Source: Acutalibacteraceae bacterium
Lineage (GTDB): Bacteria; Bacillota; Clostridia; Oscillospirales; Acutalibacteraceae
DNA length: 24,558 nucleotides
Assembly (NCBI GenBank): GCA_045649445.1
Contig: JAZRPX010000190.1
Coordinates: 1-24,558 of the forward strand
Reading direction: 5' to 3'
Below are positions 1 through 24,558 of the stretch, one piece after another. The position numbers were made by a program, and so were the translations under genes. Positions within the stretch are counted from its first letter, which is position 1; each line of letters opens with the position of its first letter. The notes below the pieces were generated by a model. It made no database searches. It was not told where the DNA came from and worked only from the letters and a program-made list of their open reading frames with translations.

Positions 1-1
1 T

Positions 2-1324
2 AGCGCAATTCATATGATTAGAGATAACTCTAAATGTATTCTTTGCCGTCGTTGTGTTGCTGCTTGTAATGAGCAAGAAGTTGGCGTTATCGGCGCTAAT
101 GACCGTGGTTTTGATACACATATCGGTTGTGTTTATGATAAAGAATTAGACGCAGTTGATTGTATTTCTTGTGGTCAATGTATCGTAAACTGCCCAACAG
201 GCGCTTTAACTGAAAGAGATGATACTCAAAAAGTATTTGATGCTATCGCTGATGAAACCAAAACAGTTATCGTTCAAACTGCTCCTGCAGTTCGTGCTGC
301 TTTAGGTGAAGAGTTCGGTATGGAAATCGGTACTGATGTTGAAGGCAAAATGGTTGCAGCATTAAAACGTCTTGGCTTTGATAAAGTATTTGATACAAAC
401 ACAGCTGCTGACTTTACAATTATGGAAGAAGGAACAGAGCTTATCAACCGTGTAACAAACGGTGGCGTTCTTCCTATGATTACATCTTGTTCACCAGGTT
501 GGATTAAATATTGTGAATATCATTATCCAGAATTTATTCCAAACCTTTCAACTTGTAAATCACCACAAAATATGTTTGGTGCTCTTATCAAATCTTGGTA
601 TGCTGAAAAATTTGATATCAATCCTGATGATATCGTAGTTGTATCAGTAATGCCTTGTACAGCTAAAAAGTTTGAAGTTCAAAGAGATGAACTTCGCGCT
701 GATGTTGATATTTCTATCACAACTCGTGAACTTGCAAGAATGATTAAACGCGCTGGTATCCAGTTCACAAAACTTCCTGATGAAGAATTTGATAGCCCAC
801 TCGGTGAAGCAACTGGTGCTGCTGTTATCTTCGGTGCAACAGGTGGTGTTATGGAAGCAGCATTAAGAACTGCTTATGAAGTTATCACAAATTCAACTTT
901 AGAAGATGTTGACTTTACTGCTGTTCGTGGTACAGAACCAGTTAAAGTAACAGAAATCAAAGTTGGTGATTTAAACATCAAAGTTGGTGTTGCTTCAGGT
1001 GCTAAAGCTGCTAAAGAATTGCTCGAAAGAGTAAAGGCAGGCGAAGAGTTTACATTTATCGAAATTATGGGTTGCCCAGGTGGTTGTGTAAACGGTGGTG
1101 GCCAACCAATTCAGGCAACATCAGTTCGTCAAACTGTTGACCTTAAAGCAGAAAGAGCAAAAGCTCTTTACACAAATGACGCTAACAAGAAAATCAGAAA
1201 ATCTCACGAAAATCCATTCGTTAAAGAAGTTTATGCTGATTACCTTGGCGAACCAAATTCACATAAAGCGCATGAAATTCTTCATACAACTTATGTTGAC
1301 CGTTCAAAAGACGTTATTATGTAA
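2..1324 (+). CDS. hydA: [FeFe]-hydrogenase catalytic subunit, group A (5'-truncated by window edge)
   Basis: Two ferredoxin motifs (CILCRRCVAAC, CISCGQCIVNCP) and H-cluster motifs TSCSPGW, MPCTAKKFE, EIMGCPGGCVNGGGQP. The frame is open from position 2 (agc gca att cat atg), so ATG 14 is probably internal. Confidence 0.93.
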   Translation, partial: SAIHMIRDNSKCILCRRCVAACNEQEVGVIGANDRGFDTHIGCVYDKELDAVDCISCGQCIVNCPTGALTERDDTQKVFDAIADETKTVIVQTAPAVRAALGEEFGMEIGTDVEGKMVAALKRLGFDKVFDTNTAADFTIMEEGTELINRVTNGGVLPMITSCSPGWIKYCEYHYPEFIPNLSTCKSPQNMFGALIKSWYAEKFDINPDDIVVVSVMPCTAKKFEVQRDELRADVDISITTRELARMIKRAGIQFTKLPDEEFDSPLGEATGAAVIFGATGGVMEAALRTAYEVITNSTLEDVDFTAVRGTEPVKVTEIKVGDLNIKVGVASGAKAAKELLERVKAGEEFTFIEIMGCPGGCVNGGGQPIQATSVRQTVDLKAERAKALYTNDANKKIRKSHENPFVKEVYADYLGEPNSHKAHEILHTTYVDRSKDVIM

Positions 1325-1334
1325 GTAAACATTT

Positions 1335-1365
1335 AAAAAACGCACTCGAAAGAGTGCGTTTTTTT
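1335..1365 (+). terminator. Intrinsic terminator after hydrogenase
   Basis: AAAAAA-CGCACTC-GAAA-GAGTGCG-TTTTTTT, 10 nt after the stop codon. Confidence 0.9.
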
Positions 1366-1377
1366 GTTATTTTTAAA

Positions 1378-1406
1378 TTGATTTTGCTTTTGTGATATGT
1401 TATACT
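1378..1406 (+). promoter_or_regulatory. sigmaA-type promoter of the NSS transporter
   Basis: TTGATT(1378-1383), 17 nt, TATACT(1401-1406) with extended -10 TG; RBS AAGGAG at 1421-1426. Confidence 0.7.
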
Positions 1407-1432
1407 TAATAAAAAACATAAAGGAGAAATTT

Positions 1433-2803
1433 ATGGAAAGAGAAAAATTTGGCTCGAGATTAGGTTTTATCTTAATTTCTGCCGGTTGTGCTATTGGCCT
1501 TGGTAATGTATGGCGTTTTCCTTATATCGTTGGTCAATATGGTGGCGCAATTTTTATTTTAATTTATTTTTTGTTTCTTGCTATTTTCGGTTTGCCGATT
1601 ATGACAGCAGAGTTTGCAGTTGGTAGAGCAAGTCAAAAAAGTATTACAAAATCGTTTGATGTTTTGCAACCAAAGGGTGCTAAATGGGGCGCTTTTGGTT
1701 GGGTTGGAATGATAGGCAACTATCTTTTAATGATGTTTTATACAACTGTTACGGGTTGGATGTTTGCTTATCTTTTCAAAATGCTTCGTGGTGATTTTAC
1801 TGCTGAAATGACAACGGAACAGGTAACAAGTCAGTTTGATGCGCTTACTGCAAATCCGTTAATTGTTGTTGGTTGTATGCTTTTAACCGTTGTTCTTGGC
1901 TTTTTAATTTGTTCATTAGGGCTTCAAAAGGGCGTTGAAAAAATAACAAAAGTTATGATGATTGCACTTTTAGCTATTATTTCAATACTTGCAATTAGAG
2001 CAGTAACATTGCCAGGCGCTAGCGAAGGATTAAAATACTATTTAATTCCTGATGTAAGCAAAATCAAAGAAGTTGGTCTTGGTGAGGTTGTGTTTGCGGC
2101 GCTCGGTCAAGCATTTTTCACTTTGTCAATCGGTATGGGTTCAATGGCTATTTTTGGTAGTTATATCAAGAAAGATAGAACTCTTTTTGGCGAATCAGTT
2201 TCAATTGCTGTGCTTGATACATTCGTTGCGTTTGTTGCAGGTCTTATCATTATTCCATCTTGCTTTGCTTATGGCATTGAGCCAGGCGCAGGTCCTGGTC
2301 TTATTTTCCAAACCTTGCCTAATGTATTCCGTGCAATGCCAGGCGGTAGAATTTGGGGCGCTTTGTTCTTCTTGTTTATGCTTTTTGCCGCTGTTTCAAC
2401 AGTTGTTGCAGTTTTTGAAAATATTCTTTCAATGGCAATGGATAAATGGGATATTTCTAGAAAAAAAGCATGTATTATTTGTGGCGTGTTAGTAGCAGTT
2501 CTTTCTGTGCCTTGCGCTTTGGGCTTTAATTTGTGGTCTAGCTTCCAACCATTAGGCGCTGGTTCAAATATTCTTGATTTAGAAGATTTCATTGTTAGTA
2601 ACAACATTTTACCTTTAGGTTCGCTCGTTTTTGTTATATTCTGTTGCTCTAAAAAAGCATGGGGTTGGGATAACTTTATGAAAGAGGCAAACGCTGGTAA
2701 AGGTTTAAAATTCCCTAAATTCTTAAGAGTTTATATGACATATATCTTACCAATAGTTTTACTTATTCTCTGGGTTCAAGGTTATATTTCAAAATTTTTC
2801 TAA
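1433..2803 (+). CDS. Sodium-dependent transporter, neurotransmitter:sodium symporter (NSS/SLC6-like) family
   Basis: N-terminal REKFGSRLGFILISAGCAIGLGNVWRFPY signature, QAFFTLSIGMG, about 12 hydrophobic segments. Start moved to ATG 1433 on RBS grounds. Confidence 0.92.
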   Translation: MEREKFGSRLGFILISAGCAIGLGNVWRFPYIVGQYGGAIFILIYFLFLAIFGLPIMTAEFAVGRASQKSITKSFDVLQPKGAKWGAFGWVGMIGNYLLMMFYTTVTGWMFAYLFKMLRGDFTAEMTTEQVTSQFDALTANPLIVVGCMLLTVVLGFLICSLGLQKGVEKITKVMMIALLAIISILAIRAVTLPGASEGLKYYLIPDVSKIKEVGLGEVVFAALGQAFFTLSIGMGSMAIFGSYIKKDRTLFGESVSIAVLDTFVAFVAGLIIIPSCFAYGIEPGAGPGLIFQTLPNVFRAMPGGRIWGALFFLFMLFAAVSTVVAVFENILSMAMDKWDISRKKACIICGVLVAVLSVPCALGFNLWSSFQPLGAGSNILDLEDFIVSNNILPLGSLVFVIFCCSKKAWGWDNFMKEANAGKGLKFPKFLRVYMTYILPIVLLILWVQGYISKFF

Positions 2804-2806
2804 AAC

Positions 2807-2836
2807 AAAAGTTCCACTCAAACGAGTGGAACTTTT
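2807..2836. terminator. Bidirectional intrinsic terminator between convergent transporter and degV
   Basis: AAAAGTTCCACTC-AAAC-GAGTGGAACTTTT(TT), perfect 13-bp arms. Confidence 0.88.
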
Positions 2837-3718
2837 TTATATCTTTATTATTGGTCTTACCTTTCCAAAATACCAAGCGCTAACAAGTCCAGGTCCTGCG
2901 TGAGAGCCGATTGTTGTACCAAATTTTAAATATTCAACATTTTTAAATCCAAACTCATTAGCAATCGCTTCACCGTATTCTTTTGCTTTTTCAATAGCAT
3001 CAGAATGAGCAATATAGAGCGTTTGTTTTTCAGGTTTTAAAACAGTGTCGTTAACACATTCTATAAATTTTTTTAAAGTTGCAGCATTACCTCTTGTTTT
3101 ATGTGATACGAAAAGTTTGCCTGATTTAGGCAAAGAAATAATAGGGCAGATATTAAGAACAGAACTAATAACCGCGCCTGCCGCAGAAACTCTGCCCCCA
3201 CGACGCATATAGGTTAAATCGTTTGTTGTTATAAAAACATTTATATTATATTTAATAGCATTTAAATGTGAAATTGCTTGTTCAATTGTTTTTTCTTCAT
3301 CTCTGTATTTAATTGCTTCGAAAAGCATCATTGCCATACCTGCCGAGCCGATTTCAGAATCAACAACTGCAATGTAGGCGTCGGGATTTCGCTCCATAAC
3401 TTCTTTTGCAGCATTCACAGCGCTTAAATATGTGCCTGAAAGATGGCTTGAAACAGATAAATGCAAAACAGGCAATCCTTTTTTTATTTCTTCTTCAAAA
3501 AATGTGATAAATTCATTAGGTGGAACTTGCGATGTTTTTGGAACAGCGCCTTTTCTCATTTTCTCATAAAATTCATCGATGTGCTCTTCGTTCATATCAT
3601 CATAAAAAATCTCGTTTTCAATTGTATATGAAAGATAAGCGCAGTTTATATTAAGTTCGCTTGCTTGTTTGTCAGTTAAATCGCAACTTGAATCGCTTGT
3701 TATAATAAATTTGTTCAT
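2837..3718 (-). CDS. DegV family fatty-acid-binding protein
   Basis: IITSDSSCDL, PKTSQ, HLSVSSHLSGTY, VVDSEIGSAG, GGRVS, IGSHAGPG motifs. Start at ATG 3718 with RBS AAGGAG (3725-3730) overlapping the upstream stop. Confidence 0.92.
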   Translation of the reverse strand: MNKFIITSDSSCDLTDKQASELNINCAYLSYTIENEIFYDDMNEEHIDEFYEKMRKGAVPKTSQVPPNEFITFFEEEIKKGLPVLHLSVSSHLSGTYLSAVNAAKEVMERNPDAYIAVVDSEIGSAGMAMMLFEAIKYRDEEKTIEQAISHLNAIKYNINVFITTNDLTYMRRGGRVSAAGAVISSVLNICPIISLPKSGKLFVSHKTRGNAATLKKFIECVNDTVLKPEKQTLYIAHSDAIEKAKEYGEAIANEFGFKNVEYLKFGTTIGSHAGPGLVSAWYFGKVRPIIKI

Positions 3719-3729
3719 AAAAATCTCCT

Positions 3730-4380
3730 TTAAATGCAGTAAAACAATACAAAAAAGTAGTGCAAAACACTGCCCATAAGAACGAATAAATGCCAAATAA
3801 AATGCATATATTTTTTCTTTGACTTATAAAAAACAACACCAACAGTGTAAGAAATTCCACCTATCAAAAGCAACAAAAATGCGCCTATGCCTTTAGAAAA
3901 AATAACTTTGAACACCGGAATAGCGGTCAATAAGACAGACCAACCCATAATTATATAAAGAATAAGCGAAATTTTTGTTGCTTTTTCAAGATTTATTGAG
4001 TTAAAAACAATTCCAAGCACGGTGCAACCCATGTTTATGCCAAATAATGTCCAACCTATCCAGTTGCGCATCAACGATAAAGATACAGGAATATAAGTGC
4101 CTAGAATAAGCAAAAATATCGAACAATGGTCAAAAATTCTAAAAACTTTTTTAGCTGTTTTATTAGTGAGCGAGTGATAAAGGGTAGAGTTTGTATATAA
4201 AATAATCAGCGTTGCCCCATAAAGCGCAGAACTTACAACTGCTAAAGCGTCAGAGAAACAAGCCGCATAAATTATTAAAACTGCAGTTGCCGCAATGCTT
4301 AAGAGTGAGCCAACACCATGTGAAATAGCGTTTGCAATTTCCTCGCCGATTGTTTGAATTCGTTTTTGCTTTGTTGCCAT
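3730..4380 (-). CDS. Hemolysin III / PAQR family membrane protein (TrhA-like)
   Basis: EEIANAISHG, STLYHS, RIFDHCSIFLLILGTY, HFIWHLFV..GS..H conserved His motifs; about 7 TM segments. Confidence 0.92.
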   Translation of the reverse strand: MATKQKRIQTIGEEIANAISHGVGSLLSIAATAVLIIYAACFSDALAVVSSALYGATLIILYTNSTLYHSLTNKTAKKVFRIFDHCSIFLLILGTYIPVSLSLMRNWIGWTLFGINMGCTVLGIVFNSINLEKATKISLILYIIMGWSVLLTAIPVFKVIFSKGIGAFLLLLIGGISYTVGVVFYKSKKKYMHFIWHLFVLMGSVLHYFFVLFYCI

Positions 4381-4405
4381 AAAAGTTCCTTCTTATCATT
4401 TCATT

Positions 4406-4448
4406 TAGTAACCGATACTAGATTAACACATTTTCAAAACTTTTTCAA
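4406..4448 (-). promoter_or_regulatory. Leftward promoter for hemolysin III-degV with overlapping palindrome
   Basis: TTGAAA(4448-4443), 17 nt, TAATCT(4425-4420); TAGTA-N5-TACTA palindrome at 4406-4420 over the predicted start site. Confidence 0.5.
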
Positions 4449-4548
4449 GCGTTTTTTTAAACTTTTCATAAAAAGTTCAAAATTACATCTTTTCTTTTTC
4501 TAATTTATGTGGTATTATTATAGTGTAATAAAATGTAGGGAGAATATT

Positions 4549-5106
4549 ATGCAAATAGATAAAAATCAATTAATTGATGAATTAAATAGCACAAAAGAAA
4601 TTTTTGAAAAAGCAAATTTACCATTGTGGAATGAACTGCCTAAAATTGAACTTTATATGGACCAGGTTGTTGTGCTTTTAAATGATTATCTAGGGTATAT
4701 TTCAAAACTTGATAAAGATGAAAAAGGCGTAACATCATCTATGATTAATAACTATGTTAAAATGAAAGTTATTCCTGCGCCACAGAAAAAAAGATATTCA
4801 AGAATTCATCTTTCTCGCCTAATTATGATTTGCGCTTTGAAAAAGAGTTTAAATCTTTCAACCGTAAGCAAACTTTTGCCACAAACAGATTGTGAAGAAG
4901 AAAACCAGAGGGTTTATGATTCTTTTGTTATTTCACGAAAAAAGGCAATACAAAACAATATGAGTATCATTGAAAATGAGTTTTATTCAATGATAGATAA
5001 AGGTGATATGTCTGAAATTGGCGATATGATGACAAAACTTGCAGTTTCAACAGACCTTAGAAAACTTATTACTGAAAAATTTACCGATGTAGTTTTTGAT
5101 GAATAA
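4549..5106 (+). CDS. DUF1836 domain protein (putative transcriptional regulator)
   Basis: LPLWNELPKIELYMDQVV...TSSMINNYVKMKVIPAPQKKRYSRIHLSRLIMICALK matches my recollection of DUF1836; divergent from hemolysin III/degV. Start ATG 4549 with GGGAG RBS. Confidence 0.82.
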   Translation: MQIDKNQLIDELNSTKEIFEKANLPLWNELPKIELYMDQVVVLLNDYLGYISKLDKDEKGVTSSMINNYVKMKVIPAPQKKRYSRIHLSRLIMICALKKSLNLSTVSKLLPQTDCEEENQRVYDSFVISRKKAIQNNMSIIENEFYSMIDKGDMSEIGDMMTKLAVSTDLRKLITEKFTDVVFDE

Positions 5107-5135
5107 AAAGAGTTCCTTTTTGGAACTCTTTTTTT
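5105..5135 (+). terminator. Intrinsic terminator (GAGTTC/GAACTC family)
   Basis: AAAAAGAGTTCC-TTTTT-GGAACTCTTTTTTT overlapping the stop codon. Confidence 0.88.
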
Positions 5136-5147
5136 GTTCACAAACAC

Positions 5148-5176
5148 TTGCAAAAACAAGAAAATTCTGTTACAAT
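5148..5176 (+). promoter_or_regulatory. sigmaA-type promoter of corC-like gene
   Basis: TTGCAA(5148-5153), 17 nt, TACAAT(5171-5176) with extended TG. Confidence 0.72.
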
Positions 5177-5211
5177 ACATTCATAATAAAGGAGAGTGAT
5201 TTTTTCCAATT

Positions 5212-6465
5212 ATGGAAACGTCAAGTATTATTCAAATAGTTTTAATGTTTGTGTGCATTGCTTTTTCGGCTTACTTTTCAGCAACAGAAACTGCTTTTAC
5301 CTCTCTAAATAGAGTTGCTATAAAAACTCTTGCTAATGATGGTAATAAACGCGCAGAGCGTGTTTTAGCACTTGTTGAAAAATATGATAGTTTGCTTTCA
5401 ACAATTTTAGTTGGTAATAATATTGTTAACATCGCATTATCATCTATTGCAACTGTATTTTTCATTGAAAATATTAGCAAAAATTTGGGCGCAACTCTTG
5501 CAACTATCGTTGTAACCGTTGTTGTTTTAATCTTTGGCGAGATAACACCGAAAAATATTGCAAAAGAAAATGCAGAGAGTTTTGCTTTATCGGTTAGTGG
5601 TTCGATTTCGTTTTTTATGATAATTTTCACTCCGCTAAACTGTTTTTTCTCGCTTTTTAAAACAGTTGCAATAAAACTTTTTAAATCAAAAGGCGTTAAT
5701 TCTGCAACTGAAAATGAGATTTTAACGCTTGTTGATGAGGCAGAAGAACAAGGCGAGTTTGATAGTGAAGAGAGTGAACTTATTAGAAGCGCAATCGAGT
5801 TTAACGATGTTGAAGCCGTTGATATTTTTACACCAAGGGTTGATGTTGTTGCCGTTGAATATGGCGCATCAAATTCTGAAATTGCCAAAATATTTGCAAA
5901 AAGCGGTTTTACAAGATTGCCAATTTATAAAGATAGCATTGATAATGTTATTGGTACAATAAATCAAAAAGAGTTTTATAATAAAGTTTATAACCGTTCA
6001 ACACCGGTTGATGAAATTATTAGTGAGCCGTTTTTTATAACTCCTTCAATGAAAATATCTGATTTGCTTAAAGAATTGCAAAGTAGAAAACGCCATATCG
6101 CAATTATTACGGATGAATATGGTGGAACTAAAGGCATTGTAACAATGGAAGATATTTTAGAAGAATTAGTAGGCGAAATTTGGGATGAGCATGATGAGGT
6201 GCTTGATGAAATCACAAAGTTGAATGATGATTTTTATTGCGTTGCTTGTTCAATGGATTTTGAAGAATTTTGCGAACGTTTTGAAATTGCAATCGAAACA
6301 GAGATGAATTCGGTTGGTGGATTTGTTATGGAACAGCTTTCAAAAGTTCCTGAAGTTGGTGATAAATTTTCTTTTGAAAATCTTGATTTTGAAGTAATTG
6401 AAACAGATGAGCGTCGCGCAGTTAAAGTTAATGTTTTAGTTAGAAAAAAACAAGAAGATGAATAA
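5212..6465 (+). CDS. HlyC/CorC family protein (DUF21/CNNM + 2 CBS + CorC_HlyC), probable Mg2+/Co2+ homeostasis
   Basis: [70 protein letters not shown]. Confidence 0.93.
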
Positions 6466-6467
6466 TA

Positions 6468-6518
6468 GGCCGTCCCTGTTAAGGGAAGGTGGCATTGCAT
6501 AGCAATGACGGAAGGGTT
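6468..6518 (+). repeat. Single copy of a dispersed REP-like double-hairpin element
   Basis: GC-rich island in AT-rich DNA: TCCCT-GTTA-AGGGA followed by GTGG-CATTGC-ATA-GCAATG-ACGGAAGGG. Resembles the clostridial intergenic repeat AAGGGAGGTG...TGACGGAGGG (from recollection, not searched). Confidence 0.5.
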
Positions 6519-6519
6519 G

Positions 6520-6551
6520 AAAAAAGAGAGTTCTTTTGAACTCTCTTTTTT
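6520..6551. terminator. Bidirectional terminator (GAGTTC/GAACTC family)
   Basis: AAAAAAGAGAGTTC-TTTT-GAACTCTCTTTTTT between convergent corC-like and LRR genes. Confidence 0.9.
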
Positions 6552-6555
6552 GTGT

Positions 6556-9441
6556 TTATTTTACCTTAACTTTTTGTATTTGACTCCAAGCAGAATAAGC
6601 TTTTTGTTTGCTGTTTACTATCATTGCTCTAGCTTGCACTTGATAATTTCCTTTTTTGAGCTTTTTGATTGTTTTTGTGATACTCTTTTTAGTAGTAACA
6701 TTAACTGTTTTCCATTTTCCTTTAAGTTTGTATCTTATTTGGAATCCTGTTGCACTATCAACTTTTATGTATTTAACTTTAAACTGTTTTTTGCCTTTTG
6801 TGAGTTTGATTTTAGGAACTTTTAAAGTTAATTTAGCAATAATGCTACCGTTTGCGATAGTTTCGTTACAAGTTTCACAAACCGTATCACCAGTGTAACC
6901 ATCTGTAAAGTAGGTAGTTGCTTTTTCGTTTTTAATTACTAATTTATGACCTAATGCATCGATAACTTCTTGTTTAACCAAAACTTCATTGCAAACTGAA
7001 CAATGCTTACCTTCAGTTAAACCAGTTGTAGTGCATGATGGCGCTACTGCTTTGTCTGTAACCTCTGTATGACCAAGTTCTTTAACAACTTCTTGTTTAA
7101 CCAAAACTTCATTGCAAACTGAACAATGTTTACCTTCGGTTAAACCAGTTGTAGTGCATAATGGCGCTACTGCTTTGTCTGTAACCTCTGTATGACCAAG
7201 TTCCTTAACAACTTCTTGTTTAACCAAAACTTCATTGCAAACTGAACAATGCTTGCCTTCAGTTAAACCAGTTGTAGTGCATGATGGCGCTACTGCCTTA
7301 TCTATAACCTCTGTATGACCAAGAGCGGTGTTTTCAATTTTCCTTATATCTGTTTGTGAGCAACGCTCGCATTTTGCTGTTTCTGTTCTGTCTTTTAAAC
7401 ATGTTTCATCATTATTTGAAGTGTAAATTTTAAAATCATGTAAAACACTATACTTGGTTTTGTTTTTTATTAACTCAGTTATTAGTTCTGCATTTTCACA
7501 GTTAACATTTACCGTTACATTATCATCAAAGTTAAATGCATTATATATAATTCTTGTTGAACTTCCGGTAATATTAACGTTTTCTAGTGAATTACAACTC
7601 GCAAAAGCAAGGTCATATATGGTTTGAACTCTTTCCGGTACTGTTATGTTTTTTAACGATTTGCAATACCTAAATGCATAATGCAAGATATAATTTAAAC
7701 TTTCAGGTAAAGTTATTTCTGTTAATGAAGTGCAATTTTCAAATGCACTTTGATATATATCTGTTATACCTTCAGGAATTTTTACATTATCTAATGAGCT
7801 ACACCCACGAAAGGCAAATGAATCTATAAAAGTTACACTATCTGGAATTATAACTGTTTTTAAATTTTTACAATTTTCAAAAGTGCTCATTTCTATTCTC
7901 TTAATGTTATCTGATAATACAACACTTTTCAAGCAATCCCAACCAGAAAAAACAGCGTCGTTGATTTTTTTAATTTGATTTGGAATTATTAAATCAACAG
8001 TTAATTCGTTGTTTATATAAAAATTTTCAGCTTCGCTTAATGGACTTCCGTAACCAGAAAAATTAACATTGCACCATGCATTGAGGTCTGATATATATAC
8101 ATCAGTTAATTCTGGACATTCTTTTAAGGCGTTATTATAAAATTTTTCAACTGATTTAGGAACATGAATTTCTTTTAAAGACTTGCAGTATGCAAACGCT
8201 AATTCGCCAATCTCAATCGTTCCTTCTGGGATTACAATGCTTGTGATTTTATAGCAACCATAAAATCCACCTTCTTCAATAATCTCAAGATTTTTAGGAA
8301 GATTTATTTCAAGTAATGAACAACCATGAAAAGCATCGTTTTCGATTAAAGTTATTCCATCAGGAAGGTTTATTTCTTCTAACGAGTCACAAAGAGAAAA
8401 AGCACAACTTCCTATTGCTTTTACGCTATCAGGGATTTTAATGTCTGTTAATGCTTTGCAACCAGTAAACATTGATGATTCAATTTCTGTTATACCTTCT
8501 GGAATAACAACGTTATTTAACGTTTCACAATGTTCAAAAGCTGCACCATCAATATTTATTACACTTTTAGGTATTTCAATATAAGATAATTTTTTGCATT
8601 TTGAAAATGCACGAATGCCAATACTAATTAAATTTTCGCTAAATGTTATATTTTTCAATTCGTTGCAATTAGCAAATGCATTTATGAAAATGTATTTTAA
8701 ACTTTTAGGCATAACAACACTGGTTAGTTTTTTGCAATCTTGAAATGCTGACTCGGCTATTGTTATTACGCCTTCTTTGATAGTAAATTCGCCTTCGATT
8801 GTTTCTTTTGCTTTAACAAGATAATTGCCAATGTATAAAACATCATTTGCCCAATTGTTTTCATCATTACAATATGAAGTATTGTCAAATGCACCCATTC
8901 CAAAATTTTTAATATTATCAGGCAAGTTAATATTTTTTAAAGAAACACAATTTCTAAAGGCATAATCGCAAAGGGTTTCTAAATTAGAAGGAAATGTAAT
9001 ATCGCATAATTTTTTGCAGTTATCAAATGCATAATAACCAATTGATTTTATGTTTTCAGGCAAAACTATTTTCTCTAATGATGAACACTTTTCAAAAGCA
9101 TAATTATCAATAGTAGTTACTGTATTAGAAATTACTACTTCAGTTAATGAGGTACAGCCAAAAAACGCTTTTTCACTGATATTAGTTACTCCTGATTCAA
9201 TAACAACTTTTTTTATAAGTTCTTGGTCAGAATACCAAGGCCCTTCATATGAAAAGAACATCATCTTACCAGTGCCGCTTATTGTTAATACTCCACTTTC
9301 TTTATCTAATGTCCAAATGATATCACTGTCAAGTGTGCCACACTCTCCCGTTCTTATTTCTGCACTTACGGGAATGCTTACTAAGGTTAGCGTTGATAAA
9401 AACAACACCAAACTTAATAAAATAGATAACACTTTTTTCAT
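6556..9441 (-). CDS. Secreted/surface protein: signal peptide, BspA-type LRRs, Cys/His-rich tandem repeats, basic C-terminal FN3-like domain
   Basis: Signal peptide MKKVLSILLSLVLFLSTLTLVSIPVSA; many 23-aa I.IP.SV..I...AF..C..L repeats; three 41-aa repeats; C-terminal KVPKIKL...ATGFQIRY...YQVQARA; RBS AGGAGG at 9451-9456. Confidence 0.9.
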   Translation of the reverse strand: MKKVLSILLSLVLFLSTLTLVSIPVSAEIRTGECGTLDSDIIWTLDKESGVLTISGTGKMMFFSYEGPWYSDQELIKKVVIESGVTNISEKAFFGCTSLTEVVISNTVTTIDNYAFEKCSSLEKIVLPENIKSIGYYAFDNCKKLCDITFPSNLETLCDYAFRNCVSLKNINLPDNIKNFGMGAFDNTSYCNDENNWANDVLYIGNYLVKAKETIEGEFTIKEGVITIAESAFQDCKKLTSVVMPKSLKYIFINAFANCNELKNITFSENLISIGIRAFSKCKKLSYIEIPKSVINIDGAAFEHCETLNNVVIPEGITEIESSMFTGCKALTDIKIPDSVKAIGSCAFSLCDSLEEINLPDGITLIENDAFHGCSLLEINLPKNLEIIEEGGFYGCYKITSIVIPEGTIEIGELAFAYCKSLKEIHVPKSVEKFYNNALKECPELTDVYISDLNAWCNVNFSGYGSPLSEAENFYINNELTVDLIIPNQIKKINDAVFSGWDCLKSVVLSDNIKRIEMSTFENCKNLKTVIIPDSVTFIDSFAFRGCSSLDNVKIPEGITDIYQSAFENCTSLTEITLPESLNYILHYAFRYCKSLKNITVPERVQTIYDLAFASCNSLENVNITGSSTRIIYNAFNFDDNVTVNVNCENAELITELIKNKTKYSVLHDFKIYTSNNDETCLKDRTETAKCERCSQTDIRKIENTALGHTEVIDKAVAPSCTTTGLTEGKHCSVCNEVLVKQEVVKELGHTEVTDKAVAPLCTTTGLTEGKHCSVCNEVLVKQEVVKELGHTEVTDKAVAPSCTTTGLTEGKHCSVCNEVLVKQEVIDALGHKLVIKNEKATTYFTDGYTGDTVCETCNETIANGSIIAKLTLKVPKIKLTKGKKQFKVKYIKVDSATGFQIRYKLKGKWKTVNVTTKKSITKTIKKLKKGNYQVQARAMIVNSKQKAYSAWSQIQKVKVK
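6955..7323 (-). repeat. Three in-frame 123-bp tandem repeats (41 aa, LGHTEV.DKAVAP.CTTTGLTEGKHCSVCNEVLVKQEV...)
   Basis: Anchor gaccaag/gacctaa recurs at 6948, 7071, 7194 and 7317, exactly 123 bp apart. By eye about 8 differences between the two right-hand copies and about 3 between the two left-hand copies outside the last four codons. Confidence 0.97.
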
Positions 9442-9475
9442 TATTTAATTCCTCCTTTTAAATATTATAATAAAA

Positions 9476-9636
9476 CAAAAAAGTGCGCAACCGAAGCCAC
9501 GCACTCAAAAAACACATGGCTCTGATTGTCGCGACACAAACTACACTTCCCAGACAGGTATGTAAAACGAGCCTGTGCTTTTATCAACAGACAAAAGCAC
9601 ACACCTACCTTAAGAAATCATTCAGTTTATGTCGCA
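9476..9636 (-). ncRNA. Structured leader/small RNA, copy 1 (four-helix rod + intrinsic terminator); family unidentified
   Basis: P1 9635-9624/9542-9531; P2 9618-9611/9552-9545; P3 9610-9606/9560-9556; P4 9601-9590/9585-9574; terminator AGUGCGUGGC-UUCG-GUUGCGCACU-UUUUU (9505-9477). Homologous to 13516-13678. Mismatches on + are G-U pairs on -. Confidence 0.72.
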
Positions 9637-9641
9637 AGAGT

Positions 9642-9670
9642 ATTTTACCATATTATTTTTAATTTTTCAA
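9642..9670 (-). promoter_or_regulatory. sigmaA-type promoter of RNA copy 1
   Basis: TTGAAA(9670-9665), 17 nt, TAAAAT(9647-9642) with extended TG; same position and spacing as in copy 2. Confidence 0.72.
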
Positions 9671-9767
9671 GAGGAATTAAGTTGAGATTTTCTTCACTGT
9701 GCTTCTCTGGATAAAATGAAGGGCTTATTAGTAAAAAAGCCGAATGAGCAAAATAAAGTTTTTTCAT
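9645..9767 (-). CDS. Unannotated 40-aa ORF MKKLYFAHSAFLLISPSFYPEKHSEENLNLIPLEKLKIIW
   Basis: AGGAGG (9780-9775) 7 nt before ATG 9767; lies downstream of a near-consensus promoter (9847-9819); stop TAA at 9647-9645. Below the ORF-track length cutoff. Confidence 0.5.
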   Translation of the reverse strand: MKKLYFAHSAFLLISPSFYPEKHSEENLNLIPLEKLKIIW

Positions 9768-9791
9768 TTCATTTCCTCCTGCTTGATTAAA

Positions 9792-9814
9792 TTGGTATTG
9801 TTTAGCAATACCAA
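9792..9814. repeat. Inverted repeat at the leftward transcription start
   Basis: TTGGTATTG-TTTAG-CAATACCAA, perfect 9-bp arms. Confidence 0.7.
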
Positions 9815-9818
9815 AATC

Positions 9819-9864
9819 ATTATAGCGGAATTTCCGCTAAAAGTCAATAGCGGATTTCCCACTA
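9819..9864 (-). promoter_or_regulatory. Leftward promoter with two 17-bp operators
   Basis: TTGACT(9847-9842), 17 nt, TATAAT(9824-9819). Perfect palindrome TAGCGGAATTTCCGCTA (9823-9839) fills the spacer; second copy TAGCGGATTTCCCACTA (9848-9864, 14/17 identical) lies 25 bp away. Confidence 0.85.
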
Positions 9865-9904
9865 AATATAATATAAGTATATTAATATTTGAGGAGTAGG
9901 GGAT

Positions 9905-10108
9905 ATGTTGTATCGAAGAATCCGTGATTTAAGAGAAGATAAGGATTTAACGCAAAAACAAATGGGGGAAATTTTATCTTGTAGTCAAAGAGTTTATAGT
10001 AATTATGAAAGAGGGGAATTAGATATTCCAACTGAAATTTTAATTAAATTAGCTGACTTTCACAATGTTACAACCGATTATATTTTGAATAGAACAAATA
10101 AAAAATAG
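9905..10108 (+). CDS. Small XRE-family helix-turn-helix regulator
   Basis: RIRDLREDKDLTQKQMGEILSCSQRVYSNYERGELDIPTEILIKLADFHNVTTDYIL is a typical HTH_3 pattern; RBS GAGGAG 9891-9896. Confidence 0.93.
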   Translation: MLYRRIRDLREDKDLTQKQMGEILSCSQRVYSNYERGELDIPTEILIKLADFHNVTTDYILNRTNKK

Positions 10109-10143
10109 AGCAAAAAGAAAAAATTTTCTTTTTGCTCTTTATT
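10108..10143 (+). terminator. Hairpin terminator after XRE gene
   Basis: GAGCAAAAAGAAAA-AA-TTTTCTTTTTGCTC followed by TTTATTT. Confidence 0.7.
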
Positions 10144-10196
10144 TATGTGTAAAACTGTGTTATAATTATTATAATTTTGATATAAAGGTGAAAAAT

Positions 10197-11387
10197 ATGG
10201 ATTATAAATTTACTGAAGCGATTGCTAACCTTGCTCCTTCGGCAATCAGAGAAATTTTAAAATATTCTTCTGTGCCTGGTATGATTTCTTTTGCAGCGGG
10301 AAACCCTTCCCCTGAAGCGTTTCCATCAAAAGATATTCAAAGAATTACAACTGATATTTTAACAAGCAATTCAATCAATGCTTTGCAATATTCAGTTACA
10401 GAAGGTTATGCTCCACTTCGTGATACAATGAAAAAATATATGAGTGAAAAGCATAATTCATTTAACGCAGATATGGATGAGCTTATTATAACTTCAGGCG
10501 CTCAACAGGTTATGGATTTGATGACAAAGGCATTTGTTGAAAAAGGCGATGTTATTATCACTGAAGCTCCTTCGTTTATCGGCTCGCTTAACACTTTCCG
10601 TTCTTATGGCGCAAAACTCGTTGGCGTACCTGTTGATGAAGACGGTATGAATATCGAGAGATTAGAAAAGGCATTACAAGAAAACAAAAACGCTAAATTT
10701 ATTTATACAATTCCGAATTTCCAAAACCCAACAGGTATTACAATGTCAATGGAAAAACGCAAATCGGTTTATAATCTTGCTAAAAAATACGGCGTGTTGA
10801 TTTTGGAAGATAACCCATACGGTGAAATTAGATTTGCAGGCGAGAATTTACCTAATATTAAATCTATGGATACAGAAGGTATTGTTGTTTATGCAGGTTC
10901 ATTCTCAAAAGTGCTTTCTCCTGGTATGCGTGTTGGTTACGCTATCGGAAACAAAACAATTATCGCAAAACTCACAGTTTGTAAGCAAACTTCTGATGTT
11001 CACACAACTATTTTAATGCAAATGGTTACTGATGAGTTTTTGAAACAAACCGATTTTGAAAGCCATCTTGAAATGTTGAGAGGTCTTTATCGTAAAAAGG
11101 CAAACCTTATGATGAGCTTGATGGATGAGCATTTTGGCGATAAAATTACATATCAAAAAACCGAGGGTGGTTTGTTCGTTTGGTGTACATTACCAAAGTC
11201 TGTTGATATGATGGATTTTTGTACTCGTGCAGTTAAAGAGAAAAAAGTAGCGCTTGTTCCAGGAACTGCGTTTTTAATCAACGAAACAGATGAATGCCAC
11301 AATTTTAGAACAAACTATTCAACACCAACCGACGAGCAGTTAGTTAAAGGTATGCAACTTCTCGGCGATTTGGCAAAGGAGATATAA
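10197..11387 (+). CDS. PLP-dependent class I/II aminotransferase (LysN/Aro8-like)
   Basis: ISFAAGNP, ITSGAQQ, IYTIPNFQNPTG, EDNPYGE, GSFSKVLSPGMRVG (PLP lysine). Start ATG 10197 with AAGGTG RBS; extended -10 TGTTATAAT at 10158-10166. Confidence 0.9.
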   Translation: MDYKFTEAIANLAPSAIREILKYSSVPGMISFAAGNPSPEAFPSKDIQRITTDILTSNSINALQYSVTEGYAPLRDTMKKYMSEKHNSFNADMDELIITSGAQQVMDLMTKAFVEKGDVIITEAPSFIGSLNTFRSYGAKLVGVPVDEDGMNIERLEKALQENKNAKFIYTIPNFQNPTGITMSMEKRKSVYNLAKKYGVLILEDNPYGEIRFAGENLPNIKSMDTEGIVVYAGSFSKVLSPGMRVGYAIGNKTIIAKLTVCKQTSDVHTTILMQMVTDEFLKQTDFESHLEMLRGLYRKKANLMMSLMDEHFGDKITYQKTEGGLFVWCTLPKSVDMMDFCTRAVKEKKVALVPGTAFLINETDECHNFRTNYSTPTDEQLVKGMQLLGDLAKEI

Positions 11388-11388
11388 A

Positions 11389-12396
11389 ATGGAATTTTCA
11401 AATGATAAACAAACTATGCTTAGTATGATTAAGCCAACAGGTCATTTTACACTTGGTAATTACCTTGGCGCGCTTAAGAACTGGGTAAAACTTCAAGATG
11501 AATATAACTCAATTTTTGCAGTTGCAGATTTACATGCTATTACTATTAGAATTGAGCCGGCTAAACTTCGTCAGCAAACATTAACCGCTTATGGCATTTT
11601 AAACGCAATCGGTTTAGATCCGGAAAAGAGCTTGATGTTTATTCAATCAACTGTTCCTGCTCATGCAGAACTTTCTTGGATTTTATCTTGCTATGCGCAA
11701 TATGGTGAAATGCAAAGAATGACACAGTTTAAAGATAAATCTAAAAAAGCGCCTGATAATGTGAATTTAGGTCTTTTCTCTTATCCATCTCTTATGAATG
11801 CAGATATTCTTTTGTATGGCGCTGATGTTGTCCCTGTTGGTGTTGACCAGAAGCAACATGTTGAACTTTGCAGAACAGTTGCAAATAGATTTAATGGAAT
11901 TTATGGTGACACTTTTAAAGTGCCTGAACCAATTATTCCAAAGGTTGGCGCAAAGATTATGAGTTTGCAAAATCCAACTGAAAAAATGGGTAAATCTGAT
12001 ACTAATGAAAACGCTTATGTAAAAATTCTTGATGACCCTGATACAATTATGCGCAAATTCAAACGCGCAGTAACTGACTCGGAAGCGAGAGTTTATTTTG
12101 GTGATGCAACCGAAAAAGCAGGTATTAACAATCTTATGACTATTTACTCTGCAGTTACAGGCCTTGATTTTGAAAAAATCGAGAAAGAGTTTGAAGGGAA
12201 AGGTTATGGTGACTTTAAAGTTGCAGTTGCCGAAGCAGTTATTGAAGAATTGCGCCCTATTAGAGAGCGTTTTGATGAATTGATGAGTGATAAAGCGCAA
12301 CTTGAAGCAATGTATAAACAGGGTGCAGAAGAAGCATCATACTTGGCAAGAAAAACTTTATCAAAAGTAAAACGCAAAGTAGGATTTGTAAAATAG
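11389..12396 (+). CDS. trpS: Tryptophan--tRNA ligase
   Basis: PTGHFTLGNYLGA (HIGH-like), YPSLMNADILLY, VPVGVDQKQHVEL, KMGKS (KMSKS-like). Confidence 0.96.
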   Translation: MEFSNDKQTMLSMIKPTGHFTLGNYLGALKNWVKLQDEYNSIFAVADLHAITIRIEPAKLRQQTLTAYGILNAIGLDPEKSLMFIQSTVPAHAELSWILSCYAQYGEMQRMTQFKDKSKKAPDNVNLGLFSYPSLMNADILLYGADVVPVGVDQKQHVELCRTVANRFNGIYGDTFKVPEPIIPKVGAKIMSLQNPTEKMGKSDTNENAYVKILDDPDTIMRKFKRAVTDSEARVYFGDATEKAGINNLMTIYSAVTGLDFEKIEKEFEGKGYGDFKVAVAEAVIEELRPIRERFDELMSDKAQLEAMYKQGAEEASYLARKTLSKVKRKVGFVK

Positions 12397-12408
12397 AAAG
12401 GGAATTTT

Positions 12409-13188
12409 ATGAGAATTTTAGCGCTTGGCGATGTTGTCGGCAGTGTTGGTTGCAATGCGCTTGAGAAAGTTTTGCCAAGATTAAAGGCAGACAAAAACAT
12501 TGATTTTTGTGTTGCAAATGGTGAAAACTCGGCAGACGGAAACGGAACTTTATCACAAAGTGCCGAAATGCTTTTTTCGATCGGTGTTGATGTTATCACA
12601 GGTGGAAATCATACTTATCGTCGCCCTGAATTTTTGCCTTATCTAGATGAAAATGAGTTTATTATTCGCCCTGCAAACTTTCCTGATAACGCAGCAGGCG
12701 AGGGCAGTTGTGTTTATGATATGGGTAGATGCAAGGTCGGTGTTATAAACCTTTTAGGTGTTGTTTATTTAGAGCCATTAGCAAACCCGTTTGAAACAGT
12801 AGATAAAGAAATTGAAAAGTTGAAAGATGAAAATTGCAACATCATTTTAGTTGATTTTCATGCAGAAGCAACGAGTGAGAAAAAAGCAATGGGCTTTTAT
12901 GTTGATGGCAAAGTTTCGGCGCTTTTTGGTACGCATACTCATATTCAAACAAATGATTTGCAAATTCTTGAAAACGGCACAGGGTATATAACTGATCTTG
13001 GAATGTGTGGACCAAAAAATTCGGTTTTAGGCGTAAAACCTGAAATTATAATTTATAAATTAAAAAATCACCTTCCTGCAAGATTTGAAAATGCAGAAGG
13101 TGAGTGTATTATAAACGGCGCAATTTTCGATGTTGACGAAAAAAGCGGTAAATGTTTAAATACAGAAACAATTTCAATTGAAATATAA
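12409..13188 (+). CDS. ymdB: YmdB-like metallophosphoesterase (TIGR00282 type)
   Basis: GDVVG, NGENSA, TGGNH, RPANF, DFHAEATSEK, GTHTHIQT, TDLGMCG. Confidence 0.93.
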   Translation: MRILALGDVVGSVGCNALEKVLPRLKADKNIDFCVANGENSADGNGTLSQSAEMLFSIGVDVITGGNHTYRRPEFLPYLDENEFIIRPANFPDNAAGEGSCVYDMGRCKVGVINLLGVVYLEPLANPFETVDKEIEKLKDENCNIILVDFHAEATSEKKAMGFYVDGKVSALFGTHTHIQTNDLQILENGTGYITDLGMCGPKNSVLGVKPEIIIYKLKNHLPARFENAEGECIINGAIFDVDEKSGKCLNTETISIEI

Positions 13189-13218
13189 AAACGAGTTCCT
13201 TTTGGAACTCGATTTTTT
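13187..13218. terminator. Bidirectional terminator (GAGTTC/GAACTC family)
   Basis: AAAAA-CGAGTTCC-TTTT-GGAACTCG-ATTTTTT between convergent ymdB and the 92-aa gene. Confidence 0.85.
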
Positions 13219-13495
13219 ATACCACAAAACCATCATTATTCATTGATTCATAAGCCATTCTTGACCCTAAACTATACCCATCTGTAAACACAATCTTTTC
13301 CCAAATAGTTGTCATTTCACTGTGGCTTTCTTTATACTTTTCAAATTGTTCTTTTTGCTTATCTGAAAGCATATTAAGAAATTTTTCTTCGTTTTTATCA
13401 ACAAGTTGCATTGCTTCTTTTAGTTGTTTGTTTTCTGCAATAGAGCGCTCGTTAACCGAAATGTTTCCATAAAATAATTCTTCTAAAACTTTCAT
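13217..13495 (-). CDS. Small hypothetical protein resembling DUF6809 family
   Basis: MKVLEELFYGNI N-terminus and F..GYSLGSRMAYE C-terminus match my recollection of DUF6809; RBS GGAGG 13509-13505. Confidence 0.65.
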   Translation of the reverse strand: MKVLEELFYGNISVNERSIAENKQLKEAMQLVDKNEEKFLNMLSDKQKEQFEKYKESHSEMTTIWEKIVFTDGYSLGSRMAYESMNNDGFVV

Positions 13496-13515
13496 TTAAA
13501 AATTCCTCCAAAAAT

Positions 13516-13678
13516 AAAAAAGTGCGCAAGCAGAGCTTACGCACAAAAAACGCATTGCTCCAATTGCTGCGACACAAGTTTTCGACCAAACATAAGAGAA
13601 TGTTGAAAAAGAGCATGCGTTTTTATGAAAAACAAAAACACACTCTCCGTTGTTTGATCATATTAACTTATGTCGCAA
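13516..13678 (-). ncRNA. Structured leader/small RNA, copy 2
   Basis: P1 13677-13665/13580-13568; P2 GAUCAAACA/UGUUUGGUC; P3 GGAGAGUG/CAUUCUCU; P4 UGUUUUUG/UAAAAACG; terminator GUGCGUAAGC-UCU-GCUUGCGCAC-UUUUUU (13544-13516). Confidence 0.72.
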
Positions 13679-13682
13679 TAAT

Positions 13683-13711
13683 ATTTTAACATATTACTAT
13701 TATTTTTGCAA
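13683..13711 (-). promoter_or_regulatory. sigmaA-type promoter of RNA copy 2
   Basis: TTGCAA(13711-13706), 17 nt, TAAAAT(13688-13683) with extended TG. Confidence 0.75.
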
Positions 13712-13740
13712 GATTTTTTTAAGATTCTTTGCTTTTATAC

Positions 13741-13764
13741 GGCGGCACCAAGGCACCGCCCTAC
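13741..13764 (-). repeat. GTAG-type REP-like hairpin
   Basis: Minus strand reads GTAG-GGCGGTGCC-TT-GGTGCCGCC: GTAG tetranucleotide plus a GC-rich imperfect hairpin. Confidence 0.6.
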
Positions 13765-13784
13765 GAATGACACGCACCACCCTT

Positions 13785-13851
13785 GTCATCCTGAGCGGAG
13801 CAACGCGTAGTCGAAGGATCTTAAAGATGGTTCGGCTACGCTCACCATGAC
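13785..13851. repeat. Inverted pair of GTCAT-type REP-like elements (REPIN-like unit)
   Basis: GTCATCCTGAGCG...TAGTCGAAGGATCT facing AGATGGTTCGGCTACGCTCACCATGAC; each arm has its own internal stem (ATCCT/AGGAT versus ATGGT/ACCAT). Confidence 0.7.
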
Positions 13852-13876
13852 GTATAAGTAGATTATAGACAAATTT

Positions 13877-13914
13877 AAAACACACGGGTTGAATTTCAAC
13901 CCGTGTGTTTTTTT
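13877..13914. terminator. Intrinsic terminator at the end of the catabolic operon
   Basis: AAAACACACGGGTTGAA-T-TTCAACCCGTGTGTTTT, perfect 17-bp arms abutting the MBL stop codon. Confidence 0.9.
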
Positions 13915-14590
13915 ATATCTTTATTTCCTCAAATGGTTTTGGAATTACTGTTTTAACCGATTCAAACTCTTGTGGTTTTAATTCGTCAAAGAGTGAAAAA
14001 TGAAGCGGTACTGCAACTTTTGCGCCAATTCTTTTTGCAAATTCTTCAGCGTCATAAGCGTTCATATTGTTACCAACACCGTTGATTGGCATAAATACTG
14101 CATCAATTTTCTCATCAACCTCTTTAAGCACTTTTTCGTTATAAAGAGTGTCCCCGGTAACATAATAAGTTTTGCCTTCTGCTTCAAAAACAACGCCAAC
14201 TGCGTAAAAATCAGAATGCTCCGCATAAACTGCTTTAAATGTAATACCATTTGCAGTAAAACGAGTGCCTGCGTTAAACATAACATAGTTATGATTGCCT
14301 TTGAAAGTTGTTCTTACCTTTTCCCAAGCATTAAACGATGCCAAAACAGTAACGCTTTCATCATTATTAAGGTAATGCTCAAGTGTTTCAGGGTCAGTAT
14401 GGTCAAGATGAGTATGAGTTAAAATAATAACATCAGGTTTTACTTTAAGATAACTTTCATCAACAGGGTATCTACGCCAAAGTTTTGGGTTAACCTTGCC
14501 ACAACTGTCTGAAAGATAAGGATCAATCATAATTTTTTTGCCAGCAGTTTCAAACAAAAGACCTGCTTGGCCAAGCCATGTTATTTTCAT
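13913..14590 (-). CDS. MBL-fold metallohydrolase (UlaG-like; candidate lactonase)
   Basis: ITWLGQAG, IDPYLS, THTHLDH (HxHxDH), YVTGDT, PING..NNM, VPLHF; ATGA overlap with the aldolase stop. Confidence 0.87.
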   Translation of the reverse strand: MKITWLGQAGLLFETAGKKIMIDPYLSDSCGKVNPKLWRRYPVDESYLKVKPDVIILTHTHLDHTDPETLEHYLNNDESVTVLASFNAWEKVRTTFKGNHNYVMFNAGTRFTANGITFKAVYAEHSDFYAVGVVFEAEGKTYYVTGDTLYNEKVLKEVDEKIDAVFMPINGVGNNMNAYDAEEFAKRIGAKVAVPLHFSLFDELKPQEFESVKTVIPKPFEEIKI

Positions 14591-15240
14591 AAATTTGCCC
14601 TCGCTCCTTTGATTTTTTCTAAATGAAGTTTTGCAAGGCGTCCCATTTCTTCATAATCTTCTGATTCGATAAGTTCAGGTTTTAAAATAGAAATGCCTGT
14701 TGCAACACCTTTAGCGCCGGCTTCAATAAAACACTCAATAGTGTCAAGATTAGTGCCACCAACACAAATATAAGGAATATGCGAAAGAGGTCTTGCAATG
14801 CCTTTAACATAGTCAACATCATTTTTGGTAATAGGGAATAATTTAATCAAATCAGCGCCTGCATTATAAGCAGTCATCATCTCGCTTGGAGTTAATGAGC
14901 CAGGAATTGAGGTGAGCCCTAATTCTTTGGTTTTCTTAATAACTTCAACATCAGTATTAGGTGAGAAAATAAACTTTGCGCCTGCTTCGTACGCTGCTTG
15001 AACAAACTCTGTTGAAATAACAGTGCCTGCGCCAACAACGATTTTTTCACCCATTTCATCAATTATTGCTTTGATAATACCGGTTGTTGTTTCAATTGTA
15101 TTTTCATCAGAAGGATTAAAAGCAATTTCAACAACCTTTACACCAGCGTTATAAAGCGCATTTGCTATTTTAGGAGCTTTTACTTTATCAACCCCACGAA
15201 AAATAACAATTAAACCACTATCTTCAATTATCTTTTTCAT
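14587..15240 (-). CDS. KDPG/KHG-type class I aldolase (Eda/DgoA family)
   Basis: IVIFRG, VVEIAF, VGAGTV, FIFSP, PG..TPSE, IKLFP (Schiff-base lysine), VGG. Start ATG 15240 chosen from GGAG spacing. Confidence 0.88.
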   Translation of the reverse strand: MKKIIEDSGLIVIFRGVDKVKAPKIANALYNAGVKVVEIAFNPSDENTIETTTGIIKAIIDEMGEKIVVGAGTVISTEFVQAAYEAGAKFIFSPNTDVEVIKKTKELGLTSIPGSLTPSEMMTAYNAGADLIKLFPITKNDVDYVKGIARPLSHIPYICVGGTNLDTIECFIEAGAKGVATGISILKPELIESEDYEEMGRLAKLHLEKIKGARANL

Positions 15241-16423
15241 ATTTTTCATTCTCCAAACCTTTGAAATAGTAGTGAATATCATCTTTAGGACGAATATCAG
15301 TTACAGCGCCTGTGTAGTGACGTAAGTTTCTTGGAGTGTAAGGACGAGCAAGAACTTCATCAATATTAACATCAATACCAAGACCTGGTTTATCAGGAAT
15401 TTTGATAAAGCCATCGTTGAATACAACTTCTTCATTTGTGATTTTCTTACGGAAAGAGCCGTCAGTAAGCATAATTTCGTGAATGCAGAAATTAGGAACA
15501 GTTGCAGCAAGTTGCAAAATAGCCGCATTTGAAATTGGGCCTGATGGGTTATGATAAGAAATCATAATATGTTTTGCTTCTGCCATTGCCGCAATCTTTT
15601 TACCTTCCATCAAACCGCCTGTATGGAAAACGTCAGGTTGAGCATAGTCAACAGCGTCTTTTGAGAACATTTCTTGGAAGGCATATTTTGTATAGCCACG
15701 TTCACCTGCAGCGATAGGCACTCTTGAATGAGCGCGAACATAAGCAGTTGAATCCATATTATCAGGAACACATGGTTCTTCCATAAACATTGGTTTAAAT
15801 TGCTCAAGTTCTCTTGAAATTTCAATAGCAGCAGTAGGACCAAATCTACCGTGACACTCAATAAGCAAATCAACATTATTGCCAACTGCTTCTCTAACTG
15901 CGCCAACGATATTAACTGTTTTCTCCATTTGTTCTTTGCTAATTGTCATATGAGCAGCGCCGAATGGGTCCCATTTAAGCGCTTTAACGCCGAGTTCAAC
16001 TGTTCTTTTTGCCTTTTTAGCAAACTCTTCAGGTGTTCTAGCGCCTATAAACCAAGCGTTTGCATACATTTTAACTTCATCACGCATTTTACCACCTAAA
16101 AGGTTGTATGTAGGTGTGTTGAAGAATTTACCTGCAATATCCCAAAGTGCAATTTCGATACCACTAATAGCAGACATCAAAACTGCGCCGCCTTTCCAGT
16201 AAATATCTCTGTAAACTTCGAAAAGCATTTTTTCAATTTGAAGTGGGTCTCTACCAACAACAAGTCTTTTAAGGTCTTCAACCATACCTTCAAGCGCTTT
16301 TTCGTTAGTGCCTAAAGATGCTTCGCCCCAACCGTAAAGCCCTTCATCAGTTTCAACTTTGATAAATGCCCAGTTTGTTCTGTAAGCATCAAGAGTATAA
16401 ATTTTAACATCTGAAATTTTCAT
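15224..16423 (-). CDS. Enolase-superfamily acid-sugar dehydratase (mandelate racemase subgroup, galactonate dehydratase-like)
   Basis: IKVETDEGLYGWGE, GGAVLMSAISGIEIALWDIAGK, LLGGKMRD, IECHGRF, FMEEP, AAGER, QPD, HNPSGP, IHE. Confidence 0.88.
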   Translation of the reverse strand: MKISDVKIYTLDAYRTNWAFIKVETDEGLYGWGEASLGTNEKALEGMVEDLKRLVVGRDPLQIEKMLFEVYRDIYWKGGAVLMSAISGIEIALWDIAGKFFNTPTYNLLGGKMRDEVKMYANAWFIGARTPEEFAKKAKRTVELGVKALKWDPFGAAHMTISKEQMEKTVNIVGAVREAVGNNVDLLIECHGRFGPTAAIEISRELEQFKPMFMEEPCVPDNMDSTAYVRAHSRVPIAAGERGYTKYAFQEMFSKDAVDYAQPDVFHTGGLMEGKKIAAMAEAKHIMISYHNPSGPISNAAILQLAATVPNFCIHEIMLTDGSFRKKITNEEVVFNDGFIKIPDKPGLGIDVNIDEVLARPYTPRNLRHYTGAVTDIRPKDDIHYYFKGLENEKYEKDN

Positions 16424-17187
16424 TATTTATTACCCTCCTTAAATGGTAAAAGTGATATTAAAATGCCGGAGTCAATAGTAAGTTCTGTTCCGGTAACAGT
16501 TTTTGAGAGGTCGGTGCCAAGATAAAAAACACCGTTTGCAATGTCTTCACCTGTTGATTCAATACCAACTGGCCAATTTGCTCGTCTTGCAGCGATTTGC
16601 TCGTCTGTAAGACCGTCCCAACGCTCAGTACGAATAGCGCCTGCAATAAGAGAATTAGAACGAATACCGTAATTTGCAAGTTCAATTGCGAGTGAACGAG
16701 AAAGGGCGTTTATACCACCCTTTGAAGCAGTATACATACTTCTTCCAAAGATACATTGCTTTGAATGAACCGAGCTTAAAAATACAAGCGCGCCGTGATT
16801 TTGCTCTTTCATAATAAGAGCGGCTTGTTGAGCGCAGAAGAAAGAACCCTTTAAATTAATGTCTAAAACACTGTTATATTCTTCTTCATCAATTTCTAAA
16901 ACATTCATATCAACGCCTAAATTAGCGGCATTTGCAACGAAGGTATCAAGAGAACCAAAATCTTCTCTTATTTTTTTGAAAACACATTTAATGTCATTAA
17001 CATCAGAAAGATTAAGTTCATAACCTTTTGCTTTAATGTTGTATTCTTTAGCTAACGCTTCGGCTTGAATTTCAGCTTCCTTCTGAATTCTAGAAGAAAT
17101 AGCAACATCAAAACCCTCGCTTGCAAACTTCTTTGCAATTGCAAGGCCGGTATTTTTAGTAGCGCCGGTTATAAATACTGTTGGCAT
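16423..17187 (-). CDS. Short-chain dehydrogenase/reductase (SDR)
   Basis: ITGATKNTG, NAA, INLKG, SSVH, YTASK (YxxxK). TAATG overlap with the dehydratase; start ATG 17187 with GGAG RBS. Confidence 0.9.
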   Translation of the reverse strand: MPTVFITGATKNTGLAIAKKFASEGFDVAISSRIQKEAEIQAEALAKEYNIKAKGYELNLSDVNDIKCVFKKIREDFGSLDTFVANAANLGVDMNVLEIDEEEYNSVLDINLKGSFFCAQQAALIMKEQNHGALVFLSSVHSKQCIFGRSMYTASKGGINALSRSLAIELANYGIRSNSLIAGAIRTERWDGLTDEQIAARRANWPVGIESTGEDIANGVFYLGTDLSKTVTGTELTIDSGILISLLPFKEGNK

Positions 17188-17210
17188 AAACACACTCCTT
17201 TTTTTTAAAA

Positions 17211-18572
17211 TTATTCTTCGATAATTTCATAAGCTTTTTTATCGGTAATTACTAAAGGATACTCTTTTAATGGAACATTATAAGCATAACCGTGATTAAA
17301 TTCTGGCACTTCAAGTTCAAAAACTTCGCCTGTAAATGTATCAATAAGAATTGGATTATCAAGTTTTTTAAGAATGTTGATAGTAGTCATATTAGGGTCT
17401 TCAAGTGGCTTTTTCAAGTTTGAAGGGTAGTAATAAGCGAAAACCGGAATTTCGTTTTTATCAAAACTCATTTTTTGACAAGCCATTGAATCAGCAGGAT
17501 TTTCGCTCCATACATAAGCGATGATAAAATCATCTGATGGTTTAATGTCACCACTTAAAAGAGTTGATAAATATGTTATAGTTTCATAAGATTTTTTAGG
17601 TGTATATGTAAGACCGTTTACAATTCCGTGACCAGCAGGTTTTTTGATAACCTGGGTTGCTTTTTCATATGGTTTTTCCCACATATCTGCCATTTGGAAG
17701 AAAGAACTCATTTTAGCGCCGAGTGATACATCAATAAAGTATCTACGCAATTGATAAACTGCCTGAGGACGTTCATCATCGCAACCTTCTTTAACAAGCC
17801 AATGGCCTTCATAAGCCCAAGATGGATAACCACCTTCACCTTGCCAAAGTTCAACATGTTCAAGCCCATGTTTTTTAAGCAATCTTCTAACTTCAGCTAA
17901 CGCTTCGCCAATTCTGTATTCAGGAATTGTTGAATAAGTGTGATAAGCAAAAATATCAAGATACTCTTTTTTAACATTTGAGAATAAATCTTCAAAATAT
18001 TGAAAATATGTTGGAGCGCAAGTGTTTACAACGAATTTTGCTTCAGGGTGAACATCGCTAATTTCTTTTGCAGTTATATTCACAAGTTTAGCAAGTTCTG
18101 CGCCATTAGGTTTTTCAGGATACCAGAAATGGTCAAGTTGTGATTCGTTCCAAATTTCAAAATAATTAACCTTGTCTTTATAACGCTTTGCAACTGCTCT
18201 TGCGAACTTTTTCCATGCCTCAACAGTTTCTTCGCCAAAGTGAATAGGAACACAGCCAACGCCGGTTGGATTAGGAAGCTCGCCCATATAAACTGGGTTG
18301 CCAAAAGAAACGCACAACCATGGCTCGATTCCACGATTATAAAGATTATCAACAACATCATCAAGCCATTTCCAATCATAAACGCCTTTTTGTTTTTCAG
18401 TTTTAGCCCAACCTGTTTGACAACGCGCATATTTAATGCCTGTTTTTGCAAGTGGCTCATAACATTCTTCTGCTTTGAATAAATCTCTGTCTAAACAACA
18501 AAAGTCAATACCAACATAAGATTTTTCAATTTCTTTTGAAGTGTAAGTTTTAAGTTTTCCGATTTTTTTCAT
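17211..18572 (-). CDS. Clan GH-A glycoside hydrolase, GH39-like, no signal peptide
   Basis: ARCQTGW..TE..KGVYDWKWLD, EIWNES (acid/base Glu), FAYHTY, LWQGEGG (nucleophile Glu). Start ATG 18572 with AAGGAG RBS. Confidence 0.78.
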   Translation of the reverse strand: MKKIGKLKTYTSKEIEKSYVGIDFCCLDRDLFKAEECYEPLAKTGIKYARCQTGWAKTEKQKGVYDWKWLDDVVDNLYNRGIEPWLCVSFGNPVYMGELPNPTGVGCVPIHFGEETVEAWKKFARAVAKRYKDKVNYFEIWNESQLDHFWYPEKPNGAELAKLVNITAKEISDVHPEAKFVVNTCAPTYFQYFEDLFSNVKKEYLDIFAYHTYSTIPEYRIGEALAEVRRLLKKHGLEHVELWQGEGGYPSWAYEGHWLVKEGCDDERPQAVYQLRRYFIDVSLGAKMSSFFQMADMWEKPYEKATQVIKKPAGHGIVNGLTYTPKKSYETITYLSTLLSGDIKPSDDFIIAYVWSENPADSMACQKMSFDKNEIPVFAYYYPSNLKKPLEDPNMTTINILKKLDNPILIDTFTGEVFELEVPEFNHGYAYNVPLKEYPLVITDKKAYEIIEE

Positions 18573-18665
18573 TGCGTTACTCCTTAATTGTTTTTGTAAA
18601 ACAAAGTATTTATTATATAATAACACCAATTTATTATAATAAAAATATCAAAAACAACAAAAAAC

Positions 18666-18694
18666 TTGCACTTTTCACGCATTTTTGTTATAAT
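18666..18694 (+). promoter_or_regulatory. sigmaA-type promoter of AraC gene
   Basis: TTGCAC(18666-18671), 17 nt, TATAAT(18689-18694) with extended TG. Confidence 0.8.
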
Positions 18695-18712
18695 GAGCAA
18701 AGAGGTGATGAA

Positions 18713-19456
18713 ATGGAAATTAAAATATTTTCAGTAGCCGAATATCAACCGAAAATAAGAAAGAAAACAATAGCTTCTCGTGTATCGTCTACATTTCTTT
18801 ATATAGAGAATGGCGAATATATTTATCAGTTTAAAAACAAACAAATAAAGGTTTGTTCTGGTGAAACTTTATTTTTGCCAAGAGGCAGTAATTATGAATA
18901 TGAGGTTGTTTCTAAAAATGCGCATTGTTTCCAAGTTGAATTTAATATAAAATCTTTTGAAAATGAGTTTGAATTTAACAAGCCATTTGTAATAAACGCT
19001 CAAAACAGCGAAATAATAGAAAAGCAGTTTTCTTCTCTTTTAACGAGTTTTCGTAATTCTCAACAAGGGCTTATTAAATGCTATGCAATTATTTTAGACC
19101 TTTTAACGCTTGTTGATAATCAAAAGGAGAAATTCAAATCAAAAATTCGCCCTGCAATTGAATATATTGAGCAAAATTATACCCTTGATTTTTCAATAAG
19201 CCATCTCGCGCGCATTTGTAAAATAAGCGAATCTCAATTAAGGCGTTTGTTTCAATCGGAATTAGGCATTTCTCCGTTGAAATACAGAAATTCTTTGCGA
19301 ATTAAAGAAGCATGCGCGCTTTTGAAAAGTGGTGAATTAAATGTTTCGGAAGTTTCTGAAATTTTAAAATTTGACACCCCTTATGCATTTTCAAAAGCGT
19401 TTAAAAACGAAATTGGTTGCTCACCAAAATCATATCAAATAAATAATTTTAAATAA
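18713..19456 (+). CDS. AraC-family transcriptional regulator
   Basis: C-terminal LARICKISESQLRRLF...SPLKYRN.LRI..AC.LL...VSEVSEILKFDTPYAFSKAFK..G.SP; cupin-like N-terminus. Start ATG 18713 with GAGGTG RBS. Confidence 0.92.
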   Translation: MEIKIFSVAEYQPKIRKKTIASRVSSTFLYIENGEYIYQFKNKQIKVCSGETLFLPRGSNYEYEVVSKNAHCFQVEFNIKSFENEFEFNKPFVINAQNSEIIEKQFSSLLTSFRNSQQGLIKCYAIILDLLTLVDNQKEKFKSKIRPAIEYIEQNYTLDFSISHLARICKISESQLRRLFQSELGISPLKYRNSLRIKEACALLKSGELNVSEVSEILKFDTPYAFSKAFKNEIGCSPKSYQINNFK

Positions 19457-19488
19457 AAAAACGAGTTCTTTTTAGAACTCGTCTTTTT
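19456..19488. terminator. Bidirectional terminator (GAGTTC/GAACTC family)
   Basis: AAAAA-ACGAGTTCT-TTTT-AGAACTCGT-CTTTTT between convergent araC and the S1 gene. Confidence 0.85.
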
Positions 19489-19493
19489 GTTGA

Positions 19494-20408
19494 TTAAAAC
19501 ACCGATTTTATTAACTTTTCTGCTGTGTCGGGAGAGTATTGCCAATTATCAATATGCTCGCCATCATAAAAATATTTATCACATTTTGTTTTGTTCCCTG
19601 TATCAAAAGAATCAATTATTATAAGCTTGATTTTCATTTTTTCCGGAATAATGCTTTTGATAAAAACAGAGGCATTTTGCGATGGAAAAACGTTGTCTTT
19701 TGGCTCAGCAAGCCCTGCTAAATTCGGCATAAGTTCAACAAAAACTCCGTAATCTTCAACCGAGCGTATAATTCCTGAAACTGTTTCGCCCGGCTCAAAA
19801 AGTGATGCGTTTTCTTCCCAAGAGCCAAGCAATTCTTTTTGAGATAACGTAAATCTTCCGTTTTCAATTGATTTTACAACTGCTTTTATACGATCGCCTT
19901 GTGAAAATCTATCTTTTGGGTGAGAAATGCGTGAGACTGAAATTGAATCAATCGGCAAAAGCGATGGAATGCCACAAGCAATATCGCAAAAAGCGCCAAA
20001 CGGCTCTAAATGTGTTATCGCGGCATCAATAATATCGCCTGTTGATAAGCAATCAAGATACTCTTTCTTTGCTTTTTCTTGGGCGAGTTTTCGCGATAGA
20101 TAACAAACTGCGTTTTCACCATATTCTATATTTGTTATAATAAAACTAACGGGTTTTCCTACTTTTGAAATTAACGCAATATCTCTAACAGAACCCTCGG
20201 CAATTCCAATAGCACCTTCTTCTCTTGGAATAATTCCTCTAATTCCGTTTAAATCCACTATCAAATTATGCGATGAATCACACATTGTTGCTTTTGCTTC
20301 AATAACTTTTTGTTCTTTAAAAGCGTTTTCAAGCGATGATAAACTTTTAATAGTTTCTTTGTTTTCTCGGGTGTCAAAAATGTAGCCCTCAGGCAAGTAT
20401 TTTTTCAT
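19494..20408 (-). CDS. S1 RNA-binding domain protein (three S1-like repeats)
   Basis: LEPFGAFCDI..G...LLPI..IS..RI.HP and VEDYGVFVEL..NLAGL are S1 signatures; an earlier VDLNGIRGIIPREE repeat is also present. Confidence 0.85.
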   Translation of the reverse strand: MKKYLPEGYIFDTRENKETIKSLSSLENAFKEQKVIEAKATMCDSSHNLIVDLNGIRGIIPREEGAIGIAEGSVRDIALISKVGKPVSFIITNIEYGENAVCYLSRKLAQEKAKKEYLDCLSTGDIIDAAITHLEPFGAFCDIACGIPSLLPIDSISVSRISHPKDRFSQGDRIKAVVKSIENGRFTLSQKELLGSWEENASLFEPGETVSGIIRSVEDYGVFVELMPNLAGLAEPKDNVFPSQNASVFIKSIIPEKMKIKLIIIDSFDTGNKTKCDKYFYDGEHIDNWQYSPDTAEKLIKSVF

Positions 20409-20566
20409 AAATTTAAATCCTTTCTTTAAGTGGAAAAACCACGTCTTATCCTAATTATATGATTAGTCTTTTTATTTAATGATTATCTTTTACATCAATA
20501 ATTTATCACTATTAAAACGAATATTTTGTCGTTTTTTAATATTTAGTTAATAATATCTAAAAAAGT

Positions 20567-20594
20567 TTGATTTTTATAAAAAATATGTTATAAT
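20567..20594 (+). promoter_or_regulatory. sigmaA-type promoter of the FHA-SEDS/PBP operon
   Basis: TTGATT(20567-20572), 16 nt, TATAAT(20589-20594) with extended TG; RBS GAGGAG 20607-20612. Confidence 0.65.
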
Positions 20595-20621
20595 TAAAGT
20601 TATTATGAGAGGAGTGAAAAT

Positions 20622-22286
20622 ATGGGCGATTTAATTGTTAGTCTTGGCGCTATTTTAGTGTTTGTTTTGCGTATTGTTTTGCCTTTATTATCAATCCTTT
20701 TTATTTTTGGCGTTGTAAAAGATTTGTTTAAAAAACAAGGCAAAATAACGCTCGCAAAACTTGTTACTGCGAATGGCCTTGAATTTGATATAACTTCAGT
20801 TGAAAGTATTATCGGCAGAAGCAAACTTTGTGATGTTGTGCTTAATATTCCAAGTATCTCTCGCCGTCACGCAGTTATTACATATTCAGATGACTACGGG
20901 TTTAAAATTTCAAGTGTTTTTGGTAGTGAAATTTTTGTTAATGATACGCCTATTGATGAGTATGCTTATTTTGATTTTGGCGATGTAATTGAAATCGGTG
21001 GTTTGCAATTAAAACTTATGCCTTGCGAAATAGTTGATATTTCTTCTAATAGCAAACCAAAAAAACGTGGTGTTGCAACTGCTGTTTTGTTAACGATTAT
21101 TCAATTTATAATGTTTTTAGAGATAATGATTCATTTTATGCCTGAAATTAAAATTTATATTCCGATTGCTTTTGGTGGTTTGATTTTAATTGAATGGGTT
21201 TACTTTTTGATTCATAGATTTAAAGACAATATCAACATTGAAATTTTGGGCTTTTTCTTAACAACTGTTGGCTTTTCTGTTGCCGCTTCTTATTCACCTG
21301 ATAATATGCTAAAACAGATGATAACAGCGGGTGTTGGTTTATTCGCATTTATCATTTTGCAGCTTGTTTATAAAAATATGGAGCTTGTAATGAAACTGCG
21401 ATATTTTGTTGCAGGCGTTGCCGTTTTGCTTTTGGCTTATAACATCTTTTTTGGTGTTTATATAAACGGCGCAAGAAACTGGATTAAAATCGGTAGTTTT
21501 ACTTTTCAACCATCAGAGGTTGTTAAATTCTTGTTTATCTTTACAACTGCCGCAACCTTGCAGAATTTACTTTCAAAAAGAAACCTGATTTTGTTTTTGG
21601 GATTTTCAAGCGTTTGTATGGGCGCTTTAGTTTTAATGCGAGACTTTGGTACTTGCGCAATATTTTTTGTAACTGCTTTAATTATTCTTTATATGCGTTC
21701 AGGAAATGTTAAAATCATTGGCTTGATAACAGGTGTTGTTGGCGCATGCGCTGTGCTAGTTGCAAAATTCGTGCCTTATGTTACACGCAGATTTGCAACT
21801 TATCGTCACGCTTGGGAATTTGCCGCTGACAAGGGTTATCAACAAACAAGAACAATGATTGCCATTGCTTCTGGCGCTCTTTTAGGTGTTGGTGGCGCTA
21901 ATGGTAAACTTAAATATATTGCCGCTGCAGATACCGATTTAGTTTTTGGTATGTTAGTAGAAGAATGGGGAATGATTTTTGCGTTTTGCGCAATTGCTTG
22001 TTTTGTTATTTTTGCAATTTATTCGTTAACAAGCATTTCTTATACAAATTCGGCTTATTTTGCTATCGCCGCAGTTTCGGCAGCGGGCTTGTGGATTTTT
22101 CAAATTTCACTTAACATTTTCGGCTCAACAGACCTTTTGCCACTTACAGGTGTAACCTTGCCGTTTATCTCAAATGGTGGCTCAAGTATGATTTCCTCTT
22201 GGTTGCTTTTGTCGTTTATAAAAGCGATTGGTAAAAACACATTAAAAGAGCCGGCAGTTATGTACGAAGGAGATGAAACGTTATGA
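20622..22286 (+). CDS. FHA domain fused to FtsW/RodA/SpoVE (SEDS) peptidoglycan polymerase
   Basis: FHA motif IGRS..CD......ISRRHA; SEDS motifs GARNWI......QPSEVVK, RDFGT, YQ.....AIASG..G, TDLVF....EEWG, PLTGVTLPFISNGGSS. Confidence 0.92.
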   Translation: MGDLIVSLGAILVFVLRIVLPLLSILFIFGVVKDLFKKQGKITLAKLVTANGLEFDITSVESIIGRSKLCDVVLNIPSISRRHAVITYSDDYGFKISSVFGSEIFVNDTPIDEYAYFDFGDVIEIGGLQLKLMPCEIVDISSNSKPKKRGVATAVLLTIIQFIMFLEIMIHFMPEIKIYIPIAFGGLILIEWVYFLIHRFKDNINIEILGFFLTTVGFSVAASYSPDNMLKQMITAGVGLFAFIILQLVYKNMELVMKLRYFVAGVAVLLLAYNIFFGVYINGARNWIKIGSFTFQPSEVVKFLFIFTTAATLQNLLSKRNLILFLGFSSVCMGALVLMRDFGTCAIFFVTALIILYMRSGNVKIIGLITGVVGACAVLVAKFVPYVTRRFATYRHAWEFAADKGYQQTRTMIAIASGALLGVGGANGKLKYIAAADTDLVFGMLVEEWGMIFAFCAIACFVIFAIYSLTSISYTNSAYFAIAAVSAAGLWIFQISLNIFGSTDLLPLTGVTLPFISNGGSSMISSWLLLSFIKAIGKNTLKEPAVMYEGDETL

Positions 22287-23656
22287 AGCAAATGAAACTT
22301 CGTGCTATAATTATGATTATTATTTCTGCTGCCTTTATTGGTGGCTTGGCTATTTTGTGTATGTTTTATGTGGTAGATGGCAACTCTTGGGCGCTTTACC
22401 CTGCAAACTCGCATATTTATAATAATGGTAATATTGTACAAGCCGGTACTATAACTGATAGAAACGATGTTATACTTGCCGAAACAAAAAACGGCGTAAG
22501 GCAGTTTAATTCTGATTATGCTATTAGAAAAGCAACCCTTCATGTTGTTGGTGATTTGGGTGGATATATAAAAACAGGGCTTCATTCTTCTTATATTGAT
22601 AAGTTAACGGGCTATAACAAAATAAATGGCGTTTATAGTTATTCAAAAGAAGGTAATGATATTGAAATAACGCTTGATTCGCGCGTTTGCACAACTGCGT
22701 TAGAAGCGCTCGGTAATCGTTCAGGTACTGTTGGCGTTTATAATTATAAAACAGGCGAGGTTATTTGTATGGTATCAACCCCTACTTATGACCCTAATGA
22801 TGAAGAAGATACAAAAAAAGCAAAAAACGGTGAATATAAAGGCGTTTATTTAAACAGATTTTTGTCAAGCACATTTACCCCTGGCTCTACTTTTAAAATT
22901 ATAACTGCTTCGGCGGCTATTGAAACTCTTCCTGATGCTTATACAAGAGAATACACATGTCAAAAAGGCGTTATGATAAATGGTGAATGGATTTCTTGCC
23001 TTGGTAATCACGGAACTTTAACGTTAAAAGATGCTTTGGCAAAATCCTGTAATGCGTATTTTTCTCAACTTTCGGCAGATTTAGGCGAAGAAGTTTTAAC
23101 AAAATATGCTGAAAAAGCGGGCTTTAATAAAAACTTTTCAATTGATGGTATAGATGCTAAAACATCATATTTCAATGTTAAAGGTGGCAGAGATATTGAC
23201 CTTGCTTGGGCAGGAATGGGGCAATATACCGATATGATGAATCCTTTGCAATATCTTACTCTTATGGGTGCGATTGCAAATGATGGTGTTGCGCAAAAGC
23301 CGTATATAATTGAATCTATTAAAACAAAAAGTGGCATTCCGCTTAAGTTTTCGCAAGGCGGTATGGGAAATAGAATGATGAGAAAAAATACTGCTAATCA
23401 AATGGTAGAGTTAATGCGAAACAATGTTAAAACAACTTATGGTGATTGGAATTTTAGCGGTCTTGAAGTTTGTGCGAAATCAGGTACTGCTGAAGTTAAA
23501 GACCAAAAGCCACACGCAGTTTTTGTTGGTTTTAATAATCAAGAAGAATTGCCACTTAGCTTTGTTGTTTTAGTTGAAAATGGTGGCTCGGGCGCGTCAG
23601 TTGCAGGGCCTGTTGCAAATAGAGTTTTACAAAAATGTAAAGAGGTGTTAAATTAA
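22283..23656 (+). CDS. Class B penicillin-binding protein (short, PbpA-like transpeptidase)
   Basis: N-terminal TM helix; SxxK (GSTFK), SxN (SCN), KSGT motifs; ATGA overlap with the SEDS gene. Confidence 0.92.
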   Translation: MKQMKLRAIIMIIISAAFIGGLAILCMFYVVDGNSWALYPANSHIYNNGNIVQAGTITDRNDVILAETKNGVRQFNSDYAIRKATLHVVGDLGGYIKTGLHSSYIDKLTGYNKINGVYSYSKEGNDIEITLDSRVCTTALEALGNRSGTVGVYNYKTGEVICMVSTPTYDPNDEEDTKKAKNGEYKGVYLNRFLSSTFTPGSTFKIITASAAIETLPDAYTREYTCQKGVMINGEWISCLGNHGTLTLKDALAKSCNAYFSQLSADLGEEVLTKYAEKAGFNKNFSIDGIDAKTSYFNVKGGRDIDLAWAGMGQYTDMMNPLQYLTLMGAIANDGVAQKPYIIESIKTKSGIPLKFSQGGMGNRMMRKNTANQMVELMRNNVKTTYGDWNFSGLEVCAKSGTAEVKDQKPHAVFVGFNNQEELPLSFVVLVENGGSGASVAGPVANRVLQKCKEVLN

Positions 23657-23866
23657 ATGGAACAAGCAAAAATTGATAGAATTAATTTTTTAGCAAGAAA
23701 ATCAAAAATTGAACCTTTAAGCGAAGAAGAATTAAAAGAACAAAAGAAACTTCGCGAAGAATATGTTGCTTTAGTTAAAAGAAACTTAACTGCTCAACTT
23801 GATAATACTTATATTGTTATGCCTGATGGTAGCAAAAGAAAAGTGCAGAAAAAAGATAAAAAATGA
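23657..23866 (+). CDS. DUF896 (UPF0291/YnzC-like) small protein
   Basis: KIDRINFLARKSK...LSEEELKEQKKLREEY pattern; ATG directly follows the PBP stop. Confidence 0.88.
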   Translation: MEQAKIDRINFLARKSKIEPLSEEELKEQKKLREEYVALVKRNLTAQLDNTYIVMPDGSKRKVQKKDKK

Positions 23867-23874
23867 TATTTTTA

Positions 23875-23902
23875 TTGACAAAAACTTCATTTATGATACA
23901 AT
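23875..23902 (+). promoter_or_regulatory. sigmaA-type promoter of the GH94-like gene
   Basis: TTGACA(23875-23880), 16 nt, TACAAT(23897-23902) with extended TG; RBS GGAGG 23922-23926. Confidence 0.75.
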
Positions 23903-23931
23903 TAAAAAAACAATGATTTTTGGAGGAAATT

Positions 23932-24558
23932 ATGGCAAAGTTTGGACATTTTAAAGATGGTAATAGCTATGTTATTACTGATAAACAACCTGCAAGACCA
24001 CTTCTTAACTACATTTGGAACCCAAGGGTTTTAGCAGGTGTAAACCATTTAGGTGGCGGTATTGGTGCGTATGGTGTGCGTGCGCTTTCTTATATTGACC
24101 CAACAGGAAAAGGAAGATGCTCTGTTATTCGTGATGGTAACAGATATTTCTATGTTAAAGATAAAAAGAACGGTAAGGTTTTCAATCCTGGTTGGTATCC
24201 AACTAAAACCGATGTAGAAGATTATTCTTGTACTCACGGTCTTGGTTATTCTAATATCACATCAACTTGTGATGGAGTTTGCGCAAGTGCTAAAATCTTT
24301 GTTAATGAAGAAGACCCTTGCGAAATTTGGACAGTAACTGTGCAGAATAAATCAGATGAAGAAAAAGAGATTTCTGTTTATTCTTTTGCAGAATTCCAAC
24401 TTGAAGGTTATCAAAGATATTCTGATTATAACTCTTATGTTCACGGCGAGTTTGATGAAGAAACTAATTCAATCGTTTGCTTTAATCTCGCTATGGAGCG
24501 TCCACACGAATGGTTCAATGGCTTTATGTCATCAGATTTAAAACCTGTTGCTTTTGAT
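23932..24558 (+). CDS. GH94-like glycoside phosphorylase, N-terminal 209 codons (runs off the window)
   Basis: Hand translation MAKFGHFKDGNSYVIT...PLLNYIWN...RYFYVKD...FNPGWYP.....YSCTHGLGYS...VTVQN......SVYSFAEF resembles cellobiose-phosphorylase N-termini; no stop before the window end. Confidence 0.82.
   Translation, partial: MAKFGHFKDGNSYVITDKQPARPLLNYIWNPRVLAGVNHLGGGIGAYGVRALSYIDPTGKGRCSVIRDGNRYFYVKDKKNGKVFNPGWYPTKTDVEDYSCTHGLGYSNITSTCDGVCASAKIFVNEEDPCEIWTVTVQNKSDEEKEISVYSFAEFQLEGYQRYSDYNSYVHGEFDEETNSIVCFNLAMERPHEWFNGFMSSDLKPVAFD

Follow-up and report, generated by a model that had tools for sequence, protein, structure and literature searches.

The window analysed here, a 24,558-nucleotide (nt) contig from an Acutalibacteraceae bacterium (JAZRPX010000190.1), carries on its minus strand two diverged copies of a structured element of ~160 nt, each with what looked like its own promoter and terminator. 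The locus raises the question of whether this element works as an RNA and, if so, whether it controls the gene behind it or acts elsewhere; the preliminary description had proposed either a cis-regulatory attenuator or an independent sRNA. We found that the element is a leader belonging to a widespread RNA family of gut and rumen Clostridia that is absent from Rfam 15. As judged from its sequences, the family is cis-regulatory, of the attenuator/riboswitch type, with a four-tier terminator-switch logic.

Both copies have the same parts in the same order: a −35 box, a 17-nt spacer, an extended −10 element (TGnTAAAAT), 5 to 6 bases, GCGACAUAA, a long interrupted hairpin closed by UUGUGUCGC, a linker, GAGC.AUG.G followed by U6, and a GC-rich hairpin with a U-tract. 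The ribosome-binding site of the downstream gene (the cargo) lies within 6 to 25 nt after the leader in both, and each copy is a single-gene insertion amid housekeeping genes. The two minus-strand promoters originally claimed (TTGMAA-17-TAAAAT) were both found by an independent promoter scan, with the TG extension, and a terminator scan likewise found both claimed terminators, each with a U-tract.

Copy A (leader RNA at 9477 to 9637, minus strand, like all features of the two copies given below) folds as a rod of four helices, after which come a tail and an intrinsic terminator. Its −35 box, TTGAAA (9665 to 9670), and its extended −10 element, TGgTAAAAT (9642 to 9650), are separated by 17 nt and were recognized both in the sequence and by the promoter scan, and an equivalent −35 box is equally placed in 89/89 family members; the promoter spacing implies that transcription starts at about 9635, the first G of P1. 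The 5′ strand of P1, UGCGACAUAAACUG (9623 to 9636), and its 3′ strand, UAGUUUGUGUCGCG (9530 to 9543), pair as GCGACAUAAACU/AGUUUGUGUCGC, as indicated by the fold and by covariation (pair 11-98, z = 31; pair 4-105, z = 16). An asymmetric J1/2 bulge, AAUGAUUU, and the 5′ strands of P2 and P3 occupy 9600 to 9622 (P2/P3 pairs, z = 10 to 25), and covariation places the 3′ strands of P3 and P2 at 9545 to 9560. The fold assigns UGUGCUUUUGUC (9590 to 9601) to the 5′ strand of P4, which we call a (duplex a:b1, −4.6 kcal/mol in the own-versus-cross test described below), and the P4 3′ strand together with a GGCUC bulge constitutes b1 (9568 to 9585), the alternative partner of the tail (b1:tail duplex, −19.0 kcal/mol). 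The linker, switching tail, and first U-run (ACAAUC AGAGCCAUGUG UUUUUU; 9507 to 9529) can pair with b1 or with the 5′ half of the terminator, GUGCGUGGC UUCG GUUGCGCAC, which the terminator scan located with its U-tract at 9477 to 9506 (hairpin, 9506 to 9481). The minimum free energy (MFE) of copy A is −66.5 kcal/mol (z = −6.75; 0/200 shuffles fold equally well), and the antiterminator is part of this predicted fold. The cargo region (6556 to 9456) comprises an AGGAGG ribosome-binding site (9451 to 9456) and an open reading frame (ORF; 6556 to 9441) for a 961-amino-acid secreted BspA-type LRR protein (Pfam LRR_5, E = 1e-146). A further promoter-like site, TTGACT-17-TATAAT (11/12), lies at 9819 to 9847 (−), ~150 nt upstream of the copy A promoter; it is flanked by small inverted repeats and faces a divergent gene for a 67-amino-acid XRE helix-turn-helix (HTH) protein at 9905 to 10108 (+). 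This site is the stronger of the two, and copy A may therefore also be transcribed from farther upstream.

Copy B (leader RNA at 13516 to 13678) is likewise a four-helix rod with a tail and an intrinsic terminator. Its promoter, TTGCAA-17-TGtTAAAAT (13683 to 13711), was recognized in the sequence and by the promoter scan, and the predicted fold and the family alignment place the rod at 13568 to 13677, with P1 formed by 13664 to 13677 and 13568 to 13581 (GCGACAUAAGUU/AACUUGUGUCGC), P4 formed by 13633 to 13644 and 13616 to 13627, and b1 at 13610 to 13626. The linker, switching tail, and U-run (GCAAUU GGAGCAAUGCG UUUUUU) extend from 13545 to 13567 (b1:tail duplex, −18.7 kcal/mol), and the terminator, detected by folding and by the terminator scan, occupies 13516 to 13544 with its U-tract (hairpin, 13544 to 13522). 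The MFE is −61.3 kcal/mol (z = −7.25), again with 0/200 shuffles folding equally well. The cargo (13217 to 13495) is a 92-amino-acid DUF6809 protein (PF20648, E = 2e-21), and a weak CRISPR-DR42 match (27.6 bits, E = 0.68) falls within its coding region at 13463 to 13489 (+), which we take to be a chance match because it is a single copy without an array. Just upstream of copy B, at 13784 to 13865, is a dispersed GC-rich repeat of ~80 nt that also lies just upstream of the third leader copy described below (C250:2116-2195) and occurs in at least 20 places in this 33% GC genome; it has no Rfam match, and its fold is unexceptional (z = −1.6).

BLAST and a pattern search revealed a third copy (copy C) on contig C250 of the same assembly, which is a metagenome-assembled genome (MAG) of 1.75 Mb that has 33% GC and is 83% complete. 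Copy C lies upstream of a second DUF6809 gene, and in its P1, GCG/CGC has become GCA/UGC with pairing kept. A covariance model (R1) built from these three own-genome copies recovered a large family: there are not two copies, as first thought, but at least five in this genome and hundreds elsewhere. With R1, the leader was found in 31/101 genomes of relatives, in a dozen families of the order and with up to 9 copies, and in 37/150 genomes of a sample of the class, in which 19 candidates per genome were scored and the copy number reached at least 18 per genome. The same model found it in 0 of ~147 genomes from other classes of the phylum. An exact-pattern scan of the GTDB species genomes gave at least 120 matches, and all of those named among the matches listed are gut or rumen Clostridia MAGs, including Oscillospiraceae, Acutalibacteraceae, Ruminococcus, Ruminiclostridium, Monoglobus, Faecousia, and Christensenellaceae. 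The sequencing runs listed as sharing words with the window include no RNA run; the DNA runs, with small word shares, are from ruminant and other gut metagenomes.

At the gathering score, Rfam 15 gave nothing overlapping a leader in the window or in 17 other members, in agreement with the initial impression that the element was not recognizable as a T-box or a common riboswitch and with no strong match that would remove its novelty; at an E value of ≤10, positions 9300 to 13900 of the window gave chance-level matches only, none of them spanning the element. We found no published description in the literature on DUF6809, on BspA with riboswitches, on microbiome structured-RNA surveys, or on the conserved 9-mers, and the P1 strings are absent from the first 200 of the 408 supplementary files of Fremin and Bhatt (2021).

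The leader pattern also matches 13 IMG/VR contigs and 2 GenBank "Bacteriophage sp." records. One of the latter, the virome-derived MT835845.1 ("UNVERIFIED: Bacteriophage sp."; L193), encodes YicC, methionine gamma-lyase, M42 peptidases, a LysR regulator, and an Fe-only hydrogenase, a gene content that is that of bacterial chromosomal DNA, and we rejected it as a phage carrying a leader. In an IMG/VR UViG (L187; region with 7647-7720 (−) and 7994-9040 (−)), the order is integrase, tRNA, and leader with a lipoprotein gene, and the leader may lie in the host flank of a prophage because it is beyond the tRNA gene that adjoins the integrase. Phage carriage of the leader is thus unsupported in the two cases examined.

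In the family, P1 comprises 12 to 14 bp, the first 9 of which are nearly invariant in sequence (GCSACAYAA/UUGUGUSGC), and beyond it come an asymmetric 5′ bulge of ~AAUAUU, in which we saw by inspection no GA/AG signature of a K-turn at J1/2, and then P2 and P3, of 8 bp each, which are conserved as structure and not as sequence. The apex of the rod has a 13-nt 3′ bulge starting (U)GCUCU, followed by P4, which is ~12 bp long and U5/A5 rich. In a model alignment of 89 sequences, 92.7% of the cells were paired (76.8% in shuffles), double-sided changes occurred at 42/55 pairs and in 775 cells (218 in shuffles), and the covariation score was 0.50, compared with 0.21 in shuffles and 0.04 to 0.08 in slid registers; these covariation statistics ignore the kinship of the sequences, and negative-control pairings were used in place of a tree correction. 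When all column pairs were scanned by MI-APC, which is blind to the structure, the top-ranked pairs all fell within P1 to P4 (z = 8 to 31). We also compared the duplex energy of each sequence's own segments with that obtained with the partner segments of 20 other family members (the own-versus-cross test), and the own duplex had an advantage of 6.3 kcal/mol for P1, 4.6 kcal/mol for P4, and 3.7 kcal/mol for P3. The compensatory changes that the preliminary description had cited in P1 and P4 are correct and held up in the 89-sequence alignment, and it had rightly noted that the G-U wobbles work on one strand only: U-G pairs, such as those in 26/89 sequences at P1 position 9/308, exist solely when the minus strand is read.

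Downstream of the rod, the conserved GAGC.AUG.GUUUUUU motif has the part of a switching strand and not of a spacer. This tail, with the consensus GGAGYUAUGCRUUUUU, has two covarying partners: b1, which comprises the P4 3′ strand and the GCUCU bulge beside it, or a segment of the terminator made up of its 5′ half (T5), the loop, and the start of its 3′ half (T3). Five segments, a|b1|tail|T5|T3, are thus strung together so that each may pair with the one before or the one after it, and the resulting helices exclude one another. MI-APC detected the tail:T5 antiterminator (pair 115-144, z = 9.7, and others), the terminator (pair 136-151, z = 5.1), and b1:tail (pair 61-124, z = 4.2; pair 53-131, z = 5.4), and the antiterminator was also predicted by RNAalifold and is 95.5% paired (helix 9 in the 89-sequence alignment). 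In the own-versus-cross test, the advantage was 2.9 kcal/mol for b1:tail (P = 3e-14), 2.4 kcal/mol for tail:T5 (P = 9e-13), and 3.2 kcal/mol for T5:T3, and the difference was ~0 for four control pairings (b2:tail, a:T5, b1:T3, and P1-5′:T5). The P1 strands and the terminator strands have a constant complementarity of ~−8 kcal/mol without covariation. In L011, a variant from the same genome that has a long insert, b1 and the tail still match in a perfect 15-bp duplex, made up of other letters. The mean nearest-neighbor energies were −60.2 kcal/mol for the rod plus antiterminator (ON) and −62.1 kcal/mol for the rod plus terminator; b1:tail plus terminator, a state beyond MFE programs, had a mean of −71.0 kcal/mol before any pseudoknot penalty. 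The family thus has what defines a generic intrinsic-terminator attenuator, namely, a GC-rich hairpin with a U-tract directly before the gene, with T5 open to capture by an alternative helix.

The position of the leader relative to the promoter and the gene is as regular as its fold. A TTGaca-17-TGnTAtAAT promoter is present at a constant distance in 89/89 leaders with checkable upstream sequence, and this fixed distance puts the probable +1 position of the family near the first G of P1. After 106/115 leaders, an ORF with a Shine-Dalgarno site follows in the same orientation, a median of 22 nt past the U-tract, which leaves no room for another promoter, so that the gene should be expressible only by readthrough. 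Together with the covariation of the antiterminator against the terminator, these downstream ORFs support the earlier suggestion of a cis-regulatory attenuator. At some loci (L173 [G182:C6:110850-113200], L174, and L175 to L179), two or three whole units of promoter, leader, and terminator stand in tandem before a single gene, ~50 nt apart and with no ORF between them. Tandem arrangements are known for riboswitches and attenuators.

The genes behind the leaders are diverse and unrelated, and their products are often surface or secreted proteins. Among 104 downstream proteins, there are 17 with BspA-type LRR_5, 6 of the XRE HTH type, and several zinc-ribbon membrane proteins, but the majority belong to no Pfam family. 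By rough heuristics, 46/106 cargoes have signal-like N termini, 20 of these with a lipobox, and 24/106 are shorter than 100 amino acids. DUF6809 accounts for 2/104 cargoes, both from the genome studied here, and we rejected it as an autoregulatory partner of the leader, since it is present in 16/31 RNA-positive and 24/70 RNA-negative relatives and is so rare among the cargoes: DUF6809 is a cargo and not a cofactor. Many related genomes have several DUF6809 genes (as many as 7 each), and the genus includes at least one further species (G009:C58) in which a DUF6809 gene lies directly behind a leader.

Taken together, the leader appears designed to turn transcription on or off upon a signal, and we consider it likely that each copy is a self-contained promoter-plus-leader module in which a terminator, an antiterminator, and an anti-antiterminator make up a cis-acting transcription attenuator. 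A near-consensus sigma-A promoter with an extended −10 element would start the RNA at the first base of P1, and the RNA would fold into the rod P1-P2-P3-P4, P4 presumably forming first. In the ON state, P4 would stay intact and the tail would pair with T5, the loop, and the first bases of T3 as the antiterminator, allowing polymerase to read into the gene ~20 nt on. In the OFF state, the tail would invade P4 to form b1:tail, a pseudoknot-type anti-antiterminator, T5:T3 would terminate transcription, and a stable RNA of ~160 nt would be released. The emerging tail, through its GGAG(C/U), may seed on the single-stranded GCUCU bulge, which would act as a toehold, and branch-migrate into P4; at the conserved U-run right behind the tail, polymerase could pause and so fix the time available. 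OFF would be the ground state and the likely default, and for ON some factor would have to keep the rod or P4 stable, or the toehold covered, while polymerase moves past the terminator. A macromolecular effector, such as a protein that binds the RNA or the transcription machinery itself (through pausing at the first U-run, for instance), seems somewhat more likely than a small-molecule ligand because the alternative helices explain almost every conserved nucleotide and leave no obvious ligand pocket. Spanning a rod of ~30 bp with a linker of only 7 nt, the pseudoknot formed by b1:tail could coexist sterically with P1 to P3 only if the large asymmetric J1/2 bulge lets P2-P3 fold back along P1; we speculate that such a fold-back is feasible, P1 (12 to 14 bp) being about as long as P2 plus P3 (~16 bp). 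The attenuator model leaves the strong sequence conservation of P1 (GCSACAYAA/UUGUGUSGC) unexplained.

Other readings give these observations a different weight. Many copies per genome, P1 arms that form a long terminal inverted repeat, single-gene cassettes between housekeeping genes, and another dispersed GC-rich repeat adjoining two of the cassettes could all suggest a DNA-level repeat, either a MITE-like palindrome or a mobile promoter cassette, with the hairpins as a by-product. We regard this as highly improbable: pairing is kept through G-U pairs that exist on one strand only and through hundreds of double-sided changes, the orientation to the downstream gene and the distance to its start codon are fixed, and conservation runs only from the −35 box to the U-tract, with P2 and P3 preserved as structure and not as sequence. 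The covariation largely refutes such a repeat, and the strand-specific RNA pairing constraint that a MITE or palindromic repeat would lack is present here. That the terminated ~160-nt RNA is itself a functional trans-acting sRNA, with readthrough incidental or secondary, is distinctly unlikely, given that the downstream gene has no room for a promoter of its own (median, 22 nt), that no conserved single-stranded seed region is evident, and that the antiterminator and anti-antiterminator covary inside each copy, which makes sense only for a decision in cis. An sRNA would nevertheless fit the strong promoter and terminator of each unit, the terminal 5′ and 3′ hairpins, which would stabilize the RNA, and the tandem units without an ORF between them, and the Brt RNAs of Bartonella, which have the same layout, were proposed to act both in cis and in trans (PMC5387305). 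Of the original pair of proposals, then, the cis part has stood, and the tandem units leave scope for a trans role of the terminated RNA in addition.

The family could also be a small-molecule or second-messenger riboswitch in which a ligand stabilizes the pseudoknotted b1:tail fold and turns transcription off, with the U5 strand displaced from P4 possibly forming a U-A-U triplex in the groove of the A5:U5 tract. Pseudoknots of the SAM-II and preQ1-II types have a triplex in the groove, and three conserved homopolymer runs in the leader, U5 (P4 5′ strand), A5 (P4 3′ strand), and U5-6 (after the tail), would suit such a fold; the closeness in energy of the ON and OFF states and the resemblance of the many copies, tandem units, and surface- and secreted-rich cargo to second-messenger regulons point the same way. 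Against this, the alternative helices leave no invariant unpaired block beyond AU-rich bulges, the cargo genes indicate no metabolite, and c-di-GMP specifically is excluded by the absence of GGDEF proteins from this genome and from 23/31 RNA-positive relatives, so that we think a riboswitch of this kind unlikely. A broader proposal, that the family is a new riboswitch-like class of sensors acting in gut and rumen Clostridia as a genome-wide switch of the surface and secreted proteome, whether through a triplex-pseudoknot aptamer for some signal molecule or through a factor-free cotranscriptional strand-displacement cascade that reads polymerase speed or pausing (NTP or alarmone) at the U-run, is tentative and, in our estimation, rather doubtful.

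Should the attenuator model be true, many abundant and for the most part uncultured Clostridia of the gut and rumen (Oscillospiraceae, Acutalibacteraceae, and Ruminococcus-like MAGs) would each have from 5 to more than 18 genes under the control of one uncatalogued RNA device. Many of the controlled genes would be those for BspA-type LRR surface proteins, lipoproteins, small membrane proteins, and XRE regulators, the products of which face the host, phages, and other microbes. With the trigger of the switch identified, a new regulon would be defined, and a new ligand or RNA-binding regulator might come with it. The tiered strand exchange, with four mutually exclusive helices and a candidate toehold bulge, would be an unusually clear natural case of cotranscriptional strand displacement, and the compact promoter-plus-leader module would be a ready-made part for genetic tools in poorly tractable anaerobes.

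Several known systems resemble the family in part. According to Tu et al. (2016; PMC5387305), the Brt RNAs of Bartonella henselae are multicopy structured RNAs of ~200 nt upstream of Trp (XRE-type) genes; they lie immediately before poorly expressed genes for small regulators and are hypothesized to combine a cis-acting, riboswitch-like leader with a trans-acting sRNA. As there described, they share with the family the multicopy occurrence, the high degree of structure, and the position directly upstream of genes; they differ in being genus specific, in the Alphaproteobacteria, and in that their cargo is always an HTH protein, whereas XRE proteins make up 6/104 cargoes here.

Like the family, T-box leaders have a long 5′ stem domain and then competing antiterminator and terminator helices directly before the gene. 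The cargo here does not consist of aminoacyl-tRNA synthetase or amino acid genes, and a T-box leader was rejected, with no RF00230 match and the T-box motif absent from 89/89 leaders at ≤3 mismatches. RAT and TRAP motifs are absent from the leaders as well. A leader-peptide attenuator was also rejected: the tail has an AUG in 53/89 leaders, with GGAG 2 nt away, and an in-leader stop follows in 6/53. The c-di-GMP-I and -II riboswitches share with the family many copies, tandem arrangement, surface, adhesin, and secreted genes as cargo, and terminator platforms. The genome studied here gave no match to RF01786 and none to RF01051, the latter a search that is weak by itself as its controls were likewise silent, and GGDEF is absent from it and from 23/31 RNA-positive relatives, many of them 97 to 99% complete. 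We excluded c-di-GMP as the ligand because most RNA-positive genomes are without any GGDEF cyclase and no riboswitch model matched. Leader-positive genomes tend to be without GGDEF diguanylate cyclases, which are present in 8/31 of them and in 43/70 leader-negative relatives; as the genomes are related to one another, these counts do not amount to a statistical test.

In the H-type pseudoknot riboswitches (SAM-II, preQ1-II, and ZTP), as in this family, a 3′ strand pairs back into the loop of an upstream hairpin in competition with the expression platform. The distance between the partners is much greater here (a rod of ~30 bp), the alternative helix is 15 to 20 bp long, and we found no conserved ligand-pocket nucleotides and no Rfam matches. 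The pyr operon leaders of Bacillus subtilis, controlled by PyrR, exemplify attenuation by a terminator, an antiterminator, and an anti-antiterminator. A PyrR-type attenuator as such was rejected, since the PyrR-binding core, UCCAGAGAGG, is absent from 89/89 leaders at ≤1 mismatch and no pyr genes are among the 104 cargoes. In the pyr leaders, and in this family as proposed here, an upstream structure sequesters the antiterminator strand, which leads to an intrinsic terminator just before the gene. In comparison with the pyr leaders, the family described here adds a fourth tier, in which the P4 5′ strand competes for b1, and it has a promoter at a fixed distance and 5 to 18 or more copies per genome.

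What the first reader, a model, noticed from the sequence alone, without database searches (positions are those of the whole stretch)
9507..9601. Conserved alternative pairing suggests the RNA is a two-state switch or pseudoknot
Seen: in both copies the 3' strand of P4 plus the adjacent unpaired bulge is complementary to the segment between P1 and the terminator, with the same single-A bulge. Copy 1: AAAAG-CACA-GGCUC with GAGCC-A-UGUG-UUUUU. Copy 2: AAAAA-CGCA-UGCUC with GAGCA-A-UGCG-UUUUU (13625-13611 with 13560-13546). Two positions covary (G-C versus U-A; A-U versus G-C). The (G/U)GCUC is unpaired in the rod and could act as a toehold, and full pairing would displace P4. The helix ends next to the terminator and in copy 2 can extend into its first GUG. 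Inference: a refolding step decides termination versus read-through.
Basis: partly seen in the sequence, partly recalled or inferred. Interest (0 to 1): 0.8.

Follow-up and report, generated by a model that had tools for sequence, protein, structure and literature searches.

The report
Strand-swapping terminator switch leader RNA
The alternative pairing is real and conserved in about 140 related leader RNAs of gut Clostridia, and it looks like one link in a chain of competing helices that decides whether transcription stops before surface-protein and other accessory genes, although the signal that flips it is unknown.

Summary
On the minus strand, segment X (the 3' strand of P4 plus the GCUC bulge; 9569-9582 and 13611-13624) is complementary to linker L (9508-9522 and 13546-13560).

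The two copies belong to a large leader RNA family that is absent from Rfam 15:
- 5 copies in this genome.
- Present in 55 of 151 sampled genomes of the order and 42 of 151 of the class.
- Up to 17 matches per genome, and also on phage-like contigs.

X:L complementarity is present in about 140 of 145 members across three structural subtypes. It is supported by compensatory changes, including at toehold positions that are not part of P4.

L and the CGGAG just before it pair with the terminator's 5' strand and UUCG loop, forming an antiterminator. The chain is therefore P4-5': X: L: T5: T3. P4 plus the antiterminator gives read-through. X:L plus the terminator gives a stop.

X:L must form as a pseudoknot on the folded rod, because unzipping the rod costs about 21 kcal/mol.

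The effector is unknown. c-di-GMP is rejected, and a small-molecule aptamer looks unlikely.

This scan has flagged and followed up the same family in other genomes. Regulation itself has not been tested by experiment.

The parts
9642..9670 (-). Copy 1 promoter: TTGAAA, 17 nt, TAAAAT, with a TG extended -10. The predicted start is near 9635, at the base of P1.
   Evidence: The -10 box sits at a fixed distance from P1 in all 30 aligned homologues.
9623..9637 (-). Copy 1, P1 5' strand (base of the rod).
   Evidence: MFE fold, z = -7.4. P1 covaries across 30 sequences, for example GC 15 / CG 10 / AU 5 at one pair.
9590..9601 (-). Copy 1, P4 5' strand. This is the competitor strand that masks the 5' half of X.
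9569..9582 (-). Copy 1, segment X: the P4 3' strand (AAAAGCACA) plus the GGCUC toehold in the bulge. It acts as the anti-antiterminator strand.
9529..9543 (-). Copy 1, P1 3' strand.
9508..9522 (-). Copy 1, linker L (GAGCCAUGUGUUUUU). This is the switching strand, which pairs either with X or with the terminator's 5' strand.
9494..9506 (-). Copy 1, 3' arm of the antiterminator. It consists of the 2 nt before the stem, the terminator's 5' strand and part of its UUCG loop.
   Evidence: A 13-bp hairpin of -12.1 kcal/mol forms when T3 is left out.
9477..9506 (-). Copy 1 intrinsic terminator: stem 9506-9481 as called by the scan, then the U-tract.
   Evidence: -15.0 kcal/mol
6556..9441 (-). Gene controlled by copy 1: a 961-aa secreted BspA-type leucine-rich-repeat protein. 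Its start codon lies 35 nt after the end of the RNA model, preceded by an AAGGAGG ribosome-binding site.
13683..13711 (-). Copy 2 promoter: TTGCAA, 17 nt, TAAAAT, with TG.
13665..13677 (-). Copy 2, P1 5' strand.
   Evidence: z = -7.3
13632..13643 (-). Copy 2, P4 5' strand (competitor for X).
13611..13624 (-). Copy 2, segment X (AAAAACGCAUGCUC).
13568..13580 (-). Copy 2, P1 3' strand.
13546..13560 (-). Copy 2, linker L (GAGCAAUGCGUUUUU).
13516..13544 (-). Copy 2 terminator (stem 13544-13522) plus U-tract. Bases 13532-13542 also form the 3' arm of the antiterminator.
13217..13495 (-). Gene controlled by copy 2: a 92-aa DUF6809 protein. Its start codon lies 20 nt after the end of the RNA model.

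Best explanation
Each copy is a self-contained leader: a promoter, a rod-shaped hairpin, a switch region and an intrinsic terminator. It controls transcription into the gene behind it through five strands that pair in a chain.

The five strands are:
- the P4 5' strand,
- X (the P4 3' strand plus the toehold),
- L (the linker),
- T5 (the terminator's 5' strand plus the UUCG loop),
- T3 (the terminator's 3' strand).

There are two states.
- Read-through: X is held in P4 at the tip of the rod. L is free and pairs with T5 as soon as T5 emerges, forming the antiterminator. The terminator cannot form.
- Stop: L docks on the exposed toehold of X and displaces the P4 5' strand. This forms the 14-15-bp X:L helix as a long-range pseudoknot on the folded rod. 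T5 is then free to pair with T3, and RNA polymerase terminates about 25 nt before the start codon.

Shown by computation: the four helices, their mutual exclusivity, covariation for P1, the terminator and X:L, and conservation of the antiterminator.

Inferred: that the choice is regulated, and by what. By energy alone the stop state wins. I therefore expect default termination, with read-through needing either kinetic trapping (fast polymerase, so the antiterminator forms before L finds X) or a factor that masks X or stabilises P4 or the antiterminator.

My rough split for the effector is: protein or other macromolecule 40%, ligand-free kinetic or pausing control 30%, small molecule or ion 25%, other 5%.
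For: Architecture in the window:
- Both copies have a promoter and a terminator.
- Both rods are very stable (z about -7.3).

Family:
- 57 of 301 genomes of the family by BLAST.
- 55 of 151 genomes of the order and 42 of 151 of the class by covariance model.
- 5 copies in the window's own genome.
- 91 of 100 pattern-scan loci confirmed.

X:L helix:
- Found in about 140 of 145 members.
- Recovered as the RNAalifold consensus, with 8 of 11 pairs compensated.
- Shuffle z = 13.3 for all pairs and 9.2 for the toehold pairs alone.
- On a tree built without the X and L columns, parsimony gives about 16 independent double changes at one pair, against 3 changes to a mismatch.
- Complementarity is kept in a long subtype where X sits in an apical loop and 3' stem with different letters: AAAAACGCAAAUUCC pairs with GGAGUUUGCGUUUUU in a perfect 15 bp. 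It is also kept in a short subtype.

Antiterminator:
- The same hairpin (CGGAG plus L with T5 and the UUCG loop) appears in every sequence printed (70 of 146 folded).
- Its median energy is -11.6 kcal/mol, against -16.5 for the terminator.
- 92.3% of cells are canonical, against 25-61% for slid partners.

Energetics: freeing X costs 5.75 kcal/mol and X:L gives -16.35, and the net is below zero in 99% of members.

Cis context:
- 137 of 152 members have a ribosome-binding site and ORF on the same strand.
- The median distance to the start codon is 25 nt, which leaves no room for another promoter.
Against: - No experimental or RNA-end evidence exists. The only RNA run held Logan contigs, and these showed only a 171-nt piece inside the LRR gene.
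- The antiterminator is conserved but barely covaries. Observed pairing is 92.3% against a shuffle mean of 91.0%, and RNAalifold keeps only its 5 inner pairs. It could be partly a by-product of sequence conservation.
- X:L needs a pseudoknot that joins the tip of a roughly 30-bp rod to a linker only 6-7 nt from its base. That requires a sharp bend, which I could not model.
- The 21 kcal/mol cost of the nested alternative rules out a simple secondary-structure switch.
- Tandem units that each carry their own promoter exist (L046). About 10% of members lack an obvious downstream ORF. Both leave room for a free-standing small RNA role.
- The shuffle controls do not correct for relatedness among sequences.
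Confidence: 0.65

Rival explanations
1. It is a metabolite- or ion-sensing OFF riboswitch. The rod plus the X:L pseudoknot form an aptamer. Ligand binding locks L into the pseudoknot, so the terminator forms. Without ligand, L forms the antiterminator.
For: - The layout matches many transcriptional OFF riboswitches, in which the 3' strand of an aptamer helix doubles as the antiterminator strand (my own knowledge of SAM-I and preQ1-I type platforms).
- Copy number is high, with up to 17 matches per genome. That suits a global signal.
- The distance from X to L is tightly constrained at 45 nt, IQR 44-48. That suits a defined tertiary fold.
Against: - Almost all positions conserved at 90% or more lie inside the switching helices and P1. 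The consensus shows no block of conserved unpaired nucleotides that could form a pocket.
- The interior of the rod varies freely in sequence, and its shape differs between subtypes: bulge, three-way junction, or short.
- The downstream genes share no metabolic theme.
- X:L is already about 11 kcal/mol favourable without any ligand.
- c-di-GMP, the obvious candidate for surface-protein genes, is excluded. The window's own genome has no GGDEF domain, and 36 of 54 RNA-positive genomes lack one.
Confidence: 0.17
2. It is mainly a free-standing, abundant small RNA (rod plus terminator). X:L is a static structural pseudoknot or a dimerisation contact. Downstream genes get only constitutive leak-through.
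For: - Every unit carries its own promoter and a strong terminator.
- Tandem arrays of units with separate promoters exist (L046, three units; also tandem hits).
- 15 of 152 members have no called downstream ORF.
- The 5' end is buried in P1, which would stabilise an RNA.
Against: - 137 of 152 members sit with the same orientation a median of 25 nt before a ribosome-binding site and start codon, with no room for a promoter.
- The conserved CGGAG-L:T5-loop hairpin competes with both X:L and the terminator. A static RNA would have no reason to keep it.
- X and L covary within each copy, and differently between copies of one genome: G-C in copy 1, U-A in copy 2. That argues for pairing in cis rather than a shared target in trans.
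Confidence: 0.1
3. The X:L complementarity is a by-product. L resembles the P4 5' strand because of an internal duplication, or the whole unit is a palindromic mobile repeat (MITE-like). There is then no selected X:L pairing.
For: - L (AUGUGUUUUU) and the P4 5' strand (GUGUGCUUUU) look alike, so either would match X.
- The unit is multi-copy, precedes unrelated genes, and also occurs on phage-like contigs.
Against: - The toehold pairs lie outside P4 and still covary (z = 9.2).
- The long subtype keeps a perfect 15-bp X:L helix although X sits in a different local hairpin with different letters.
- Copies within one genome are only about 72% identical, yet compensated. They keep a fixed orientation and distance to a start codon. 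Recent transposition would not produce that.
Confidence: 0.05

Closest known systems
PyrR-controlled pyr operon leaders of Bacillus subtilis (anti-antiterminator, antiterminator, terminator)
   Same: Both have stacked, mutually exclusive helices in which an upstream segment sequesters the 5' strand of the antiterminator so that an intrinsic terminator forms. Both are promoter-proximal leaders, and several copies can work under one logic (my own knowledge of the system).
   Different: - Here the anti-antiterminator is a long-range helix between the tip of a roughly 110-nt rod and the linker, not a local hairpin.
- Here there is a fourth tier: P4 masks half of X.
- No pyr genes lie downstream.
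- No cofactor is known, and PyrR-binding features were not tested.
Expression platforms of transcriptional OFF riboswitches whose aptamer is closed by a pseudoknot or P1 (for example preQ1-I, SAM-I)
   Same: A 3' strand is shared between a sensor helix and the antiterminator. The terminator lies directly before the ribosome-binding site.
   Different: - No Rfam family matches.
- Few unpaired nucleotides are conserved.
- The sensor helix is 14-15 bp and stable without any ligand.
- The downstream genes are functionally heterogeneous.
Strand-displacement riboswitch mechanisms (ZTP/pfl, pbuE adenine)
   Same: An exposed toehold sits next to a pre-formed helix that an incoming strand must displace during transcription. 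Titles and abstracts listed (bioRxiv 10.1101/521930; PMC7707468) describe ligand-gated co-transcriptional strand displacement. I did not read these papers in full.
   Different: - Here the invading strand and its target are about 45 nt apart on a closed rod.
- The position of the toehold differs between subtypes: a 3' bulge in one, an apical loop in another.
- No ligand is known.
E. coli trp-type attenuators (segments 1:2 / 2:3 / 3:4)
   Same: A chain of overlapping complementary segments ends in an intrinsic terminator.
   Different: There is no conserved leader peptide. Short ORFs in the 5' half differ between the three copies I examined (read by eye). The chain has five segments, and the first pair is part of a long rod.

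Membership tests
Any family of Rfam 15 | A covariance-model match at the gathering score, or at least a plausible sub-threshold match. | tested here: not met
   The whole window gave no hit at gathering thresholds. Searches of both copies at E <= 10 returned only unrelated chance matches.
Intrinsic-terminator attenuator with anti-antiterminator, antiterminator and terminator | A canonical intrinsic terminator between the promoter and the start codon, with no room for a second promoter. | tested here: met
   The median distance from the U-tract to the start codon is 25 nt in 137 of 152 members.
Intrinsic-terminator attenuator with anti-antiterminator, antiterminator and terminator | An antiterminator helix that shares a strand with the terminator. 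| tested here: met
   The CGGAG-L:T5-loop hairpin appears in every sequence printed, median -11.6 kcal/mol. 92.3% of cells are canonical against 25-61% for slid partners, but there is little covariation.
Intrinsic-terminator attenuator with anti-antiterminator, antiterminator and terminator | An anti-antiterminator helix that shares a strand with the antiterminator. | tested here: met
   X:L uses the same L bases (9508-9522) as the antiterminator (9510-9522). It is conserved and covaries.
Intrinsic-terminator attenuator with anti-antiterminator, antiterminator and terminator | Termination efficiency changes with a signal. | not testable with these tools
   Only contig-level RNA data were available.
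Metabolite-binding riboswitch | An aptamer core with many invariant unpaired nucleotides, and a coherent functional theme among the downstream genes. | tested here: not met
   Conserved positions lie in the helices. The genes are LRR surface proteins (25 of 136), XRE regulators, zinc-ribbon proteins, AMP-binding enzymes, DUF6809, ECF sigma factors and others. Ligand binding itself cannot be tested here.
c-di-GMP riboswitches (classes I and II) | A match to RF01051 or RF01786, and co-occurrence with diguanylate cyclases. | tested here: not met
   The window's genome (83% complete) has no match to either RNA model and no GGDEF domain. The RF01051 search also rang in none of the 14 control genomes, so that result alone is weak. 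36 of 54 RNA-positive genomes of the order sample have no GGDEF domain.
MITE-like or REP-like mobile repeat | Near-identical copies within a genome, placed without regard to gene orientation. | tested here: not met
   Copies within the genome are about 71-72% identical with compensated stems. Orientation and distance to the downstream start codon are fixed.

The most novel reading that the evidence does not exclude
The family is a ligand-free co-transcriptional timer. A toehold-mediated strand exchange across a bent rod races against synthesis of the terminator. Polymerase speed or pausing (NTP supply, NusA/NusG, growth state) would then set the expression of up to a dozen or more surface-protein and accessory genes per genome. 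Alternatively, it is a new sensor class for a still unknown global signal of gut Clostridia.
Probability: 0.3. Interest if true: 0.85.

Novelty: new variant of a known kind. Interest (0 to 1): 0.72.

Why it matters
If the model holds, this is a large, uncatalogued class of cis-regulatory RNA in uncultured gut and rumen Clostridia, and on some of their phage-like contigs.

- It governs BspA-type leucine-rich-repeat surface proteins and many other accessory genes, with up to about 17 units per genome.
- It would be a natural example of a four-tier, toehold-based strand-exchange switch spanning about 45 nt.
- It defines a regulon whose common signal could reveal how these bacteria remodel their surface.
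- The helix covariation gives precise, testable mutations.

Tried and rejected
- Rfam at gathering and permissive thresholds gave nothing relevant.
- Literature searches for DUF6809, for RNA motifs near LRR genes and for Oscillospiraceae ncRNA motifs found no description of this family.
- c-di-GMP as ligand is rejected. GGDEF is, if anything, rarer in RNA-positive genomes (18 of 54) than in RNA-negative ones (65 of 96). This is not corrected for phylogeny.
- Leader-peptide attenuation: I read the short ORFs in the 5' half by eye in three copies. They are not conserved.
- Nested refolding with the rod unzipped is rejected on energy. The median cost is +21 kcal/mol.
- A conserved neighbouring regulator gene: the upstream ORFs of 135 loci share no family.
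- Expression evidence: one metatranscriptome held only contigs, which showed a 171-nt identical piece inside the LRR gene and nothing over the leader. This is uninformative.
- Plasmid collection: no match.
- I did not use the count of structure pairs with a typed structure string. I computed equivalent counts, slide controls and shuffle controls in Python instead.

Full report
**What is in the window**

Both copies lie on the minus strand. Each starts with a sigma-70-type promoter carrying an extended -10 box: TTGAAA-17-TAAAAT at 9670-9642 and TTGCAA-17-TAAAAT at 13711-13683.

Transcription should begin at the base of a long rod-shaped hairpin. P1 is 13-15 bp, and the whole leader has an MFE of -66.5 and -61.3 kcal/mol for the two copies, with z about -7.3 against shuffles.

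After the rod come a short linker, a canonical intrinsic terminator (stems 9506-9481 and 13544-13522, each followed by a U-tract), and then a ribosome-binding site and start codon. Counted from the end of the RNA model, the start codons lie 35 and 20 nt downstream.

Copy 1 precedes a 961-aa secreted BspA-type leucine-rich-repeat protein (6556-9441). Copy 2 precedes a 92-aa DUF6809 protein (13217-13495). Homology between the copies runs from the -35 box to the U-tract at 80% mean column identity. No Rfam 15 family matches, even at E <= 10.

**The observation**

Segment X is the 3' strand of the apical helix P4 plus the adjacent bulge. It reads AAAAGCACAGGCUC at 9582-9569 and AAAAACGCAUGCUC at 13624-13611.

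X is complementary to linker L, which reads GAGCCAUGUGUUUUU at 9522-9508 and GAGCAAUGCGUUUUU at 13560-13546. The helix has 14 bp and one bulged A in both copies. RNAduplex gives -18.7 kcal/mol for both.

**It is a large family**

- BLAST with copy 1 found related sequence in 57 of 301 genomes of the same family.
- A covariance model built on 30 homologues found 5 copies in the window's own genome, which is an 83%-complete MAG.
- The model hit 55 of 151 sampled genomes of the order and 42 of 151 of the class, with up to 17 matches per genome.
- A pattern scan of all species genomes stopped at its 120-locus limit. The 80 record titles printed and all 120 listed are gut or rumen MAGs labelled Oscillospiraceae, Acutalibacteraceae, Ruminococcaceae, Christensenellaceae and the like. 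The model confirmed 91 of 100 loci.
- The family also occurs on phage-like contigs: two faecal phage records and 44 of 60 IMG/VR pattern hits.
- The window's organism is in a bovine gut metagenome.
- This scan's notebook shows that the same family was flagged in at least 16 other genomes and followed up several times with similar readings. I treated those notes as leads only.

**Is X:L more than chance?**

- Without relying on an alignment, I asked RNAduplex for the best partner of L anywhere upstream in each member. In about 140 of 145 members it picked the same site. The median energy was -16.3 kcal/mol and the median z against shuffled L was -3.6.
- On 61 model-aligned sequences, 92.9% of cells were canonical pairs, against 35-66% when partners were slid by 1-3 columns. 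One pair showed CG 24 / UG 20 / UA 17 with no mismatch. Another showed GC 35 / AU 19 / GU 4.
- RNAalifold, given only the X-to-L halves of 92 distinct type-1 members, returned this helix as the consensus. Eight of its 11 pairs carried compensatory changes.
- Shuffling partners among sequences gave 86.4 +/- 0.5% pairing against 92.7% observed (z = 13.3). The six toehold pairs that are not part of P4 gave 83.2% against 90.1% (z = 9.2).
- These shuffles ignore relatedness. I therefore mapped pair states onto a tree built from the rest of the RNA. The pair at columns 10 and 90 of the X-to-L alignment needs about 16 independent double changes, against 3 changes to a mismatch. Four other pairs need 6-11 and a fifth 5. 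The tree comes from short sequences and is noisy.
- The strongest argument is structural. A long subtype (200-220 nt, with a three-way junction) includes the own-genome copy on contig C197. There X reads AAAAACGCAAAUUCC. It sits half in an apical loop and half in a different local stem, yet it pairs perfectly (15 bp) with L = GGAGUUUGCGUUUUU. A short subtype of about 145 nt has yet another matched pair.
- In all subtypes about half of X is masked locally and half is exposed. A median of 8 of its 15 nucleotides are paired in the rod.

**The missing link to the terminator**

I folded each leader from the end of P1 to the terminator loop, that is, before T3 exists. Every sequence printed (70 of the 146 folded) gave the same hairpin. 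CGGAG plus L pairs with the terminator's 5' strand and its UUCG loop, forming 12-14 bp. The median energy is -11.6 kcal/mol, against -16.5 for the terminator.

In copy 1 this hairpin joins 9522-9510 with 9506-9494. In copy 2 it joins 13561-13550 with 13542-13532.

It uses the same L bases as X:L, and the same T5 bases as the terminator. The chain P4-5' : X : L : T5 : T3 is therefore closed.

This antiterminator is well conserved: 92.3% canonical pairs against 25-61% for slid partners. It barely covaries, however. The shuffle mean is 91.0%, and RNAalifold keeps only 5 inner pairs. Its support is conservation and thermodynamics, not covariation.

**Energetics and topology**

- Freeing X from the rod costs a median of 5.75 kcal/mol, and the X:L duplex gives -16.35. 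The net is negative in 99% of members.
- A nested version, in which the rod unzips so that X:L becomes an ordinary hairpin, is about 21 kcal/mol worse than the MFE.
- X:L must therefore form as a pseudoknot on the folded rod, or something must hold the 5' half of the rod.
- The pseudoknot joins the tip of a roughly 30-bp rod to a linker 6-7 nt from its base. That needs a sharp bend at the asymmetric P1/P2 internal loop, or at the three-way junction in the long subtype.
- The X-to-L distance is tightly kept at 45 nt (IQR 44-48) in type 1 and 52 nt (50-55) in type 2. This fits a geometric constraint but does not prove one.

**Context**

- 137 of 152 members have a ribosome-binding site and ORF on the same strand, with a median of 25 nt after the end of the RNA model.
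- Of 136 downstream proteins, 25 are BspA-type LRR proteins. By a simple heuristic, about half have a signal-peptide or transmembrane N-terminus.
- The others include XRE regulators, zinc-ribbon proteins, AMP-binding enzymes, Listeria-Bacteroides repeat and dockerin proteins, SPFH, bPH, DUF6809 and ECF sigma factors.
- Upstream neighbours share no family.

**What senses?**

This is unknown.

- The type-1 consensus shows that positions conserved at 90% or more lie almost entirely in P1, X, L, T5 and T3. That argues against a classical small-molecule pocket.
- c-di-GMP, the obvious candidate for surface-protein genes, is rejected. The window's genome has no GGDEF domain and no c-di-GMP riboswitch model hit. 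In addition, 36 of 54 RNA-positive genomes in the order sample lack GGDEF.
- Because the stop state is favoured by energy, I expect default termination. Read-through would depend on kinetics, or on a factor that masks X or stabilises P4 or the antiterminator.

**Verdict**

The helix is the anti-antiterminator of a five-strand attenuator, and it is a pseudoknot rather than a nested refold.

The mechanism class is known. The RNA family, its long-range toehold design and its regulon appear to be uncatalogued. Nothing has been tested by experiment.

Noticed in passing
window 13784-13825: A GC-rich REP-like element. Many metagenome contigs match just this roughly 40-nt stretch at high summed depth, and they run on into unrelated sequence on both sides. 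This suggests a dispersed repeat shared by many loci or organisms.
   Followed up: no
window 9561-9601 (minus strand); family alignment columns 73-79: The P4 hairpin followed by UGCUC and a U-rich tract is itself called terminator-like by the scan. The U-rich tract after X is conserved across the family, although it is unpaired in the rod. It could be a pause signal or a binding site. It is unexplained.
   Followed up: partly
L065:1501-1717 (own genome, contig C197:2503-2719): A fifth own-genome copy belongs to a longer subtype of about 217 nt. It has an extra small hairpin (a three-way junction), and X is presented in an apical loop. It precedes a 259-aa protein.
   Followed up: partly
L046:912-1563; also the hits at G367:C186:256-832 and G126:C8:61300-61670: There are tandem arrays of two or three units. 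In L046 each unit has its own promoter, and the last unit precedes a secreted protein.
   Followed up: partly
order-level genome sample: Presence of the RNA is negatively associated with GGDEF domains. 18 of 54 RNA-positive genomes have one, against 65 of 96 RNA-negative genomes. This is not corrected for phylogeny.
   Followed up: partly
window 8849-9019: A 171-nt contig from a gut metatranscriptome is identical to part of the LRR gene behind copy 1. This is compatible with read-through expression, but a DNA origin is not excluded.
   Followed up: no
window 9905-10108 and 9645-9767: An XRE-family HTH gene lies divergently upstream of copy 1. XRE genes are also among the genes downstream of other family members.
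   Followed up: no
L215-L274 (IMG/VR contigs); MT837627.1 and MT835845.1: The family occurs on predicted viral or prophage contigs. 44 of 60 pattern hits were confirmed by the covariance model, and two faecal phage records match.
   Followed up: partly

Follow-up and report, generated by a model that had tools for sequence, protein, structure and literature searches.

In the window analysed here, a 24,558-nucleotide stretch of DNA from an Acutalibacteraceae bacterium (this MAG), a promoter, a structured RNA and a terminator stand immediately before a short gene of the DUF6809 family, and a homologous unit (copy 1) stands before an unrelated gene in the same window. The question raised by the DUF6809 locus (copy 2) is whether the small protein is a partner of the RNA, which the original prediction had proposed in the form of an antiterminator, a toxin or an antitoxin, or one of many genes that such an RNA precedes. 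The reading favoured here, with a probability of about 0.72, is that copy 2 is a cis-acting promoter–leader–terminator unit of an uncatalogued family and that DUF6809 is its regulated cargo, not a factor that the RNA needs.

Layout of the copy 2 locus

The module and its cargo gene lie on the minus strand. The promoter scan identifies a sigma-70-type promoter at 13711–13683, with a −35 box (TTGCAA, 13711–13706), a 17-nt spacer that carries a TG, and a −10 box (TAAAAT, 13688–13683). This promoter aligns with those of copy 1 and of a third copy found by BLASTN on contig C250 (copy 3), and is a conserved component of the module. The leader RNA of about 168 nt spans 13683–13516 and is matched over its full length by the covariance model described below. 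At its 3′ end lies an intrinsic terminator (13544–13516), composed of a GC-rich stem–loop at 13544–13522 (10 bp, UCU loop) and a run of six U residues at 13521–13516. The RBS read from the sequence, a GGAGG at 13509–13505, starts 6 nt past the first T6 run and 9 nt ahead of the ATG at 13495. Because the RBS is only 6 nt from the U-run, there is no space for a separate cargo promoter. The ORF that follows, at 13495–13217, encodes the 92-aa protein assigned to DUF6809 (Pfam PF20648).

Downstream, a bidirectional terminator hairpin at 13192–13211, detected on both strands by the terminator scan, closes both the DUF6809 gene on the minus strand and ymdB (12409–13188) on the plus strand. On the promoter side, a REP-like dispersed repeat (13784–13851), of which at least 20 further copies with 86–96% identity are present in this MAG, sits between the copy 2 promoter and the terminator of the upstream catabolic operon (13877–13911); this repeat is part of the context and is outside the module. 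Neither an XRE gene nor a credible ORF is found upstream of copy 2. The ORF at 13885–13700 was rejected as a real gene: its GTG start falls within the terminator stem of the upstream operon, and it has no RBS. The arrangement that had been described from the sequence, with promoter, RNA, terminator, an RBS about 6 nt further on and a 92-aa gene, placed between ymdB and the catabolic operon terminator beside REP-like repeats and with no XRE or upstream ORF equivalent, is thus confirmed.

The description of the product as an acidic, helical, DUF6809-like protein is likewise borne out. The protein has a pI of 4.9 (17 Asp and Glu versus 12 Lys and Arg residues) and matches PF20648 with 77 bits against a cut-off of 27 bits over profile positions 1–84 of 85, with both the N-terminal LEELYYGN-like motif and the C-terminal GF.LG motif retained. 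In the AlphaFold2 model (pLDDT 84), the protein is all-helical, with four helices arranged as a helical hairpin after two short helices. No match was obtained to PDB sequences, to PHROG families or, by Foldseek, to PDB structures; the search of AFDB clusters returned uncharacterised clusters only, and the model has no recognisable RNA-binding or nuclease-like fold or relative. A literature search for DUF6809 returned no papers, and one for the leader motif together with its cargo returned nothing relevant.

The extent of the module is defined by comparison with copy 1, which lies at 9672–9477 on the minus strand, scores 132.7 bits against the covariance model and precedes the gene of a 961-aa BspA-type LRR secreted protein (6556–9441). 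By BLASTN, the two copies are 72% identical over 203 nt (E of 1e-19). When the two are aligned pairwise, 65% of positions between the −35 box and the U-tract are identical, against 32% upstream of these limits and 45% in the AT-rich RBS stretch, in agreement with the described homology that is bounded by the −35 box and the terminator U-tract. The 300-nt flanks of copies 1 and 2 show no significant BLAST similarity. Judged from these alignments, the unit common to the two copies consists of exactly the promoter, the RNA and the terminator.

The leader RNA family and its alternative helices

A covariance model (R1) was built from 26 sequences, with copy 2 among the seed. Copy 2 matches R1 with 144.9 bits (E of about 1e-24, model positions 1–167). 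Five copies are found in this MAG and about 100 in the same GTDB family, where 43 of the 150 genomes sampled (about 29%) carry the RNA, with at most nine copies per genome and some in tandem arrays. The genome of the sole other species of the genus (G157) contains no R1 match and no DNA-level match to the ymdB region of this MAG. A wider sample was obtained by scanning 185,579 species genomes for exact occurrences of the terminator consensus, which gave at least 80 loci. All 80 listed loci contain full-length R1 members (53–158 bits). Among the matches listed, the genomes are MAGs labelled Oscillospiraceae, Acutalibacteraceae, Ruminococcus, Ruminiclostridium, Eubacteriales and Clostridia, and the sources are ruminant, rabbit and human guts. 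Among the sequencing runs listed as matching this DNA, none is of RNA; those of DNA match in part and come from animal-gut metagenomes.

At gathering thresholds, the window contains no match to any family of Rfam 15. A search of both copies with E-values up to 10 likewise identified no family, even the best sub-threshold matches that overlap either leader being far below their gathering scores. These reach at most 18 bits, with the exception of one caiA match (23.6 bits, E of 0.097) that covers the spacer and RBS downstream of copy 1. The lowest E-value overall, 0.07, belongs to a CRISPR-DR42 match (27.6 bits) inside the ORF. The leader RNA family is real, widespread in gut Clostridia and absent from Rfam, and copy 2 is a genuine representative of this large, uncatalogued family of leaders of about 165 nt.

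The copy 2 leader is predicted to be highly structured, with an MFE of −61.3 kcal/mol (z = −6.1), a stability that was not reached by any of 200 dinucleotide shuffles. In the MFE structure, a long rod is closed by helix P1, in which the 5′ arm UUGCGACAUAAGUU (13665–13678, minus strand) pairs with the 3′ arm AACUUGUGUCGCAG (13567–13580, minus strand). The rod continues through P2 to the apical hairpin P3, whose 5′ arm, segment X1 (13632–13643, minus strand), pairs with segment Y (AUAAAAACGCAUGCUC, 13611–13626, minus strand). Y has an alternative partner in segment X2 (GGAGCAAUGCGUUUUUU, 13545–13561, minus strand), which lies just 5′ of the terminator. The Y:X2 pairing crosses P1. X2 can in turn pair with the 5′ arm of the terminator (T5′) as an antiterminator, and T5′ pairs with the 3′ arm (T3′) in the terminator itself.

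Support for these helices comes from column counts, made on 47 distinct family sequences and repeated on 84 of the independent wide sample, and from per-sequence duplex energies. The P1 closing helix is paired in 97.7% and 98.9% of cases, with double changes at 8 of 11 pairs, against 26–55% for slid controls. The Y:X2 helix (AAAAAYRCAKKCUC with GRAGYUAUGYRUUUUU) is 91.2% and 91.6% paired, with double changes at 7–8 of 14 pairs (slid controls, 37–64%), and the terminator is 99% paired with double changes at 7 of 9 pairs. For X2:T5′, the corresponding values are 93.7% and 2 of 8 pairs (slid controls, 12–62%). The X1:Y helix is judged from per-sequence energies, X1 aligning too poorly by MAFFT and by the covariance model for column counts; across 46 family members its median duplex energy is −13.6 kcal/mol (z of −3.5 versus shuffles). 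Median energies for the other helices are −15.6 kcal/mol for Y:X2 (z of −4.7), −12.5 kcal/mol for X2:T5′ (z of −3.4) and −14.6 kcal/mol for the terminator; in copy 2 itself, Y:X2 has −19.0 and X2:T5′ −11.6 kcal/mol. Covariation and energies together support a multi-tier attenuator architecture, in which five consecutive segments can form four mutually exclusive helices.

The energetic balance between the two states of Y depends on how P1 is treated. Nested folding of 41 sequences favoured the P1/P2/P3 rod over the P1-less Y:X2 state in every case, by about 20 kcal/mol. Since Y:X2 crosses P1, this reasoning makes it a pseudoknot that lies alongside the rod and costs only the apical hairpin, and the rod with X1:Y and the pseudoknot with Y:X2 would then be roughly iso-energetic. 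When the P1 rod was enforced in truncated folds, X2 paired with the 5′ arm of the terminator in 17 of 41 members, both window copies included. In copy 1, the X2:T5′ antiterminator is seen even in the unconstrained MFE structure. A conserved bulge leaves the GCUC tail of Y exposed.

These pairings suggest a mechanism for the favoured reading. The module would travel as a unit of a constitutive-looking, TG-extended promoter, a leader and an intrinsic terminator, placed right before the RBS of very different genes. With Y locked to X1 in the apical hairpin of the long P1/P2 rod, X2 would be free to catch the 5′ arm of the emerging terminator, which would result in read-through into the DUF6809 gene. 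With Y paired to X2 across P1, the terminator would form, and the transcript would end 6 nt before the RBS. In this exchange, the exposed GCUC tail of Y could act as a toehold. The family has the appearance of a device for turning downstream genes on or off; we infer that it switches in the direction given here, that it acts in cis in vivo and that it responds to a ligand.

The spacing behind the terminator bears directly on whether the unit acts in cis. In the five copies of this MAG, the RBS lies 6–25 nt and the start codon 18–35 nt past the U-tract, and the distance from U-tract to start codon is 15–35 nt in most foreign copies. This closeness leaves no room for a promoter in most copies, so that expression of the cargo must cross the terminator. 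The same observation weighs against an alternative in which the unit is an independent sRNA gene that acts in trans, by base-pairing or by protein titration, and the cargo is expressed through incidental read-through. Several features would fit such an sRNA: the promoter belongs to the conserved unit, the sequence of the terminator itself is unusually conserved across the family, tandem arrays carry one promoter per unit (three units at L051, two at L027 and three at G108:C25), and some copies have no ORF behind them (L040, L181). Nevertheless, in a constitutively terminated sRNA, both the complementarity of X2 to T5′ and the covariation of Y with X2 would serve no obvious purpose, and a purely trans-acting sRNA is considered unlikely. 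A dual role, in which the terminated leader of a cis-acting unit also acts in trans, is possible.

Cargo genes and the place of DUF6809

The five copies in this MAG head five different genes. Besides those for the BspA-type LRR protein and the DUF6809 protein of the window, these are a further, highly divergent DUF6809 gene immediately upstream of lexA (copy 3), which at 27.6 bits is barely above the 27-bit cut-off of PF20648, a gene for a 169-aa protein without assigned function and one for a 259-aa protein with a C-terminal membrane anchor. Among 37 cargo proteins of the family sample searched against Pfam, LRR_5 accounts for seven, XRE-type HTH domains for three and DUF6809 for two, both of the latter from this MAG. 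The 69 cargo proteins of the wide sample include 13 with LRR_5, three with XRE HTH, and two each with DUF6809, AMP-binding and SLH domains. By a crude rule, 36 of 75 wide-sample cargo ORFs have a signal- or lipoprotein-like N-terminus. The BspA-type LRR proteins are thus the commonest cargo, followed by other secreted proteins and lipoproteins and by XRE regulators.

For every copy in this MAG, the closest RNA relative is found in a different genome with a different type of gene behind it. The copy 2 leader is 79–80% identical to those of L194, the upstream unit of a tandem pair whose second leader heads an XRE gene, and of L157, which precedes the gene of a zinc-ribbon membrane protein; the copy 3 leader is 82% identical to that of L024, with an XRE gene as cargo. 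A search for a conserved upstream neighbour as candidate regulator found heterogeneous neighbours. One leader with interchangeable cargo, as the original prediction had it, is therefore well supported by the bounded homology, the five copies before five genes, the roughly 100 copies in the family and the relatives that head other genes.

The abundance of surface proteins among the cargo recalls a further possibility, namely that the leader is a divergent riboswitch for c-di-GMP or another known second messenger. The c-di-GMP regulons of Clostridia are rich in adhesin-like surface proteins, which the cargo resembles. However, no Rfam riboswitch model matches the leader, and no GGDEF match is found in this MAG (83% complete) in spite of its five leader copies. 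GGDEF matches occur in 16 of the 43 RNA-bearing genomes versus 68 of 150 overall. With 27 RNA-bearing genomes lacking GGDEF, a c-di-GMP riboswitch regulon is disfavoured, and a switch for any known second messenger is regarded as barely credible.

Whether DUF6809 is the partner of the RNA was addressed from the side of the protein family as well as from that of the leader. Of 201 family genomes, 82 contain PF20648 matches, about 190 genes in total and up to 10 per genome. Elsewhere, these genes typically adjoin genes for TnpV-like proteins, serine recombinases, RHH proteins and XRE proteins, which is a mobile-element context; in this MAG (window and C250) and at L126 and L144, the DUF6809 gene is found alone between housekeeping genes, under the leader RNA. 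R1 detected no RNA at the best 30 of the roughly 190 DUF6809 loci by score, and none, with filters off, at 34 more from RNA-bearing genomes and the genus-mate genome, in a search that recovered two positive controls. A search of the genome collection for relatives of the single protein yielded none that could be confirmed. At the genome level (G001–G150), both RNA and DUF6809 occur in 18 genomes, where about 16 are expected by chance, RNA only in 25, DUF6809 only in 38 and neither in 69. The 25 RNA-only genomes, which are without a DUF6809 match at a threshold of E up to 1e-3, are more than half of the 43 that bear the RNA, so that the RNA cannot depend on DUF6809 as an obligatory partner.

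Seen from the leader, the association is closer. Both DUF6809 genes of this MAG are RNA-led and make up two of its five leader copies, which is unlikely to have arisen by chance. The two foreign RNA–DUF6809 modules (L126 and L144, two of the 69 wide-sample cargo genes) stand in contexts unlike those of this MAG. With DUF6809 assumed to make up about 0.05% of genes, two of about 101 foreign cargo genes represent an approximately 40-fold enrichment (P of about 1e-3), a rough estimate in which relatives are not independent. In the protein tree, the L126 and L144 proteins are sisters (99/97) and the two proteins of this MAG fall apart from them. The four RNA-led proteins accordingly do not appear as one clade, and a single origin would still be compatible with this tree. 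DUF6809 is a recurrent, enriched but minor class of cargo. The expected association of the RNA with DUF6809 genes consequently depends on the direction of the comparison: it is missing at the 64 DUF6809 loci and near chance across genomes, whereas DUF6809 is over-represented among cargo. To call the cargo "unrelated" is accordingly too strong.

The closeness seen from the leader is what would favour a cognate role for DUF6809, as an antiterminator or autoregulator that would act in trans on every copy by binding to the leader. Such a role is hard to reconcile with the RNA-only genomes, the RNA-free loci, the mobile-element neighbours elsewhere, the plain helical hairpin of the model, which offers no RNA-binding fold, and the scatter of the RNA-led proteins in the tree; a cognate regulator is considered very improbable, and that part of the original prediction is not supported. 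The suggestion that the small protein is a toxin or antitoxin fares no better. In ToxIN-type loci, the ratio of RNA to toxin is set by a terminator that follows an RNA antitoxin, and the order of promoter, structured RNA, terminator and small gene at copy 2 resembles such loci; DUF6809 genes elsewhere are, moreover, always tightly regulated, beside XRE or RHH genes. A type III-like toxin–antitoxin pair of RNA and DUF6809 would nonetheless leave unexplained why the same RNA heads genes for lipoproteins, LRR surface proteins, XRE regulators and enzymes and why 64 DUF6809 genes are without it. The repeat scan listed no short tandem repeat within the leader, and DUF6809 has no nuclease-like fold or relative. 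This possibility is judged even more remote than that of a cognate regulator.

Read most simply, these results mean that several classes of gene were repeatedly put under the leader and that orphan chromosomal DUF6809 genes form one of them. A more elaborate proposal would make the leader a new ligand- or protein-responsive riboregulator of a mobile "surface and accessory gene" regulon, into which orphan DUF6809 was repeatedly recruited as a dosage-sensitive effector or feedback part in some lineages. This proposal is speculative and is viewed as rather doubtful.

Significance and comparison with known systems

If copy 2 and its relatives are switches as proposed, they would represent an orphan regulatory RNA that is widespread in Oscillospirales-type Clostridia of the rumen and gut, present in about 29% of the sampled family genomes, through which one shared signal would control many genes for surface proteins, lipoproteins and small accessory proteins. 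Finding that signal would give a handle on surface remodelling in uncultured gut bacteria. A portable cassette of promoter, leader and terminator would also be an unusual route for spreading a regulatory input to unrelated genes. The DUF6809 lead is recast accordingly, from a partner protein to a recurrent, tightly regulated cargo.

Among known systems, the leader is comparable to the pyr leaders of Bacillus subtilis, which PyrR controls: in both, helices that exclude one another follow in several tiers up to an intrinsic terminator that directly precedes the regulated gene, and an upstream hairpin, as predicted here, decides whether the antiterminator forms. Unlike the pyr leaders, the family matches neither the PyrR binding-site model nor any other leader model of Rfam, its cargo is not of pyrimidine metabolism, and the module has its own promoter, is present in multiple copies and heads unrelated genes. 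A second likeness is to the pseudoknot-gated transcriptional riboswitches for ZTP and fluoride: an internal segment (Y) pairs across P1 with a segment (X2) just 5′ of the terminator, and this pseudoknot pairing competes with the expression platform. The leader differs from these riboswitches in a very long (11–14 bp), sequence-conserved P1, in the lack of a coherent metabolic theme among its cargo, and in a conserved promoter, with up to nine copies per genome and tandem arrays with separate promoters.

With ToxIN-like type III toxin–antitoxin systems, the locus has in common the succession of a promoter, a structured RNA, a terminator and, at once, a gene with its RBS. It differs from them in that the leader contains no repeat-array antitoxin, the cargo is mostly secreted and DUF6809 has no nuclease features. 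Finally, the cargo protein of copy 2 resembles the DUF6809 proteins of clostridial mobile elements in its end-to-end profile match and in both terminal motifs, whereas the RNA-led genes of this MAG, including that on C250, and those at L126 and L144 stand alone between housekeeping genes, and not, as elsewhere, beside TnpV, recombinase, RHH or XRE genes.

DUF6809-like cargo and its surroundings

The third copy of the leader RNA in this metagenome-assembled genome lies, together with its cargo gene, at positions 436–1486 of a locus extracted from another contig (L002, G000:C250). The cargo gene is DUF6809-like and very divergent, with a score of 27.6 bits; lexA follows it downstream on the same strand, with the terminator of the DUF6809-like gene located between the two. 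In DUF6809 genes from different genomes (loci L059, L060, and L064), a common conserved stretch is observed upstream, with a translation that includes VVVCVCVAK. This stretch is probably part of the same mobile-element backbone, and it is not an RNA of the R1 covariance-model family. Within the DUF6809 ORF of the window, a weak match to Rfam CRISPR-DR42 (13463–13489, plus strand; 27.6 bits, E 0.07) was taken as chance, as it is isolated and falls under the gathering score.

Dispersed repeats, a surface protein paralog and GGDEF domains

The REP-like repeat at window positions 13784–13851 is approximately 40–70 nt long and occurs at least 20 times at 86–96% identity in the 1.75-Mb genome, with further copies on contigs C5, C243, C130, C19, C250, and others. 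RNA copy 3 is preceded by one of these repeats at a distance of approximately 240 nt; the repeat is not specific to the RNA copies. At L057 1823–3145 (G000:C197), the gene directly upstream of RNA copy 5 encodes a surface protein. Its Cys-rich repeats and basic C-terminal domain are paralogs of the C-terminal part of the LRR protein that copy 1 carries as cargo (window 6556–9441). The GGDEF domain has no match in the whole genome (83% complete) and is matched in 68 of the 150 genomes of the family.

Tandem leaders and P1–terminator correlation

Leader units also occur in tandem arrays of two to three, each array ahead of a single cargo gene and each unit with a separate promoter and terminator (L051 912–1566, L027 1507–1880, L194 1149–1596, and G108:C25 25548–26224). 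In alignments A4 and A7 of the leader family (for example, L039, L056, L106, and L114), copies with an ACCACAC/GUGUGGU closing helix (P1) tend towards GUGUGUG/CACACAC-type terminators, and those with a GCGACAC P1 have GUGCG/CGCAC terminators. This sequence match could reflect subfamily ancestry or an additional interaction between P1 and the terminator.

Follow-up and report, generated by a model that had tools for sequence, protein, structure and literature searches.

A recurring SDR-dehydratase-aldolase cassette that may serve a kinase-free oxidative sugar route

Oxidative sugar degradation without a kinase has been described for fucose, rhamnose and pentoses, and it relies on aldolase families other than the one described here. 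Examples include the anaerobe Bifidobacterium (L-fucose and L-rhamnose) and a pseudomonad (D-fucose and L-arabinose), and the enzymes found in such non-phosphorylative routes include aldolases of the HpcH/HpaI family and amidohydrolase lactonases. The Dahms pentose route and the L-fucose/L-rhamnose routes, which also occur in the anaerobe Veillonella, run through dehydrogenase, lactonase, dehydratase and aldolase without a kinase, yielding pyruvate and an unphosphorylated aldehyde (PMC9795676, PMC11199699); the aldolases described for them are KDGA-type enzymes of the DHDPS/NAL family, and the lactonases belong to SMP-30 (PMC9795676). The locus analyzed here is predicted to follow the same chemistry but differs in that its aldolase is of the Eda/DgoA family, its lactonase candidate has a metallo-beta-lactamase (MBL) fold, and its dehydratase is DgoD-like, whereas bacterial pentonate dehydratases are mostly IlvD/EDD enzymes. 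To our knowledge, no natural Eda-family aldolase acting on a non-phosphorylated sugar acid has been established, and KDPG does not appear in the text of a 2022 review of the Dahms and Weimberg enzymes, both points counting against a kinase-free route here.

The De Ley-Doudoroff pathway (E. coli dgoRKADT with a galactose dehydrogenase and a lactonase) resembles our locus in that a class I aldolase of the DgoA type follows a DgoD-type dehydratase within one operon, and its upstream dehydrogenase and lactonase steps obey the same logic. In contrast to it, our cassette lacks DgoK and DgoT, is associated with an AraC-type regulator in place of the GntR-type DgoR, includes a glycosidase inside the operon, and encodes an aldolase of a separate clade with Ile at the phosphate-binding Ser position. 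In the 3,6-anhydro-D-galactose route of carrageenan degraders (DauA-D), a DgoD-like enzyme and then a KDPGal-type aldolase likewise act downstream of glycosidases, and our dehydratase matches PDB 5OLC, which we take to be an enzyme of that route, with 166 bits. That route uses an aldehyde dehydrogenase instead of an SDR, needs no lactonase and has a KDGal kinase in its cluster. The sulfo-Entner-Doudoroff pathway is recognizable by a GH31 sulfoquinovosidase, an IlvD/EDD-type sulfogluconate dehydratase, a sulfolactaldehyde dehydrogenase and a sulfonate exporter; none of these families was found in our window or recurs in the related cassettes.

The window, i.e., the whole stretch of 24,558 nucleotides analyzed from an Acutalibacteraceae bacterium, carries on its minus strand a tightly coupled operon of five enzyme genes divergent from an AraC-family gene. 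Profile matches assigned all six genes to the families given in the original prediction, and neither a kinase nor a transporter family was present among the window ORFs scanned, as had been claimed. The features are the following:

18713..19456, plus strand: AraC-family regulator (247 aa), divergent to the operon (PF12833, 68.7 bits; PF00165)
18573..18712, no strand: divergent control region between the glycosidase and AraC genes, 140 bp, sequence read directly
17211..18572, minus strand: GH39-like clan GH-A glycosidase (453 aa), operon gene 1, predicted to be cytoplasmic
16423..17187, minus strand: SDR (254 aa), proposed aldose 1-dehydrogenase (PF13561)
15224..16423, minus strand: DgoD-like enolase-superfamily acid-sugar dehydratase (399 aa; NF010624)
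14587..15240, minus strand: Eda/DgoA-family class I aldolase (217 aa from ATG 15240; PF01081)
13913..14590, minus strand: MBL-fold hydrolase (225 aa), proposed aldonolactonase, optional member (PF13483)
13877..13911, minus strand: hairpin terminator at the operon end (16-bp stem with 7 G-C pairs, 3-nt loop)

The SDR and dehydratase genes join in TAATG at 16423, the dehydratase and aldolase genes overlap by 17 nt (15224-15240), and the aldolase and MBL genes share ATGA at 14587-14590, all three overlaps lying where they had been predicted; 23 nt separate the glycosidase stop from the SDR start codon. We corrected the glycosidase start from 18629 to ATG 18572, which has an upstream AGGAG, the SDR start to ATG 17187, and the AraC start to ATG 18713, preceded by GAGGTG. 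With the corrected starts, the glycosidase and AraC genes do not overlap and lie 140 bp apart, and the region between them contains TTGCAC-17-TATAAT oriented toward the AraC gene together with the AGGAG ribosome-binding site of the glycosidase gene. The AraC protein probably turns the operon on in response to the sugar; AraC-type genes adjoin the cassette in most related loci. The terminator hairpin stands immediately 3' of the MBL stop codon, and its tail on the operon strand, AAATTTGTCT, has five T in the 8-base window scanned but no unbroken T run, whereas on the plus strand a continuous TTTTT follows the stem. An [FeFe]-hydrogenase gene at 14-1324 is consistent with the host being an anaerobe, as presumed.

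We detected the core of SDR, dehydratase and aldolase genes at about 60 independent loci in genomes and metagenomes whose GC contents span 36-66%, so that the arrangement is not due to chance. About 2% of the sampled Clostridia-class genomes contain it, and about 10% a related version without the aldolase; orthologues of the dehydratase, 67-99% identical, occur in about 50 metagenome loci. The neighbors of this conserved cassette include GH39-like, GH42-like and GH2 glycosidases as well as MFS or ABC transporters, and genes for aldose 1-epimerase (mutarotase) adjoin it in three loci. The lactonase position is occupied by three unrelated families, namely MBL (our window, L129 and L147), SMP-30 (L127) and the seven-bladed propeller PF10282 (L165 and L175). 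No aldehyde-handling gene recurs among the neighboring genes of the related loci, which counts against the kinase-free reading favored below. In a literature search we did not find this combination of enzyme families described, in line with the earlier suggestion that it may be new.

The dehydratase scores 345.6 bits against NF010624, "galactonate dehydratase" (cut-off 311), also matches PF13378 and PF02746, and shares 34% identity with E. coli DgoD, with its IECHGR, FMEEP, AAGER and SYHNP motifs aligning with LDFHGR, FIEEP, AAGER and APHCP of the latter; motif comparison shows that the catalytic residues of both dehydratase and aldolase are intact. The SDR matches PF13561 with 175.8 bits and has YTASK as its catalytic motif. 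Among its best NCBIfam matches are models for glucose 1-dehydrogenase, with 166 bits, and for L-rhamnose 1-dehydrogenase, with 132 bits. It stays below the cut-off of these and of every other sugar dehydrogenase model, and its best PDB matches are FabG; its proposed role as an aldose 1-dehydrogenase derives from the lactonases and mutarotases of the related cassettes. The MBL protein matches PF13483 with 69 bits, and also PF12706, and has an intact HTHLDH motif; it shows a weak match (29 bits) to L-ascorbate 6-phosphate lactonase (UlaG), its other matches being confined to UPF0173-type hydrolases of unknown function. Its gene is missing from most of the close orthologous cassettes and is thus an optional part.

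The interchangeable lactonases, together with the flanking mutarotases and glycosidases, strongly support a proposed route from aldose to lactone, aldonate, 2-keto-3-deoxy acid and finally pyruvate plus an aldehyde. The original prediction had put the steps in this order, starting from a glycoside, which agrees with the comparative context and with the intact dehydratase and aldolase residues. In the reading we favor, to which we give about an even chance, the cassette is a self-contained oxidative unit for a neutral, preferably galactose-like aldose released inside the cell and degraded without a kinase. A glycoside would be taken up through a transporter encoded elsewhere and then hydrolyzed in the cytoplasm by the GH39-like glycosidase, a retaining enzyme in which E143 would be the acid/base and E246 the nucleophile. 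The SDR would then oxidize the free aldose at C1 to an aldonolactone, which the MBL-fold enzyme would open; the DgoD-like dehydratase would give a 2-keto-3-deoxy-aldonate, and the Eda/DgoA-family aldolase, forming a Schiff base through Lys133, would split it directly, without phosphorylation, into pyruvate and an aldehyde. Gene content, gene coupling, conservation of the cassette and intact catalytic motifs are what the sequences show; the substrates at each of these steps, the independence from a kinase and which way the SDR reaction runs are inferred.

At C2-C4 the sugar is most likely configured as in D-galactonate, and the score of the dehydratase above the NCBI galactonate dehydratase cut-off was counted in favor of a galactose-like sugar. 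The candidates would be L-arabinose, D-galactose and D-fucose, giving glycolaldehyde, D-glyceraldehyde and D-lactaldehyde, respectively. GH42 and GH2, represented among the cassette neighbors, are typical families of beta-galactosidases or alpha-L-arabinopyranosidases. D-galactose would already be served by galK and galT of the Leloir pathway, both of which are present, and this weighs against the favored reading. An IlvD-type L-arabinonate dehydratase reportedly prefers D-fuconate, L-arabinonate and D-galactonate (PMC9795676), and this shared preference groups the three acids together.

The aldolase (106.7 bits against PF01081, cut-off 27.8; 32% identity to E. coli DgoA) keeps the equivalents of Eda E45, T73, K133, G162 and G163 and has Ile183 where Eda of E. 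coli has Ser184, which binds phosphate. Across the 52 members of its clade, the equivalents of E45, T73, K133 and F135 are invariant, and the Ser184 position is taken by Ile (29), Ala (13), Val (6), Gly (2, both in aldolases beside DgoK or KdgK and outside cassettes) or Thr (1) and never by Ser; most cassette aldolases have a bulky Ile, Val or Phe there. The phosphate site of Eda consists of G162, G163 and S184, and an engineered S184L variant prefers uncharged substrates (PMC3962226). The cassette aldolases form a kinase-less clade of their own, sister to DgoK-linked DgoA-like aldolases, and since position 184 is Ala or Gly in these sisters, loss of the Ser alone is no proof of lost phosphate binding. 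The inspection of the phosphate pocket that had been recommended gave a divided answer, with the Ser184 equivalent lost throughout the clade but G162 and G163 retained.

The term kinase-free, as used in the original prediction, applies to the operon but not to the organism. An HMM scan of all neighboring ORFs in the approximately 60 cassette loci returned one DgoK and one fructokinase-like PfkB other than KdgK, and the top 25 families among 111 flanking genes include no kinase family; orthologous clusters thus do not usually contain a kinase, DgoK being found in 1 of about 60. A KdgK orthologue is nevertheless encoded elsewhere in all 12 cassette genomes tested, the window's own among them, against a base rate of 203 of 399 genomes of the class (51%), and in the window's own genome (83% complete) it takes the form of an Eda-KdgK fusion (NF041633, 547 bits). 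We accordingly considered, as a possible but rather unlikely alternative, a semi-phosphorylative De Ley-Doudoroff pathway in which D-galactose would be converted to 2-keto-3-deoxy-D-galactonate, phosphorylated in trans by the KdgK of the fusion or, in genomes that have it, by DgoK, and cleaved by the cassette aldolase, acting on KDPGal, into pyruvate and glyceraldehyde 3-phosphate. The sister relationship of the aldolase clade to DgoK-linked enzymes and its retained glycines speak for such a pathway, as does L127, where DgoK lies 2 kb from the cassette, and a kinase encoded outside its cluster has a precedent in LguH of Luteolibacter (PMC12632266). The KdgK co-occurrence, however, may simply mirror a saccharolytic lifestyle and shared ancestry. 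DgoK (PF05035) was not found in the 83% complete own genome, nor in G387 and G103 (95-99% complete), so that the C4 epimer would have to be a substrate of a KDG kinase, which it was not for the KDG kinase examined in PMC12632266. Moreover, in hosts spanning the whole GC range the cassette travels with lactonases, mutarotases, glycosidases, transporters and regulators yet, save for the cases mentioned, not with a kinase, and the bulky residues at position 184 also argue against a phosphorylated substrate. Paralogous aldolases in five cassette genomes are adjoined by KdgK in four of five and by DgoK in three of three cases, and these organisms thus normally keep kinase and aldolase together.

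A different order of reactions, which we deem improbable, would have the SDR act as a reductase or as a dehydrogenase of the 2-keto-3-deoxy acid, in the manner of KduD-type or uronate-reductase routes, and the MBL protein would be something other than a lactonase. The SDR and MBL matches reported above would fit this, and the fungal D-galacturonate pathway, in which a reductase, an enolase-type dehydratase and an aldolase act without a kinase, would be an analogue. The recurring lactonases of three families and the aldose 1-epimerases, however, make sense only if a free aldose is oxidized to a lactone, and neither a uronate isomerase nor a uronate-type transporter recurs by the cassette. The original prediction had also allowed for a substrate already bearing a phosphate or sulfonate at C6, as in the sulfo-Entner-Doudoroff route or a 6-phosphosugar variant, which would make a kinase unnecessary. 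The weak UlaG match and the occurrence in related loci of PF10282, a family that includes 6-phosphogluconolactonases, lean toward it, but we found this part of the prediction unsupported and the reading very improbable: hydrophobic residues stand in for Ser184 of the anion pocket, the transporters linked to the cassette are of the MFS or ABC and not the PTS type, and the linked glycosidases are GH39-like, GH42-like and GH2 rather than GH1 or GH4 phospho-glycosidases or a GH31 sulfoquinovosidase. We also know of no enolase-superfamily dehydratase acting on phosphorylated sugar acids.

Returning to the kinase-free route, we tentatively propose, at a little short of an even chance, that phosphate binding was lost naturally in a whole subfamily of Eda/DgoA-type aldolases, through replacement of Ser184 by Ile or Val, and that this subfamily forms, with the DgoD-like dehydratase and the SDR, a horizontally mobile, kinase-free cassette. 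In gut and rumen anaerobes from several phyla, the cassette would plug into differing glycosidases, lactonases and transporters. It would supply the genes so far missing for a Dahms-type L-arabinose/D-fucose route, or for non-phosphorylative use of D-galactose, with the GH39-like enzyme as a new glycosidase specificity feeding it. A very common family that annotation pipelines call "KDPG aldolase" and a gene labeled "galactonate dehydratase" would then have a different role, and the aldolase would be the natural counterpart of the engineered S184L enzyme, of interest for biocatalysis. If the aldolase is independent of a kinase, both the route and its aldehyde (glycolaldehyde, lactaldehyde or glyceraldehyde) are at present mis-assigned or missed when the metabolism of gut and rumen bacteria is reconstructed; if a kinase acts in trans, the locus would encode a conventional pathway of galactose oxidation whose genes are unusually arranged.

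The glycosidase of the operon belongs to an uncharacterized GH39-like family. It scores 26.5 bits against Pfam GH39 (PF01229, cut-off 26), covering residues 63-236 only, and 31 bits against Pfam GH42. When its AF2 model (pLDDT 91) was compared with the PDB by Foldseek, the top five matches were GH39 enzymes, with PslG as the best (TM 0.72, 17% identity) and xylosidases also among the best. With GH39, which comprises beta-xylosidase, alpha-L-iduronidase, PslG and the bifidobacterial GAfase/AAfase, it shares in the model a (beta/alpha)8 barrel plus beta-sandwich and the conserved positions of the NE acid/base and the Glu nucleophile, N142-E143 and E246 being invariant in 20 homologues. Unlike the solved GH39 enzymes, to which it is just 14-18% identical, it has a Pfam score at the threshold and is predicted to be cytoplasmic; its N terminus is not hydrophobic. 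GH39 also includes alpha-L-arabinofuranosidase-type enzymes (PMC10688797). Relatives of the operon glycosidase, at 27-34% identity, adjoin the cassette on high-GC contigs as well.

According to our analysis, the operon most probably specifies the oxidative breakdown of a galactose-like sugar, without a kinase of its own. Its five genes, identified by family profile matches, and the divergent regulatory gene are as follows.

13913-18572, minus strand: five-gene operon (GH, SDR, dehydratase, aldolase, MBL hydrolase)
Start ATG 18572, minus strand: GH39-like glycosidase (GH), 453 aa, clan GH-A; Pfam GH39 26.5 bits (cut-off 26), GH42 31 bits
Start ATG 17187, minus strand: SDR, 254 aa, YTASK motif
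Between SDR and aldolase, minus strand: dehydratase, 399 aa, enolase superfamily; NF010624 345.6 bits (cut-off 311)
Between dehydratase and MBL gene, minus strand: aldolase, Eda/DgoA family; PF01081 106.7 bits
Last operon gene, minus strand: MBL-fold hydrolase, 225 aa, HTHLDH motif intact
Start ATG 18713, divergent from the operon: AraC-type gene

Direct reading of the sequence confirmed the junctions of the original prediction: the SDR and dehydratase genes meet in TAATG at 16423, the dehydratase and aldolase genes overlap by 17 nt (15224-15240), and the aldolase and MBL genes are joined by ATGA at 14587-14590. The SDR start is preceded by AAGGAG-N7-ATG, and 23 nt separate the GH stop codon from the SDR gene. 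The starts at 18572 (GH), 17187 (SDR), and 18713 (AraC) replace the earlier ones, so that the GH and AraC genes no longer overlap but flank a 140-bp control region. The terminator at 13877-13911 is a perfect 16-bp palindromic hairpin which, with an A run flanking one side and a T run the other, could end transcription from both directions. Elsewhere in the window lie housekeeping genes and a gene for an [FeFe]-hydrogenase; neither a kinase nor a sugar transporter was found among the window ORFs scanned, in keeping with the earlier claim for the operon.

The dehydratase is 34% identical to E. coli DgoD with the catalytic motifs kept, and in the aldolase the catalytic residues of Eda are conserved. 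In the proposed reaction order, a free aldose, either released by a glycosidase or imported directly, would be oxidized at C1 to the lactone, followed by hydrolysis, dehydration, and cleavage. The SDR-dehydratase-aldolase core, here called the cassette, recurs at other loci (L-numbers). Three mutually unrelated folds serve in the lactonase position: the window, L129, and L147 have an MBL fold; L127 has an SMP-30/gluconolactonase, between the aldolase and the GH; and L165 and L175 have a 7-bladed propeller lactonase (PF10282). These lactonase swaps, together with the epimerase, glycosidase, and transporter genes found in a census of neighbors, make up the pattern expected of a C1 aldose oxidation route. 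The alpha-galactosidase family GH36 did not rank within the 25 most frequent flanking families of the sample, so a link to it was discarded.

Families in the neighbor census (111 genes within two positions of cassette blocks)
AraC-type regulators: 8
GH42: 6
XylR-like regulators: 5
MFS transporters: 4
DUF4838: 3
Aldose 1-epimerase: 3 (at 3 loci)
ABC permeases: 3
Propeller lactonase: 2
GH2: 2

Solved structures were of no help in assigning function, since the best matches of the dehydratase (2POZ, 4E4U, and 3RR1) are structural genomics entries named just "putative dehydratase" and the sole matches of the MBL protein are UPF0173 hydrolases, which the literature names in passing.

The cassette is a real, conserved catabolic unit. 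GH orthologues from Clostridia MAGs (42-78% identity) adjoin an AraC gene and the SDR, dehydratase, and aldolase genes in varying order; the MBL gene is absent from most loci with close GH orthologues (L009, L015, L016, L022, L025, L028, and L127), and some GH orthologues are solitary, accompanied by an AraC gene alone. Dehydratase orthologues at 70-100% identity occur in 7 of the 399 genomes of the class, always with an adjacent SDR gene and, wherever the contig extends far enough, an adjacent aldolase gene as well. A metagenome scan with the dehydratase returned 50 loci with orthologues (67-99% identity), the aldolase being adjacent in 41 and the SDR in 30. The GC content of the metagenome cassette contigs spans 36 to 66%; the cassette is therefore present in very different hosts, and it is probably mobile. 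On high-GC contigs, GH39-like genes are again adjacent to the cassette, at just 27-34% identity to the window GH. Across metagenome loci L147-L201, the dehydratase is at least 67% identical, compared with 35-50% for the aldolase, 28-50% for the SDR, and 27-34% for the GH, a contrast that may reflect either unusually strong constraint on the dehydratase or transfer of the cassette between hosts. Locus L127 (G213:C33, 2-13358) encodes an IlvD-type dehydratase, a DHDPS aldolase, a pectate-lyase-like protein, an SDR, an MBL protein, a second Eda-family aldolase, and DgoK, after which comes the cassette with an SMP-30 lactonase and a GH39-like gene, so that kinase-linked and kinase-less aldolase paralogues stand side by side.

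The cassette's GH39-like glycosidase belongs to an uncharacterized family, which is large and whose database source names are uninformative. The AlphaFold model of the GH (20 homologues in the alignment, pLDDT 91) finds its best PDB match in the GH39 protein PslG (TM 0.72, 17% identity), followed by GH39 xylosidases and then other clan-A folds. Residues N142-E143 and E246, invariant in the homologue alignment, sit where clan-A enzymes usually carry the acid/base and the nucleophile, and the protein has no hydrophobic N-terminus. The label "GH39-like" is fair, though membership in GH39 proper is borderline. Enzymes of the alpha-L-arabinofuranosidase type occur within GH39 (PMC10688797).

We consider the chances of a kinase-free route to be about even. 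Had orthologous clusters usually held a kinase, the original reading would have been refuted; a survey with HMMs for PfkB and DgoK over all ORFs neighboring the cassettes instead detected one DgoK only (L127, adjoining the second aldolase paralogue) and one fructokinase-like PfkB (L015); KdgK-type genes otherwise lie 8 kb off or beside a canonical Eda. At L015 the PfkB gene, which follows the cassette at a distance of 640 bp, was rejected as a KDG kinase candidate, because it is fused to an esterase and 40% identical to a paralogue that is not a KdgK; its product (L015:13856-15754) is a 632-aa protein that joins a fructokinase-like PfkB domain to a carbohydrate esterase domain of the SASA (sialate O-acetylesterase) type. 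When every PF01081 gene in five cassette genomes was listed, the position equivalent to Ser184 in the phosphate site of E. coli Eda was occupied by Ser in the aldolases adjacent to KdgK (4 of 5), by Ala or Gly in those adjacent to DgoK (3 of 3), and by Ile, Ala, or Thr in the cassette aldolases. Over 52 aligned aldolases, in which E45, T73, K133, G162, and G163 are invariant, this position holds Ile (29), Ala (13), Val (6), Gly (2), or Thr (1), both Gly aldolases being non-cassette: L127 ALD2, beside DgoK, and that of L023, whose gene overlaps a PfkB/KdgK-type gene. A tree groups the cassette aldolases in a single clade, whose sister is the DgoK-linked one. According to a review, the phosphate site of Eda is made up of G162, G163, and S184, and the variant S184L gained efficiency on uncharged hydrophobic substrates (PMC3962226). 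At L217 and L218 (G103:C6 and G132:C1), aldolases of the kinase-less clade with Ile at Eda-184 have an IlvD/EDD-family dehydratase on one side and an SDR on the other, so that this subfamily partners two unrelated dehydratase families.

The kinase could instead act in trans, which we regard as the less probable course and propose only tentatively. The genome to which the window belongs, a 1.75-Mb MAG of 83% completeness, encodes an Eda-domain/KdgK-domain fusion split over contig ends outside the window (C121:7-836 and C153:12693-13634), whose kinase part matches NF041633, "KHG/KDPG aldolase/sugar kinase fusion," at 547 bits and is the sole KDG-type kinase found in this incomplete MAG; "kinase-free" accordingly describes the operon and not the organism. 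All 12 of the cassette genomes tested, counting this one, carry a KdgK orthologue, versus 203 of 399 in the class, an association that is no more than suggestive because the cassette genomes are mutually related and all saccharolytic. Three of five cassette genomes encode DgoK, whereas the window's own genome, at 83% completeness, yielded none. A pathway kinase encoded outside its cluster has documented precedent, but the KDG kinase of that same study did not accept KDGal (PMC12632266).

Three features point to a putative galacto-configured aldose as the sugar: the dehydratase model, the neighboring GH42 and GH2 genes, and the place of the aldolase on a DgoA-like branch. Because the window's own genome and five more that carry the cassette have Leloir genes, a second dedicated D-galactose route is not obviously needed. 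This mildly favors L-arabinose or D-fucose over D-galactose; the 2-keto-3-deoxy acids of the former two have no entry into the KDPGal route. For a bacterial L-arabinonate dehydratase, the reported preferred substrates are D-fuconate, L-arabinonate, and D-galactonate (PMC9795676). None of seven cassette genomes yielded an L-arabinose isomerase (AraA, PF02610); we set this aside as support for an arabinose route, since AraA occurs in merely 57 of 399 genomes of the class (14%) and its absence from seven says nothing. For the sulfo- or phospho-sugar suggested originally, no support was found.

The chemistry proposed for the cassette is the same as that of the De Ley-Doudoroff route and of the nonphosphorylative (Dahms-type) routes. 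However, the cassette departs from the dgo operon by the missing kinase and probably also at the aldolase phosphate site, and every one of its enzyme families is unlike those of the described bacterial examples of the Dahms-type route; KDPG-type aldolases are nowhere mentioned in a 2022 review of Dahms-type enzymes (PMC9795676). Literature searches for "galactonate dehydratase" together with GH39, and for an MBL lactonase with an enolase dehydratase and aldolase, returned nothing.

A dehydratase paralogue (53-58% identity) occurs in about 40 of the 399 genomes of the class in a separate and commoner unit without an aldolase, in which the MBL and dehydratase genes are accompanied by an SDR gene and in some cases also by a GH16-like one. 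To this unit belongs a second DgoD-like dehydratase that the window's own genome encodes outside the window (C110:142-2245), 57% identical to the first and adjacent to a divergent AraC gene at a contig end. A downstream pathway sought beside this aldolase-less unit yielded no consistent partner, its neighbors being creatininase-like, GNAT, GH16-like, and DUF6259 genes. The GH16-like protein of L142 (8469-9317; about 280 aa; PF00722, 40 bits) is encoded between dehydratase and SDR, the same place as in L134, L138, L141, and L144, and a 278-aa GH16-like gene (34 bits) lies between a GH39-like gene and the SDR in L056.
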